From Candidatus Versatilivorator sp. (GTDB lineage: Bacteria; Acidobacteriota; Terriglobia; Versatilivoradales; Versatilivoraceae): a DNA stretch of 64,000 nt. Below are positions 1 through 64,000 of this stretch, one piece after another. The stretch's first letter is position 1; every line of letters starts with the position of its first letter. The stretch spans positions 1,309,808 to 1,373,807 of the forward strand of contig OZ242296.1 in assembly GCA_965207735.1 (NCBI GenBank), in the 5' to 3' direction. A program made the translations under genes and the position numbers. The notes under the pieces are model-generated. The model had not been told where the DNA came from. It searched no databases and saw nothing but the letters and a program-made list of their open reading frames with translations.

Positions 1-887
1 TCGGGAGCCCGCATGGCCAGGGCCACCGCCTCGGACGCGGTGGGCAAGTCGGCCTGAAATTCCTCCCGCCGGTCCCAGGCTCGTTGGGCCATCCAGCGCG
101 CTGCCTTGCGTGCCAGGTCCCGGTCTCGATCGGCCACGGCCAGGAAGCTGGCGCCGAATTCCTCGACGTCCGAGTAGGAGAAACCCATGGCCACGCTGGC
201 GGAAAGAATGCCGGGCCACTGCGAGACCGATTCCAGGTCCTCATACAACCCCTTGGACGGATCCTCGTCGGTGTACTGCTTGGCGATGCTGATGATCAGA
301 GGCGGGCATTCCAGGGCTTGCACCGGTTGGATCTCTCCCCGCAGCGTCCGACCCAGCATCGAGGCAGCCTCCAGGCCCCGGGCCTTTTGGTCCAAGTGCG
401 GATTGGAGCGATAGATGGTGGTAGCGTCGGTATTGGCAATCATTTTTGGAGAGACATTGGCGTGCAGATCCAGCGTCATGACGATGGGCACATCCGGTCC
501 CACGACGTCCCGCATCCTGCGAGCCATCTCGCCATCGGCATCGGGATATCCCTCGGACACGGTGGCCCCGTGCAATGCCAGATAGAGCCCGTCCACCGGC
601 ATGGCCGCCTTCAGAGCGTCGATCGTCTGCTCCGCAATGGCCTCGAAGGTCTCTCGGACGACGGTGCCGCTCGGCATGGCGAAGGCCGCCACAAGGGGAA
701 CGGGCTCCAGGCCATTGGACTGGGCTCCCCCCAGAAAACCGCTCAGCTCATGATTGCCTCCCGTCCAGCGCTCAATCAGCCCCTTGCCCCGGGACAGGCT
801 GACCTGTTCAAAGTGCTCGTAGGTTGTCGGGGTGACTGCAAAAGTATTGGATTCGTGGATAAATCCCATAACTCCAACGCGTTTCAT
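1..887 (-). CDS. MlrC-like M81-family metallopeptidase (DUF1485 N-terminal domain); N-terminal ~295 aa in window, gene continues past position 1
   Basis: Reverse-strand translation from ATG at 887 gives MKRVGVMGFIHESNTFAVTPTTYEHF...PVDGLYLALHGATVSEGYPDADGEMARRMRDVVGPDVPI. This is clearly homologous to the complete MlrC-like paralog at 17715-19178 (HETNTF, PVDMVLLSLHGAMVADGY motifs). No stop before the window edge. The + strand ORF 84-992 is the antisense artefact. Confidence 0.7.
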   Translation of the reverse strand, partial: MKRVGVMGFIHESNTFAVTPTTYEHFEQVSLSRGKGLIERWTGGNHELSGFLGGAQSNGLEPVPLVAAFAMPSGTVVRETFEAIAEQTIDALKAAMPVDGLYLALHGATVSEGYPDADGEMARRMRDVVGPDVPIVMTLDLHANVSPKMIANTDATTIYRSNPHLDQKARGLEAASMLGRTLRGEIQPVQALECPPLIISIAKQYTDEDPSKGLYEDLESVSQWPGILSASVAMGFSYSDVEEFGASFLAVADRDRDLARKAARWMAQRAWDRREEFQADLPTASEAVALAMRAP

Positions 888-980
888 CAGGTGTTCGCCT
901 CCCTTTCATCCTTACTTTGTCGATCCATCCGGGAATTTCCTCCGGTCCCGCCCGGAAACACCACAGTAGGTGCAACCACC

Positions 981-1964
981 CTAATTCCATGAGTCCATTT
1001 CCGCCATCCATTCAGGGGGAAAGTCCATCTCCATGGCTCGCAGGGCACTATCCAGATGGCCGGTGTTGCGGGCTCCGATCAGCACGGAGTCGACCCCTTC
1101 CCGGTTGAGAACCCACCTCATGGCCAATTGAACCATGGATACCCCGGTCCGCGCCGCTTTCCGCCGAAGTTGCTCGACGACTCGAAAGCTGCGTGGGTGG
1201 AAATAGACGTCGACGTGGCCGGGAATCACGTCGAAGCGGGTGCCCTTGGGAATCTTGTCTTGATCGGCCGTGTACTTTCCGGCCAGGAATCCCGCCCCCA
1301 GCGGACTGTAGGTCACCACTCCGACCTGCTGCCGTCGACACAGGGACAGCAGTTCCGTCTCTATCTCGCGATGGGCCAGATTATAGATGGGTTGAATGAC
1401 TCCGAGGCGGGGCAGACCTTTCAGGCGACTCAGCCCGAGAGCTTCCGACAGTTGCTCGGCAGAGAAGTTGCTGCATCCGCTGCAACGAATCCTGCCGGCC
1501 CTTTTCCCTCGATCCAGCGCCGCCAACCCTTCTTCCAGCGGAACGTTGGGATCATACGAGTGAAACAGATAAAGATCAACGTAATCGGTCTGGAGACGAC
1601 GCAGGCTGTCTTCCAAAGCCTGCTGCACTTCCTGTTGGCTCTTGTTGGCCGACACCTTGGTTTGAAGGGTGACCCGGGAACGTGCGCCTCGGGATTTCAG
1701 CCAACGGCCCAGGATTTTCTCCGAGGAGTGCATTTCACCGCTCACCTCGCGCACATCTTCGATTCCCATTCGATCGCGCCGATGCTGGCGGGCCTGCCCG
1801 CCGCCGTAAGCCTCGGCTGTATCGAAAAGGGTGATGCCTCTTTCCAAGGCAGCGTCCATGATCTGAAACGAGGTGGCCTCGTCAATTTCCCTGCCGAAGG
1901 TGGCGCAGCCCAGGCCGAGACGGCTGACCGTGATGCCGCTGTTACCTAATGGCTTCGTTTCCAT
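981..1964 (-). CDS. aldo/keto reductase family oxidoreductase
   Basis: METKPLGNSGITVSRLGLGCATFG N-terminus, AKR motifs (YVDLYLFH, IGARNTGHLDSAL). GAGGAG RBS 6 nt upstream of the ATG at 1964. The longer ORF to 1988 translates the RBS. Confidence 0.85.
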   Translation of the reverse strand: METKPLGNSGITVSRLGLGCATFGREIDEATSFQIMDAALERGITLFDTAEAYGGGQARQHRRDRMGIEDVREVSGEMHSSEKILGRWLKSRGARSRVTLQTKVSANKSQQEVQQALEDSLRRLQTDYVDLYLFHSYDPNVPLEEGLAALDRGKRAGRIRCSGCSNFSAEQLSEALGLSRLKGLPRLGVIQPIYNLAHREIETELLSLCRRQQVGVVTYSPLGAGFLAGKYTADQDKIPKGTRFDVIPGHVDVYFHPRSFRVVEQLRRKAARTGVSMVQLAMRWVLNREGVDSVLIGARNTGHLDSALRAMEMDFPPEWMAEMDSWN

Positions 1965-2038
1965 TGAATTCTCTCCTCGCTTCAACAAAAAATCGAATCC
2001 GGTCCGGTGTCTACTAACGACGCTGGACGCAACTTACG

Positions 2039-2590
2039 TCAATTCCTGGCTTCGGCCATATATTCATCCCTGAGAATCCCCATGAGGATCAGGTCGTGCC
2101 ACTGGCCCCGGGAATAGTGCCAGTCCCGCAGCGCTCCCTCTTCCTTGAACCCACACTTTCGGTAGCAGCGATAACCCCGCTTGTTGGGTCGAATCACTCT
2201 CAGGCCGACCCGGTGCAGGTTCAACTCCTCGAAGCAGACTTTCAGGAATAGCCGCAGGGATTCCTCGCCCAGGCCCTTGGAGAGCGAAGTGACGTCTCCA
2301 ATCACTATCCCCACCTCGGTATTCTGTCGCCGCAAATCCAGATACTCATAGCCGATATGCCCTAGATACTTGTGGTCTTCCCGCCGGCAGATAGCAAATT
2401 TTCGATTGGCGGGATCCACGTTATTGACCTGCGCCTCGACGAAGGCCCGAGCCTGCTCCAGAGATTCGGGCCAGACGTAGGAGCCCGTCCACCATACGAT
2501 CTCATCCAGGGTGCGCCACTGGTAAAGAGTCTCTACATCGCTCAACAGGTATTCCCTGAGATACACTCTGTCTCCTAGAATGTGTGGCAT
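2039..2590 (-). CDS. GNAT family N-acetyltransferase (RimJ/RimL-like)
   Basis: 183 aa. GNAT core (HIGYEYLDLRRQ..GIVIGD..GKGLGEESLRLFLKVCFEELNLHRVGL). GGGAGGAGG RBS before the ATG. Confidence 0.8.
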   Translation of the reverse strand: MPHILGDRVYLREYLLSDVETLYQWRTLDEIVWWTGSYVWPESLEQARAFVEAQVNNVDPANRKFAICRREDHKYLGHIGYEYLDLRRQNTEVGIVIGDVTSLSKGLGEESLRLFLKVCFEELNLHRVGLRVIRPNKRGYRCYRKCGFKEEGALRDWHYSRGQWHDLILMGILRDEYMAEARN

Positions 2591-2646
2591 GATCCTCCTC
2601 CCTTCTCGGTTGAATTCGCTATCCGAAACAGACTGAAACCCACGGG

Positions 2647-3480
2647 CTACAAGAGCCGCGCGAACAACTCGCGGGCCTGATCGGCGTTGGCCGGAGGCCG
2701 TTCCTGCTGAAGCGAGCGGGTCGCCGCCAACCCTACCAGTTCCGCATTGCCGGCGGCCCGGGTGCCGTCGGGTCTGTAGAGATTGTTCTCGAATCCGATC
2801 CGGGCGTGTCCTCCTCGAGCCAGGGCGCGGTCCACGCAGGCCAATTCATGCTTCCCGAAAGCGCACAGGAACCATGCCTCTCGAAAGGAGCTGACTTCCA
2901 GCAACGGATCCAGATCGGAGGGTGCCGATTGCTGATTGGGGGTATAGCGCCCCAGCACAAAGAGGACACAGGGATCGGAATGCGGAACGATACCACGATG
3001 AACGAGCCCCGTCAGGTATCTGACCTGATCCGCATTGAACACGATGAACTGGCCAAAAATCCCTTCCGCCCGCAGCCAGTCCAGGAATTCCGCCGCCTGA
3101 GCTTCATAGGTCGGGTCGGGGAGAATTTCCCCGATGGAAAGACTCACCGCCTCCGGCCTGAGCTCCCGGACCAGGCGCATTTGCTCCTCCGGACCGTAAA
3201 GGCCGCAGGATTCGGTGGTGACCTGAATCACCAGCCTGTCTCCCACCTGGGAGCGAACGGCCTGGATGGCGGCCCGGTAGGCCGACACGTCCAGAACGTG
3301 GCCCAGATCCCGGTCCCGGACGTGGAGATGAATCATGGCGGCTCCCGCCTCCAGGCTCTCGGCGGCAGCTCGCCCCAATTCAGCAGGTGTCGTGGGTAGG
3401 TTGGGATGGTCCCGGCGGGTCTTGCGAGCCCCGTTTGGGGCGACGCAAAGGATGGCGGGACGCGAGTTCTTTGCTTGCAT
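2647..3480 (-). CDS. 3-keto-5-aminohexanoate cleavage enzyme family (BKACE / DUF849) beta-keto acid cleavage enzyme
   Basis: 277 aa. ILCVAPNGARKT N-terminus and HLHVRD motif are typical of the Kce/BKACE TIM-barrel family. Confidence 0.75.
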   Translation of the reverse strand: MQAKNSRPAILCVAPNGARKTRRDHPNLPTTPAELGRAAAESLEAGAAMIHLHVRDRDLGHVLDVSAYRAAIQAVRSQVGDRLVIQVTTESCGLYGPEEQMRLVRELRPEAVSLSIGEILPDPTYEAQAAEFLDWLRAEGIFGQFIVFNADQVRYLTGLVHRGIVPHSDPCVLFVLGRYTPNQQSAPSDLDPLLEVSSFREAWFLCAFGKHELACVDRALARGGHARIGFENNLYRPDGTRAAGNAELVGLAATRSLQQERPPANADQARELFARLL

Positions 3481-3658
3481 CTCTCGTGCCTGGGCGTACT
3501 ACCCTGGTAAGTACTGTCCGAACCATATTGAGAGAATTATTCATGATGTCTTGGATTTGTAGGACCAGGAATCGCTTTTGGGCACGTTCCGACACTTCCT
3601 CTAGCAGGCCTTCCTCATCGAGAAAATCATCAAAGTTGGTGCCGCTATGCCTATTCAT
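3380..3658 (-). pseudogene. HigA-type addiction-module antidote remnant (N-terminal FDDFLDEEGLLEEV motif only); 3' portion degenerate and overlapping the kce start
   Basis: MNRHSGTNFDDFLDEEGLLEEVSERAQKRF resembles the N-terminus of the TIGR02684-type antidote family. The C-terminal half has no HTH-like sequence and overlaps the next gene by 101 nt out of frame. No cognate toxin upstream. Confidence 0.3.
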
Positions 3659-3966
3659 GCACTAGCTTCTCTCGGAAAGGAACCCGCTGCCCGGTAAATG
3701 GGAAACAGCTCAACCACAAAAAGCACAAAAGGCACAAAACAGGGATCCAGTCTTGCCCAATCTCTTTATTGTGCCTCTTGTGGCCGTTCGACGGAGAGCC
3801 GTGTTCTGTGAACCCGGTTGCCTCCATGAGATTTGAGACCTGCCGATTCCGACTATTGTGCCTTTTGTGGACATTCAGGCACAGAGCCGACCTGCCCCTC
3901 GCATTCCCTTTCCCCTCTCCCGACCCCTAAAACCGTCGCCTACAGAATATTGCAAAAGGCTCAATC

Positions 3967-5571
3967 TCAATACGGGGAATTCCGGCGCAGCACCCGGCCG
4001 CCGCGATCTCCCGTCAAGCGACCGTCCCTGACGGTCTGAACGCCGTTCACAAACACGTGAGTCATGCCGACGGCGGTTCGGTTGGGCTCGTAGGTGGTGC
4101 CCCGTTCGCTGAAGGTCCGCGGATCGAAAATTGCCAGATCCGCGCAAGCCCCCTTCCGGATGACGCCTCTGTCCTTCAAGCCGAGGCGGCCGGCGGGAAG
4201 CGAGGTCAAGCGGCGTATCGCCTCTTCGGGGCGGAGCTTTCCCGTATCGCGCACAAAGTGCCGGTAGAACCAGGAGGCCCAGGTGTAGGCCCCGTGGAAG
4301 GACCGGTCCCTCAGAGGTCCGTCGGTGGCCAGGGCGGTGGCGTCCGACCCCACCATGCAGTGGGGATGCTCGAAGGCCAGTTCGTTTTCTTCCAGTCTGT
4401 AGGTCAGGGCCATCACCATCAGTCGGTGGATATCATCGACTTCCGCCAGCAACAGATCATAGACGGCGTCGAGAGGCTCGACGCCCATCTGCCGGCCGAT
4501 CTCGCCGATACTCTTCCCGGAAAACTCCGGGTAGGCCTGGGACTCGAAAATGACGATTCGTTCCCAGTCGTCCTGGACCAGCGAGCGAAGATGACTCCTG
4601 TAGGTCTTGAGGTCCCGGCGCACGCCGGAATCCTTCAAACGGGCGGCAACGGCTTTCGGGCCTCCTTCCAAGGCCCAGGGCGGCAAGGCCGTTCTCAGAT
4701 TGGTGGTTCCAAACAAGCGGGTGTGCATATCGAATCCCACATCCTGGCCCTGTTGGCGGGCTTCATCCACCATGCCCAGGGCCTGCCGGTAAGCCTTGCG
4801 CCCATCGGCGGTCAACCTGGCCACCACCTGAATGTGGGAGATTTGCACCGGCGCGCCCGAGGCCCGGCCTGTGCGAATGGCTTCCGCGATGGTCTCCACC
4901 GCCTCGCCGGCCCGATTCCGAGTGTGGGTCGAATAAAATCCCCCGGCGTCGGCCACCAATCGGCACAGCTCGATGATTTCCTCCTCGGGACAGGCTTTCT
5001 CGGGACCGTACTCCAATCCCGTGGAAAGCCCGAAGGCGCCTTCTTCCAGGCACTGGGACAGCAACCGCTTCATGCGACTCAGTTCCGCCGGACTGGAAGG
5101 CTTGCTGACGTCCTGAACCGCCGCCAGTCGCAGCAGACCGTTCGGCACCAGCGTCAGCACGTTGACTGACGGCCGACCTGTTTCCAGGCGTTCCAGGTAC
5201 CCGGCCATGGTGCGCCAACCGATCTCGTCGGCGGCCTGACAGCCATAGATGTTGGAACGGGCTCGTTCCGGATCCACGATGGGGGCGCAGCCGTGGCCAC
5301 AGTTGCCGACCACTTCCAGGGTGACTCCCTGCATGACTGAGCTCATGGCCCTGGGATCGACGATCAGAGTGAAGTCGGAATGGCTGTGTATATCGATGAT
5401 TCCCGGACACACCCACAGCCCGGAGACGTTCAACTCGGTAGCGCCTTCAGCTTCGCCGATCGATCCCACCTCTGAAATCCGCCCATCCCTGACCGCCATA
5501 TCGGCCTGAAAAGGGGGGCTCCCTGTCCCGTCCACAACCTCTCCCCCTCGCAGGATCAGATCGAAACTCAT
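3967..5571 (-). CDS. N-acyl-D-amino-acid deacylase (D-aminoacylase), amidohydrolase family 3
   Basis: Start MSFDLILRGGEVVDGTG. Metal-binding HSHSD motif. The ATG at 5571 overlaps the upstream gene's TGA (ATGA). The longer ORF to 5757 reads through the upstream gene's 3' end. Confidence 0.85.
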   Translation of the reverse strand: MSFDLILRGGEVVDGTGSPPFQADMAVRDGRISEVGSIGEAEGATELNVSGLWVCPGIIDIHSHSDFTLIVDPRAMSSVMQGVTLEVVGNCGHGCAPIVDPERARSNIYGCQAADEIGWRTMAGYLERLETGRPSVNVLTLVPNGLLRLAAVQDVSKPSSPAELSRMKRLLSQCLEEGAFGLSTGLEYGPEKACPEEEIIELCRLVADAGGFYSTHTRNRAGEAVETIAEAIRTGRASGAPVQISHIQVVARLTADGRKAYRQALGMVDEARQQGQDVGFDMHTRLFGTTNLRTALPPWALEGGPKAVAARLKDSGVRRDLKTYRSHLRSLVQDDWERIVIFESQAYPEFSGKSIGEIGRQMGVEPLDAVYDLLLAEVDDIHRLMVMALTYRLEENELAFEHPHCMVGSDATALATDGPLRDRSFHGAYTWASWFYRHFVRDTGKLRPEEAIRRLTSLPAGRLGLKDRGVIRKGACADLAIFDPRTFSERGTTYEPNRTAVGMTHVFVNGVQTVRDGRLTGDRGGRVLRRNSPY

Positions 5572-7328
5572 TCCGAAGAATTCTCCCTCGACCGAATTCT
5601 CAACTGCTGCCGCAGCTCGTCCGTAGCTTCCGGGTCCACCTGGCCGGCACTGTCCAGGACGACGCCATAGTCCTGCCGAGCCCTTTCTCGAGAGACCTTG
5701 TCGTTCCTGACATCCCGAGCGACTGCCGCCGGATCCCTGGTGAGGGGGTCTCCCCATCCTCCACCGCCCGCCAATCGATGATAGACCGAGTCTCCGGTCC
5801 TGATCGAGGTCGAAATCATGGTGGGCAGAATTTCAACCCCGTCGGCCCCGGCCCGCTCACTCAGTGAGGGTGCGCCCGGCTCCCCGCCACTCAGTCCATA
5901 GGGCCGATGATCGCGTCGATCGGAGCGGATGGACAGGGTGGACTCACCGGCCAGAAGGCGCCACTTCCTTTCGATGGCCAAGCCACCTCGAAACCGGCCC
6001 GCTCCCCCGCTGTCGCGCACCAGTCCATAGCGCTCGATGCACAGCGGATACTCGCTTTCGGCCTGCTCCACCGGTATGTTGCCGGCAACGTTGGATGGAT
6101 TGCACAGTCCGTCGTTCCCATCCCTGTCGGGCCGTCCACCCCAGGTTCCGGTGACCAGCTCGTAAAACACGTAGGGCTTTCCCTCGGGTCTCTTGCCCCC
6201 AAAAATCAGCAGAGAATTGCCGCCTTCTCCGGCCGCGAACACGCGGTCGGGCAGCAATCCGGCCAGGGCTCCCCGTACCGTGTCCGAAAGACGGAACCCC
6301 GTAACCCCTCGCATCGAGGATGCGGCAGGCATGCAGGCGTTGGCCACCGTGCCTTCCGGGGCGATGACCTTGAATGGCTTGAACATGCCGGCAGTGTTGG
6401 GAATGTCCGCTTGAATGACCGATCGCAGGCAGACGGCGACCACCGAGGTGGTAAACGAGAGCGTACAGTTGATGCCACCGGGCACTTGGGGAGCGGTCCC
6501 GGAAAAATCGGCGGTCAAGGTGTCGCCGCTGACGGTTAGGGTCACCTGCAGCCGGACCGGAGGACCTCCAACTCCATCGCTATCCATGTAGTCGGTAAAA
6601 CTGGAGGATCCGTCCGGCCAGGAGGCGATCTCTGAGCGAACCAGGCGCTCCGTATAGGCCAGAAGGTCTCGACAGCACCCCTGGAATGTCTCCAGGCCGT
6701 ATCGCTCGATGAGCTTCAGGACGGAATTTACTCCGATATGGGTAGCAGACAGTTGAGCTCTCAGATCTCCCAGCGTCATTTCAGGAATCCGGACGTTGGA
6801 GGCAAGCAATGCAAAGATGGATTCGTCCGGCCGGCCTCGCCGGTACAGCTTGAGCCAGGGGATTCGCAGTCCCTCCTGGAAGATCTCCGTATTGTCGCAA
6901 GCGGCGCTTCCAGGCAAACGACCTCCCAGGTCTGCGTGATGAGCGGTGCTGACGGCAAACGCGACCCGGCGATCCTTCCAGAAGACAGGGCGGACTACAA
7001 AGATGTCGGGGATGTGCATGCCGCCATCGAAGGGGTCGTTGAGAATGAACACATCCCCGGGATCGATTTCATGTCCGTATTTTTTCAAGAGGGTCCGCAT
7101 GGCAAACGGGACCGAGGCGATGTGATGCGGGAGTGTGACGCCCTGGGCGATCATCTGCCCCTCGGCGTCGCACAGGGAGGTGGAAAAGTCCAGGCAATCC
7201 CGCACAATGGTGGAATAGGCCGTGCGGTACAGGCTGAGCGCCATCTGGTCGGCTGCCGACGCCAGGCCATGTTGCACGATGGCCAAGGTGATCGGATCGG
7301 TTCTTTGTGCCGCCTCACCCGTGTTCAT
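5568..7328 (-). CDS. hyuB: hydantoinase B / 5-oxoprolinase subunit (HyuB family)
   Basis: 586 aa with hydantoinase_B hallmark regions. 4-nt ATGA overlap with hyuA. Confidence 0.9.
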   Translation of the reverse strand: MNTGEAAQRTDPITLAIVQHGLASAADQMALSLYRTAYSTIVRDCLDFSTSLCDAEGQMIAQGVTLPHHIASVPFAMRTLLKKYGHEIDPGDVFILNDPFDGGMHIPDIFVVRPVFWKDRRVAFAVSTAHHADLGGRLPGSAACDNTEIFQEGLRIPWLKLYRRGRPDESIFALLASNVRIPEMTLGDLRAQLSATHIGVNSVLKLIERYGLETFQGCCRDLLAYTERLVRSEIASWPDGSSSFTDYMDSDGVGGPPVRLQVTLTVSGDTLTADFSGTAPQVPGGINCTLSFTTSVVAVCLRSVIQADIPNTAGMFKPFKVIAPEGTVANACMPAASSMRGVTGFRLSDTVRGALAGLLPDRVFAAGEGGNSLLIFGGKRPEGKPYVFYELVTGTWGGRPDRDGNDGLCNPSNVAGNIPVEQAESEYPLCIERYGLVRDSGGAGRFRGGLAIERKWRLLAGESTLSIRSDRRDHRPYGLSGGEPGAPSLSERAGADGVEILPTMISTSIRTGDSVYHRLAGGGGWGDPLTRDPAAVARDVRNDKVSRERARQDYGVVLDSAGQVDPEATDELRQQLRIRSRENSSE

Positions 7329-9451
7329 TGGCGGGAGCCGGCTCCTTCCATGACGACATTTTGAAGGTCGTCGAGCCAGACCCGGGTGGCGGGTGGCACG
7401 ACGATGGTCGAGTCATACTCGTCGATCAACAATGGGCCCTGAGCGCCGCCCTGGAGCGTGGTTCGGGCAACCACCGGGGTGTCAATCGCCCCCCAGCGCG
7501 AACCGAAATAGGCCATCCGGCTGGGCGCCGTCTCGCCCTGCAGCTTCACGGGTTCAGGAAACCCCTCTGCCTGGTCCCGCATGGCCTTTCCCACCAGGCG
7601 CACCGCAAGTACTTCGACCCTGTTCTCGGCGGCGGACCGATGTCCGTAGAGCCGCTGGTGCTCGCCCTCAAAAGTCTGGCGAAGGGCATTGACATCCTGA
7701 GCCGTCAGTGGCCCGGCCGGAAGCGGAACCCTGATCTCCGAGGTCTGTCCTCCAAAACGCATATCCGCACTGTAGTCGAGTTGAATCCTTTCCTCGGAAA
7801 AGCCCCTCTGCTGGAACCACGGCAGCATCTCCTGTCCAAGGATCTCCCTCAGCCGCTCGATTTCCCGAGGATGGAGGGTCTCAATGGACAGCAGACAGCT
7901 GCGGACTCCATGGCGCTCGACGCTGGAGAAAAGCAGACCGAGGGCGCTGAACAGACCCGGCAATCCCGGAACCATTACCGTTCGAACCGAGAGCTCCTCG
8001 GCCAGGCCTGCCGCGTGAACCGGTCCCGATCCCCCGAATGCCATCAGGACAAACTCGCGGGGGTCCCGTCCCCGCTCGGTTGAAACCTCACGCAGGGCCT
8101 TCATGATGCGCGTATTGGCGATGCGGTGAATGCCTTCGGCAGCCTGGAAAGGGTCTATGCCCAAGGGGACGGCAATCCGGTCGTGAATGGCTCGCCGTGC
8201 GGCTTCCGGATCGATATGGACCTCCCCGTTAGCCAGCGGGCCGGGTCGGACGTAACCCAGGACAACGTTGGCATCGGTAACCGTCGGTTCCTTTCCACCC
8301 CGACGGTAGCAGGCCGGGCCCGGAACGGCTCCGGCGCTTCGGGGTCCGACATGGAGCCCGCCGGCCCGATCCAGGGTGGCAATACTCCCTCCCCCGGCTC
8401 CCACTTCGGCGATGTCAAGGCTGGGGGCGCGAATGAGCTCTCCGCTGCCGCCCATGAGCCGGCTGCCTGTAGACAAGGAAGCCCCAACCTCGTATTCGGA
8501 ATGGTAGCCAAGCCGACCGTCCTCGATCATGGAAGCCTTGGCCGTGGTTCCTCCCATGTCGAAGGCGATCACGTTGGGCAGGCCCAACTTACCCGCGGTG
8601 GCCGCGGTCGCCAGCACTCCCGCCGCGGGTCCCGACTCCAGAACGAAAACGGGCCGCGAGGCGGCATCGTCTTCGGGCGTCAAGCCCCCGGCCGACTGCA
8701 TGATGAGCAGGGGCGCCTCGATCTCCATCCGACGGAGACTTCTCCGCAGCGCACCCAGATAACCGTGCATCACCGGGCGCACATAGGCATTGACCACGGT
8801 GGTGGCCGTCCGCTCGTATTCCCTGCGTTCGGGCAGGATTTCCGAAGAAAGTGAAACCGTCAGATGGGGAAGATGCTTCCGCAGGAAGCGGCCCGCCATC
8901 ATCTCATGTTCCGGGTAGGCATAGGCATGGAGAAAACAAACGGCCACCGACTCCACGGCCTCCTGCTCCAGCCTTTTCTTCAGAGCCCACAGCTCCGACT
9001 CGCGCAGGCGGGTCCAGACATCCCCGTTGGCCAGGATGCGTTCATCCACCTCGAAACGCAGGTAGCGCTCTACCAGTTCCCCCGGCTTTTCAAAGAACCA
9101 GTCATAGAGCACCGGCACCCGAATTCTTCTCAACTCCAGAACGTCCCGGAACCCCTTGGTGGTGACCAGTGCCGTCTTCGCTCCCCTCCGCTCCAGCACT
9201 GCATTGGTCGCGACCGTCGTACCATGGGCGACTTCTCTGACGCGACCCCCGGAAATCCCTGTCGAGCCGAGCCAATCCCGAATGGCCGCGATGACCGCCC
9301 GTTCAAAATTCGGTGGAGTCGACGGAACCTTTTGACTGAACAGATTCCCCTGCCCGTCCACGACCACCACGTCGGTGAAGGTCCCCCCAACGTCGGCTCC
9401 AATGCGTATGGCGCCGCGGGGGCCGTTGGATCTCATGAACCGAAACGACAT
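7325..9451 (-). CDS. hyuA: hydantoinase A / 5-oxoprolinase subunit (HyuA family)
   Basis: 708 aa. N-terminal IGADVGGTFTDVVVVD ATPase motif and hydantoinase_A domain. Confidence 0.9.
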   Translation of the reverse strand: MSFRFMRSNGPRGAIRIGADVGGTFTDVVVVDGQGNLFSQKVPSTPPNFERAVIAAIRDWLGSTGISGGRVREVAHGTTVATNAVLERRGAKTALVTTKGFRDVLELRRIRVPVLYDWFFEKPGELVERYLRFEVDERILANGDVWTRLRESELWALKKRLEQEAVESVAVCFLHAYAYPEHEMMAGRFLRKHLPHLTVSLSSEILPERREYERTATTVVNAYVRPVMHGYLGALRRSLRRMEIEAPLLIMQSAGGLTPEDDAASRPVFVLESGPAAGVLATAATAGKLGLPNVIAFDMGGTTAKASMIEDGRLGYHSEYEVGASLSTGSRLMGGSGELIRAPSLDIAEVGAGGGSIATLDRAGGLHVGPRSAGAVPGPACYRRGGKEPTVTDANVVLGYVRPGPLANGEVHIDPEAARRAIHDRIAVPLGIDPFQAAEGIHRIANTRIMKALREVSTERGRDPREFVLMAFGGSGPVHAAGLAEELSVRTVMVPGLPGLFSALGLLFSSVERHGVRSCLLSIETLHPREIERLREILGQEMLPWFQQRGFSEERIQLDYSADMRFGGQTSEIRVPLPAGPLTAQDVNALRQTFEGEHQRLYGHRSAAENRVEVLAVRLVGKAMRDQAEGFPEPVKLQGETAPSRMAYFGSRWGAIDTPVVARTTLQGGAQGPLLIDEYDSTIVVPPATRVWLDDLQNVVMEGAGSRQ

Positions 9452-9546
9452 TGACGATGGGAGAGAAGGCGGTACCCGAGGGCTGGATTCGGGGTTGGGG
9501 TAGTCTCGGAATGAAACGAAATATTCGTCTTCCGGCCCGGTTGGAA

Positions 9547-10476
9547 TCAGGACGGCAGCAGAACGTCCCGGTTCTCGGCGACAATCCGCTTGATGTTGCG
9601 GATACAGGCACGATCCAGAGGGTAGCCCAAGTAGTTCGACCAGTTCCGGAACACGCCCAGCTCAACCAGAAGACGCTTCAGCCCCGAGAGCCAGCAGGCC
9701 AAACGGTCGCCGCCGTAGACCGGGTAGAGCATGCGCGTGGTGCGAAGCTGTATTCTTTCGGCGCGGGCATAGTCGCGAGCCGCCACCGCCTGGACCATCT
9801 GAGCCGCCAGGTAACCCGTGAAGATCCCGCCGCCCAACAGCAGGCCGTCATATCCGGCTCTCAAGTAATCCAGACACTGAAATTCATTGCCGTTGAGCAG
9901 GCGCAACCGGGGGCGCTTCCGCCGGGCGGCCAAAGCAATCTCTCGTCGCTGATTGTCGGACGAGCTGTCTTTGACCATGACGACGCGGCGGTCGGCGTAA
10001 ATGGTAGCGAGAACCGACTCCGGGATGACCACCGAACTGTGGCGCCCACGATCATAGATGCCAACCGGCAACTCACTCTCTCTCAGAATCTGACGGTAGT
10101 GATTGGTCAGGGTCTGGGGATTGGCATTGAGAAAGAAGAGCGGTGGCGCGACCACGGCAATTTGAGCTCCATCCGCCTTGGCCGCCCGAATATTGGCGAC
10201 CACGCGGCTGGCCGAGTTGTCGGTAACCTGAACCGCAATCATCAGCCGATCTCGAGAGAACTTGCTGACCGCCCTCACCAATCGCCGTCGCTCCGCATCC
10301 GGCATCCAGGGACCCTCTCCGCAAGTGCCGGCCAGAAAGAGGCCCCGGACTCCCAGGCGCAGATGGTGCTCGACCATTTTTTTGACTGCCACCGTGTCGA
10401 CTTTCAAATCCTTGGTAAACGGTGTCGGCGTGGCCGACCAGACCCCTCCGAGTCTTTTCAGCTGGAGCTTGGTCAT
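9547..10476 (-). CDS. dihydrodipicolinate synthase/N-acetylneuraminate lyase family (DapA-like) aldolase
   Basis: 309 aa. DapA-family motifs (LFLAGTCGEGPWM, active-site Lys region VVMVKDSS). AGGAG RBS before the ATG. First gene of the minus-strand operon. Confidence 0.85.
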   Translation of the reverse strand: MTKLQLKRLGGVWSATPTPFTKDLKVDTVAVKKMVEHHLRLGVRGLFLAGTCGEGPWMPDAERRRLVRAVSKFSRDRLMIAVQVTDNSASRVVANIRAAKADGAQIAVVAPPLFFLNANPQTLTNHYRQILRESELPVGIYDRGRHSSVVIPESVLATIYADRRVVMVKDSSSDNQRREIALAARRKRPRLRLLNGNEFQCLDYLRAGYDGLLLGGGIFTGYLAAQMVQAVAARDYARAERIQLRTTRMLYPVYGGDRLACWLSGLKRLLVELGVFRNWSNYLGYPLDRACIRNIKRIVAENRDVLLPS

Positions 10477-10542
10477 CGTTGGACTCCTGAGCCCGCACTT
10501 CTCACCGGGCCGCTTCCAGGGTGGAAAAAATTATGGAACCAA

Positions 10543-11769
10543 CTAACCGGTCGGCTTTTCGATCCGATAGAGGTGACTGTCGGTTCTCAAGTATATGGCG
10601 CGGCCATGCACGGCAAAAGAGGCCAGGGTGCGACCCGGCAACCGGTTGGTGCCCAGCTTCTTGAACGCCTTCCCGACCTCCAGGATCGTGGCCTCTCCCT
10701 CTTCGTTCAGCAAATAGATTTTCCCGTCGGCATACACTGGCGAAGCCGAATATTCTCCCGGCAGCCTTTCCTGCCAGTGGTGCTTGCCGGTCCGGGCGTC
10801 CAGACAAGATGCGATGCCTCGATCGCTCACCATGTAGAGCTCCTCTCCCACCAACAGTGGAGAAGGATTCAGCGGCACCCCTCGTTTCAAGGTCCAGGCC
10901 ACGTGACTCTCGGTCACATCCCCCTGGCCATCGGGGCGGATCGCATAGAGTGAGGGATGCGGGTAACCCGTGCAAATATAGACCAATCCCAGGCCAAAAA
11001 CAGGGCGAGGAACCAGCGAAAACCCATCGTAGCGCACCCGCCAGATCTCCTCTCCGGAGAGTGGATGGTAGGTCACGACCTGATCGCCTCCCGTGCTGAC
11101 CAATTGGGGCTTACCCTCCACCTGTATGGTCAACGGCGTTGTGTAAGCCATCCGCCCCTTGCGAGACTTTTTCCAGCGCAGCTTTCCCGTATGCTTGTCC
11201 AGGGCCGCCACGAACTGCAGGTCGGTGCCGTCGCAGTTGTAGATGAGAAGGTCCTGGAACAGGACCGGAGAACTGGCCGGCCCGTGGCGATGATCGTACT
11301 CGAACCGGTGCTTCCAAAGGATCTTGCCGTCGCTGCGAAGGCTGGCCGAGCCGAATGCTCCAAAGTGGACATAGACTCTGTCCCCTTCCAGAACGGGAGT
11401 GGGAGAGGCATGGCTGTTCTTGGAATGGATGGAGCCCGCCTCCTCCTGGCGGAAGATCTCCAGGTCGTGGAGCAGTTTTCCATCGCTTCGGCTCAGACAC
11501 AAGGCTCGCAGCGAACGTCCTTCGTCAACCGAGGCGGTCAACCAGATCTTCTCGCCTTGAATGACCGGTGACGACCAGCCGTTTCCCGGTAGGGGAACCT
11601 TCCAGGCGATATTCTTGGTTTCGCTCCATTCCTTTGGGAGGCCACGGGCGGAAGCATGACCCTGGCCCCCCGGCCCCCTGAACTGTGGCCAGTCCTCCTC
11701 TTGAGCGGACATTCGATGTTGGAACAGGACCAGAGTAGACAGAAGAAGAAGGATGGCGGGACGCCTCAT
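10543..11769 (-). CDS. PQQ-like beta-propeller repeat protein (BamB/PQQ-binding-like), secreted
   Basis: Signal peptide MRRPAILLLLSTLVLF. Repeated W-rich propeller blades. AAGGAG RBS before the ATG at 11769. The longer ORF to 11883 is a leader extension. Confidence 0.8.
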   Translation of the reverse strand: MRRPAILLLLSTLVLFQHRMSAQEEDWPQFRGPGGQGHASARGLPKEWSETKNIAWKVPLPGNGWSSPVIQGEKIWLTASVDEGRSLRALCLSRSDGKLLHDLEIFRQEEAGSIHSKNSHASPTPVLEGDRVYVHFGAFGSASLRSDGKILWKHRFEYDHRHGPASSPVLFQDLLIYNCDGTDLQFVAALDKHTGKLRWKKSRKGRMAYTTPLTIQVEGKPQLVSTGGDQVVTYHPLSGEEIWRVRYDGFSLVPRPVFGLGLVYICTGYPHPSLYAIRPDGQGDVTESHVAWTLKRGVPLNPSPLLVGEELYMVSDRGIASCLDARTGKHHWQERLPGEYSASPVYADGKIYLLNEEGEATILEVGKAFKKLGTNRLPGRTLASFAVHGRAIYLRTDSHLYRIEKPTG

Positions 11770-12293
11770 TATGAACTCCTTGCCGAATTCCCGATTCGTT
11801 TGGCAGCCTCCGCCCGAATTTCCTGCCATGAACCGGAAGCCCGGTGGGAAATACGGGCGAAGTACCCTGAAAGCAAGACGCAACGTTATGCCAACTTACC
11901 TAATGATTCAACTTAATTGAACACACAGGGTTGCGATCCACACCCCTCAATCACCCTGCCGGACCCTATCAGGCCACCATGACCATTGGGACGGCGCTTT
12001 CAATCGAGTCCCTATCCTATCTCAAAGTATTGATTTTAAGGACCATTGATGGCAGCGCTTCCTGCCGGTCCGCAGGCAACACCCCCGGTTGCCCTTGCAT
12101 CACACTCGGGACATTCCATGAAATTCGTCAACCGGCCATCAGCCCTGGACACCGCTCAAGACTCAAACTGGAAGGTTTTGATCGTGGAAATACCATTTCT
12201 CTCCAGCTATACTGATCCAGTTCAGGCCTTTCCGACGAGTCCGTTATTTTCCGGCAAGTGAAAACCATCGCTAACACCGGGAGGTCCTCAGCC

Positions 12294-14618
12294 ATGACAA
12301 GTCGACGCGGAATCTTGGTTCTGCTTTCTCTCGTCGCCGTGTCTTTCAATCACTCGACACTGGCACAGTCGCCGGAGACCGGTCCGGCGCTGGGTGTCGC
12401 CAGGCTCAGCCTGGTCAAGGGCGACGTCACCGTGCAGCGAGGCGAATCGGGAGATTCGATTCAGGCCACGGTCAACCTGCCGCTGGTGGAAGCCGATATT
12501 CTGACCACCGGACCGGCTTCCCGCGCCGAACTCCAGCTGGACTCTTCCAATTTTCTGCGCCTCAACGAATACTCCGCGGTTCGACTGGCCAATCTCGCCC
12601 ATCGAACCTTCCGGGTTCAACTGGAGCGCGGGACCCTCACTTACAGTGAATTGAGGGGCGGAGACGCGGACATCGACATCGAAACCCCGCTGGCGGCGGT
12701 TCGTCCGGAAAAGAACGGCCGCTACCGGGTCGAAGTCGTCGGTCTTGACCGGGTGACTGTCACCGTGCGCAAAGGACGGGCCGAGGTGGCCTTGGCAAAT
12801 GGGACGGAAACACTCAAAGCCGGTCAACGCATGATGGTCCACAAGGGACACCAGAACATCGAATTCCAGGTGGCCAAGGCCGATCCCGCGGACGACTGGG
12901 ACCTCTGGAACGTGCGCCGGGACCGGCAACTCAGGAAGTCCAAGGCCTACAGCTACGTGAACCCCAGCATCTACGGCGCGGAGGATCTGGATGATCACGG
13001 CCGTTGGGTCTACGTTCCCAGCTATGGCCGCTGCTGGTTTCCCTCGGTAACGGTGGGCTGGGCTCCCTATCGCTACGGGCGCTGGTCATGGTTGGACTAC
13101 TATGGCTGGACCTGGGTCAGTCACGACCCCTGGGGCTGGGCTCCCTACCACTACGGGCGCTGGTTCCGCCACGCCCGTTTCGGTTGGGGCTGGTATCCCG
13201 GCTCCTATTACTCCCGTCACCATTGGCGACCGGCCCTGGTGGCCTTTTTCGGGTACGGCGGCCGCGGCGGGCCAGGGATCGGCCTGGGTTCGAGGTTCGG
13301 ACATTACGGCTGGATTCCACTGGCGCCTGGCGAGCCCTACTATCCCTGGTATGGCCGTCGTGTTCACCGCCGCGCGAGGCCGGGCAGGGGCGGCTCGACC
13401 GTCCTGGTCGACAACCGGATCAATATCTACAACAACTATCGCAATGCCCGCCATCGCAACGGCACCACCCTGGTCGCCGCCAGGGCATTCTCCCGAGGAC
13501 AGATTCTGAATGCGCGCGCCCTGCAGGCCTCCGAGGTAAGACGGGCCAGCCTGGTGCGCGGCCGGATTCCGGTCGTACCCGATCGCACCAGCCAGGGACG
13601 ACTTGTTCAGAGAGCCCGCCGCTCGGCTCAAGGTGCCGGCTCCACCGCTCAAACCCGCTTCTTTTCGACCGGACGCGCACGGCGCAACATCGCCCGTCGT
13701 TCTTTCGTCCAGCAGCGCCAGGAGATGGCCCGATTCGTCGATTCCCTGGGTCGAAGCGACGTCCAGGCCGGCCGGCCGGCCAATCCCCGCTCTTCCGCCA
13801 GGCCCGAAGCGGGTCGTTCGGCGCCAGGTTTACGGCCACCGGGGACGACTACCAGCAGGTCCACGGTAGGATCCACCAACCGGCGCAGCCTGCCGTCACG
13901 GTCAAATCCGGCGGCGGTCCGCGGTCGGAGTAACGTCGATCGAAACCCCACAGGCGCCGTGAATTCTCCACGTCCAACGGCTGCCCGTCCGGATGGCGGG
14001 AACCGGCCGGACTCGCTCGAGCGCTGGCGGCGCTTAAACCGCCGCACTGCCACCCAAGGTACGATCCCGCGCGGGACACCCTCCAGAAGCTCGACTCCGC
14101 GCGCGGCTGAATCGGTGTCCGAATCTTCCCCTTCGGTGCCGTCGGTCCCTCCAGTGCGACCCTCTCCGCGCTTCGCGCCCAGAAGTTCCTCTCGAGTCGA
14201 CAGCGTCCGCGGGCAGAGCTCTCCCAGCAACAGCCGGCCGTCCCGCTCGGTCTCCAGGCCCTCCAGCCGAAGCTCTTCGCGGGTCTCGACGCCGTCACGG
14301 CCTTCGCCGCCACGGTCCACCTCGAGGGTTCGCAGCTCTTCCAGCCGCAGCCGTCCGTCACCTTCGGTCTCCAGGCCCTCCAGCCGGAGTTCCTCACGGG
14401 TCTCGACCCCGTCACGGCCTTCACCGCCCCGGTCCACCTCGAGGGTCCGGAGCGCCCCCAGCCGCAGCCGTCCGTCGCCTTCGGTTTCCAGGCCCTCCAG
14501 CCGGAGTTCCTCGCGAGCCTCTACCCCCAGTCGCTCGAAGTCAAGCTCCTCCATCCAACGTAGTAAATCGCGGAGTTCGAGCAAGAGCCAGTCGCGAAGC
14601 CGATCTCAAAGGCGTTAG
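12294..14618 (+). CDS. FecR-domain protein with Trp/Gly/Tyr-rich GRW-repeat region and a ~330-aa Arg/Ser/Pro-rich low-complexity C-terminal tail
   Basis: GGGAGG RBS 9 nt before the ATG at 12294. Signal-peptide-like MTSRRGILVLLSLVAVSF. FecR-type segment (GDVTVQRG...ADILTTGPASRAELQL). WGWAPYHYGRW-type repeats. C-terminus is built from 120-bp tandem DNA repeats. Confidence 0.8.
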   Translation: MTSRRGILVLLSLVAVSFNHSTLAQSPETGPALGVARLSLVKGDVTVQRGESGDSIQATVNLPLVEADILTTGPASRAELQLDSSNFLRLNEYSAVRLANLAHRTFRVQLERGTLTYSELRGGDADIDIETPLAAVRPEKNGRYRVEVVGLDRVTVTVRKGRAEVALANGTETLKAGQRMMVHKGHQNIEFQVAKADPADDWDLWNVRRDRQLRKSKAYSYVNPSIYGAEDLDDHGRWVYVPSYGRCWFPSVTVGWAPYRYGRWSWLDYYGWTWVSHDPWGWAPYHYGRWFRHARFGWGWYPGSYYSRHHWRPALVAFFGYGGRGGPGIGLGSRFGHYGWIPLAPGEPYYPWYGRRVHRRARPGRGGSTVLVDNRINIYNNYRNARHRNGTTLVAARAFSRGQILNARALQASEVRRASLVRGRIPVVPDRTSQGRLVQRARRSAQGAGSTAQTRFFSTGRARRNIARRSFVQQRQEMARFVDSLGRSDVQAGRPANPRSSARPEAGRSAPGLRPPGTTTSRSTVGSTNRRSLPSRSNPAAVRGRSNVDRNPTGAVNSPRPTAARPDGGNRPDSLERWRRLNRRTATQGTIPRGTPSRSSTPRAAESVSESSPSVPSVPPVRPSPRFAPRSSSRVDSVRGQSSPSNSRPSRSVSRPSSRSSSRVSTPSRPSPPRSTSRVRSSSSRSRPSPSVSRPSSRSSSRVSTPSRPSPPRSTSRVRSAPSRSRPSPSVSRPSSRSSSRASTPSRSKSSSSIQRSKSRSSSKSQSRSRSQRR
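14215..14585 (+). repeat. in-frame tandem repeat, ~120-bp period x ~3, encoding an SR/SP-rich 40-aa unit
   Basis: cagccgcagccgtccgtc(a/g)ccttcggt(c/t)tccaggccctccagccggagttcctc... recurs at ~14231, 14351 and 14471. Confidence 0.8.
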
Positions 14619-14650
14619 CGCCAATGGCTTCCGATACCCCGTAACAGAAC

Positions 14651-14684
14651 CAGCCCCCGTTTGTCACCGGGGGCTGTTCTCTGG
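14651..14684 (+). terminator. candidate intrinsic terminator after the FecR-like gene
   Basis: Perfect 9-bp stem cagcccccg / cgggggctg with loop tttgtcac, followed by ttctct. Confidence 0.45.
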
Positions 14685-14717
14685 AAAAAGATTCAGGGAT
14701 GGCGCGGAATTCTCTCT

Positions 14718-15105
14718 TGCCTGAAACAAACGCCTGCGCCTGGTGGCTGGAAACCGGTTCATAGTCAAGCATGGGTAGATTTTTGATTCACATCGATGCA
14801 CAGGATGCACAGGATTATTGGGCGAGAGATTCCACCGTCATGAGTTCAACCATCGCCTCTGTTCCAACACGGATTTCCCAAAACCCGTTCCCGGGCTCTT
14901 GGATCACTTCCAACACCCACCCGATCATTGAGCGGGTCTGCTTCCTGTGGCACAGCCTCTCGTGCTGTTTATCCTGTCTATCCTGTGTATCCATGTTCAA
15001 TAAGTAGAAAACCGGTTTAGCACGACTTGGCCCTTGTTCCCGACAGGCCATGAAGATTCGTTGTTTCACTCTCGTATGATCCGCACGGTAGGGCGGGGGC
15101 CTGGC
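14718..15105 (+). mobile_element. MITE-like non-autonomous element, full copy A
   Basis: Left arm cttgcctgaaacaa...ggaaaccggttcatagtcaagcatgggtag...catcgatgcacaggatgcacaggat. Right arm atcctgtctatcctgtgtatccatgttcaa...gaaaaccggttt...gttgtttcactctcgtatgatccgcacggtagggcgggggcc. Arms are mutually inverted (ATGGAT-nnACAGGAT-nnACAGGAT). ~80-85% identical at the ends to copy D. Confidence 0.55.
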
Positions 15106-15232
15106 GCATGAAGGGTCTCGGGAGTTCCGGCAGGAAAGTCTTGTCTCCACGCACCGATGCGTTTAATCTTCAAACCGGTTTGCATTCGACGGGTCAGGCT
15201 TTCACGGTCCCAACCAGGAAAAGGAGCGACTG

Positions 15233-16933
15233 GTGCCATTCGAGCTTTCAGCTCAACATCTGGCGGCAGTCAACCGTCGCCGCAGAGTGGTGGTCAACCG
15301 GGATGCCATACACGGAGACCCCACCTTCACTGACCCGGACATCCGGGATCTGGTCGATTACAAGTTTGACTTCATTGACCACTTCCCGACTCATATCGAC
15401 AGCCTGTGGTGGAATTGGGGGGAGGGCCACCAGGCCCCCTACCCCAGCAAGATCCTGCCCCACTACGCCCAGACCTACGACCATCCCGGCTACCAACGAT
15501 GGTTGGACGAGGGCATCGATCCCGTCCGGATCTTCTTGGAAGAAACGCACAAACGAAAGCTGGAAGCCTTTTTTGCCTATCGCATCAACGGCGGCGACAA
15601 CGACCTTCACTTGCTGCCCACCCGCCAGCTCTCGCTGAAGGAATCCCACCCCGACTGGCTGATCCATTTGCCCTGGAGAGATTCGGGGATGTGGAATTTT
15701 GCCGTTCAGGGCGTCAGGGACTACAAGTTGAGCATCCTGAGGGAGGTGGCTGAAAACTACGACTTCGACGGCATTGATATCGACTTCGCCCGCGCCCCTC
15801 CGGTGCTGCCTCCCGGCAGGCAGTGGCAGTTGCGCCACCACCTCACGGAGTTCATGCGCGCGCTCCGTTCCATGCTCCTGGAGTTCGAACGCAAGCGCAA
15901 CCGTCCTTTCCTTTTGTCGGCCAGGGTTCCGGAAACGGTTGAGGGCGCCCACTTCGACGGCCTGGACGTGGAAACCTGGGCCCGGGAGCAGATTGTGGAT
16001 CTATTCGCCCTGGGAGTGCGTTCCTTCGAGGTCGACATTCAGGGCTACCGGTCCTTCACCCGGCACCGCAACATCAAGCTCTATCCCAGCCTGGACGACT
16101 GGCACAGCAGCGACGGCTATCAATGGCCGCCCATCGAAGTCTTTCGCGCGATCTTCGCCAACTGGTGGAGGCAAGGAGCTGACGGCATCCACACCTTCAA
16201 CTTCTCTTACGGTCGCCCCGAGCCGGCAGCCCGAATCGGAGTTCCCTTTCCCGACCCCGTGGTCCACGTCTGGAGATCAGCTCAGTGGAGCGACACACCG
16301 GTCTGGGAAAGCCACCTGCAGGCCTACCGCGAAATGGGTATTCCGGCAACGCTGAGAGACCGGGACAAGACCTTCGTGATACAGCGTCGGGGTGGGGGCG
16401 GACACCCCTCTCTGGAGCCGGACAAATGGCATACTCCCCGATATTTTTATGCCAACTCCAACATGATGGCCCAACTCCCGGCCGCTTTGGCCAATGACGG
16501 CAAAGCCGATACCCTGCTTCGATTGGAGGTGGCGGACGACTTGGGCCGGAATCCCGACCGGCTCGAAGACCTCAATCTGCGGATTTTGTTGTCGGACCCG
16601 GCCGCCCAGTCCCTGCCCAACACCCAAAAACTGGAGCGCACCTTCGTCAAGCGATTCATGCAGGCCAGGATCCGGGCGCGCAAGGCCCAGCCTCCCGACA
16701 GTTACTACAACCTGCCTCCCCGAAAGGGGATCGACCGGCAGATCGAGGTGAGACTGAACGGGGCGTTACTGGCTCAACCCGCAATTGAAGAGGGATGGCT
16801 GACGTTTCGGCCGCGGGGAACGCAGTTGGTTGCCGGCGCCAACCTGTTGGGGATTCGGCGCACCCGCCCGGTAGCCGATACCCAACCCCGGATGCAGGTG
16901 GAAAAGGTCGAACTGAAGGTGCGCTACCGATAG
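15233..16933 (+). CDS. glycoside hydrolase-like family 10 (GHL10/DUF187-type TIM barrel) protein, cytoplasmic
   Basis: 566 aa. YDFDGIDIDFARAPP motif typical of PF02638-like proteins. AAGGAG RBS 6 nt before the GTG start. Confidence 0.55.
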   Translation: MPFELSAQHLAAVNRRRRVVVNRDAIHGDPTFTDPDIRDLVDYKFDFIDHFPTHIDSLWWNWGEGHQAPYPSKILPHYAQTYDHPGYQRWLDEGIDPVRIFLEETHKRKLEAFFAYRINGGDNDLHLLPTRQLSLKESHPDWLIHLPWRDSGMWNFAVQGVRDYKLSILREVAENYDFDGIDIDFARAPPVLPPGRQWQLRHHLTEFMRALRSMLLEFERKRNRPFLLSARVPETVEGAHFDGLDVETWAREQIVDLFALGVRSFEVDIQGYRSFTRHRNIKLYPSLDDWHSSDGYQWPPIEVFRAIFANWWRQGADGIHTFNFSYGRPEPAARIGVPFPDPVVHVWRSAQWSDTPVWESHLQAYREMGIPATLRDRDKTFVIQRRGGGGHPSLEPDKWHTPRYFYANSNMMAQLPAALANDGKADTLLRLEVADDLGRNPDRLEDLNLRILLSDPAAQSLPNTQKLERTFVKRFMQARIRARKAQPPDSYYNLPPRKGIDRQIEVRLNGALLAQPAIEEGWLTFRPRGTQLVAGANLLGIRRTRPVADTQPRMQVEKVELKVRYR

Positions 16934-16952
16934 CTGCCGGCTATCCGGACAC

Positions 16953-17411
16953 TCAAGGGTTCGCGTCACGAACCACTCGCCCAAACATCTGACCGCCTAC
17001 ATCGCCGCCGCTCCAGGTTCCGGCATACTGATCCCGAAAGATCAGGACCCTGGCCGTGTAGGTTCCGAGGCCCGGGATGCTCAAGTCAGTCAGAGTGATG
17101 ACCGGAGTGTCGCCCGCCCACTGAACATTGAGCGGCAATGGTAGGGTAACGTCACGCTTGCCATATCGAATTCGGACCTGAAAGAGCCAAAGACCACCTG
17201 GAATCTTGGAAACCTTGGTAATGGTGTACTCTTCCTCCCGCAGATCTTTTTGATCCCCCACCGTGAAGTGGCCGACAAGAGTCGCTCCGGAAAGTGACTG
17301 CTGGAAATCCTCTTCCAAGGCAGCCGCATCAGGGGGACCGGCATTGCGGCTACAGCCCGCGGCGGCTGCAATCAGCACGGCAACGGACAATGCAAGCGTC
17401 TTTGGTTTCAC
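16953..17411 (-). CDS. putative lipoprotein of unknown function
   Basis: GTG start with AAAGGAAG RBS. Lipobox-like LIAAAAGC after the hydrophobic h-region. The ORF-track extension to 17507 is a leader. Confidence 0.55.
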   Translation of the reverse strand: MKPKTLALSVAVLIAAAAGCSRNAGPPDAAALEEDFQQSLSGATLVGHFTVGDQKDLREEEYTITKVSKIPGGLWLFQVRIRYGKRDVTLPLPLNVQWAGDTPVITLTDLSIPGLGTYTARVLIFRDQYAGTWSGGDVGGQMFGRVVRDANP

Positions 17412-17714
17412 GGTTCTTCCTTTCAGTGAGGAGGCGTCGATCCGAAACTGCTTCGGGAAAAGTACACCGAGGGCCGGCCCTTCCATGACCCGGGCCGGGA
17501 AAATCATAACATCTCGCGTGAACTTGGGTCCGGCCTCCTTCGAATCCGGGACTCGCTCGGGTGGAACCGAAAAGGGTTCCGGACCCTTTCCGGAATGTAA
17601 AACAATCGGCAGTGGCAGCCGGTCATGCCAGGAGGCGGCGGGGAAGGCTGTTCGATAGCGCGATTACGAATAGACACCCCGGCTTCAGTGGAATGATCCG
17701 GCGGATGGGGACCC

Positions 17715-19178
17715 ATGAAACTCTTTCTCGCCTGCCTGGGCACGGAAACCAACACCTTTTCTCCTTTCCCCACCGGGTACCGTACCTTCGAGGAAACCTG
17801 CCTGGTCCGAGGCGGCGACCATGGCCGCAACCCGTTTCTCTTTGCAGTGCCACTGGTGCTCTGGCGCCAACTGGCCTCCGAGCGCGGCTGGGCGGTGGAG
17901 GAGAGCCTCTGCGCCTTCGCCCAGCCTTCCGGAGTGACACTGCGTAGCGTCTACGAGTCCTTCCGGGAAGAAATCCTGGAGGATCTCCGGCGGGCCCTGC
18001 CGGTCGACATGGTTCTGCTCAGTCTGCACGGAGCCATGGTCGCCGACGGATATGACGACTGCGAGGGGGACCTGCTGGCTCGCATTCGCGCCCTGGTCGG
18101 CCCAAAGGTACCGGTCGGGGCGGAATTGGATCTCCACTGTCATCTGACCCACCGGATGGTGGAGGAGGCCACCGCCATCGTCAGCTTCAAGGAGTACCCT
18201 CACACGGATGCCGCCGACCGGGCGCGGGAGCTCTTTCAGATCCTGTCCGCGACTGCCTCGGGCTCCCTCAAGCCTCACATGGCCCTCTACGATTGCCGCA
18301 TGATGGGCATCTACCACACCACCTCCGAACCCATGAAGAGCTTTCTGGAGCAAGTGAAGCACCTGGAGCAGCAGAAAGGGATCGTTTCGATCTCCATTGC
18401 CCATGGGTTTGTCTGGGGTGACGTTTCCGACATGGGAACTCGGATACTGGTTCTCAGCGACGGCAAACCCCGGGAAGGAGCTCGCCTGGCCGAATCCCTG
18501 GGCCGTCAACTGTTCCAGCTGCGTCATCGGCTCCAGCCCGACTACAAGACCATAGACGAGGCCCTGGGCGAGGCCTCGACCGGGGACGGAGATCCGGTGG
18601 TATTGGCGGACGTGGCCGACAACCCGGGCGGAGGCGCTCCCGGAGATTCCACCTTTATTCTCCAGGCGCTGGTCGATCGCCGGATGAAGGATGCCGGCCT
18701 GGCCTGCATCTGGGATCCGATGGCTGTAGCCGTGGCCAGTGAAGCGGGAGAAGGGGCCCGATTCGACCTGCGCCTCGGAGGCAAGACGGGGCCGAGCTCG
18801 GGCCGCCCCCTGGATCTTCGGGTGACGGTAACCAGGGTGGTCCCCGGCGCCCGCCAGACCTTCGGCAGCGGCGCCAACCGGTCGGTCTCGTCTCTGGGAG
18901 ATGCCGTCGCTCTGCGCGCCGGCGGTATAGACATCGTGGTCAACTCCATTCGCACTCAAACCCTGGGCAGCGACGCCTTCACCAGTCTGGGCATCGATCC
19001 TCGGACCAAGCGGATTTTGGTGGTGAAATCCATGCAGCATTTCCACGCTGCTTTCGCGCCCCTCGCCCGGCAAATCCTGTATGTGGACACACCGGGAGCC
19101 CTGGTAAGCGACCTGACGCGAATCCCCTTTGGCAACGCGGACCGGAGCAAGTGGCCAATCTGCGAGACTGTGACCTGA
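17715..19178 (+). CDS. MlrC-like M81-family metallopeptidase (DUF1485 + MlrC C-terminal domain), complete
   Basis: 487 aa. GTETNTFSP, HGAMVADGYDD, ADNPGGGAPGDST motifs. Paralog of the gene at 1-887. Confidence 0.85.
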   Translation: MKLFLACLGTETNTFSPFPTGYRTFEETCLVRGGDHGRNPFLFAVPLVLWRQLASERGWAVEESLCAFAQPSGVTLRSVYESFREEILEDLRRALPVDMVLLSLHGAMVADGYDDCEGDLLARIRALVGPKVPVGAELDLHCHLTHRMVEEATAIVSFKEYPHTDAADRARELFQILSATASGSLKPHMALYDCRMMGIYHTTSEPMKSFLEQVKHLEQQKGIVSISIAHGFVWGDVSDMGTRILVLSDGKPREGARLAESLGRQLFQLRHRLQPDYKTIDEALGEASTGDGDPVVLADVADNPGGGAPGDSTFILQALVDRRMKDAGLACIWDPMAVAVASEAGEGARFDLRLGGKTGPSSGRPLDLRVTVTRVVPGARQTFGSGANRSVSSLGDAVALRAGGIDIVVNSIRTQTLGSDAFTSLGIDPRTKRILVVKSMQHFHAAFAPLARQILYVDTPGALVSDLTRIPFGNADRSKWPICETVT

Positions 19179-19350
19179 CAGTCCGGATCGGTCATTCCTT
19201 GAGGCCGAATACTTTGCTCCTGGAGCCGTTGACAAAAGGAGCACAGGTGCGCGTCCGGTCCAGAGGGATAGCGGTCCCTGGACCCGTTCGCCTTATGGTA
19301 TCCTTGGGGTTGCTACTGGTCAGTACCGCGGTGTCGAGGTCGGCGTTCCC

Positions 19351-21339
19351 GTGTTCGTGAGATTGATTGCAACCTTCCTGTGCTTGGCGGTTCCACTGAG
19401 CGCTCAGGATACTGAAACAGTCACTGAGCCCAAGCTGCTCTCCCATTTCCCCATTGGCGGCCAACAGGGGACCACCTTCGATCTGGAGGTCTCGGGCGAA
19501 GCTTTGCAAGGCGCCCACGCCGTCTGGTTTGAAGGAGGAGAACTCTCCGCCTCCATTCTGAAGGTCGAAAAGCTCCAGACCGCCCCGAAAGCAGAGGAAA
19601 AGGAGGCGGAGTCCTACCTGGCCAAAGCGGTGAAGGCCGATCACCGCGTGGTCTTTCAGGTCCGGGTGCCGATAGCGGCCGCGCCGGGATTACACCTGTT
19701 CCGACTGGTCACTCCGCGGGGACTCTCCAATGCCCTGGGCCTGCAAGTAGTCTCGGAACCCATCATTTCGGAAACCACCCGGCCGCACCAGACCGCGGAA
19801 AACGCGCAATACCTGTCGGTCCCAGCCGTCGTCAATGGCAGACTTTCGGAGAAGGGCCAACGGGACTTCTACGCATTTCGCGTCCCCCGGGGGGAGGAAC
19901 TGCTTTTTTCCGTTCGTTCCGATCTGGGTCCCAGCCGTACCTATCAGGCCCAAGCCGGAATTACCCTTTACCGGAGTTCGGCCAGTTGGTTCGATCCCAA
20001 CCGCGTGGTCCGGTTGGCCGTTGAGGGTCCTGCCCTGTCCTGGGAGCCCTTTCATCGCTACGAGCGAACCCGGTCAACCGGCAGATTCGCCCTCTTCCAG
20101 CATGTCTCCCACCAGTTTGAATCCCCGGGGCGCTTTTTTCTTTCGGTCGGCACCTTCACCGGAACCGGTGACCCCAATCACGGCTACCAACTGCGGATTG
20201 TCCGACGCCGGTCCTCCGAACCCCAACCGGTCCTGGGCAAGTTGGCCCACCCGGATCCGGGCGACTGGCTGGAAAGGGATTCAGCCACCTTAAGGCAACT
20301 GGGAAGCTTCCAACGGTCGCTTGAGCCCAACCGCCTGGCTCTTTTGCAACACCGCTCCGGCAGGGCCGCCTCCAACGGGGAGCGCGCTGCATCGTCCGAA
20401 TCCCTGCCCGACCGGCCCGATTCCGCCAATCTGTCGCCTGCCCATGCTCCCCGGATCGAACCGGCACCGGAAGTGGAACCCAACAACTCCCTGGATCGGC
20501 CGGGCAGGATAGAGATCCCCGGCCTGATCGAGGGTCGAATCCAGGCTCCCGGCGATGTCGACCTCTTCCGCTTTCAGGCCGAAGCCGGACAGAAACTGGC
20601 CTTCGAGCTTGAAACACCGGGAATCTCGCCGCCCCACTTCAACCCCTGGCTCAAGCTCCTGGATGAGGAAGGCAACGAGCTGGTGTCCAACATTTACATG
20701 GAATATGGCGGCGACGGCGACGACGTCAATAAGACGGTTGAACGGAAGACTATTTTCACCATCGAGCAGCCGGGAAGCTACTTTCTGCAGATCCGAGACT
20801 TGACCTCAGTGCAAGGGGGACCCCGGTTCACCTATCGACTCCTGGTGCGCCCCCAGGTCCCCCATCTGGGCCGGATCGAATTCAGCCTGGGAGTCACACC
20901 CTCCCTTTCCACGCTCATCGACAAGACCGATCGAATCAACCTGGAGGCAGGACAGGCCAGGGAAATGGTGGTGGTGTGCGAAAAGGAGGAGGGGTTTCAG
21001 AGTAACGTGGTCCTGACGGTCGACAACCTTCCTCCCGGTGTGCAAGCCTGGGTGAGTACCGCGGCCGGCTGGACGGAAACGTTGATGCGGGGCATCCAAT
21101 ATCGTCCCCTCGGCGTCGAGGTCGTGCCCCCCACCCACCACCGCCCGCAACGCAGCGCCACCACGCTCGTGTTCTGGGCGAGTCCCGACACGCCCATCAC
21201 CGGCAAACCGCGCTTTCTTCACCTCAAGGCCCGGCCGGTCGTGGACGGAAGGGTGGGTCCGGCGGTGCCGGCGGGAAGAATCCCCTTTTTGGCACTCGGG
21301 GCGGCCGAGAAGGCTGAAGTCATGACGTCGCGCCGCTGA
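19351..21339 (+). CDS. secreted protein with two pre-peptidase C-terminal (PPC) domains
   Basis: GTG start. Signal peptide VRLIATFLCLAVPLSAQD. Two PPC-like segments (ENAQYLSVPAVVNGRLSEKGQRDFYAFRV... and EPNNSLDRPGRIEIPGLIEGRIQAPGDVDLFRFQAEAGQKLAFEL). Confidence 0.7.
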   Translation: MFVRLIATFLCLAVPLSAQDTETVTEPKLLSHFPIGGQQGTTFDLEVSGEALQGAHAVWFEGGELSASILKVEKLQTAPKAEEKEAESYLAKAVKADHRVVFQVRVPIAAAPGLHLFRLVTPRGLSNALGLQVVSEPIISETTRPHQTAENAQYLSVPAVVNGRLSEKGQRDFYAFRVPRGEELLFSVRSDLGPSRTYQAQAGITLYRSSASWFDPNRVVRLAVEGPALSWEPFHRYERTRSTGRFALFQHVSHQFESPGRFFLSVGTFTGTGDPNHGYQLRIVRRRSSEPQPVLGKLAHPDPGDWLERDSATLRQLGSFQRSLEPNRLALLQHRSGRAASNGERAASSESLPDRPDSANLSPAHAPRIEPAPEVEPNNSLDRPGRIEIPGLIEGRIQAPGDVDLFRFQAEAGQKLAFELETPGISPPHFNPWLKLLDEEGNELVSNIYMEYGGDGDDVNKTVERKTIFTIEQPGSYFLQIRDLTSVQGGPRFTYRLLVRPQVPHLGRIEFSLGVTPSLSTLIDKTDRINLEAGQAREMVVVCEKEEGFQSNVVLTVDNLPPGVQAWVSTAAGWTETLMRGIQYRPLGVEVVPPTHHRPQRSATTLVFWASPDTPITGKPRFLHLKARPVVDGRVGPAVPAGRIPFLALGAAEKAEVMTSRR

Positions 21340-21367
21340 ATACGGGAAGCGTTGCTCTTCTGGAGGA

Positions 21368-23920
21368 ATGTTGCTTCTTAGACAGCCTCACCATTCACTG
21401 GCGAAGATCCTGGCCATTCTCCTGACGTGCCTGGGGTGCAGTTCCGATTTGGCCCACGGCCAGGCGGCCGCGAATCCCCCAACCCTGCTTTCGCTGCGGA
21501 TTGTACCGGAGGAAATTCATCTGTCGGGTCTCAATCCCTCCCAGCAGATACTGGTGCTGGGCAGGTATTCCGACGGCCTGGAACGGGACCTGACGGGTGG
21601 GTCGCCCCTGGCGGTGGGCTCTCCCGAGGTGGCTGTCATCGAGGCTGAAGGCAGATTGACTGCCCGTGCCGAGGGGGACACGGTCCTGGAAACCCATGTG
21701 GCCGGCCACTCAGCCAAGGCAACACTGACGGTCCGGTCGCTGGCCACGTCCCCACCCTTCAACTTTCAACAGGACATCGGTGGAATCCTGACCAAGCGGG
21801 GTTGCAACGACAGTGGTTGCCATGCGGGTGTCAAGGGACGAGGAGGTTTCAAGCTCTCCCTCAACGCGTTGGATCCGAAGGGAGACTACCGTTGGATCGT
21901 CAAGGGCGGCACCTACCAGGTCATGAGCCTGGAATCGGCGGGTCCTGAGTCTCCACGCATCGATCTGAGCCAACCCGAAAACAGCCTGCTGCTGCGCAAA
22001 CCCACCCTCCTTTTGCCTCATGGGGGTGGAGAGCGCCTGAGCACTCAGTCTTCCGACTACCGTACCCTGCTGGGCTGGATTCAGGCCGGCGCCCCCTACA
22101 AGCCCAAGGATTCAGAGGTGGAAGTCGAGCAGGTAACCCTGTTTCCCAAGGAACGCGTGCTCGATGCGCGCGGCACTTACCAGCTACTGGTCACTGCCCG
22201 ACTTGCCGACGGTCGAACCCGGGATCTGACCCGCCAGGCCTCCTACCATTCCGGCAACGAAGAGGTGGTGACGGTGACTGACTCCGGTCGAGTCCAGGCA
22301 CGGTCCAGGGGGGAAACGACCATCATCGTCCGCACGGCCGGTCATACCGTCAGCGCGCGTTTCGGAGTCATCTCCAAGCCTTTGCCGTCCAGCCCTTCGC
22401 CCCCGTCTCACAACTTTATCGATGACTACGTGTTCGGCAAGTTGAGTCGCTTTCACATCCCCTCTTCCCCGCTCTCCAGCGACGCCGAGTTTCTGCGCCG
22501 GGTCTGCCTGGACTTGACGGGAACGCTCCCGCCGCCCGGTCGGGTGCGGGAGTTTATTGCCAGTCGGGACCCTCAAAAACGAACGAAACTGATCGATGCC
22601 CTGTTGGATTCTCCCGAGTACGTGGACTTTTGGACTTTTCGCTTCGGCCAGCTCTTCCGGGTCGCGGCCGGCGCCGTCGGCGGGGCCGAGCATGCCTACG
22701 CCTACTGGCGCTGGGTCTGGGAGAACATCGCCCAAAACAAGTCCTATCGGGAGATCGCCCTGGACCGGCTGTCGGCCCAAGGCTACGAAGGCGCCTCCAG
22801 ACACTTTCTTTCCTACGGAGAAGAGGCCCGGGCGCCGGAAATCATGCCGGAAGAGGTGCGTATCTTCCTGGGAAGACGGCTGGATTGCGCCCAATGTCAC
22901 GACCACCCCTATGAGCAGTGGAGCCAGGATCAATTCTGGGGGCTTGCGGCCTTCTTCGGACAGATCAGCAGAACCGAATGGACCGGATTCGGGGCGGCGG
23001 TTCTCTTTGACGATCCCGCCGGCCGCCAACCGGATTTCGGAGAGTCTCCGGAAACCGTGAAGGTGATTCACCCCCGTCGCAAGCAACTCGTCGAGCCCGC
23101 CTTCCTGAACGGGCAAGCCATCTCTCCGACGGGCAACGGGCATCCGCGCCGGGAGTTCGGCCGCTGGGTCACGGCCCACCCCTATTTTGCGGAAACCCTG
23201 GTCAACCGCATGTGGGGTTACCTTTTTGGACGCGGCCTGGTGGATCCGGTGGATGATTTCCGCTCGACCAATCCGCCGACCCATCCCGATCTATTGAAGG
23301 CTCTGGCCGAGGACTGCCGCCTCCACGGATACGACCTGAAGCACATCCTGCGTCGCATCACCCGTTCCCGGGCCTACCAGCTTTCCTCGACTCCCCATGA
23401 GTCCAACCGCGAAGATGCCCTGAACTACTCACACTTCATCCCCAAGCCGCTGGAAGCCGAGGTGCTTCTGGACGCCATCAGCCAAGTGACCGGCGTCCCT
23501 GAAATCTTCGAGAACGGTCAGGGAGGTCAGGCTCCCCCGGGAACCCGAGCCATCCAACTCGAGGTGCCCGACATTTACCCCTCCGACTTTCTGCAGATGT
23601 ACGGGCGACCCAATCTTCAACAGATCCCGGAAATCAACGCCTCACCCAGCCTCACCCAGGCGCTTCACATGCTGGCGGGTAAGACCTACACGGAGAAGAT
23701 TTCCGGAAAAGGCGGGCGGCTCGACCGCTTGTTGCAGGAGGACGCCTCCCACCGGGAGGTGATTGAGGAACTCTATCTGGCAGCCTTGTCGCGCCTGCCC
23801 TCACCGCTGGAACTGGCCGAGCTGGAAGCCGCCTTGGGCAAGGGGCCCGAAAAAAGGCGGGCCTGGGAAGACCTGCTCTGGAGCCTGGTCACCTCCCGAG
23901 AGTTTGCCTTCAACCACTGA
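21368..23920 (+). CDS. PSCyt (planctomycete-type cytochrome c-like) / DUF1549 / DUF1553 protein with Ig-like Big_2 region
   Basis: 850 aa. Signal peptide. GCNDSGCHAG and LDCAQCHDHPYEQW motifs. Canonical pairing with the downstream DUF1501 gene. Confidence 0.85.
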   Translation: MLLLRQPHHSLAKILAILLTCLGCSSDLAHGQAAANPPTLLSLRIVPEEIHLSGLNPSQQILVLGRYSDGLERDLTGGSPLAVGSPEVAVIEAEGRLTARAEGDTVLETHVAGHSAKATLTVRSLATSPPFNFQQDIGGILTKRGCNDSGCHAGVKGRGGFKLSLNALDPKGDYRWIVKGGTYQVMSLESAGPESPRIDLSQPENSLLLRKPTLLLPHGGGERLSTQSSDYRTLLGWIQAGAPYKPKDSEVEVEQVTLFPKERVLDARGTYQLLVTARLADGRTRDLTRQASYHSGNEEVVTVTDSGRVQARSRGETTIIVRTAGHTVSARFGVISKPLPSSPSPPSHNFIDDYVFGKLSRFHIPSSPLSSDAEFLRRVCLDLTGTLPPPGRVREFIASRDPQKRTKLIDALLDSPEYVDFWTFRFGQLFRVAAGAVGGAEHAYAYWRWVWENIAQNKSYREIALDRLSAQGYEGASRHFLSYGEEARAPEIMPEEVRIFLGRRLDCAQCHDHPYEQWSQDQFWGLAAFFGQISRTEWTGFGAAVLFDDPAGRQPDFGESPETVKVIHPRRKQLVEPAFLNGQAISPTGNGHPRREFGRWVTAHPYFAETLVNRMWGYLFGRGLVDPVDDFRSTNPPTHPDLLKALAEDCRLHGYDLKHILRRITRSRAYQLSSTPHESNREDALNYSHFIPKPLEAEVLLDAISQVTGVPEIFENGQGGQAPPGTRAIQLEVPDIYPSDFLQMYGRPNLQQIPEINASPSLTQALHMLAGKTYTEKISGKGGRLDRLLQEDASHREVIEELYLAALSRLPSPLELAELEAALGKGPEKRRAWEDLLWSLVTSREFAFNH

Positions 23921-23965
23921 CGACACTTCGGCAAAACCGGATACTGCCGCCAGGAGTTCGACACA

Positions 23966-25312
23966 ATGATACGAAAAGCAGGGTGTTTGACCGTTACCGA
24001 GGACCTATTGAAGCGACGCCACTTCCTCCGGGTCGGCTCTCTCAGCCTTCTCGGAATCAGTTTGCCTCAATATTTGAAATCACGGAGCCTTCAAGCCGCC
24101 ACCGGCAAGGACACGCTCCGGCCGGCCACTGCCCAGGCCTGTATTCTGGTCTGGCTGGAAGGAGGTCCCAGCCAGGTGGACACCTGGGATCCCAAACCCA
24201 ACAGCAGCTTCAAGCCCATCCCAACCAACGTGGCGGGAATTCAAGTTTCCGAACTGCTTCCTCGGGTAGCCAGGCAGATGGACAAGCTGCCTCTCATCCG
24301 ATCCGTCCACACCGAAGAAAACAACCACGGCCAGGGCACTTATTACGCCATGACCGGACACCGTCCCACGGCCGCCATGCAGTTTCCCAGCCTCAACACC
24401 ATCGTCACCAAGGAACTGGGAGCCCGCAACAACGTACCCCCCAACGTACTGGTTCCCGACACCTGGAAAACGGCTTCCTATGGCGAATATATCAAGGGCG
24501 CCTTCCTGGATCCGGCTTACGATCCGATGGTGGTTCCCGACCCCAGCAAGGAGGATTTCCAGATCTCGGACCTGGCTCTTCCAAAATCGCTGACGGTTGA
24601 ACGCCTGCAGGACCGGCGCTCCATGTTGAGGTTGGTCGACAGTTTCTATCGCAGCCAAATCGAAAGGGCCGAGCACCAGGCAATGGATCGATTCACGCAA
24701 CAGGCCATGCAGATGATCCTGACGCCCGAGACCCGCCGGGCCTTCGACTTGAGCCGGGAGTCCGAGAAGACCAGAGACGCGTACGGACGAGGCAGCTTCG
24801 GCCAGAGCCTGCTGCTGGCTCGCAGGCTGGTTGAGGCGGGCGCACGCTTCGTCACGGCTGCCGGCCATGAGCTGAATGGCTGGGATACCCACTCCGACAA
24901 CGATGAACGGCACAAGGACAAGATGGTTCCAGGCCTGGACCGAGGACTGCCCACCCTTCTGGAAGACCTCCAGCAGCGAGGACTGCTGGACTCCACCGTG
25001 GTCATCGTGATGGGTGAGTTCGGCAGATCGCCCCACCACAACTCAAAGGCCGGACGAGACCATTGGCCCCACTGCTGGTCGCTGGCTATCGGAGGCGGCG
25101 GTATTCGCGGCGGCCGGGTGGTGGGCGCCAGCGACGAACGCGGCGCCTATGTGGCCGAACGCATGATTTCGATGGGCGACCTCTATGCCACCCTCTACAA
25201 GGCACTGGGCATCGACTGGACAAAGGAGTATATGAGCCCCATCGGCCGGCCGGTAAAGATTGCCAATGCCCTGGACGACGAGACCGGTCAACCCATCAAG
25301 GAGTTGATCTGA
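23966..25312 (+). CDS. DUF1501 (sulfatase-like) protein with Tat signal
   Basis: RRHFLRVGSLSLLGISL twin-arginine motif and DUF1501 core. 45 nt downstream of the DUF1553 partner. Confidence 0.85.
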   Translation: MIRKAGCLTVTEDLLKRRHFLRVGSLSLLGISLPQYLKSRSLQAATGKDTLRPATAQACILVWLEGGPSQVDTWDPKPNSSFKPIPTNVAGIQVSELLPRVARQMDKLPLIRSVHTEENNHGQGTYYAMTGHRPTAAMQFPSLNTIVTKELGARNNVPPNVLVPDTWKTASYGEYIKGAFLDPAYDPMVVPDPSKEDFQISDLALPKSLTVERLQDRRSMLRLVDSFYRSQIERAEHQAMDRFTQQAMQMILTPETRRAFDLSRESEKTRDAYGRGSFGQSLLLARRLVEAGARFVTAAGHELNGWDTHSDNDERHKDKMVPGLDRGLPTLLEDLQQRGLLDSTVVIVMGEFGRSPHHNSKAGRDHWPHCWSLAIGGGGIRGGRVVGASDERGAYVAERMISMGDLYATLYKALGIDWTKEYMSPIGRPVKIANALDDETGQPIKELI

Positions 25313-25549
25313 GGCTCCATCGAAGCCACACCTCAGACCGACAAGCAAGAAAGAAGATATCTACCAAGGGGGACGAAGAAACGGGTTGGTAATTGCTGAT
25401 TGTTGATTTCTGATTGTCGATTGAGAAGCCAGGACGACTGATTCTGCCGCAAGTCCAAAATCCACAATCAAAAATCTACAATCCACAATTCGCAATACTT
25501 CCCTCCTCTGTCAGCGTCGTTTTGACTCAAGAGATTCAACGGGCAGTTC

Positions 25550-26134
25550 TCAGAGCGCCTCCCCGACTCTGACCGTGATGGGTGAGGCGTGGTGGTGGAC
25601 CAGGTACCACTGACCCTCGACCCGGAAAAAGAGGTTGGTACCCTGAGCCTCAGAACGGCTGAAGTTGGCGTTCCGGAAACTCTCGATGTTCTCCAGGCAG
25701 GACACCCAGGCGAAGTCTCCGTTCACTCGGATCGAAACCTCGGTCGCCCGGATCTTCATGTGCTCGGTATTGCGGAAGATGGTGCCCCAGCTCTTGCGAA
25801 TCCTCTTCCAACCAGTCAGCAGTTCCCAACTCGGATGCACGCATTTGACCCAAGGCTCCTGAAGCCAGACCTTTCCCATGGCTCGGAGGCTCTGGTCGGA
25901 AACCGCCTGATAGAAGCGCCGGTTCACTCGAAACACCTCCAACTGCTCGCCGCTGAATCTTGCTTCTTCGCTCTCGGCGGCCCCATCTCCTTCAACCACT
26001 CCGGGACGAGCCTCGGCTGAGCCGCCGGCAGTCCCCTGCAGCCGGTCGGGAAAGACCGCGCCAGAAACCAGAATCAACGAAAGACAAAGAGCTGTCGCCC
26101 ACAGTATTCGTCTGACCGGGTACAAGTCACCCAT
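25550..26134 (-). CDS. NTF2-like / SnoaL-DUF4440-type small secreted protein
   Basis: Start at MGDLYPVRRILWATALCLSLILVSGAV (signal peptide). ~190 aa with an NTF2-like fold pattern. Confidence 0.55.
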   Translation of the reverse strand: MGDLYPVRRILWATALCLSLILVSGAVFPDRLQGTAGGSAEARPGVVEGDGAAESEEARFSGEQLEVFRVNRRFYQAVSDQSLRAMGKVWLQEPWVKCVHPSWELLTGWKRIRKSWGTIFRNTEHMKIRATEVSIRVNGDFAWVSCLENIESFRNANFSRSEAQGTNLFFRVEGQWYLVHHHASPITVRVGEAL

Positions 26135-26270
26135 CTCATGTCCTCCCATTTCTGCATTTCAGCCAAGTCCTCCCCGCCGTCCACGATGGGGCGAACCTTT
26201 CGAGGGTGAAACAACAAAAGTTCATTGCCTATTGGGAACAAGTATCCTTTCCGGTGAATCCGGATTCCCG

Positions 26271-26310
26271 GATTATTGAACATGGATGCACAGGATGCAC
26301 AGGATAATCA
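26271..26310 (+). repeat. solo subterminal inverted-repeat fragment (copy B) of the MITE-like family
   Basis: attattgaacatggatgcacaggatgcacaggata. Near-identical, in inverted orientation, to copy C at 32972-33001. Followed by an AT-rich segment. Confidence 0.5.
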
Positions 26311-26589
26311 GGACAGGAGGCCGCTGCGCGACCCGCAATCTCTCAAGTATAAACCATTAATTACAAAAGAGTTTATTTGGATCAGTCTGCTGCGGTTCCC
26401 TCATTATATCCCTTTTATTGAAAAGGAACCCCCTGGACAATCTAGGACGTTGGTGGAAAGGTCAGCCGAGTATCAACCCTGAATCCGAGGCCGTCAAGCG
26501 GGGTGGCAAGCTGCCCGTGTCGCGGATCGTAGCAACTATCCCCGACTTTCGATATTGTATGTTGTCGCTACCTAAATAGCCGTGAGTCC

Positions 26590-26807
26590 GTCGCTTGGCC
26601 GCTTCCCGGGCGTTGGATCTTTAACCCCCACAGCTTCCGCGTCCTGGTCGTGACCGATTTGCTTTCCCAGTGCGTGTCCCTTGAGGACGTGCAGGACCTG
26701 GCCGGACACCTAAGCCCCAGGACAAGCCAGATCTATGATCGCCGGCGACGGCGTGTGACGCGCGAAATCGTGGAGAGGATTTCCGTGTGGGCCTTGATGC
26801 CTTGAAG
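26590..26807 (+). pseudogene. tyrosine recombinase (phage-integrase family) C-terminal remnant
   Basis: Frame gives ...NPHSFRVLVVTDLLSQCVSLEDVQDLAGHLSPRTSQIYDRRRRRVTREIVERISVWALMP*. This is the conserved HxxR...LGH...Y catalytic C-terminus. An in-frame stop lies upstream (TAG at 26530-26532), so only ~70 aa are present. Confidence 0.6.
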
Positions 26808-27134
26808 GGAGGCTCCCAACATGTCATCGTCGTGGGCCCGCGCCGGCAAGGACCCAGCCGCTGCGGACCGCCTGGCTCGTCTGATGGACGAGGAGCTGAC
26901 AAAAGACCGAGACCGTGAGCTGCTGGAGCGATGGCGAGGCACGTAGGGACCGCTACCCCGGGGTGCTACGGGTCGTCAGAACCTGAAAAAACACAGCACA
27001 GGGAAACTGTCGGCTTTTTTTTCAGCCGATCAGGGTCAAACAGAAAATCGCAGGCTGGACCGCCGAGCTCAAGGATTTTGGGGGTGCCTGATGGGAATCA
27101 TGGCAAACTGGATGCCCATAACCAGGAACATAAA

Positions 27135-27505
27135 TCAATACGAGAACCAGTCTGCCATCCAGCCAATTCCCCTTGATCCTTGCAAGTAAACATGCAGCAG
27201 GTAGGCAAGAGAGTAAATGGTGGCAGCAGTTACCACTGTGCGATAAATCTCCTTGGTTGCTACAACTCTATGTCGGCGCCGCGTCTCCAACCATTTGTAC
27301 ACCAAGCCCCCTAATACAGCACTTGTTGACGCCCACAGCCAAGTTTCCAAATACCACGGCGAAGACACAGTAGAGTTTCCAAACCGAAGAGCGCAAAGAG
27401 AACTACAACTGCTGTGGAATGCGGGCTAGTCGCATCCAGGCCCCAAGACATATGTCGCCCGACATGCTGAAATGTCGAACTCTTATGTTTGCTCAGCTTG
27501 TTCAT
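27135..27505 (-). other. degenerate ORF fragments in a low-GC (~48%) segment
   Basis: Two overlapping short ORFs in different frames with hydrophobic stretches. Local GC is well below the window average. No recognisable family. Confidence 0.2.
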
Positions 27506-27779
27506 CGCATTGGCTATCTATCCACACACAGACAAGGCCACAAACTTCCCCGGCGGGGAGGTTAAGAGCGCCAATAGATGTACAGGATATTGCAGCACTA
27601 GGGCGTTTTGACATTCAGCAGAGCCTTTTGCAAAATTCACCGTAGGGCAGGCTTGTTAGCGGTGAGACGTGATGTGCGACGCGTGACTACCTGACAGCAA
27701 GAGCCCTTTTGAAGGTAAATCCCCAGATCTGAAGGCTGGATCGCAGGTTCTTGCAGAGCGCGGGCACAGCTTCCCCTCT

Positions 27780-28960
27780 GACCGCCCTGAGGCGGGTGTT
27801 ATCCGGCCCTGTCGGGAATCTGTGGCGACCCTCTCAAAGCGTCAGGCGCATCAACTGCTCCACCGTCAGCGCCAGAATGCCGAACATCAGGTGGCACATC
27901 ACCTGGTCGGGGCCGCGTACCCTGACGTGGCGTCCGCCAAACTCCTCCTTGAGCCGTCCGTTGACCCGCTCCACGGTCGAGCGTTCCCGGTAGCGCCGCG
28001 CCTCGGGAGACAGGTGGCCGATGCAGCGCTCGGCCAGCGCCTCCCGCTTCCGCTCGGCTTTCAGCTCGGCTCGCCTGCGGGGGTTGACGTCAATGATCGG
28101 CACATGGCCCAGCTTCTGGCTGAAGGCCCGGATCTCAGGAGCATCGTAGGCGCTGTCCATCAAGTCGTAAAGGCTGGTGACCCGCCTGGCGGTCAGCGTC
28201 GCCAGCGGGATGGCCACCTGAGAGTCATGCACCGAGGCCGAGGTCAGCAGGCAGCTGATGGGAATCCCCCCGTCGATGGCGTCGAGATGCAGCTTGTAGC
28301 CGGTCCATCTCTCCAGATACCCCTTCCCGGTGGACTTGACGCCGATGTCGCAGGCCCTGGGCAACTCCTCCAGCATCTCGTCCAACGTCATGGAGGCCTG
28401 CCGCTGCAGACGGCTCAACTCCTTGGGCCGTTGCTCGCCCTTCGGCGGCCGGCCCACCCGGCGCTTCGGCTTTGCCGCCGGGGCCGCCTTTGCCGCCGCC
28501 TTCTCACGCCCCGCAATGGCCGTCGAGTCCCTCGAAACATGGCCCGCCAAGTGGCCCTCCAGCGTCCGCTCCAGCAGCACCTTATACAAACGCCCCGCCA
28601 GGTCGCGGTCAGTAAACTCCCCAAAGGCGCGCGAGAAGGTCGCCTCGCTCGGCACACTCTCTGCCCCCTCCCAGCCGCACAGCCGGCGCAGGGTGCCATC
28701 GGGCCGCAGACGCTCCACCAGCCCCCGGGTGGTGGGCACGTTCAGCACCGCCTTCGCCAGGAAGGCACGCGCCAGCGCCGCCCGATCCTCCACGGCCGGC
28801 CCCGCCAGCCCCTCTGGTAGGGCACCCACTCCTCCACCCGCACCAGTTCCAACACCTGCACCAGCCGCTGGTAGCGGTTCCTCACGTATACCCTTGGGTC
28901 GGTGCCCATGGCCTTCGCCATGAAACGTGCCAGCTGTCACTTGAGCTAGTCAACTACTTC
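27780..28960 (-). mobile_element. IS5/IS1182-superfamily insertion sequence (boundaries approximate; inverted repeats not resolved)
   Basis: Contains a single DDE transposase gene with DUF772-type N-terminus (AALARAFLAKAVLNVPTTRGLVERL...LRRLCGW) and a C-terminal DDE domain (DSAYD...VERVNGRLKEEFG). Confidence 0.7.
27834..28921 (-). CDS. IS5/IS1182-family DDE transposase, apparently frameshifted near 28795
   Basis: N-terminus MAKAMGTDPRVYVRNRYQRLVQVLELVRVEEWVPYQRGWRGRP starts at the ATG at 28921 in one frame. The body from ...AVEDRAALARAFLAKAV onward is in another frame. The shift is inside a G/C run (ggggccggcc). Confidence 0.7.
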
Positions 28961-28965
28961 TTCTC

Positions 28966-29235
28966 CTACTTCTTCTCCACAACCTCTTCCAAAAAAAACT
29001 CCGTCCTGATCCTGTCGTCAAAATCCACCACGTTCCCCTCCTGACTAAAGACTCCTGGCCTGGGACCACCCGGTCCAATGGAAAACTTGGCTCCGGCTGT
29101 CCCTACGTACTTGTATTCACCGTCTTCTTTCAAGAAGACCTTGAAATTCACTTCAAACGTCCGCGTCTGCGGTGGTGCATCCCCCGCAGCAAATGCGAGC
29201 GCGGCCAGCAGCAAGACTACCGTTAGTATTCTCAT
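28966..29235 (-). CDS. small secreted protein of unknown function
   Basis: GGAAGG RBS then ATG. Signal peptide MRILTVVLLLAALAFAAG. ~70-aa mature protein. Immediately downstream of the ankyrin gene. Confidence 0.5.
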   Translation of the reverse strand: MRILTVVLLLAALAFAAGDAPPQTRTFEVNFKVFLKEDGEYKYVGTAGAKFSIGPGGPRPGVFSQEGNVVDFDDRIRTEFFLEEVVEKK

Positions 29236-29344
29236 TGTTCCTTCCAATAATAAAGGTTACAAGCAACACCAAAACCGAATGTACAGAGCCTCCAATTGGT
29301 CACAAACTATCTCTGCAGTAGCTCCCGGTCAGAGCATACGGCCG

Positions 29345-31567
29345 CTATTCAACCGCTTGTTGCAGACGCCGGCTAGCCCTGGAATCCTTTAACTCGTCTC
29401 TGTCTCTGGCAAAGTCCCAAGGCCGCCTGAACTCGCTGTCCAATATCTCGGGATCGGCTCCGGCGTCCAGTAGCGCGTCAATGACAGCCGGATTGTCGTT
29501 GCTCTCGGCAGCCTTGTGCAAAGGAGTGCGTTCCATGTGTTCAGTCTGAGCGTTGGGATTGGCGCCCGCCTGGATCAGTTCAGAGATAATTTCTGGATTG
29601 GTGTTGTGGCTGGACGCATTATGTAGCGGAGTCTCGCCGTATTTCGGACGACTGTTCGGGTCAGCGCCCGCCTGGATCAGGGCAGTAATGATGGCCGGAT
29701 TGGAATTGGTACTGGCTGCTCTATGCAGTGGCGTATCTCCTTGTTGGTCCCGTGCCTTTGGGTCCGCTCCTGCCTCCAAAAGGATGGTCGTGATAGCTGA
29801 ATTGACGTTGTGACCCGCTGCCTGGTGCAGGGGAGTGCTTCTCCCATCGTCCGCCGCATTGGGGTCCGCTCCCGCTTCCAGCAATGTCGTGATGATTTGC
29901 GGGTTGCTAGTTTGGCCGGCTGCCCAATGCAGGGGAGTATCACCGGATCGTGTCCGTGCTTTGGGGTCGGCCCCCGCCTTCAGCAATGTCACGATCACCT
30001 GTGGATTGCTATTGCTGGTAGCCGCCCCGTGCAGGACCGTTTCACCGCTTGCTGTCTGGGCCTTTAGGTCAGCACCGGCCTCGATCAGCGCACTGATGAT
30101 CGATGAGTTCTTATTTGTCCTGGCGGCCCTGTGCAAAGGAGTATAGCCCATCCCAAATCGAGCTTCGGGGTCTGCCCCGAGTCTCACGAGCGTAGTGATG
30201 ATCGCGGGGTTATCGCTGTCGCTGGCGGCCCAAAACAGGGGCGTGTACCCTGTATGATCGCGTGCGTCGACAGCCAGCCCCAACTTCACGAGACCAAGAA
30301 TGCTAGCCGGATTGCGACTGTTCTCGGCTGCCAGATGAAGGACCGTTCGACCCTTCCGGTCCCGCGCTTCGAGATCCGATCCAGCTCCCCATAAGGCAGA
30401 GACAAAATCAGGGTTGTAATCGAAGTTATACCGGGCGGTCCAATGAAAAGCGGTACGGCCTTCCCGATCCCGGGCCATCGGATCGATGCCCGCATCGACC
30501 AGTAGGGCGACGACCGCAGGATTTCTCATATACCTGGCAGCGTGATGCAGAGGGGTGCACTCTGCCTTGCCCCGCACCTTGGGATCCACCCCGGCTTCCA
30601 GCAACGCTGAGATGACGGCCGGATGACTGCGGCTACCTGCCTCGTGCAGGGCGGTGTGGCCCCGCCGATCCCGGGCCATCGGATCCACCCCCGCCTTCAC
30701 CAGCGCCTCGATGACGGCCGGGTTTTTTGTCGATCTGGCAGCGATATGCAAAGGGGTTTGCTCGGACTTGTCCTTGGCCGTGGGGTCCGCTCCGGCTTCC
30801 AGCAGGGCCGTCACCATGGCAAGACTTTCCGGATGCTCAGCGGCTACATGCAGAACTGTGCGGTCCCAATGATCGCGGGCCTTGATGTCCAGTCCTGCTT
30901 TGAGCAGCACTTCGACGACCGCGGGCACTCTCACCATGTGCCGCGCGGCCACGTGGAGAACAGTTCGTCCTTGCAGATCCCTTGCGTTGGGATCCCCCCC
31001 GGCTTTCACGAACGCTGACACAAAAGCTGCGGTCTTGTCGCTACCACTGTCGAACGGATTGGAAATGACACTCCAATGGAGGGCGTTGCGTGCGCTAAAA
31101 TTATCACCTGCAGCTGGATCTACACCTGCCTTCATCAGCACGTCGAGGACAGCAGGACTTCTGCTTCCCCTAGCTGTGTAATGTAAGGGAGTCCACCCTT
31201 GTGCCGTCCGCTCTTTGGGGTCCGCGCCGGCTTCCAAGAGTACAGTGACGATGGCAGGATTTTCGTTACCACCCGACAGATGGAAAGGGGTTGCGCCAAA
31301 CTCATCTCGCGCCGTTAGATCGGCCCCGGCCTCCAACAAGGCGGTGACGACAGCAGCGTCCTCATTAAATCTGGCCGCAATATGCAGAGGAGTTTTTCCT
31401 TGATCGTTCCTCACCTCGAGATCGGCCCCGGCTTCAAGGCAGCCAGTTACAATCTCCACCGTGGCTTGCCTGAAAAATGACTCCGAGTTCCATTTCTCGC
31501 AGTCCCTTCCAAGTGCCTGGAAGGATCCGAAAACCAGACAAGCGATCAAGAGCATCATGCGTGTCAT
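29345..31567 (-). CDS. secreted ankyrin-repeat protein (~21 tandem ANK repeats)
   Basis: GGAGGG RBS 8 nt before the ATG at 31567. Signal peptide MTRMMLLIACLVFGSFQALG. Repeated TPLHxAAxxxxxxxxxxLLxAGADxNA motifs throughout. Confidence 0.9.
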   Translation of the reverse strand: MTRMMLLIACLVFGSFQALGRDCEKWNSESFFRQATVEIVTGCLEAGADLEVRNDQGKTPLHIAARFNEDAAVVTALLEAGADLTARDEFGATPFHLSGGNENPAIVTVLLEAGADPKERTAQGWTPLHYTARGSRSPAVLDVLMKAGVDPAAGDNFSARNALHWSVISNPFDSGSDKTAAFVSAFVKAGGDPNARDLQGRTVLHVAARHMVRVPAVVEVLLKAGLDIKARDHWDRTVLHVAAEHPESLAMVTALLEAGADPTAKDKSEQTPLHIAARSTKNPAVIEALVKAGVDPMARDRRGHTALHEAGSRSHPAVISALLEAGVDPKVRGKAECTPLHHAARYMRNPAVVALLVDAGIDPMARDREGRTAFHWTARYNFDYNPDFVSALWGAGSDLEARDRKGRTVLHLAAENSRNPASILGLVKLGLAVDARDHTGYTPLFWAASDSDNPAIITTLVRLGADPEARFGMGYTPLHRAARTNKNSSIISALIEAGADLKAQTASGETVLHGAATSNSNPQVIVTLLKAGADPKARTRSGDTPLHWAAGQTSNPQIITTLLEAGADPNAADDGRSTPLHQAAGHNVNSAITTILLEAGADPKARDQQGDTPLHRAASTNSNPAIITALIQAGADPNSRPKYGETPLHNASSHNTNPEIISELIQAGANPNAQTEHMERTPLHKAAESNDNPAVIDALLDAGADPEILDSEFRRPWDFARDRDELKDSRASRRLQQAVE

Positions 31568-31986
31568 GTTTCTTACCCTCCGTCGCGGGTCGCACGTCTT
31601 TGAACCATTGGGGCCGAAGAACCCCACATTTTCCCGGTGCGATACGACTTAACGATCCGGCAAGAATACCGTGCAGAGTGCTAACGTGTGTTCCTGACTG
31701 TAAGAATCTATCGTTGAAAATCAGTATAGCAGCAGTCTTCACCAAGGGAGAAAGGCAACACACAATGAGGCTGGCAATCCGTCCAGTCCAGTTTGCTCTG
31801 CTTGTGCCCGGGATGCCAGCTCAGCAAGGAGGCACGTCTGCTACCGCGACCGCCAGAGGTGTCCGGGAGAAACGGAAGGCGTCTTTTCGAACCGGTCACC
31901 TTATACAGCGTCCACTTGAAGTTAGAGATGAGCCGGCTTACTATGGGAGTTAATCGCAACTTCAATAAGGCGGATATAGCGTAGGC

Positions 31987-32589
31987 TTGGAGATGAGCGG
32001 AAGCCCCCCTCTTTCCCCCTATGCGGTCGTGGCGTCGAGTTGGACCCTGGTTTGCTTTGCATCCGTCCCGGCCTTGGCTAACAACCTGCGCATCGTGAGC
32101 GGCAAGGCTCAGGTCCTGATGGTCAACACTTTGAAGGTCGATAACAAGATCGTCGATCTGAAGTGGATTATGTCCCTGCCGGACTATAGGCCAAACAAGA
32201 GTAGTGTGATCGAAGAGACCGCTGTCGCTGCGCTGAGAAAACGCATCGGTGACGAAACAGTGACCTGCGAGGTGAAGGTCCGCAAGCTGTTCCAGAACTT
32301 CAGGGTCCAGGAGGCCTTATCGGGGACATGTTACCTCGGGGATTCCACCAGGAGATTGGATCTGAACGGTTGGCTGGTGCGTCAGGGTTGGGCAAGCGCC
32401 AGCGGTCGTGGATGGGGCTGGCCGTACACGAAAGAAGAAAGAGAGGCCAGGGCCGAAGAAGCGGGCGCCTGGGCGCTCAGTAAGAAATTCCGATGGTGTT
32501 GCACTGGGGCAAACTCCCCGGGGAAGAGCGAACGGCAATCCCCCTCCGGACTGGACGAGTCCAGTTCCAGGATTGCTGTTGAAGAATAG
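31987..32589 (+). CDS. staphylococcal-nuclease-like (SNase/thermonuclease fold) protein, probably exported
   Basis: 200 aa. Hydrophobic N-terminus. ...LDLNGWLVRQGWASA resembles the SNase C-terminal motif. Assignment is tentative. Confidence 0.45.
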   Translation: MEMSGSPPLSPYAVVASSWTLVCFASVPALANNLRIVSGKAQVLMVNTLKVDNKIVDLKWIMSLPDYRPNKSSVIEETAVAALRKRIGDETVTCEVKVRKLFQNFRVQEALSGTCYLGDSTRRLDLNGWLVRQGWASASGRGWGWPYTKEEREARAEEAGAWALSKKFRWCCTGANSPGKSERQSPSGLDESSSRIAVEE

Positions 32590-32949
32590 GAACCCCGTGT
32601 GTCAACACCCGTCTCCACACCGCATATCCGAGGCCACAGTCGCAATTCTTTCCCGGATGACCGTCACAACCCTCGTTTGAGCTTCTCGGCCTTGCGCCGA
32701 ACCATCCGCCGGGCGGAATTGCCGGCATTCGGCTTGTCCTGCCTATGTTGCTCAAGCCGTGGGGTCACCGTCTCGGGAGTCTCGCCGCTGCACGGCGCAT
32801 CGCCCGCTGCGGCCCAGTCCCGCTCGCTCTGGGAGTGGTGTCCCGGCGGCATCCCGCGACGGCACCTATATCGACCTGCAGCTTTTGTGTTGTTGCTGCA
32901 CGAGAGGCTGACTCCGGTGATGATCGGGTGCGGATTTGCGGATGTCCGG

Positions 32950-33075
32950 GACTGCCAGCCAGCCGTCTCCGGAAAATATCCTGTGCATCCTGTGCATCCA
33001 TGTGAATCAATAATCTACTCATGCTTGACCTTGAACCGGTTTCCAGCCACCAGGCTCAGGGGGGTGTTTCAGGTA
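32950..33075 (-). repeat. partial MITE-family copy C (left arm only), inverted relative to copy B
   Basis: Reverse complement reads ggtggctggaaaccggttcaaggtcaagcatgagtagattattgattcacatggatgcacaggatgcacaggat. This matches the copy A left arm over ~75 nt. Confidence 0.5.
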
Positions 33076-33440
33076 GGTCTGGCCCCCGGCCAGGACAATC
33101 CCACGCTACCGATTTTCAGGGTGGCCGAACTGCCGAGGCATCCGAATCACCTCCACATTCCATGTTAAATTGCAGGGCGCCCCGTGTGGGTGCCCAATTC
33201 GGCTCTTGCTGGTAAAACCGAAACAAACGGGCAACCACAAGGGCTGCCCCTACGTTGGGGCGTTCAGCGTGGGATGGCCCTGCGCCCCTCGACCCGCTGT
33301 CTTGTCGGACCGCTGTTCTTGACACCTGCGCGGCCATTGATTAAATTGCCCGCATTGGTTCATGGTTTCTTCGGTCCGGGGGCGCAGCGCTGGGGTTGCC
33401 CTTGCCCGCCCGTCTCCCCCCTTCAAACGAGGTAGAGTGA

Positions 33441-34229
33441 ATGAGTTCCGTCAACAACGTCGATCGGTTCCGGCAGCGCCTGCAGGAAGGCAAGATTTGT
33501 GTGGGTACCTCTGTTTCGCTCACCGATCCCATCGTCAGCGAGCTGGCAGCCGAGGCTGGAAACGACCTGGTGTGGATCGAAATGGAGCACTCCTACCTCG
33601 ATCTTCGCGCATTGCTGGGACATCTGGCCGCGTTGCGTGGCACCCAGGCAGCTCCCATCGTTCGCGTCGCCTGGAACGATTCCGTCCTGATCAAGCCGAT
33701 CCTGGACCTGGCTCCGGCCGGCATCGTGGTCCCCATGGTCTGTACCGGCGAAGAGGCCGCCAAGGCGGTTGCCGCCTGTCGCTATCCGCCCCAGGGCGTT
33801 CGTGGATTCGGTCCCATCCGCAACATGTACGGCATCGAGAGCATGGAAGAATACCTGGCCATTGCCAGACAGCAAATCATGGTCTTTGTTCAGATCGAGC
33901 ACATCCAGGCCGTGCACAATCTGGACGAGATCCTGGCGACCCCCGGCCTGGACGGCGTCGTGATCGGCCGCAACGACCTGACGGGTTCCATGGGCAAGCT
34001 CGGCCAGCACAGCGACCCGGAAGTGCTCCAAACCATCGACAGCGTCTTCGCCAGGGTTCGTGAGACCGAGCTCTTTCTGGGCGCCTCGATCGGCTGCAAT
34101 CTCGAAACCGTCAAGGACTGGTACGGGAAGGGAGTTCAATGGTTCGCCCTGGGTGACGACGTAGTCCACTTTTTTGAGGGAGCCAAGGCGGTAGCCGACG
34201 AGGTCCACGCGTTGGGAGAAAACCGATAG
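33441..34229 (+). CDS. HpcH/HpaI-family 2-keto-3-deoxy-acid aldolase
   Basis: 262 aa with HpcH/HpaI aldolase motifs (VWIEMEHS, RVRETE..). RBS GAGG upstream. Confidence 0.85.
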   Translation: MSSVNNVDRFRQRLQEGKICVGTSVSLTDPIVSELAAEAGNDLVWIEMEHSYLDLRALLGHLAALRGTQAAPIVRVAWNDSVLIKPILDLAPAGIVVPMVCTGEEAAKAVAACRYPPQGVRGFGPIRNMYGIESMEEYLAIARQQIMVFVQIEHIQAVHNLDEILATPGLDGVVIGRNDLTGSMGKLGQHSDPEVLQTIDSVFARVRETELFLGASIGCNLETVKDWYGKGVQWFALGDDVVHFFEGAKAVADEVHALGENR

Positions 34230-34260
34230 CCCGTATTTCTCACCGGAGCCGGGGTGTATC

Positions 34261-35190
34261 ATGAAAAGGGGCTTGTTTTCAGTATCTTATCGACCATTTC
34301 CAGCGAATCTTCGCTCGAGAGCCGTGCCCGGCACACTCCCTGGGGAAAAACGTCAGCCAGCCGCCGATGAGAGGTGTCTCAATCGTCGGTTCGGCATCCC
34401 CGCGAGCGCGGCGGCGCGATTATTCCTTGTTGCGGCCTTCTTCCTGACCTGGATAACTGTCGGTAGCGCCCAGCAACGGGAAAACACCAATCCCCACACC
34501 ACACCGGAAGACGTTGCCGCGGGGGGCCGTATCTATCGCTCCCATTGCGTCGAATGCCACGGTCGCGACGGAACGGGGGGCCGCGGGCCCGATATTACGC
34601 GGGGAGACCTGCGCTATGGAAACAGCGATGCTGCGTTGGCCGACACCATCTCGACCGGGATTCCGGGCACCTCAATGCCGCTGTTCTTCTTCAACGGCAA
34701 GCAGCTCTGGCAGATTGTGGCATTCGTGCAATCGCTCCGGCGAGACGAACCTCAGCCCCCGGGAGACCCTGCCGCGGGCGCTGCAATTTTTCGCGGCAAG
34801 GGAGGCTGCGTCGCCTGCCACATGGTGGACGGTCAGGGTGGACGCCAGGGGCCCGATCTGACAACCGTCGGCGCCAGGCGCTCGCTTCGCCACCTGCGGA
34901 GCGCCGTCCTTGACCCCGACCAATGGGTTCATCCCCGCGACTGGAAGATTCAGGCCAAAACAAGGAGCGGTGCGCCGGTGGAAGGAGTGCGGCTCAACGA
35001 AGACACCCACTCTCTGCAACTGCTGGTCTCCGGCGACAAACTCATCTCGCTGGTCAAGAGCGACCTGGAAAGCTATCGGATCATCAAGTCGTCCGCCATG
35101 CCGCCTTATGCCGGCCGATTGAGTCAAAGCGAGCTGGATGACCTGGTGGCTTACCTCTACACGCTTCGTGGAAAGGGGGTATCCCCGTGA
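34261..35190 (+). CDS. diheme c-type cytochrome
   Basis: Two CxxCH motifs (CVECH, CVACH). One TM/signal segment. The stop overlaps the start of the PQQ dehydrogenase (GTGA). Confidence 0.8.
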   Translation: MKRGLFSVSYRPFPANLRSRAVPGTLPGEKRQPAADERCLNRRFGIPASAAARLFLVAAFFLTWITVGSAQQRENTNPHTTPEDVAAGGRIYRSHCVECHGRDGTGGRGPDITRGDLRYGNSDAALADTISTGIPGTSMPLFFFNGKQLWQIVAFVQSLRRDEPQPPGDPAAGAAIFRGKGGCVACHMVDGQGGRQGPDLTTVGARRSLRHLRSAVLDPDQWVHPRDWKIQAKTRSGAPVEGVRLNEDTHSLQLLVSGDKLISLVKSDLESYRIIKSSAMPPYAGRLSQSELDDLVAYLYTLRGKGVSP

Positions 35191-36794
35191 AGATACTGTC
35201 AACTGTCGCGCTCACAATTCTGTGGAGTGGAAGCCTCCTTGGGCAGGTCAGCTACCAGCGGCTCCTGAACGCCGACGACGAGCCGGGCAATTGGTTGACC
35301 TATTCCAGAACCTACAACAGCCAACGGTACAGCCACCTGGATCAGATCCGGAGGGACAACGTCAACAACCTGGAGCTGAAGTGGGTTTTCCAGGCCAAGT
35401 CTCTCGAGAACTTCGAGGCGACCCCTCTGGTAGTGGATGGGGTCATGTATCTGACCCGACCGCCCAATGTGGTGGTCGCGCTGGATGCCCGGACCGGACG
35501 CGTTTTCTGGACCTACCACCACAAGGTTCCAAAGGAAGTCAGCGTGTGCTGCGGCCTGGTCAACCGAGGGTTGGCCATCCTGGACGACCTTCTCTTCCTG
35601 GGCACGCTGGACGCCCGCCTGCAAGCCATCGATGCCAAGACCGGTTCCCTGGTGTGGGACGTGAAGCTGGCGGACTTCCGGGACGGCTATGCGGTCACCA
35701 TGGCCCCGCTCGCGGTCAAGGACAAGGTGATTGTAGGCATGGCCGGGGGAGAGTACGGCATTCGCGGTTTCCTGGAAGCCTACGAAGCCAAGACCGGCAA
35801 GAGAGCCTGGCGCTTTCATACCATCCCGGGCCCCGGCGAACCGGGGAACGATACCTGGGAGGGGGACTCCTGGAAAACCGGCGGGGGATCGGCCTGGCTG
35901 ACGGGCTCCTTCGACCCGGAACTGAACCTGCTCTATTGGGGAATCGGGAATCCCGGCCCCGATTGGAACGGTGACGTGCGCAAGGGCGACAATCTCTATT
36001 CCGACTCGGTGGTGGCCCTGAATCCCGACAACGGCCGGCTTCAATGGCATTTCCAGTTCACCCCCCACGACCTCTGGGACTACGATGCCGTGCAGATTCC
36101 CGTCCTGGTCGACATGGAATTCGGCGGCCGGGAGCGCAAGCTGATGCTGTGGGGGAACCGAAACGGTTTCTACTACGTTCTGGACCGAACGGATGGCAGC
36201 TTCCTGCTGGGAAAGGCCTTCGCCCACCAGACGTGGGCCGAAGGCCTGGATGAAAACGGACGGCCCATCAAGAGGGCTGGGGCCGAACCCAGTGTGGAGG
36301 GCACCTTGACCTACCCCAGCGTGCAGGGTGCAACCAACTGGTACTCGCCCTCCTACAGCCCCAGATCGGGGCTCTTCTACTTGTCTGCCTGGGAATATGC
36401 CAGCGTCTACTTCAAGGGCGATCCCACCTACGTTCGCGGGAACCGCTACATCGGAAGCTTCCCCAGGGGCGTTTACCCGGACGTCATGGTGGACACCGAC
36501 CCGGGTTACGGCGCCGTGCGGGCCCTGGACCCCAAGACCGGCCAACGCAAGTGGGAATACAAGATGACCAGCGTGACCGAGGGTGGGATTCTGACCACTG
36601 CCGGCGACGTCCTGTTCTCGGGTAACATGGAGGGGCATGTCTTCGCCCTGGACGTCTTCGACGGCAGCCTCCTGTGGAGCCGCAACCTGGGCGGGCGGGT
36701 CATCAGTTCACCCATCACCTACCTGGTCGACGACAAACAGCACTATTCCATCGTTGCCGGGAATTCCCTCTACACCTTTGTTCTGAAGGATTGA
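35187..36794 (+). CDS. PQQ-dependent alcohol/methanol dehydrogenase, type I quinoprotein with D-Y-D motif (XoxF/PedH-like, predicted lanthanide-dependent)
   Basis: Signal peptide. Vicinal Cys pair (SVCCGLVNRG). Eight-blade propeller W motifs. HDLWDYDAV around the catalytic Asp. Confidence 0.85.
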   Translation: MKILSTVALTILWSGSLLGQVSYQRLLNADDEPGNWLTYSRTYNSQRYSHLDQIRRDNVNNLELKWVFQAKSLENFEATPLVVDGVMYLTRPPNVVVALDARTGRVFWTYHHKVPKEVSVCCGLVNRGLAILDDLLFLGTLDARLQAIDAKTGSLVWDVKLADFRDGYAVTMAPLAVKDKVIVGMAGGEYGIRGFLEAYEAKTGKRAWRFHTIPGPGEPGNDTWEGDSWKTGGGSAWLTGSFDPELNLLYWGIGNPGPDWNGDVRKGDNLYSDSVVALNPDNGRLQWHFQFTPHDLWDYDAVQIPVLVDMEFGGRERKLMLWGNRNGFYYVLDRTDGSFLLGKAFAHQTWAEGLDENGRPIKRAGAEPSVEGTLTYPSVQGATNWYSPSYSPRSGLFYLSAWEYASVYFKGDPTYVRGNRYIGSFPRGVYPDVMVDTDPGYGAVRALDPKTGQRKWEYKMTSVTEGGILTTAGDVLFSGNMEGHVFALDVFDGSLLWSRNLGGRVISSPITYLVDDKQHYSIVAGNSLYTFVLKD

Positions 36795-36805
36795 ACGCTG
36801 CTCCA

Positions 36806-37190
36806 TTGCCTGAAACAGCTCCCGTCATCGGGCGTCGGGAACCCGGTTCAATGTCAAGCATGGGTAGATGGTTTATTAACATGGATGGACAGGATATACA
36901 GGATTTTTGGCGAGAGTTACCACCTTCTTGAGTTCAACCATCGCCCATGCTTCAAAGAGGATTCCAAGACCCGCCCCCGGCTCAGGGAACACCTCGAAGC
37001 CTCACCCGATCATTGAGCACAACCGCTTTTTGTGCCGTAGCGTCTCGTCCCGTTAATCCTGTCTATCCTGTGTATCCATGTTCAAAATGTAGAAAACCGG
37101 TTTAGCGGAACGTGGCACTTATTCCCGATAGGCCCGAAAGGCCGTTGTATCACTCTCGAGTGATCCGCACGGCAGGACGGCGGCGACTGA
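36806..37190 (+). mobile_element. MITE-like non-autonomous element, full copy D
   Basis: attgcctgaaacag...aacccggttcaatgtcaagcatgggtag...aacatggatggacaggatatacaggat ... atcctgtctatcctgtgtatccatgttcaaaatgtagaaaaccggttt ... cactctcgagtgatccgcacggcaggacggcgg. Same architecture as copy A. Confidence 0.55.
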
Positions 37191-37247
37191 ACAGCGGCGC
37201 TCGACCAAGCCAATGATCCCTGTTCTCCACATCTTCTGAGGAACTCC

Positions 37248-38579
37248 ATGCTGAATGGAATCTTCGTCGTAATCGTCCTGTTTTCCATCCTGATGGCGGC
37301 CTTTTCGGGACGCATGGAGATGCTGAGCCAGGCCGTGCTGGAGTCGGCCCGCTCGGCTGTCACCCTGGCCCTGGGTCTCATCGGTGTCATGGCTTTTTTC
37401 CTGGGCCTCATGCGAGTGGCCTCGGACGGGGGCCTCTTGCGCATCATGGCCCGTGCCGTGTATCCGGTGATGCGATTCCTCTTCCCGGCCATCCCCAAGG
37501 ATCATCCCGCCATGAGCGCCATGATCCTGAACATCACCTCCAACCTCCTTGGACTGGGGAACGCCGCGACTCCCTTCGGACTCAAGGCCATGATGGAACT
37601 GGACCGGCTCAACAACGAAAAGGGCACCGCAACCGACGCCATGGTGCTCTTCCTGGCCCTCAATACCTCCGGCCTGGCGCTGCTGCCCCTGGGTGTCATC
37701 AGCTTGAGAGCCGCGGCCGGTTCTCAGGATGCCGCGGGAATCATGGCAACCACCTGGTTTGCCAGTGGATGCGCCACCGTAGCCGCCATTTTGGCGGCAA
37801 GCCTGCTGTCCCGCACCTCACGCTACCGCTTGGCCAAAACGATTCCTGCCCAGGTTGAACAGGAGCGGCCGGCTGAATCCCCCGCCTCCGATCAGGCCCA
37901 GCCGGAAGACCTGTCCCCGCTAGGCCAGTCCCAACCGGAACTGACTCCTCCCCGCTGGGGCAAGCCGGTAGTCCTCCTTTTCTGGCTGGCTTTGTTGACC
38001 GCTCTGACTTTTCATATCCTGAGACAGATGACTATCACCCCAACTCTGGACCTGGTACGGAGCATCATGTCTTTCTGGATGCTTCCGGCTCTGATCGCGG
38101 GGCTGGTGCTGTTCGGATGGACCCGAGGCGTCAAGGTCTATGAATCTCTGGTGGAAGGAGCCAAGGAGGGGTTCCAGGTTGCCGTGAAAATCATTCCCTA
38201 CCTGGTCGCCATCCTGGTGGCCATCGGAATTTTTCGGGCATCGGGGGGCTTGGAACTGTTGGCCAAGGCGATCGGCCCGCTCACCAACCTGATCGGCATG
38301 CCCGCCGAAGCCTTGCCCGTGGCCCTGGTGCGGCCGCTCTCCGGCAGCGGGGCGCTGGGAGTGATGACCGAGATCATGAACGCCCAGGGGCCGGACTCCT
38401 TCACCGGTTACATGGTCTGTACCTTTAACGGAAGCACCGACACCACCTTCTACATTCTGGCGGTGTACTTTGGCTCGATCGGCATCAAGAGGACCCGCCA
38501 CGCCCTGCCGGCCTGCCTGACCGCGGATGTGACCGGCATCCTGGCGGCAGTCCTGATTGTGAACCTGCTGTTCGGATAG
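37248..38579 (+). CDS. nucleoside-recognition (Gate) domain membrane protein, fused SpmA/SpmB-like
   Basis: 443 aa, multi-TM, with two Gate-like halves and a Pro/Glu-rich linker. Confidence 0.7.
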   Translation: MLNGIFVVIVLFSILMAAFSGRMEMLSQAVLESARSAVTLALGLIGVMAFFLGLMRVASDGGLLRIMARAVYPVMRFLFPAIPKDHPAMSAMILNITSNLLGLGNAATPFGLKAMMELDRLNNEKGTATDAMVLFLALNTSGLALLPLGVISLRAAAGSQDAAGIMATTWFASGCATVAAILAASLLSRTSRYRLAKTIPAQVEQERPAESPASDQAQPEDLSPLGQSQPELTPPRWGKPVVLLFWLALLTALTFHILRQMTITPTLDLVRSIMSFWMLPALIAGLVLFGWTRGVKVYESLVEGAKEGFQVAVKIIPYLVAILVAIGIFRASGGLELLAKAIGPLTNLIGMPAEALPVALVRPLSGSGALGVMTEIMNAQGPDSFTGYMVCTFNGSTDTTFYILAVYFGSIGIKRTRHALPACLTADVTGILAAVLIVNLLFG

Positions 38580-38658
38580 TCCGCAGGCAGGCTTCCTTGC
38601 CGAACCGATTGTCCTGAGCAGTCTGTCGGTACCCGAAGCCTTGGATCAGGGAGGCAGC

Positions 38659-39216
38659 ATGGCCCACATTCGAATGATCGCACCGGAAGCAGCCGAAGGC
38701 GCTCTCAAGGCGGAATATGCCTTGGCCATGGGGCGTTCGGGTAAGGTCTTCAACATCCTGAAGATCCAGAGCCTCAATGCTGCCACGCTTCATGCCAGCA
38801 TGGCCCTCTATGTGGCCACCATGCACGGGCCCTCCGGTCTTTCCAGGGCCGAGCGGGAAATGCTGGCCACGGTGGTTTCTCAACTCAACAACTGCTTCTA
38901 CTGAATGGAAGGCCACGGGGAGGATCTCCGTGCCCTGACGGGAAATCGATCACTTGCCGAGACCGTCAAGCGAAATTATCGGGACGCCCAGCTCAGCCCG
39001 CGCGAGCGGGCCTTGTGCGAGTTTGCCGAAAAACTCACCCTTCATCCCTCCCGAATGAGCACCGAGGACTGCCAAACGTTGAGAAGGGAGGGGCTCGACG
39101 ATCGAGATATCCTGGATGCCGTCGAAGTGATCTCCTACTTCAATTACATTAACCGCGTCGCCGAAGGGTTGGGAGTAGACCTGGAACCTGAAATGAAGCG
39201 CCCTGCAAAAGAGTGA
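38659..39216 (+). CDS. AhpD-like / carboxymuconolactone-decarboxylase (CMD) family peroxidase-related protein with in-frame UGA (38902-38904) predicted to encode selenocysteine
   Basis: GGGAGG RBS before the ATG at 38659. The ORF track splits it into 38641-38904 and 38905-39216, which are contiguous and in frame. Read through, the sequence is ...VVSQLNNCFY-U-MEGHGEDL. That is C-x-x-U-x-x-x-H, matching the CxxCxxxH active site of AhpD/CMD proteins. A hairpin starts 7 nt after the UGA. Confidence 0.6.
38911..38935 (+). promoter_or_regulatory. candidate bacterial SECIS-like stem-loop downstream of the in-frame UGA
   Basis: ggccacgggg aggat ctccgtgccc. 7-bp stem plus two closing G-C pairs. Apical loop AGGAU lies ~17-21 nt after the UGA. 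Confidence 0.4.
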
Positions 39217-39288
39217 TTCCGGCCATCTTGCCGGTGTCCATGATGGTGTACCTGCTCGAATGCACCGCGCTCGGGAGTGAACTGACCG

Positions 39289-40875
39289 ATGAACCGACGT
39301 CTTGTTCTCGTCCTGATCTGGGGATTGGGCCTGATGTCCGCCGCCCAGTGCAGCCTGTTTCAGGAAGATCTCAGCCGTGTCCGTCTCTCGCTGGTCGACA
39401 GCAAGACCGGCAAACCCGTCCCGGGGGTGATTCGCTGTTTTGTCCAGGGCCAGGAGGAAGCGGTTCCCATCCATGGTCTACTGGAACGGGGACAAGGGGT
39501 GGGGTCGGTTGCCCTGCAGCAACTGGGCAAACGGCCGCCACGCCGCCCCATCCATGACTGGTACGTTCTGTCCGGGGCCAGCGAAGTGATGCTGCCCAAG
39601 AAGCCCTTGCGCCTGGAAGCCTTCTCGGGCCTCGAAACGGAGATGGCGACTCTCGAGGTCGACCTCAGCAGGAGGGATCGGGCCTCCTTGACCCTTCCCC
39701 TGGAGTCATTCAGCCAAATAAAAGAAAAGAAGTGGTTTGGCGGTAACACTCACCTGCATCTCTTCAAGCTCGACCGGGAAGAAGCTGATCGTTACCTGCG
39801 CGAAATCCCTGCTGCGGACCGGTTGGACGTTCTGTTTACCTCCTTTTTGATCCGCCCCTCCGAAGACGCCGACTACATTACCAACCGCTACCCCATCGGT
39901 GACCTCACCCAATTCCATTCCACCGGGGTGCTGGTCAACCAGGGTGAGGAGCATCGTCACAACCTGACTCCTTGGAGTGGAGGCTACGGCCACGTCATGC
40001 TGCTGAACATCAAGAATCTCATCCGGCCGGTCAGCATCGGTCCGGGCATCACGGGGACCGGCACTGACGGGATTCCCCTGCAGCAAGGGATCGATGAAGC
40101 TCATCGCCAGGGAGGAACGGCCATTTGGTGCCACAACGACTTCGGACTGGAACGGGTGGTCAACTTCGTCCTGGGCAAGGTCGATGCCCAGAACATATTC
40201 GACGGGCTGTCGCTGGAGGACTATCCCCAATTCGAGGACACCTTTTATCACTACCTGAATGCCGGGCTCAAGGTTCCCTTCTCGACCGGCACCGATTGGT
40301 TCCTGTTCGATCTTGCCAGAGCCTACACCCGGGTTGCGGAACCTTTGGGAATCGCTTCCTGGCTGGAAGCGCTCAAGCAGGGGCGTTCCTTCATCACCAA
40401 TGGACCCCTGTTTCACTTCCTGGTGGAGGACCAATCGATCGGAGATACCGTCTCATTGAGATCCCCCGGAGAGGTCGGAATCGAGGGTCGGGTGTCGGGG
40501 CGGGTCGACTTTGGCCACCTGGAACTGATCCACAACGGCCGGGTGGTCGACCGCATCCCATCCCGAAGGACCGAGGAACACTATTCGGCCGAACTGAAGA
40601 AAATGTTTCGGGTGGAAGAACCCGGATGGCTGGCGCTGAGAGTCTCCGGGCAGGCCGACAGTGAGTACGGGTTGCCCATCTTCGGACACACTTCGGCGAT
40701 CTATCTCGAGGTGGAGGGAAAATCGATCCGGCAGCCCGCCGCGGTGGACCATCTAAGGAGAGAGATTCAGGAGGCGAGAACAACGGTGGCCGACGAGGCG
40801 CTCTTTGCCACGCCCGAGGAACGAAAGCGAGTACTGGACATCTATGACCAGGGTCTTGCCGCCCTCGAAAAATAA
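39289..40875 (+). CDS. secreted putative metal-dependent hydrolase (PHP / CehA-McbA-like)
   Basis: Signal peptide MNRRLVLVLIWGLGLMSAAQC. GGNTHLHLF and WCHNDFG His-rich motifs. Function tentative. Confidence 0.5.
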   Translation: MNRRLVLVLIWGLGLMSAAQCSLFQEDLSRVRLSLVDSKTGKPVPGVIRCFVQGQEEAVPIHGLLERGQGVGSVALQQLGKRPPRRPIHDWYVLSGASEVMLPKKPLRLEAFSGLETEMATLEVDLSRRDRASLTLPLESFSQIKEKKWFGGNTHLHLFKLDREEADRYLREIPAADRLDVLFTSFLIRPSEDADYITNRYPIGDLTQFHSTGVLVNQGEEHRHNLTPWSGGYGHVMLLNIKNLIRPVSIGPGITGTGTDGIPLQQGIDEAHRQGGTAIWCHNDFGLERVVNFVLGKVDAQNIFDGLSLEDYPQFEDTFYHYLNAGLKVPFSTGTDWFLFDLARAYTRVAEPLGIASWLEALKQGRSFITNGPLFHFLVEDQSIGDTVSLRSPGEVGIEGRVSGRVDFGHLELIHNGRVVDRIPSRRTEEHYSAELKKMFRVEEPGWLALRVSGQADSEYGLPIFGHTSAIYLEVEGKSIRQPAAVDHLRREIQEARTTVADEALFATPEERKRVLDIYDQGLAALEK

Positions 40876-40907
40876 CATCCCGGCTTCGAGCATCAGTAGC
40901 GGCCTGA

Positions 40908-40937
40908 TTAACATGGATGGACAGGATATACAGGATC
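40908..40937 (+). repeat. solo copy E of the MITE subterminal repeat
   Basis: attaacatggatggacaggatatacaggat. Identical over 30 nt to the copy D left arm. Interior side faces right. Confidence 0.45.
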
Positions 40938-40980
40938 TCCGGTTGATGATCCGCCCCTTGGCGGATAACTCTTTTCGTCC

Positions 40981-42780
40981 TTAGGTGTCCCTCCTGGATA
41001 ACTCCTCCTTGGCCCAACGTCCCCAAGCTTCCACGCGTAGCGCCAATTCCCCAAAGAAATCCGCGCCGAAGTTACCACGAATCTCCCCTGCGATCCGATC
41101 CGCTTCCACGCTCAGGGCGGATAGTGACAAGTCCGCCAGAATAGTGGAGTCTTTCCGAGGACCGCGGGCGGCGGCCAGAATCTTGCCGGTCAGAACATCG
41201 GCTTCGCAAACACCCACCAGTTGCCGGAACAACAGGTCAAGATCCTCGTAGTCGTCGGGAGACAAGACCGCCCGTCCTTCAACTGAGACCTCCTCCGAAC
41301 AAAGCCGAGCCAGTCTGAGTCCTTCCACCTTGCGAGAGACCAACTGACACCAACCAATGGTCTCCACGGCCGTGCCTGACGGCATCCAGTCTACAACTCT
41401 CGAAAAGTCATTGTCCCCCAGTCCTCCGGTGACCTCGAGAATGTCCGGGGGAGGATTCCAGGGCACGGATCCGTGATCCTCAAGGCGGGTGGGCGGCCAT
41501 GGCAGGGTCGTATGCTCCATGACGCTGAACGGGTGCCAGTAGCCGCACCACAGCGGAGCGAATATCCCATGCACAATCTGTGGGGTTCGCTCGAACACCC
41601 GGGCCAGCAGGGGACCTGCATCGGCGCCGTAGCGGTCGGCCAGCCACTGCCAGGTGTAGGTCTGCCAACGCCGGGAAGGAGCCAGAAAATCCAGCCACTC
41701 CCCAATCGGTCGATTGTTGGCGGCATCGGAGGCCCAGCGGGAAAATGCGACGGCGTTGGCGGCATTGGGCGAATCGAAGATGGTTCGGTAGCGACGCCAC
41801 TCTCGTCCCGACTCATAGGCGATGCGAGCAGTCACCCCGCCGGGTTGCAGGGCATAGAGGGCATCCAGCCGCTCACAGAAGTGACGAGGGTCCACATAGG
41901 GAATGTCGGCCCGTCCGTAGTACTCCCCATACACGTCGAACTCGACGATCATGGGTCGCTTCGGGTAGGCGTTGAGGTTGGGATGGGGAACTTCGGCATT
42001 GGTGACGAAGTCGAGCACCACGTTCTTGATGTGAATCCAGACGTCCTCGGAAAGACTCTCCATCGCCTCCTTGAAGATAGACCCCTGCCATTGATTCTTG
42101 CCCACGGCTCCCCAGTCGCGAATAACCAGAGTCTTGCCTGCCTTGCGGCAAGCCCGTTCCATGGCTCCGAACACGCCGGCCAGCCGAGCAACCTGGTGAG
42201 TCCGGTCGGGCATTTTCAATACCCCGGGAGTTTCCGTGAGCGAGGTTACAACCAGAATGTCGACTTCCGGCGCCACTTCGAAAAACTCGGTGAGCGTGGC
42301 TTCCTCCCAGTCCCGCAGAAAACTCGGATCGCCCGTAGCTGACTCCGGGTATTCCTGAGCGAGCTCGTCCGGAAGATCCCGGCGAACATGGTGCCAGGCC
42401 ATGACGTCGAGACCGGAGGCCTTGACCCTGCCGAAGAGGTCCTTCATGTAAGTCAGATCCCGGCTACGATCCTCTAGAGTCGAGACCGCCCCCCGGCTGT
42501 GCAAGTCTTTGTGTCGAGCCAGCTTGGGAAAGTCCCGAAACGTCTGTCCGCAAAGCACCCAGTTCCGGCAGGGAGGCACCGGTGAACTGGTGTAGGCGTT
42601 GGGCAACTGCATGGCCATGTTGGGAAATTCCAGGTGAGTCACGTCGAATCCGGGCGCTTCCCTCGTCGCGCGCTCTGCCGCCTGGGCCAGGTAGGCCCTG
42701 TCGTGGTTGACGAGAAACTGCCAACCTCGTAGACCGAAGGGTCGATGGCTCCCTCTCGATCCGCTCTCTGTTGGATTCAC
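40981..42780 (-). CDS. hypothetical protein (~600 aa), possibly glycoside-hydrolase-like; N-terminal C2H2-like C-x5-C-x3-F-x5-L-x2-H-x3-H motif
   Basis: Long ORF with coding-like composition. Probable GTG start at 42780 preceded by AAGGAGAAAGG; the ORF track extends to 42807. Co-directional with the PPK2 gene, 35 nt upstream. No family confidently recognised. Confidence 0.55.
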   Translation of the reverse strand: MNPTESGSRGSHRPFGLRGWQFLVNHDRAYLAQAAERATREAPGFDVTHLEFPNMAMQLPNAYTSSPVPPCRNWVLCGQTFRDFPKLARHKDLHSRGAVSTLEDRSRDLTYMKDLFGRVKASGLDVMAWHHVRRDLPDELAQEYPESATGDPSFLRDWEEATLTEFFEVAPEVDILVVTSLTETPGVLKMPDRTHQVARLAGVFGAMERACRKAGKTLVIRDWGAVGKNQWQGSIFKEAMESLSEDVWIHIKNVVLDFVTNAEVPHPNLNAYPKRPMIVEFDVYGEYYGRADIPYVDPRHFCERLDALYALQPGGVTARIAYESGREWRRYRTIFDSPNAANAVAFSRWASDAANNRPIGEWLDFLAPSRRWQTYTWQWLADRYGADAGPLLARVFERTPQIVHGIFAPLWCGYWHPFSVMEHTTLPWPPTRLEDHGSVPWNPPPDILEVTGGLGDNDFSRVVDWMPSGTAVETIGWCQLVSRKVEGLRLARLCSEEVSVEGRAVLSPDDYEDLDLLFRQLVGVCEADVLTGKILAAARGPRKDSTILADLSLSALSVEADRIAGEIRGNFGADFFGELALRVEAWGRWAKEELSRRDT

Positions 42781-42814
42781 TCGCCTTTCTCCTTCTCTTG
42801 ATTCCATAAGCGGG

Positions 42815-44341
42815 TTACACCCCGAGGTGTTTCTCCAGCGTGCTCACCAGCGTGGATAGCGTCTTTACACGAGCCCAGAGCTTGTCCTCCGCCTCCACCA
42901 CCGTCCAGGGAGCGTAAGGGGTGCTGGTGCGCTCGATCATCTCCGTAACCGCCCTCCGATAGTCATTCCATCGAGTCCGATTCCTCCAGTCCTCGGAGGT
43001 CAATTTGAATCGCTTGTGCGGAGTGCGTTCCCGTGCCTGGAAGCGGCGCAGTTGCTCCTCGGGGCTCAGGTGGAGCCAGAACTTGACGCACACCACACCC
43101 TCGGCGGTGAGGTGCCTTTCGAACTCGTTGATCTCCTGGTAGGCGCGCCGCCATTCCTCCTGGCACGCAAAGCCCTCCACCCGTTCAACCAGGACTCGTC
43201 CATACCAGCTCCGATCGAAAATGGTCATGTGGCCGGCCTTGGGCAACTGTCTCCAGAAGCGCCAAAGGTAGTGGTGGGTCTTTTCCTCGAGGGTAGGGGC
43301 GGCAATCGGAACCACCTGGTAGCCTCTCGGATCCAGTTCCTGAGTCAGCCGCTTGATGTTGCCGCCCTTGCCCGCCGCGTCCCAGCCCTCATAGACCACG
43401 ACACTCGCCACCCGCCGCCCATAACACTCGAATTCCAGATCTCTCAGCCGTTGTTGCAGTCTGGAAAGCTGCTTCTCGTAGTCTTCCCGATCCAGTCGCT
43501 TGCTCAAGTCGGACCGGTCCAGCACCGAGGGTTGGGGGTCAACCTCAATGCGGAGGCCTCGACTGCGAATCCCCTCATCGATGTCTTCCACCGTTTGCGT
43601 CGACGGTCCCATTGCCTTCAGACCGTTACCTCGCCTGGACAGATGGCCCTTCAGGACGCCAATCAGGTGTTCAAAGATCTTCACTCGGCGGTAGCGCCGG
43701 CTATGAGCTTCTACCAGCTTCCAAGGCGCATTCACCGTACTGGTCAAGGCGAGCATCTCTTCGGCGGCTTCCAGGTATTTCTTGTAGGCGCGTTCTTTCT
43801 TCCAATCCGGCTGGGTCCAGCGCCAACGCTCGAAACGATCGCTTTGCATGCTCGCAAGACGGCGCTCCTGTTCTTTTCGGCTAATGTGGAGCCAAAACTT
43901 GATCAGCGCAACGCCGTCGTCCGAAAGCTGGCGCTCGAACTCGCGAATTTCACCTCCGGCTTCCAGCGCACCACTACGGTCCAGACGCCCGTCGACGCGT
44001 TCCTCCAACATCTGTCGATACCAGGAGCGATCCCAGAACACCAGTTCACCCTTGGCGGGAAGCCGGGTCGAAAAGCGCCAGAGAAAAGGATGGAACTGCT
44101 CTTCAACCGTGGGGGCCTGGGTGGTATGGACCTTGAACCCTCTTGGGTCGAGCAGGCGTACCAGGGCATTGATGGCATCTCCCTTGCCTGCCGCGTTCCA
44201 CCCCTCCAACAGGACCACAACCGGAACTCCGGCGGCTCTCATGGCATGCTGCAGGTCGCGCAACTCCTCCCTCAGCCGGGGAATAGCTTCCTGATACTCC
44301 TCCTTGCCGATTTTCAGGTCCAGATCAAGAACTTCAAGCAT
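42815..44341 (-). CDS. two-domain polyphosphate kinase 2 family protein (PPK2 x2; polyphosphate:AMP/nucleotide phosphotransferase-like)
   Basis: 508 aa. Two PPK2 units, each with a Walker A-like motif (LLEGWNAAGKGD, VYEGWDAAGKGG) and lid motifs (WDRSWY). Confidence 0.85.
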   Translation of the reverse strand: MLEVLDLDLKIGKEEYQEAIPRLREELRDLQHAMRAAGVPVVVLLEGWNAAGKGDAINALVRLLDPRGFKVHTTQAPTVEEQFHPFLWRFSTRLPAKGELVFWDRSWYRQMLEERVDGRLDRSGALEAGGEIREFERQLSDDGVALIKFWLHISRKEQERRLASMQSDRFERWRWTQPDWKKERAYKKYLEAAEEMLALTSTVNAPWKLVEAHSRRYRRVKIFEHLIGVLKGHLSRRGNGLKAMGPSTQTVEDIDEGIRSRGLRIEVDPQPSVLDRSDLSKRLDREDYEKQLSRLQQRLRDLEFECYGRRVASVVVYEGWDAAGKGGNIKRLTQELDPRGYQVVPIAAPTLEEKTHHYLWRFWRQLPKAGHMTIFDRSWYGRVLVERVEGFACQEEWRRAYQEINEFERHLTAEGVVCVKFWLHLSPEEQLRRFQARERTPHKRFKLTSEDWRNRTRWNDYRRAVTEMIERTSTPYAPWTVVEAEDKLWARVKTLSTLVSTLEKHLGV

Positions 44342-44438
44342 CGGTCCAGAAACCCTTTGTATACCTTTGTGGATAACTCTTATCCGTTATTCGCGCCCTT
44401 GGAAGATTCCCTTTTTTTGTTCGTCGCCGAGCGACCGT

Positions 44439-44876
44439 TCAATGCAACCCCTGGACAAACTCCAGCCAGTTCCCTTCCGGATCTTGCGCATAAACGATTC
44501 CGAGTTCGCCATTCCGGTAGGATCGAAACTTTGGCTCGGTGACGAATCGAACCCCGCGGTTTCGCAATTCGCCATGGGTCTGCCGCAGATCCTTCACATC
44601 GAAGCAGACATGACCGGCGCCGAGCTGATGTTTGTCCAGGTAACCCTGCCGGGCCGGAGGATCGACGAAATGAACCAGTTCGATCTGATGGTCTCCCGGA
44701 AAGCCCACGAAGACCAGTTGTCGATGCGCCCCGGGAATTCCGGTGTGATCCCCTTCCGGTGGAGCCAGGGAGTCGATGCGGCGCAGGACGCGCAACCCCA
44801 GGACCCGGGTGTAGAAGCGCACCATTCCCTCCAGGTCCTTGACCACGATTCCGGTGTGGTGAAATCCCTCGATCAA
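44439..44876 (-). CDS. VOC-family (glyoxalase/bleomycin-resistance/dioxygenase) protein
   Basis: TTG start with AGGAGG RBS (spacing 5). HHTGIVVKDLE and HVCFDVKDL motifs. Confidence 0.8.
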   Translation of the reverse strand: MIEGFHHTGIVVKDLEGMVRFYTRVLGLRVLRRIDSLAPPEGDHTGIPGAHRQLVFVGFPGDHQIELVHFVDPPARQGYLDKHQLGAGHVCFDVKDLRQTHGELRNRGVRFVTEPKFRSYRNGELGIVYAQDPEGNWLEFVQGLH

Positions 44877-44905
44877 TCGAGCCTCCTATGGGGAGCCGTC
44901 AACCC

Positions 44906-46870
44906 TCAACTGCCTCCCCTCACGGTCGAATGACTCTGTTGCGGCGAACTCAACTTGTAGAAATAACGGTCTACCAGGTGGTCGGGAGCGGGACCGGTGG
45001 CCCTGCTGACCAGATAACCCAATCCGAAGGATACAAGCAGTCCCCACAGGTTGGGGTGGAAACCCAGCAAATCGATGCGGCTCCCCCCAAACAGCGTCGG
45101 CAGGAAGAATCCGACCATCACCACGAAGCCGCCGACCATGGCGCTCAGCGCCCCCTGTCGAGTCATTCCCTTCCAATAGAGTCCCAGCATGATGGGACAA
45201 AGAAAGGTGGCGGCAAATCCGCTGCCGGTAAATACGATGATTCGTTGCAGAAAGTCGGGGGGCCGCGTGGCCAGCAGCGTCACCAAGATGCCCACGATCA
45301 CGGTGGTGGCGTAGCTGGCTCGCTTGACCGTTCGATCGCTGACCCGAGGGTTGATCGTACGCTGGTAAATGTCTCGCACCAGACCGGAGCTGATCATCAG
45401 AAGAAAGCTGTCGACGGTCGACATGACGGCGGCAAAGGGGGCCGCCACCAGGACTGCTCCCAGGATCTGGTAGGCGAGCCCCATGTCCCCCACGACTCGG
45501 GTGGCCACCAGGACCATGGCCTTGTCGGAGTTTTCGGCGTTCAACTCGGGAATGAGCACCCGGGCCGCCACGAGAATGAAGACCAGGGGCAGATAAATCA
45601 TGGAGTAGAACCCGGTGACGGTCAGGATGGCCCGCTTCAGAGTCCGGCTATCCTTGAAGGCCATCAATCGCAGCATGGTCCCGGGCTGCCCCATGCCGGT
45701 AATGGCCCACATGAAAAAAAATGAGATGGCCATGCCCAAGGGATGAAAAGGCTCTCCCCGGGCAGAGCGGCCCGGCCCGAACAGCACCTCGTCGCCGCGC
45801 AGGAATACAAAGCGTTCCGTACCCCGGGCGCCGTCCAGGCCTACGATTCCCGTGGCTCCCCTTTCGGTCGGCTGTCCGAATCGATCGGTGACTATCTCAT
45901 TGTTGTCGTAGGGAAAGCTGACCCGGAAGCGTGGGCCCAACCTCGGGTGTTGCTCGATGGCTCCCTTGACATCGTTGCCGGTAGTGGTGGGCTGCCCATC
46001 CCCGTCGGTTGCCAGGGAGACTTCGATAAAGCGCTGCTCCGCCCCAACCCCTGGATCCCAGCGGATCTCCAGGGGTGCATTGGCTCGCTGCGGGTGACGA
46101 TAGATCAGACCGGCCGTATCCAGTTGTCCCCGGGCTTGAATGACCAGGTCGTTATAGGCGCCCGGCACCGAGGTAACCAGCGTTGGCGGGCGATCCCTGA
46201 GCTTGCGGTTGATCGACTCCATCCCTCCGCCCTGCCTGAGGACCACCGGAAGCAGTAAAGTAATGCCCAGAACCATGACGATCCCCTGCAGGACGTCGGT
46301 CCACACGACTGCTCGAAATCCTCCATAGGCCGTGTAGAAAACCACGGTGACGGCAAAGATGACCAGCCCCGCGCTGTAACCCCAATCCGCCGGCAGGTTG
46401 AATGTCTCCTCGATGATCAAGGCGCCAGCCTTGAATTGGGCAATCAAATTGCAAACGGTAAAGAAAATGATGGTAGAGGTTGCAAAAAGCGCCAGAGCCG
46501 TCGAATCGTATCGGTCACGAAGCACGTCGGGGATGGTGATGGCTCCCGTCTTGCGGGCCACCTGGTTCAACCGCTTCCCCAGCACCCCCATGCTGCACAC
46601 TCCGGCAACCATGTAGCTTGCAATCCAGAAGGCCAGCACCCAGCCATAGCTGTATATCAGGGAGGGGAATCCGGTGAAGCTCCCACCGGAAGCCGCCGTG
46701 GCCGCAAAGGTGAAGGCCAGGGCCCAGCTTCCGAGCCCCCGGCTCCCCAGAAAATATTCACCCAGGAAAGACTTGGTCGCCAGCAGACGATGGGAGAGCC
46801 CCGCCAGCACAAACACACAGGCGATGTAGGCCACAAAGGTGATGATGGTGGCCGGACTGGTCTCGGTCAT
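44906..46870 (-). CDS. sodium:solute symporter (SSS) family transporter with a ~150-aa inserted soluble domain
   Basis: 654 aa, 13+ TM helices, SSS signature regions. ATGA overlap with the upstream small membrane protein. Confidence 0.85.
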   Translation of the reverse strand: MTETSPATIITFVAYIACVFVLAGLSHRLLATKSFLGEYFLGSRGLGSWALAFTFAATAASGGSFTGFPSLIYSYGWVLAFWIASYMVAGVCSMGVLGKRLNQVARKTGAITIPDVLRDRYDSTALALFATSTIIFFTVCNLIAQFKAGALIIEETFNLPADWGYSAGLVIFAVTVVFYTAYGGFRAVVWTDVLQGIVMVLGITLLLPVVLRQGGGMESINRKLRDRPPTLVTSVPGAYNDLVIQARGQLDTAGLIYRHPQRANAPLEIRWDPGVGAEQRFIEVSLATDGDGQPTTTGNDVKGAIEQHPRLGPRFRVSFPYDNNEIVTDRFGQPTERGATGIVGLDGARGTERFVFLRGDEVLFGPGRSARGEPFHPLGMAISFFFMWAITGMGQPGTMLRLMAFKDSRTLKRAILTVTGFYSMIYLPLVFILVAARVLIPELNAENSDKAMVLVATRVVGDMGLAYQILGAVLVAAPFAAVMSTVDSFLLMISSGLVRDIYQRTINPRVSDRTVKRASYATTVIVGILVTLLATRPPDFLQRIIVFTGSGFAATFLCPIMLGLYWKGMTRQGALSAMVGGFVVMVGFFLPTLFGGSRIDLLGFHPNLWGLLVSFGLGYLVSRATGPAPDHLVDRYFYKLSSPQQSHSTVRGGS

Positions 46871-47253
46871 GGATTTTCCCCGGCTCGTCCCGCTCCGCTC
46901 AAGTCATCCTCCACAAAAAAATAGAAGCAGTAGAGCACGGTGATGACCACTGCCACCACCCAGGGCACAATCACCCCAAAAAACACCCAGTCCGGCACAC
47001 CCAATCCGAACGGGGTGGTCAGGGACTGAGGATGCCTGTCAAACGCGGTCAAGGGTCCGACCAGCTTACCGATGGAGGGCCCGGTGGCGTTGGGGTGGGG
47101 TTCGTGCACCAGGTAGCCGGCGAGGTAACAGTAGGCCACCGTGTACAGGCAACAGGCTAGCCACAGGAGGAGGAGGAAGACACATTCCCGAAGCGAGTTG
47201 CGAAAGACCGGATCCACCGTCTTCCGCGGCTGGATTGAATCGGAGGTCACCAA
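46867..47253 (-). CDS. small two-TM membrane protein, probable SSS small subunit (DUF4212-like)
   Basis: Two hydrophobic helices. Translationally coupled (ATGA) to the symporter. Start uncertain. Confidence 0.45.
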   Translation of the reverse strand: MVTSDSIQPRKTVDPVFRNSLRECVFLLLLWLACCLYTVAYCYLAGYLVHEPHPNATGPSIGKLVGPLTAFDRHPQSLTTPFGLGVPDWVFFGVIVPWVVAVVITVLYCFYFFVEDDLSGAGRAGENP

Positions 47254-47969
47254 GTATCACCTTGGCCGGCAGCCTCCAGGCTCGAGTCGGCCGAATTCAC
47301 CGCCGGGGAGATCGCGGATGGAAATGCCATCAACTGCAAGGGTTGGGTCGGAATGGCTCAACGCCGGTGGTGAGAGGGCTCCTTGCACCCATATAACAGG
47401 CTACGGGAGCAAGAATCCAATCGATCCAACAAGGGCAACCGCCAAGCCTGCCGAACAAGGTACTACTGCTTTTCACCATGCCACTAGCGACCCGGTGAGA
47501 AATGCGGGCCGGCAACAGCCGGCGACCCGCACACTCTACCACGAAACCCCCGGCCGTTGAAGACCCGGTCCGGGCACGGAACATGCCTCCCTCCGCGACC
47601 CTCTCAACGGCCTGCGGATCCCGACCCGGAGGCGATTCGAGAGCGGTTTCCGTTGCAGTCCGCCCGAACCGTCCCGAGCTGAAACCCTTCGACCCACCTT
47701 GACATCTGCGCCTTTTTTGTCAATGATCCATCCCGGCTAAGGCGACCGAGGGCGCCACGGAACGACCGCCGTCCATAGAGAACCCGGAATTCCCGCCCGC
47801 GCGATCAAGCCCAGCTGTAGCAAACCTCAAACCGGCTGCGCCCCACCCTGAAATCCACGGTATCCCGGGGCGCCGCATTCCCCTTATGCGACGCCGACCT
47901 GCGAACTTTCCCGAGGCGGTTGCGTTCGGAATTGATTCTTGGAGCCCATTTGAATGAGGAGTTGATTGG

Positions 47970-50102
47970 ATGATGCAAACTTGGATGACCTACTTTCCGA
48001 TTGCAGGACTCATTGGGTTGGCCGTTGCCATGGTCATATTTATTTCCCTCAAGCGATTGCCGGCCGGCAGCGAGTTGATGCGCGGTATTTCAGACCAGAT
48101 CCAAATTGGCGCCATGACTTACCTGAAGCGCCAATATCTGACTCTTTTCTTCTTTGTCACCATTGTCGCCGTCCTTCTGGGCCTGTTCTTGAAGTGGGAC
48201 ACTTCGCTTGCCTTTGTTTCAGGCGCTCTCTGCTCGGCATTGGCAGGCTTCCTGGGAATGAGGGCGGCCACCAGCGCCAACGTCAGGACCACCCAGGCGG
48301 CCAAGGAGGAGGGACAGGGCAAGGCGTTGCTCACCGCCTTTAACGGCGGCGCCGTCATGGGAGTGAGTGTCGCCAGCCTGGGATTGATCGGCCTGGGCGT
48401 GCTGTTTCTGATCTATGGAAAGCCGGAAACCGCCAGCGTCATCAACGGATTTGCCATGGGAGCCAGCTCCATTGCGCTGTTTGCTCGAGTCGGAGGTGGA
48501 ATCTATACCAAGGCAGCCGATGTTGGAGCCGACCTGGTGGGAAAGGTGGAGGCCAATATCCCGGAGGACGATCCAAGAAACCCCGGCGTGATTGCCGACA
48601 ACGTCGGTGACAACGTGGGGGACGTGGCCGGCATGGGAGCGGACATTTTCGAGTCCTATGTCGGTTCGATCGTGGCGACCATTGCTATCGGAGCCACCCT
48701 GGCCACCGAAAAGCTGGCATCCCTGAAAGCAACGCCTCAGGTGAGCGACTCGGAAGCCACCACCATCCTGATGGCCCTGCCATTGATGCTGGCGGTCACC
48801 GGCCTGATTGCCTCCTTCGTAGGCATCTTCTCCATGAAGGCCCTCAAACGGATCTCCCCCGCCTCGGCGCTTCGCTACGCGACCTATATCGCGGCTGCCC
48901 TGTTCCTGTTGAGCGCCTACGGCCTGGTCTCGACCTATGCCGTGAGCGACCAGGTATTCTGGGCGATCCTTTGGGGCACCCTGGCCGGCATCTTCATTGG
49001 GTTGATTACCGAGTACTACACCTCCGGTAAACCCATTCGAAGAATCTGCGACTCCAGCAAACAGGGGGCGGCAACCAACATCATCAGCGGCATGGCGGTG
49101 GGTCTGGAGTCCACCGCGTTGCCGGTCCTGGCGATTTGCCTGGCCATCTACATCGCCAATGACACCGCCGGCCTCTACGGGGTCGGGATTGCCGCGGTCG
49201 GGATGCTGGCAACCGTGGGCATCACCATGTCCGTCGACGCCTACGGGCCCATCGCGGACAATGCCGGGGGCATATCGGAGATGTCGCGCCTGGGGCCCGA
49301 GGTGCGCAAGATCACCGACAGCCTGGACGCCCTGGGGAACACGACAGCGGCCATGGGCAAGGGTTTTGCCGTGGGTTCGGCCGCCCTTACGGCACTGGCG
49401 CTGTTTGCCGCCTACTCTCAGGCAGTGGTTGGTGCGATCCAGAGCAAACTGGAGGCACTGACGAGCGCACAAACGGAACTCACCGGTCAATGGATGCAGT
49501 ATGCACACCGGCTGGCCGAAGGAGAGACACCGCTCCGGATCGTGATCACCGAGCCTACGGTGGTGATCGGACTCTTCATCGGTGGAATTCTACCCTTCTT
49601 GATTGGTGCTCTCACCATGACTTCAGTCGGAAAGGCCGCAGGCAATATGGTCGAGGAGATTCGCCGCCAGTTCCGGGAAATCCCGGGCCTGCTGGAAGGC
49701 AAGGAAGGGGTGGTTCCCGACGCTGCCCGGTGCGTGGATATCTCCGCCAGCGCAGCACTGCGCGAGATGATCGTTCCCGGAGTCACCGCGGTGGTGGCTC
49801 CGGTGATCGTCGGCTTTCTGCTGGGACCGGAAGCTCTGGGAGGCATGCTGGCCGGGGCTACCGTTTCGGGGGTGTTGCTGGCGTTAATGATGGCCAACGC
49901 CGGAGGAGCCTGGGACAACGCCAAGAAGGCCATCGAGAAAGGCGACGTGGCCGGAGAACAGAAGGGCAGCGATGCTCACAAGGCCACGGTGGTGGGAGAT
50001 ACGGTGGGAGATCCCTTCAAGGACACTTCCGGACCCTCCATGAATATCCTGATCAAGCTGATGTCGGTGGTGTCCCTGGTGATCGCCCCCCTACTGGTCT
50101 AA
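47970..50102 (+). CDS. hppA: membrane-bound proton/sodium-translocating pyrophosphatase (V-type H+-PPase)
   Basis: 710 aa. [17 protein letters not shown] and DNVGDNVGD signature motifs. AGGAG RBS. Confidence 0.95.
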
Positions 50103-50195
50103 CCCAAAGCGCGCCCCTCGTCGCCCGGGGGGGGCGGCTTGACGCCCGAGTCGGTCGCGTGTATAAAATGCGGCCAGTGCTGGGGTTTGCGATCA

Positions 50196-50271
50196 GGCGA
50201 GGTACCCAAGTGGCTAAGGGAGAGGTCTGCAAAACCTTTATTCAGGGGTTCGAATCCCCTCCTCGCCTCCA
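50196..50271 (+). tRNA. tRNA-Cys (anticodon GCA)
   Basis: Cloverleaf: acceptor GGCGAGG/CCTCGCC, 3-bp D stem, anticodon stem GAGGT/ACCTT, loop CUGCAAA, T arm AGGGG-TTCGAAT-CCCCT, discriminator U73, encoded CCA. Confidence 0.9.
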
Positions 50272-50290
50272 GACTCTCCTTTCTTCGACT

Positions 50291-50432
50291 CCGCATTATC
50301 AAGAAATTCGTTTTGTGACTCTTGTGCTTTTTGTGGTGAATCCGCATTACTTGCCAGACCGCACCCGATATTGAAAACGGCAGGACATCACGTTTGCCGG
50401 CAAAATGACCTGCCCCTGCCAATTGTGCAAAA
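50291..50432 (+). repeat. dispersed ~140-bp repeat (family G2) immediately 3' of tRNA-Cys
   Basis: aattcgttttgtg(actcttgtg)ctttttgtggtgaa...cgcacccgatattgaaaacggcag.a.atcacgtttgccggcaaaatgacctgcccc... ~85% identical to 59757-59895. A related divergent copy lies at 3700-3900. Confidence 0.45.
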
Positions 50433-50544
50433 AGCTCGGTCTGTCAGCGGAGTTGCAACTTGTCTGATGTCATCAGCGGAATAGCGCGGGGAGACGCGGC
50501 TTTCTCCCACCGAACAGTCGTTCTGGCAGCTCGCCCCCCAGGGC

Positions 50545-51509
50545 ATGCCCAAGTTGTCGGATTTTGAACTGGTCACCTCCCAACTTCCGGCTCCCGGCCC
50601 GGGACAATGCCTCGTCCGCGGGCTCTACCTCTCCCTCGATCCCTATATGCGCGGGCGCATGGACGACCGTAAATCCTATGCGGAATCGGTGCAGGTGGGG
50701 CAGGCGATGATCGGTCAGGTCGTGGGGAGGGTGGTGGTCTCGCAGCATCCGGGCCTTCAGCCCGGAGATCCGGTAGTGGGAGATTTGGGTTGGCAGGAGC
50801 TCGCAGTCGCGCCGGCCGAGTCGTTGACCCGAGTGAACCGGAACAGGAATCGCTTTCCACGGCTCTGGGCATCCTGGGGATGACCGGCCTGACGGCCTAC
50901 TTTGGGCTGCTGCACGTGTGCCAGCCGCACGCGGGAGAAACGGTGGTGATCTCGGGAGCCGCCGGAGCGGTTGGATCCACCGTCGGACAGATTGCCAAGA
51001 TCAAGGGATGCCGCGTGGTTGCTGTGACAGGCTCTCAAACCAAGGCGCGCTACCTCAAGGAGCAGATGGGATTCGATGAGGCGCTGGTGTGGGATTCGGA
51101 GCCCAGTGGCCCGAGCCGCCTGGCGGCCCACTGCCCCGACGGCATCGATGTCTACTTCGACAACCTGGGCGGCGCGGTCACCGATGCGGTGGTGACGCTG
51201 CTCAACCTGAAGGCTCGGGTGGCCATCTGCGGGCAGAGTTCTCAATACAACCTGGATCGTGCCGAGCAAGGGCCGCGCTGGTTGCGAAACCTGATTATCA
51301 AGCGGGCCAGGATCCAAGGGTTTCTGGTGTGGGACTTTGTGTCACAGCATCCTCAAGCCTTGCGGCAGCTGCGGGACTGGCGCAGTTCCGGCAAGCTACG
51401 CAACCGGGAGCACGTGGTTGAGGGTATCGAAAACGCCCCCGGCGCCTTCATCGAGATGCTGGAGGGCCGTCACCTGGGAAAGTACCTGGTCCGGCTGTCT
51501 CCGGAGTGA
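50545..51509 (+). pseudogene. NADP-dependent oxidoreductase (zinc-free MDR, CurA/YncB/alkenal reductase-like) with a frameshift near 50830
   Basis: ORF 50545-50883 carries the N-terminal domain (...GDLGWQELAVAPAESL). ORF 50790-51509 carries the Rossmann domain (GMTGLTAYFGL...GAAGAVGSTVGQIAKIKGCRVV). The two frames overlap and together form one normal-length enzyme. Confidence 0.7.
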
Positions 51510-51652
51510 TCGCCCATGACTGGGACGACCAAGCCAAATGGCACCGCTGCATGGAGCTGTTGGCCAACCAGGTGGTTCCGGCGCTCTCCCGCTGATTCCC
51601 TTGCCTGGTGTCCTGTCTCGGAAATACGAACCGTGATACCCGAACGACAGGG

Positions 51653-52438
51653 TCAGGACATGACCATGCCGCCGCAAATGTTGAAGGCTTGCCCGGTAAT
51701 GGCGGCCGACTCGTCAGAGGCCAGCAGTACCGCCATCGGAACGATTTCCTCAGGTTGCAGCCGCCTCCCGATTGGAGTGAGACCCGCCTCCAGTTCCGCG
51801 AACTCGATTCCCATGCGCTGGGAGTCATAGCGGATTCGTCGATCGTTCATCTCGGTCTGCACGGGACCGGGACAGATGGCGTTGACCGTGATGCCCTCCT
51901 TGGCTATTTCCAGGGCCAGGGTGCGGGTGAGCCCCAGCAGCCCGTGCTTGGAGGCTGCGTAGGCCACTCCGTGGAATTGAGGCATCCTGGAGGCTATCGA
52001 GGCGATGTTGACGATGCGGCCCCGCTTCCTCTTGGCCATGGACGGCAGAACCGCCTTGCACAGCAGGTAGGGAGCGGTCAGGTTCAGGGCCAGAGAACGA
52101 TGCCAGAACTCGTCGTCAAAATCGCTGACCGGCTTGGGATTCGAGCTGCTGCCCAACCCGGCGTTGTTGACCAGGATGTCCAGGCTTCCAAATTCCTTTT
52201 CGGCCAGGCCGACCAAGCCCGGGACTGTGGACAAATCCAGCAGGTCGGCCGGAATGGCCACGGCTTCCCCTCCTGAAGCCCGAATCTCATGAACCAGTGA
52301 ATCCAGATCTTGCACGGTTCGGGCCGTGACGGCCACCCGGGCGCCTTGGGCGGCAAATCCCAGGGCGATGGATCGCCCGATGCCGCGGCTGGCTCCGGTG
52401 ATCAGAGCGGTCTTGTCTTTCAACTTGAGTGATTCCAT
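51653..52438 (-). CDS. SDR-family oxidoreductase (3-oxoacyl-ACP reductase-like)
   Basis: TGASRGIGRSIA cofactor motif, NNAG, YAASK catalytic motif. Confidence 0.85.
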   Translation of the reverse strand: MESLKLKDKTALITGASRGIGRSIALGFAAQGARVAVTARTVQDLDSLVHEIRASGGEAVAIPADLLDLSTVPGLVGLAEKEFGSLDILVNNAGLGSSSNPKPVSDFDDEFWHRSLALNLTAPYLLCKAVLPSMAKRKRGRIVNIASIASRMPQFHGVAYAASKHGLLGLTRTLALEIAKEGITVNAICPGPVQTEMNDRRIRYDSQRMGIEFAELEAGLTPIGRRLQPEEIVPMAVLLASDESAAITGQAFNICGGMVMS

Positions 52439-52749
52439 CGGTTGGATCCTTTCCTGATTTTCAGCCTGATTGGTGGAGTGGAAAGAATACCCTCAAGCAG
52501 GCTTCCTTTCAATCGGAGGAAACGGGTCTGTTTCGACTCTCCAACCCCATCGGGCCTCGGCCGGTCCAGATATCCCAGGCTGTCCCTCGGGAGTAGAGTC
52601 CTGCACGATAACCGGCGCCATGGGGCTTCCTGCAAGGGTTCTCAACCCGCTGTCTCAAGGACCCGGAACCAGCACAAATCCTTGACATTGATGGCAAAAG
52701 GGGCTAGGTTGGCGCGACCCGGCAATCGGAGGGCTGGAGACCATCCGGA

Positions 52750-54576
52750 ATGCAAAAGTGGCCGTTCTTCAGCCATATCAAGCCCTTTCTTCCACTCATC
52801 GCGGCAGCCACCCTGCTGATGGGTCTGGCGACGAGCCTCAAGGGCTTCATGGCCAGCCTGGTCAAACCGGTGCTGGATTACGTTCTCGTTCCCGATCCTC
52901 CAATTCGCGTACCTCTCGGAACGCTGCCCATCCTTTGCAAGGAAGTCTACCTGGAACAGATCAATCCTTTTCCCTTTGAGGCTCCCTGGCTGGTGGTGGG
53001 ACTGCTGGGAGTTCTGGCCGCACTGGCCAAAGGAGTGTCCGAATACAGCTCGACCTATATCCTCAACTACGTGGGTCAGTCCAGCGTGGCACGCCTGAGG
53101 GCGACTGCTTACGAAAATGTGGTCTATCAGTCGTCCCATTTCTTCTACAAGCACACCACCGGCAATCTCATCTCCCGGATTACCAACGACATCGAAAAGA
53201 TTCAGTTCGCGTTCTCAACCAATCTGGCCGACGCCCTGAAGCAAACGCTGACGTTGGTGACGTTTCTCACCATACTTTTTTTTCTCGACTGGAAGCTGGC
53301 CCTCATCATATTCCTGGCAGCACCCCTGATCGTTCTTCCCTCCAGGATCCTGGGCCAGTTTGTGCGGCAACTCAGCCGGGCCAGCCAGGAAAAGCTGGGT
53401 CAGGTCGCCGAGATTCTTCAGGAAAGCATCAGCGGCCAGCGTATCGTCAAGGCCTTCTCCATGGAGCAGTTCGAGCTGAACAGGTTTCGGCGCGCAGTTC
53501 GACAGGTGGCCAGGATCAATCTCAGGCACCTTCGTCTGCAGGCGCTGCCGTCTCCACTCATGGAGCTGTTGGGAGCCGTGCTGCTGGTGCCTCTGCTTTA
53601 CTACGCCCAGCAGGCGATCTCACAGGGCCGGATGAGCCAGGGAGATTTCGGCTTTTTTTTCGTGGCTCTGCTGAGCCTGTACGAACCCATTCGGCGCATG
53701 AGCGGCATCTACATGAACTTTCAACATGCCAGAGGCGCGTCCGGCAAGGTCTTCCAGATCATGTCCGAGCCTCGCCAGGTGGTGGAAGAGCCCGATGCCG
53801 CCGAGCTGGCCGATATTCAACACCAGATCGAGTTCCGGCGGGTGAGCTTCAACTACCCGGAGAGCGGCCTCCCGGTGTTGCAAGGCATCAACCTGAGAGT
53901 CGGCCGCGGCGAAGTGGTGGCCCTGGTCGGACCCAGCGGTTCGGGCAAAACCAGCCTGGTCAATCTCATCCCCCGCTTTTTCGATCCGACCGAGGGCCAG
54001 GTGCTGATCGACGGGATCGATATTCGGCAACTCAAGCTGTCCTCGCTGCGTGGCTTGATGGGGATGGTGACTCAGGAGACCATCCTCTTCAATGACACGC
54101 TGCGCAACAACATCTGTTACGGCAGAACCCAGGTGACGGAGACCGAGATGCGTCGGGCGGCCCGGGCGGCCCTGGCCGAGGAGTTCATCCTGGAGCTTCC
54201 CAGCCGATACGAGGCCACCATCGGCGAGCGCGGCCAGCAACTCTCGGGGGGGCAGCGGCAGAGGTTGGCCATAGCTCGTGCGCTTCTGAAGAATGCTCCC
54301 ATTCTGATTCTGGACGAAGCCACCTCTTCCCTGGATACCGAGGCCGAGATTCTGGTGCAGCGAGCACTGGCCAATCTCATGCGCGGGCGAACAGTGATTG
54401 TGATTGCCCACCGGCTCTCCACCATTCGACGGGCCGATCGTATTGTAGTCATCGAGCAGGGAAAGATTACCGAGGTGGGGACTCACTCCGACCTGATGGA
54501 GAAGCGAGGACTGTACCAGCGGCTGCACGATCTTCAGGTGGAAGGCGACGAACCCGAAGTGCCGCCCCTCTCTTGA
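52750..54576 (+). CDS. ABC transporter permease/ATPase, MsbA-like lipid exporter
   Basis: 608 aa. Six-TM domain then Walker A GPSGSGKTS, signature LSGGQRQR, Walker B ILILDEATS. Confidence 0.85.
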   Translation: MQKWPFFSHIKPFLPLIAAATLLMGLATSLKGFMASLVKPVLDYVLVPDPPIRVPLGTLPILCKEVYLEQINPFPFEAPWLVVGLLGVLAALAKGVSEYSSTYILNYVGQSSVARLRATAYENVVYQSSHFFYKHTTGNLISRITNDIEKIQFAFSTNLADALKQTLTLVTFLTILFFLDWKLALIIFLAAPLIVLPSRILGQFVRQLSRASQEKLGQVAEILQESISGQRIVKAFSMEQFELNRFRRAVRQVARINLRHLRLQALPSPLMELLGAVLLVPLLYYAQQAISQGRMSQGDFGFFFVALLSLYEPIRRMSGIYMNFQHARGASGKVFQIMSEPRQVVEEPDAAELADIQHQIEFRRVSFNYPESGLPVLQGINLRVGRGEVVALVGPSGSGKTSLVNLIPRFFDPTEGQVLIDGIDIRQLKLSSLRGLMGMVTQETILFNDTLRNNICYGRTQVTETEMRRAARAALAEEFILELPSRYEATIGERGQQLSGGQRQRLAIARALLKNAPILILDEATSSLDTEAEILVQRALANLMRGRTVIVIAHRLSTIRRADRIVVIEQGKITEVGTHSDLMEKRGLYQRLHDLQVEGDEPEVPPLS

Positions 54577-54631
54577 CCGGAATGACCTGTATCCCTCGGG
54601 TTCCGGAGCCGACAGCAATAAACGGGTGCTC

Positions 54632-55528
54632 ATGATCCATAGCATGACCGGATATGGTCGAGGCCAGTGGCAGGAGGAGAGTTGGCTCTGCCGGGTCGAG
54701 GTCAAGTCAGTCAATCACCGCTACCTGGACATCCACAACCGGCTGCCTTCCGAGTTCTCAAGCCTGGACGGCAAGGTCAGAAAGTGGGTCCAGGAACGAA
54801 TCAAGCGAGGTCGCATCGATCTCTTCCTGAAGATCGAAAACGGGGACGACCCGGGATTCAGCCTCAATCGACCGCTATTGGAGGGCTATCTGGACGCTCT
54901 GAGGCTTCTGCAAAAGGACTATTCCATAGGGGGAAACGTCGACCCGAGCCAGCTTCTGAGAATGCCTGGATTGCTGGCCCAGGAGTCGGTCCCTGTTTCG
55001 GATGCACAGTCGGCCGGGCTCGAGGCCGGGATCGCCAGCGCCGTGGGCCAGGCCCTGAGCGACCTGGTGACCATGCGGAGAACGGAGGGCCAGGTTCTGG
55101 AGGCTGAAATCCGGCAGCACCTGGACGCCCTGGAGACAGAAGCCCAACGAATTGAGACTCAGACGGAAGGGCTGCTGGAGCTGCATCGAGACCGTCTGAA
55201 GGCTCGCATGGAGACCATCCTTGCCGAGGTTGAGGTCGACCCGGCCCGCCTGCTTCAAGAGGCCGCCCACCAGGCCGAGCGCGGAGATATCCGAGAGGAA
55301 GTATCCCGGCTGTTCAGCCACGTGGCACAGTGTCGAGTTCTGTTGTCGAGCTCAGGCGAAGTGGGCAAGAAAATCGATTTCATGATGCAGGAAATGAACC
55401 GCGAGGCCAACACCATCCTGTCCAAGAATTCCGGCTTGGCGGACCGCAGACTGGATATCACCAATGCGGCCATCACGATCAAGACCGAGATCGAAAAAAT
55501 TCGCGAGCAGATCCAGAATGTGGAATGA
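54632..55528 (+). CDS. yicC: YicC-family stress-induced protein (DUF1732)
   Basis: MIHSMTGYGRG N-terminus and conserved C-terminal region. Confidence 0.8.
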   Translation: MIHSMTGYGRGQWQEESWLCRVEVKSVNHRYLDIHNRLPSEFSSLDGKVRKWVQERIKRGRIDLFLKIENGDDPGFSLNRPLLEGYLDALRLLQKDYSIGGNVDPSQLLRMPGLLAQESVPVSDAQSAGLEAGIASAVGQALSDLVTMRRTEGQVLEAEIRQHLDALETEAQRIETQTEGLLELHRDRLKARMETILAEVEVDPARLLQEAAHQAERGDIREEVSRLFSHVAQCRVLLSSSGEVGKKIDFMMQEMNREANTILSKNSGLADRRLDITNAAITIKTEIEKIREQIQNVE

Positions 55529-55570
55529 GTTGGTGTTCTGTCTCAGAAACAGGGTTGTGAAATCAGGAAA

Positions 55571-56206
55571 ATGAAGGCAAAGGGACAGATCTTTGTCGTG
55601 TCGGCCCCGTCCGGATCGGGCAAGACCACGTTGTTGAGAAAACTCCTGGAGGAAGATGAGCGATTGAGCTTCTCGGTGTCCCACACCACCCGAAAACCGA
55701 GAGGCCGGGAGCAAGACGGCAAGGAGTATTTCTTCGTCAGCGAGGCGGAATTCGAAGCCATGATCGACCGCGACCAATTCCTCGAGCATGCCAGGGTCTT
55801 CGGCAATTATTACGGCACCTCGCGGAAGTACGTGGAGGAGTGCATCGCCGCCGGCACCGACCTCCTCCTGGACATCGACACCGATGGGGCTGCTCAGGTA
55901 AGAAGCCGACTTCCCGAGGCCGTGACCATCTTTATCATGCCCCCTTCGTTCCAAGCGCTCAGGCAACGCCTCGAAAAACGCCACCTGGACAGTGCCGAAA
56001 CCATCCGGCAGCGCCTGGAGTGGGCGAGCCGGAAAGAAATCCATCAGTTCCGCCACTACGATTACGTCGTGGTCAACGACCGGATCAGTCGGTCCCACGA
56101 GCAGCTCCGCTCAATCGTGCTGGCGGAGAGATGCCGTCGAGACCGATCGCTTCAACAGATCGAAACTATCCTGAAATCCTTTGGAGGAAATACCAATGAC
56201 CAGTAA
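55571..56206 (+). CDS. gmk: guanylate kinase
   Basis: P-loop SAPSGSGKTTL. GMP-binding motifs (SVSHTTRKPRGRE..G.EYFFVS). Confidence 0.9.
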   Translation: MKAKGQIFVVSAPSGSGKTTLLRKLLEEDERLSFSVSHTTRKPRGREQDGKEYFFVSEAEFEAMIDRDQFLEHARVFGNYYGTSRKYVEECIAAGTDLLLDIDTDGAAQVRSRLPEAVTIFIMPPSFQALRQRLEKRHLDSAETIRQRLEWASRKEIHQFRHYDYVVVNDRISRSHEQLRSIVLAERCRRDRSLQQIETILKSFGGNTNDQ

Positions 56207-56432
56207 CATCGGACAAATCGACAGCAAATTTCGATACATCATTGTGGCGGCCAAGCGAACCAGGCAACTGCAAGGCGGTTCCACCCCACTGGTTCAGGGT
56301 CTGTCGAAAAAATTCACCCGGATCGCCCAAAATGAAGTCGCCGCGGGACTGGTGAACTTTGAGATCGTCGCAGGAGAATCCGAAGAGGAAGAAGAGGCCC
56401 CATCGATCGACGCCGGCCCGATTCCCCATTGA
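56196..56432 (+). CDS. rpoZ: DNA-directed RNA polymerase subunit omega
   Basis: GGAGG RBS before the ATG at 56196. SKFRYIIVAAKRTRQLQ motif. Confidence 0.8.
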   Translation: MTSNIGQIDSKFRYIIVAAKRTRQLQGGSTPLVQGLSKKFTRIAQNEVAAGLVNFEIVAGESEEEEEAPSIDAGPIPH

Positions 56433-56475
56433 GGTTCAACGCCGGCAGGCAGTTTTCCGGAGGCCGTTCAGTCCC

Positions 56476-57693
56476 ATGAATCCGAGCCTGATTGTTTTGG
56501 GTGTCACCGGTTGCATTGCCGCCTACAAATCCGCCGAGCTTCTGCGCCTGCTTCAAAAGCAGGGATTCGAAGTACAGGTGGTCCTCACCGAGCACGCTCA
56601 GGAGTTCGTCACCCCAATGACGCTGGCGGCCTTGAGCCGGCGTCGCGTCATCACGACCCTGTACCAGCAGGAACAGCGCGGTGAAGGCCCCCAAGAAGTG
56701 GCCATAGAACACGTTCAGCTTCCCCAAGCTGCCGGCGCTCTTCTGGTGGCGCCCGCCACGGCCAACTGCCTGGCCAAGTTCGCCGGCGGCATCGCCGACG
56801 ATTTCCTCTCAACCCTTTACCTGGCGACCACCGGTCCGGTGGTTGTGGCTCCCGCCATGAACGTGCATATGTGGAACCATCCGTCGGTGACGGAAAACGT
56901 CGAGCGGCTTCGCTCTCGGGGAGTGATCCTGGTGGACCCGGAAGAGGGCTACCTGGCCGAAGGAATCGAAGGCAAGGGTCGAATGGCCGACCTGGAAACC
57001 ATTGTGAGCGCCGTGGTGAAGGCTGCTCGAGGCACTCGGGATCTGGCCGGAGAGACTGTTCTGGTCACGGCCGGCCCCACGTGCGAAGACATCGACCCCG
57101 TCAGATATCTGACCAACCGGTCCTCCGGGAAGATGGGTTACGAAATTGCCTCCGCGGCTCAGGCTCGCGGAGCCGCAACCATTTTGGTCAGCGGCCCTAC
57201 CCGGCTTCCCCCACCGGCCCAGGTCCGATGCCTCAGCGTGCGTTCCACCGAGGAAATGAAATCCCAGGTGCTCCACCATTTCCCCGGAGCCACCATTGTG
57301 ATCAAGGCTGCCGCAGTGGCCGATTTCAAACCCGACAAGCGGTCCCACCAAAAGTTGAAAAAGGAACAGGCTCCCCAACACCTGTCGCTGGTCCCGACTC
57401 CCGACATCCTGGCTGAGTTGTCCAGCCGCAAGGACAGTCAGATTCTGGTGGGATTCGCCGCCGAGACCGAGCGGGTGCTGGAAAACGCCCGGAAAAAGCT
57501 GGCAGCCAAGAAACTGGACCTCCTGGTGGTGAACGATGTCACCCAGGAGGGGGCGGGTTTTGACGGGGATACCAACGTGGTTACCATGATCACCGGCGAG
57601 GGTTCGGAAATCTCGCTGGGAAAACGTTCCAAGAGAGAGATTGCTCACGCCATCCTGGACCAGGTGGTTGCCTTGAAGAAGCGCCATGCCTGA
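56476..57693 (+). CDS. coaBC: bifunctional phosphopantothenoylcysteine decarboxylase / phosphopantothenate-cysteine ligase
   Basis: Flavoprotein N-domain (VTGCIAAYKS, PAMNVHMW) and CoaB C-domain (LVTAGPT.EDIDPVRYLTNRSSGKMG). Confidence 0.9.
   Translation: MNPSLIVLGVTGCIAAYKSAELLRLLQKQGFEVQVVLTEHAQEFVTPMTLAALSRRRVITTLYQQEQRGEGPQEVAIEHVQLPQAAGALLVAPATANCLAKFAGGIADDFLSTLYLATTGPVVVAPAMNVHMWNHPSVTENVERLRSRGVILVDPEEGYLAEGIEGKGRMADLETIVSAVVKAARGTRDLAGETVLVTAGPTCEDIDPVRYLTNRSSGKMGYEIASAAQARGAATILVSGPTRLPPPAQVRCLSVRSTEEMKSQVLHHFPGATIVIKAAAVADFKPDKRSHQKLKKEQAPQHLSLVPTPDILAELSSRKDSQILVGFAAETERVLENARKKLAAKKLDLLVVNDVTQEGAGFDGDTNVVTMITGEGSEISLGKRSKREIAHAILDQVVALKKRHA

Positions 57694-64000: not shown

What the first reader, a model, noticed from the sequence alone, without database searches (positions are those of the whole stretch)
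38641..39216. AhpD/CMD-family gene with an in-frame UGA at the active-site Cys position: candidate selenoprotein split by the ORF caller
ORFs 38641-38904 and 38905-39216 are contiguous and in frame, separated only by TGA at 38902-38904. Read through, the protein is ...ATVVSQLNNCFY-U-MEGHGEDLRAL... This gives C-x-x-U-x-x-x-H, exactly the spacing of the redox-active CxxCxxxH motif of AhpD/carboxymuconolactone-decarboxylase-like peroxidase-related enzymes. Both halves alone would be truncated domains.

A stable hairpin starts 7 nt after the UGA. It is ggccacgggg-AGGAU-ctccgtgccc, placing a G-containing apical loop ~17-21 nt downstream. Bacterial SECIS elements occupy this position. AhpD-like selenoproteins are a known but sparsely annotated family. 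Automated pipelines will report this as two fragments or a pseudogene.
Basis: partly seen in the sequence, partly recalled or inferred. Interest (0 to 1): 0.72.

Follow-up and report, generated by a model that had tools for sequence, protein, structure and literature searches.

The report
AhpD-like selenoprotein gene split by UGA
The two adjacent short ORFs are one 185-codon gene for an AhpD-like redox enzyme whose in-frame UGA almost certainly encodes selenocysteine; the call is correct, but this selenoprotein family has been known since 2005, so the value lies in fixing the annotation.

Summary
TGA at 38902-38904 joins two in-frame ORFs into one gene (ATG 38659 to stop 39216). The read-through product is a single AhpD/CMD-fold domain: TIGR01926 scores 164.7 bits against a cutoff of 81.8, and the AlphaFold model has TM 0.90 to PDB 6k40. 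Its redox centre is E67...C79-F-Y-U82-M-E-G-H86, and U82 aligns with the second Cys of CxxC in Cys homologues.

The same column is TGA in 78 of 78 genome loci from at least nine phyla and in 47 of 48 metagenome relatives. The codon after it is a start codon in only 8 of 88, and both halves are under purifying selection.

A hairpin (38914-38932, GGA loop 17 nt after UGA) fits the bacterial SECIS rule. Its synonymous sites are frozen (codon entropy 0.46 vs 1.35 bit), but there is no covariation.

In about 20 orthologous loci the gene lies next to tRNA-Sec, selB and selA.

Not shown: selA, selB, selD and selC in this genome. None is in the 64 kb, and the rest of the genome was not available.

The family (AhpD-like, COG2128/TIGR01926, CxxU) is catalogued in the selenoproteome literature, so novelty is low. 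Public gene calls do split it (81 + 103 aa) or translate the UGA as Trp.

The parts
38650..38654 (+). Shine-Dalgarno-like GGAGG, 4 nt upstream of the ATG start
   Evidence: Read directly from the sequence. No comparable motif precedes ATG 38905.
38659..39216 (+). Complete AhpD-like selenoprotein gene: 185 codons plus a TGA stop, with Sec at codon 82
   Evidence: Translation. TIGR01926 164.7 bits vs cutoff 81.8 and PF02627 41.5 vs 23. AlphaFold model pLDDT 95.7, TM 0.90 to 6k40_A. dN/dS 0.19-0.44 on both halves against L001 and L003.
38857..38859 (+). Glu67 codon (GAA), 12 residues before Cys79. This is the position of the proton-relay Glu in AhpD-type active sites.
   Evidence: Sequence. The 'RE' is conserved in all full-length rows of alignment A1. 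The match to M. tuberculosis AhpD Glu118 rests on my own knowledge of that enzyme and was not tested here.
38893..38895 (+). Cys79 codon (TGC), first residue of the CxxU motif and presumed resolving Cys
   Evidence: The residue is Cys in all orthologues.
38902..38904 (+). In-frame UGA, predicted Sec82
   Evidence: TGA at the same column in 78 of 78 genome loci and 47 of 48 metagenome loci. Aligns with the second Cys of CxxC in Cys homologues and PDB chains.
38914..38916 (+). His86 codon (CAC), the H of CxxUxxxH. It is also the first three nucleotides of the SECIS upper stem.
   Evidence: H86 is invariant in A1. The codon is CAC in 20 of 20 clade members.
38910..38936 (+). Predicted bacterial SECIS hairpin: lower stem 38910-38912/38934-38936, C/C mismatch 38913/38933, upper stem 38914-38921/38925-38932, apical loop GGA 38922-38924 (17 nt after the UGA)
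   Evidence: RNAfold -17.4 kcal/mol. The core CAYGGRGAGGATCTCCG is nearly invariant in the clade. 92.5% of cells are paired vs 25-60% when the 3' arm is slid, with no double changes. Codon entropy is 0.46 vs 1.35 bit, p = 1e-4. This is among the most stable 3.4% of 42-nt windows in the gene.

Best explanation
Window 38659-39216 is one gene for a 185-residue AhpD-like ('peroxidase-related enzyme', TIGR01926/COG2128) selenoprotein.

**Translation.** During translation the UGA at codon 82 is decoded as selenocysteine. The mRNA hairpin that starts 9 nt downstream (8-bp stem, GGA loop) acts as a bacterial SECIS. It recruits SelB-GTP-Sec-tRNA(Sec) to the ribosome, so Sec is inserted instead of termination.

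**Product.** The protein is an all-helical AhpD/CMD-fold domain with a Glu67...Cys79-x-x-Sec82-x-x-x-His86 redox centre. Sec82 takes the place of the second Cys of CxxC, which is the nucleophile in M. tuberculosis AhpD. It cycles between a selenol and a Cys79-Sec82 selenenylsulfide. The enzyme would either reduce hydroperoxides directly or re-reduce a partner thiol peroxidase, and an unidentified dithiol donor would reduce it in turn.

**Shown here:**
- gene continuity, fold and family membership;
- alignment of the UGA column with Cys in homologues;
- conservation of TGA across phyla, and purifying selection on both halves;
- presence of the hairpin and its constraint at the nucleotide level;
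- linkage of orthologues to tRNA-Sec, selA and selB.

**Inferred:** actual Sec insertion in this organism, SelB binding to this hairpin, and the substrate and electron donor.
For: - **Family and fold.** TIGR01926 164.7 bits (cutoff 81.8) and PF02627. PDB 6k40 (D. radiodurans DR1765) at E = 1e-35 with CVYC aligned to CFYU. AlphaFold model pLDDT 95.7, TM 0.90 and rmsd 1.7 A to 6k40_A; it is one domain that spans the UGA.
- **Sec/Cys pair.** More distant homologues have CFYC, CAYC or CQYC at the same columns.
- **Conserved UGA.** TGA in 78 of 78 loci, that is the window, L001, L002 and 75 of the 80 genome loci, drawn from Acidobacteriota, Actinomycetota, Planctomycetota, Chloroflexota, Marinimicrobia, Gemmatimonadota, Zixibacteria, Verrucomicrobiota and Myxococcota MAGs. 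TGA in 47 of 48 metagenome loci.
- **No separate translation.** The codon after the UGA is ATG, GTG or TTG in only 8 of 88; it is mostly ACG, ATC, ATT or ACC.
- **Selection.** dN/dS 0.19-0.44 for both halves among three Terriglobia genomes.
- **Hairpin.** Leu90 is CTC in 20 of 20, Arg91 is CGT in 16 of 20 and Asp89 is GAT in 18 of 20, while the same amino acids elsewhere in the gene use 2-6 codons freely. Each of these third positions pairs inside the stem.
- **Sec machinery in orthologous loci.** tRNA-SeC lies within 0.04-5 kb in 16 loci. selB and selA lie next to the gene in about 19 loci. This was confirmed with NCBIfam: TIGR00475 346 and 356 bits, TIGR00474 528 and 564 bits.
- **Genetic code.** TGA is the normal stop in this window (16 of 27 long ORFs, including this gene's own stop), so there is no code 4 or 25.
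- **Literature.** AhpD-like protein, CxxU, COG2128/TIGR01926 (PMC1088965, PMC2398784, PMC13188914). Deleting DR1765 sensitises D. radiodurans to H2O2, and restoration of resistance was much weaker with variants mutated in the CxxC cysteines (PMC8945050, citing Zhao et al. 2020).
Against: - No tRNA-Sec, selA, selB or selD in the 64 kb window, nor in the +/-10 kb around the Terriglobia orthologues L001 and L003. The Sec-decoding trait of this particular genome is therefore assumed, not shown.
- The hairpin's stability is unremarkable against shuffles (z = -1.87).
- The helix shows no compensatory double substitutions. The RNA-level evidence is synonymous-site freezing rather than covariation, and the sequences compared are related.
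- No Rfam family matches the site.
- The one Cys-containing relative that encodes HGEDLR (L084) carries the same hairpin, so no independent Cys-clade control was available.
- Substrate and reductant are unknown. The neighbours (Gate-domain membrane protein, PQQ dehydrogenase, CehA/McbA hydrolase) give no clear functional hint.
Confidence: 0.9

Rival explanations
1. Nonsense pseudogene or sequencing error. A Cys codon (TGC/TGT) mutated to TGA, or was misread, and the gene is dead in this genome.
For: TGC to TGA is a single-base change. One relative (L084) does have TGC. No Sec machinery is seen in the window.
Against: TGA sits at exactly this column in 78 of 78 and 47 of 48 independent loci across many phyla. 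Both halves are under purifying selection (dN/dS 0.19-0.44). There are no other stops or frameshifts. The downstream hairpin is conserved at synonymous sites.
Confidence: 0.02
2. Relic selenoprotein gene. The family is a true selenoprotein family, but this lineage has recently lost the Sec machinery, so here the UGA terminates translation and the gene is decaying.
For: The Sec trait is patchy and frequently lost in bacteria (PMC1794560). No sel genes or tRNA-Sec are seen in the window or near L001 and L003.
Against: Three Terriglobia genomes with dS 0.2-0.66 between them all keep the TGA, an intact hairpin and low dN/dS downstream of the UGA (C-terminal half 0.18-0.29). A downstream half that is never translated would drift neutrally. 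In most genomes the sel genes are not linked to a given selenoprotein gene, so their absence from 64 kb says little.
Confidence: 0.04
3. Split gene. The two halves are translated separately, the second from ATG 38905, and assemble into a heterodimeric AhpD-like domain with no residue at the UGA position.
For: In this window an ATG immediately follows the TGA, and L001 has GTG. Gene callers do predict a 103-aa product.
Against: The next codon is a start codon in only 8 of 88 orthologues. L003, at 83% identity, has ACG. There is no Shine-Dalgarno motif before 38905 and no promoter or terminator between the halves. The split would remove the catalytic residue from a CxxC...H centre, and the break would fall just before a helix of one compact domain.
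Confidence: 0.02
4. The UGA is read as a standard amino acid (Trp, Gly or Cys), either through an alternative genetic code or through SECIS-independent near-cognate read-through.
For: Database proteins P0001-P0007 and others show W at this column.
Against: Those W residues are TGA in the DNA, called under code 4 on short contigs. The locus 'does not translate to query' under table 11. In the window TGA ends 16 of 27 long ORFs, including this gene. Trp or Gly at the catalytic CxxC position would make no chemical sense. Orthologues sit next to tRNA-Sec, selA and selB.
Confidence: 0.02

Closest known systems
AhpD-like selenoprotein family (COG2128 / TIGR01926, CxxU), Zhang, Fomenko & Gladyshev 2005 (Sargasso Sea, PMC1088965); 'AhpD-like 1' in the GOS analysis (PMC2398784); listed in the 2026 review table (PMC13188914) and in BSepDB (PMC13326102)
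   Same: Same model (TIGR01926 above cutoff), same CxxU motif with Sec at the second Cys position, one Sec per protein, SECIS directly downstream of the UGA, and widespread Cys homologues.
   Different: Nothing essential differs. The host is a soil or freshwater-type Terriglobia (Acidobacteriota) lineage, whereas the family was first described from marine metagenomes. I did not find Acidobacteria named as hosts of this particular family in the papers I read.
DR1765, AhpD-like protein of Deinococcus radiodurans (PDB 6k40), and the structural-genomics relatives 3c1l (Mlr4105), 2pfx, 2oyo and 2prr
   Same: Same subfamily and fold (E = 1e-35, 40% identity, TM 0.90). Same E...CxxC...H centre. The DR1765 mutant is H2O2-sensitive, and restoration of resistance was much weaker with CxxC-mutated variants (PMC8945050).
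   Different: These proteins have Cys where the window protein has Sec, so they need no SECIS.
Mycobacterium tuberculosis AhpD (PDB 1gu9/1knc; TIGR00777)
   Same: CMD/AhpD helical fold and a Glu-Cys-x-x-Cys-x-x-x-His redox centre. It works as a disulfide reductase for AhpC with weak peroxidase activity (my own knowledge plus PMC8945050).
   Different: Only distant similarity: TIGR00777 20.9 bits vs cutoff 191.95, and Foldseek E = 0.078 with TM about 0.5 to 1gu9. The architecture and oligomer differ, and no ahpC neighbour is present here.
NF041238 AhpD_rel_CFYUT 'alkylhydroperoxidase-related (seleno)protein' ('hypothetical protein 1' of the Sargasso Sea)
   Same: The same local motif C-F-Y-U and an AhpD-related domain.
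   Different: That family is about 357 residues long. The window protein matches only its C-terminal half, at 71.9 bits against a cutoff of 175, so it is not a member.

Membership tests
AhpD-like selenoprotein (TIGR01926 / COG2128, CxxU) | Whole-protein match to TIGR01926 above the curated cutoff | tested here: met
   164.7 bits vs 81.8; residues 20-177 on profile positions 19-177 of 178
AhpD-like selenoprotein (TIGR01926 / COG2128, CxxU) | In-frame UGA at the second Cys of the CxxC(xxxH) redox motif, with Cys-containing homologues at the same column | tested here: met
   C79-F-Y-UGA82-M-E-G-H86. Homologues have CFYC, CAYC or CQYC. The PDB chains 6k40, 3c1l and 2pfx align Cys to that column.
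AhpD-like selenoprotein (TIGR01926 / COG2128, CxxU) | UGA conserved in orthologues, with coding sequence conserved on both sides | tested here: met
   78 of 78 and 47 of 48 loci have TGA. dN/dS 0.19-0.44 for both halves.
AhpD-like selenoprotein (TIGR01926 / COG2128, CxxU) | Bacterial SECIS: a stem-loop just downstream of the UGA, with the apical loop 16-37 nt from the UGA and a G in the first two loop positions (bSECISearch consensus, recalled from Zhang & Gladyshev 2005) | tested here: met
   8-bp stem, GGA loop 17 nt after the UGA, -17.4 kcal/mol. Synonymous sites are frozen. 92.5% paired with no covariation. bSECISearch itself was not available, and SelB binding cannot be tested with these tools.
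AhpD-like selenoprotein (TIGR01926 / COG2128, CxxU) | Sec-decoding machinery (selA, selB, selD, tRNA-Sec) in the same genome | not testable with these tools
   Only 64 kb of the genome is available. The window holds one tRNA (Cys) and no SelA, SelB or SelD hit. In about 20 orthologous loci from other phyla, tRNA-SeC, selB and selA lie beside the gene.
AhpD-like selenoprotein (TIGR01926 / COG2128, CxxU) | Selenium actually incorporated at residue 82 | not testable with these tools
   Needs 75Se labelling or mass spectrometry.
CMD/AhpD fold superfamily (Pfam PF02627) | Pfam match above the gathering score and an all-helical AhpD fold | tested here: met
   41.5 bits vs 23. Model pLDDT 95.7 with nine helices. 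TM 0.90 and rmsd 1.7 A to 6k40_A.
NF041238 AhpD_rel_CFYUT (seleno)protein | Score at or above 175 bits over a profile of about 357 positions | tested here: not met
   71.9 bits, matching profile positions 153-342 only. Not filed under this family.
Canonical AhpD (TIGR00777, M. tuberculosis type) | Score at or above 191.95 bits, plus partnership with AhpC | tested here: not met
   20.9 bits. No Pfam or NCBIfam label among the annotated neighbours points to a peroxiredoxin (AhpC). The protein may work like an AhpD but is not an AhpD equivalog.

The most novel reading that the evidence does not exclude
In several soil lineages the AhpD-like selenoprotein may be tied to the Sec system itself rather than being just another peroxide-defence enzyme. 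In Gaiellales, Thermoleophilia and other Actinomycetota MAGs, and in one Phycisphaerae MAG, it is wedged between tRNA-Sec and selB-selA. It could be the anchor selenoprotein that keeps the Sec trait alive, or a selenol/selenide-handling partner of Sec biosynthesis. The Terriglobia copy in this window would then be an unlinked member of the same functional module. A lesser novelty is that L084 would be a caught-in-the-act Sec-to-Cys reversion with an intact 'fossil' SECIS. The 2026 review says such reversions are rare in bacteria and documented mainly for FdhA and SelD.
Probability: 0.1. Interest if true: 0.5.

Novelty: already known. Interest (0 to 1): 0.2.

Why it matters
- **Annotation.** In this genome and its relatives the gene is reported as two fragments (81 + 103 aa), as a truncated 'peroxidase-related enzyme', or with a spurious Trp. 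Merging the pieces with a Sec exception at codon 82 gives the correct protein.
- **Marker of the Sec trait.** The gene flags this Terriglobia lineage as a likely selenocysteine user. That bears on selenium ecology in soils and sediments.
- **No new biology.** It does not open a new biological question, because the family, its motif and its SECIS position have been described since 2005.

Tried and rejected
1. **Source contig.** I looked for the window's own contig by exact protein, using the 103-aa product and the 443-aa Gate protein. Neither is on record, so the genome could not be extended to search for sel genes.
2. **Sec machinery near the gene.** There were no hits in the window or in the Acidobacteriota loci, and no SelD hit anywhere. 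Hits in other phyla were verified with NCBIfam.
3. **Rfam.** The gathering-threshold search of the whole window found only tRNA-Cys. The E-value search around the UGA found only a chance sRNA hit at E = 7.4 on the other strand. Nothing in Rfam matched this hairpin.
4. **Covariation test on the hairpin.** No double substitutions were found because the helix is nearly invariant. I used synonymous-codon entropy and within-gene stability rank instead.
5. **Cys-form negative control.** The only Cys homologue encoding HGEDLR (P0042/L084) has the same hairpin. All 47 of its metagenome relatives in which the motif could be located are TGA. It is therefore nested inside the Sec clade and cannot serve as a control.
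6. **Second selenoprotein in the window.** I scanned for ORF pairs joined by an in-frame TGA. The other candidates are ordinary consecutive genes, for example DUF1553-like then DUF1501-like at 23918, and YicC-like then guanylate-kinase-like at 55526.
7. **Promoter and terminator scan between the halves.** Nothing was found.
8. **Other family assignments.** Membership in NF041238 (CFYUT) and in TIGR00777 (true AhpD) was considered and rejected on score.

Full report
**1. The observation**

TGA occupies 38902-38904 and lies in frame between ORF 38641-38904 and ORF 38905-39216. Read through, the protein contains ...LNNCFY-UGA-MEGHGEDLR..., that is C79-x-x-U82-x-x-x-H86.

The most likely start is ATG 38659, preceded by GGAGG at 38650-38654, rather than TTG 38641. 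All orthologues begin MA(H/Y/W)I at this point. The gene is therefore 38659-39216, or 185 codons plus a stop.

The hairpin is real. RNAfold gives an 8-bp upper stem (38914-38921 with 38925-38932), a GGA triloop (38922-38924), a C/C mismatch (38913/38933) and a 3-bp lower stem, at -17.4 kcal/mol. By itself this is not exceptional: z = -1.87, and 11 of 200 shuffles fold as well.

**2. What the protein is**

With Cys in place of the UGA, the protein matches Pfam CMD (PF02627, residues 43-123, straddling the UGA). It also matches NCBIfam TIGR01926 'peroxidase-related enzyme' at 164.7 bits against a cutoff of 81.8.

Two related families were tested and rejected on score:
- TIGR00777, the true AhpD family: 20.9 bits against 191.95.
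- NF041238 'AhpD_rel_CFYUT (seleno)protein': 71.9 bits against 175.

The nearest solved structures are 6k40 (D. radiodurans DR1765, E = 1e-35), 3c1l, 2pfx and 2oyo. Their CxxC motifs (CVYC, CYYC, CFYC) align with CFY-U.

An AlphaFold model of the read-through has pLDDT 95.7. It superposes on 6k40_A with TM 0.90 and rmsd 1.7 A over 177 columns. It is one compact nine-helix domain that needs both 'halves'.

**3. Is the UGA a sense codon?**

*Truncated and mis-translated database entries.* The protein search returned many 103-108-residue proteins, 58-92% identical, that begin exactly at the residue after the UGA. It also returned full-length proteins with W at the UGA column. For P0001 the W is a TGA in the DNA, called under a TGA=Trp code on a 903-nt contig; the other W entries also sit on short contigs but were not checked. 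The following codon there is ATC, which is not a start. More distant homologues have Cys at that column.

*Genome loci.* A scan of one genome per species returned 80 loci. The motif could be located in 78 sequences: the window, L001, L002 and 75 of those 80 loci. In all of them the column is TGA. The hosts are labelled Acidobacteriota/Terriglobia, Actinomycetota (Gaiellales, Thermoleophilia), Planctomycetota, Chloroflexota, Marinimicrobia, Gemmatimonadota, Zixibacteria, Verrucomicrobiota and Myxococcota.

*Metagenome loci.* A metagenome scan seeded with the one Cys-containing near relative (P0042) returned 47 more loci, all with TGA.

*Following codon.* The codon after the UGA is ATG, GTG or TTG in only 8 of 88 loci. 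The downstream half therefore cannot generally be translated on its own.

*Selection.* Among the three closest genomes (window, L001, L003) dN/dS is 0.31-0.44 upstream of the UGA and 0.18-0.29 downstream.

*Genetic code.* TGA is the commonest genuine stop in the window (16 of 27 long ORFs), and it ends this gene too. A reassigned code is excluded.

**4. The SECIS**

The loop begins 17 nt after the UGA and starts with GG. This fits the bacterial consensus as I recall it from Zhang & Gladyshev 2005: loop 16-37 nt from the UGA, with a G in the first two loop positions.

In the window's clade (20 sequences down to about 55% protein identity) the core CAC-GGR-GAG-GAT-CTC-CGT is almost invariant. 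The frozen positions are synonymous ones that pair inside the stem:

| Residue | Codon in the clade | Elsewhere in the gene |
|---|---|---|
| Leu90 | CTC in 20 of 20 | other conserved Leu codons use 3-6 synonyms |
| Arg91 | CGT in 16 of 20 | mostly CGC or CGG |
| Asp89 | GAT in 18 of 20 | about 50:50 GAT/GAC |

Mean codon entropy is 0.46 bit for the hairpin codons against 1.35 bit elsewhere (Mann-Whitney p = 1e-4).

Pair counting gives 92.5% of cells paired, against 25-60% when the 3' arm is slid. The only variation is G-U to A-U, and there are no double substitutions. This is constraint, not covariation.

Across 78 genes the 42 nt after the UGA fold better than other windows of the same genes (-13.6 vs -11.0 kcal/mol). 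The window's own site is in the top 3.4%. The sequences are related, so that p-value is optimistic.

Other clades carry a different hairpin (GACCTCC-N4-6-GAGGTC) a few nucleotides further downstream.

**5. Sec machinery**

The window contains only tRNA-Cys and no SelA, SelB or SelD homologue. The +/-10 kb around the Terriglobia orthologues contains none either. The window's genome is not on record by exact protein, so the rest of the genome could not be inspected. This is the one untested requirement.

The family, however, is physically tied to the machinery elsewhere. ARAGORN finds tRNA-SeC within 0.04-5 kb of the gene in 16 loci. selB and selA lie next to it in about 19 loci. NCBIfam confirms this for L045 and L073: TIGR00475 at 346 and 356 bits, and TIGR00474 at 528 and 564 bits.

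**6. Mechanism**

*Shown:* one gene, one AhpD-like domain, a conserved UGA at the position of the second active-site Cys, and a constrained downstream hairpin.

*Inferred:* SelB-dependent Sec insertion, and a redox cycle in which Sec82 is the nucleophile and Cys79 resolves it to a selenenylsulfide. Glu67 and His86 would act as the proton relay, by analogy with M. tuberculosis AhpD Glu118, Cys130, Cys133 and His137 (from my own knowledge of that enzyme).

The closest characterised relative, DR1765, protects D. radiodurans against H2O2, and restoration of resistance was much weaker with variants mutated in the CxxC cysteines (PMC8945050). A role in peroxide or redox defence is therefore the best guess.

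Substrate and reductant are unknown. The neighbours are a cytochrome c, a PQQ dehydrogenase, a Gate-domain membrane protein and a CehA/McbA-type hydrolase. This order is conserved in L001 and L083 but is not informative about function.

**7. Comparison with what is known**

The AhpD-like CxxU family was reported from the Sargasso Sea in 2005, with 27 sequences assigned to COG2128 (PMC1088965). It appears as 'AhpD-like 1' in the GOS data, with 299 sequences (PMC2398784). It was found in cultured genomes in 2006, including a Clostridia genome (Alkaliphilus metalliredigenes) (PMC1794560). [quoted passage not shown]

The window gene meets every family feature that could be tested. It is an ordinary member in a Terriglobia host.

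**8. Verdict**

I put about 0.9 on a genuine selenoprotein gene. The remaining doubt is mainly that the Sec machinery of this genome was not seen.

Novelty is low because the family is already known. The practical value is correcting the split or truncated annotation and flagging the lineage as a Sec user.

Noticed in passing
L045 9816-13598; L037 9868-13447; L073 105-3488; also L021, L022, L028, L030, L033, L038, L044, L052, L053, L057, L059, L060, L068, L071, L076, L082: In Gaiellales, Thermoleophilia and other Actinomycetota MAGs, and in one Phycisphaerae MAG, the AhpD-like UGA gene lies between tRNA-SeC and selB-selA. The tRNA is divergent and as close as about 40-90 nt upstream. selB-selA is convergent, and in L045 selB ends 68 nt after the gene. 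selD was not found nearby. I did not see this linkage mentioned in the papers I read.
   Followed up: partly
L084 1364-1912 (Logan SRR13378649), Cys codon at 1607-1609: P0042 is the only near relative with TGC (Cys) at the Sec column, yet it keeps the identical hairpin CACGGGGAGGATCTCCGT. All 47 of its metagenome relatives have TGA. It looks like a very recent Sec-to-Cys switch with a 'fossil' SECIS, or an assembly error. The 2026 review says Sec-to-Cys switches are rare in bacteria.
   Followed up: partly
P0001-P0007, P0013, P0019 and others; L002 565-567: Many full-length database proteins of this family carry Trp at the Sec column. Checked in the DNA for P0001 (L002), the Trp is a TGA called under a TGA=Trp code on a short metagenomic contig. 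This looks like a systematic artefact that hides selenoproteins. Other entries are C-terminal fragments of 103-108 aa, for example MBZ5514231.1, named 'peroxidase-related enzyme'.
   Followed up: yes
L017-L082 (e.g. L025 10264-10281, L055), L131, L132: Clades outside the window's clade use a different post-UGA hairpin (GACCTCC-N4-6-GAGGTC, loop starting about 23 nt after the UGA) built from the codons for D-L-R-x-E-V. The SECIS appears to have been remodelled within one selenoprotein family.
   Followed up: no
L117 557-647, L118, L121, L123-L125, L128-L130; L031 2783-2990, L051 460-668, L058: In one metagenome clade a tRNA-Ser(GCT) gene sits about 110-200 nt upstream of the AhpD-like gene, on the opposite strand. 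Pairs of tRNA-Ser genes lie a few kb away in some actinobacterial loci. This is probably plain synteny, and no meaning was established.
   Followed up: no
window 35187-36794: The PQQ-dependent dehydrogenase of the methanol/ethanol family (TIGR03075, 575 bits) also scores 525 bits on TIGR04528 'acido-empty-quinoprotein group A', below that model's cutoff of 650. The gene order HpcH/HpaI aldolase, cytochrome c, PQQ dehydrogenase, Gate-domain protein, AhpD-like gene, CehA/McbA hydrolase is shared by the relatives L001 and L083. Window ORFs at the last four positions were checked and match; the first two were not.
   Followed up: partly
window 40981-42807 (-): This 608-aa ORF has no NCBIfam hit, and its 599-aa counterpart in L001 has no Pfam hit. 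It is a conserved protein of unknown function immediately downstream of the CehA/McbA gene.
   Followed up: no
window 50196-50271: tRNA-Cys(GCA) is the only tRNA in the window. L003 has a tRNA-Cys at a comparable distance (about 9 kb) downstream of its AhpD-like gene, which is consistent with extended synteny.
   Followed up: no
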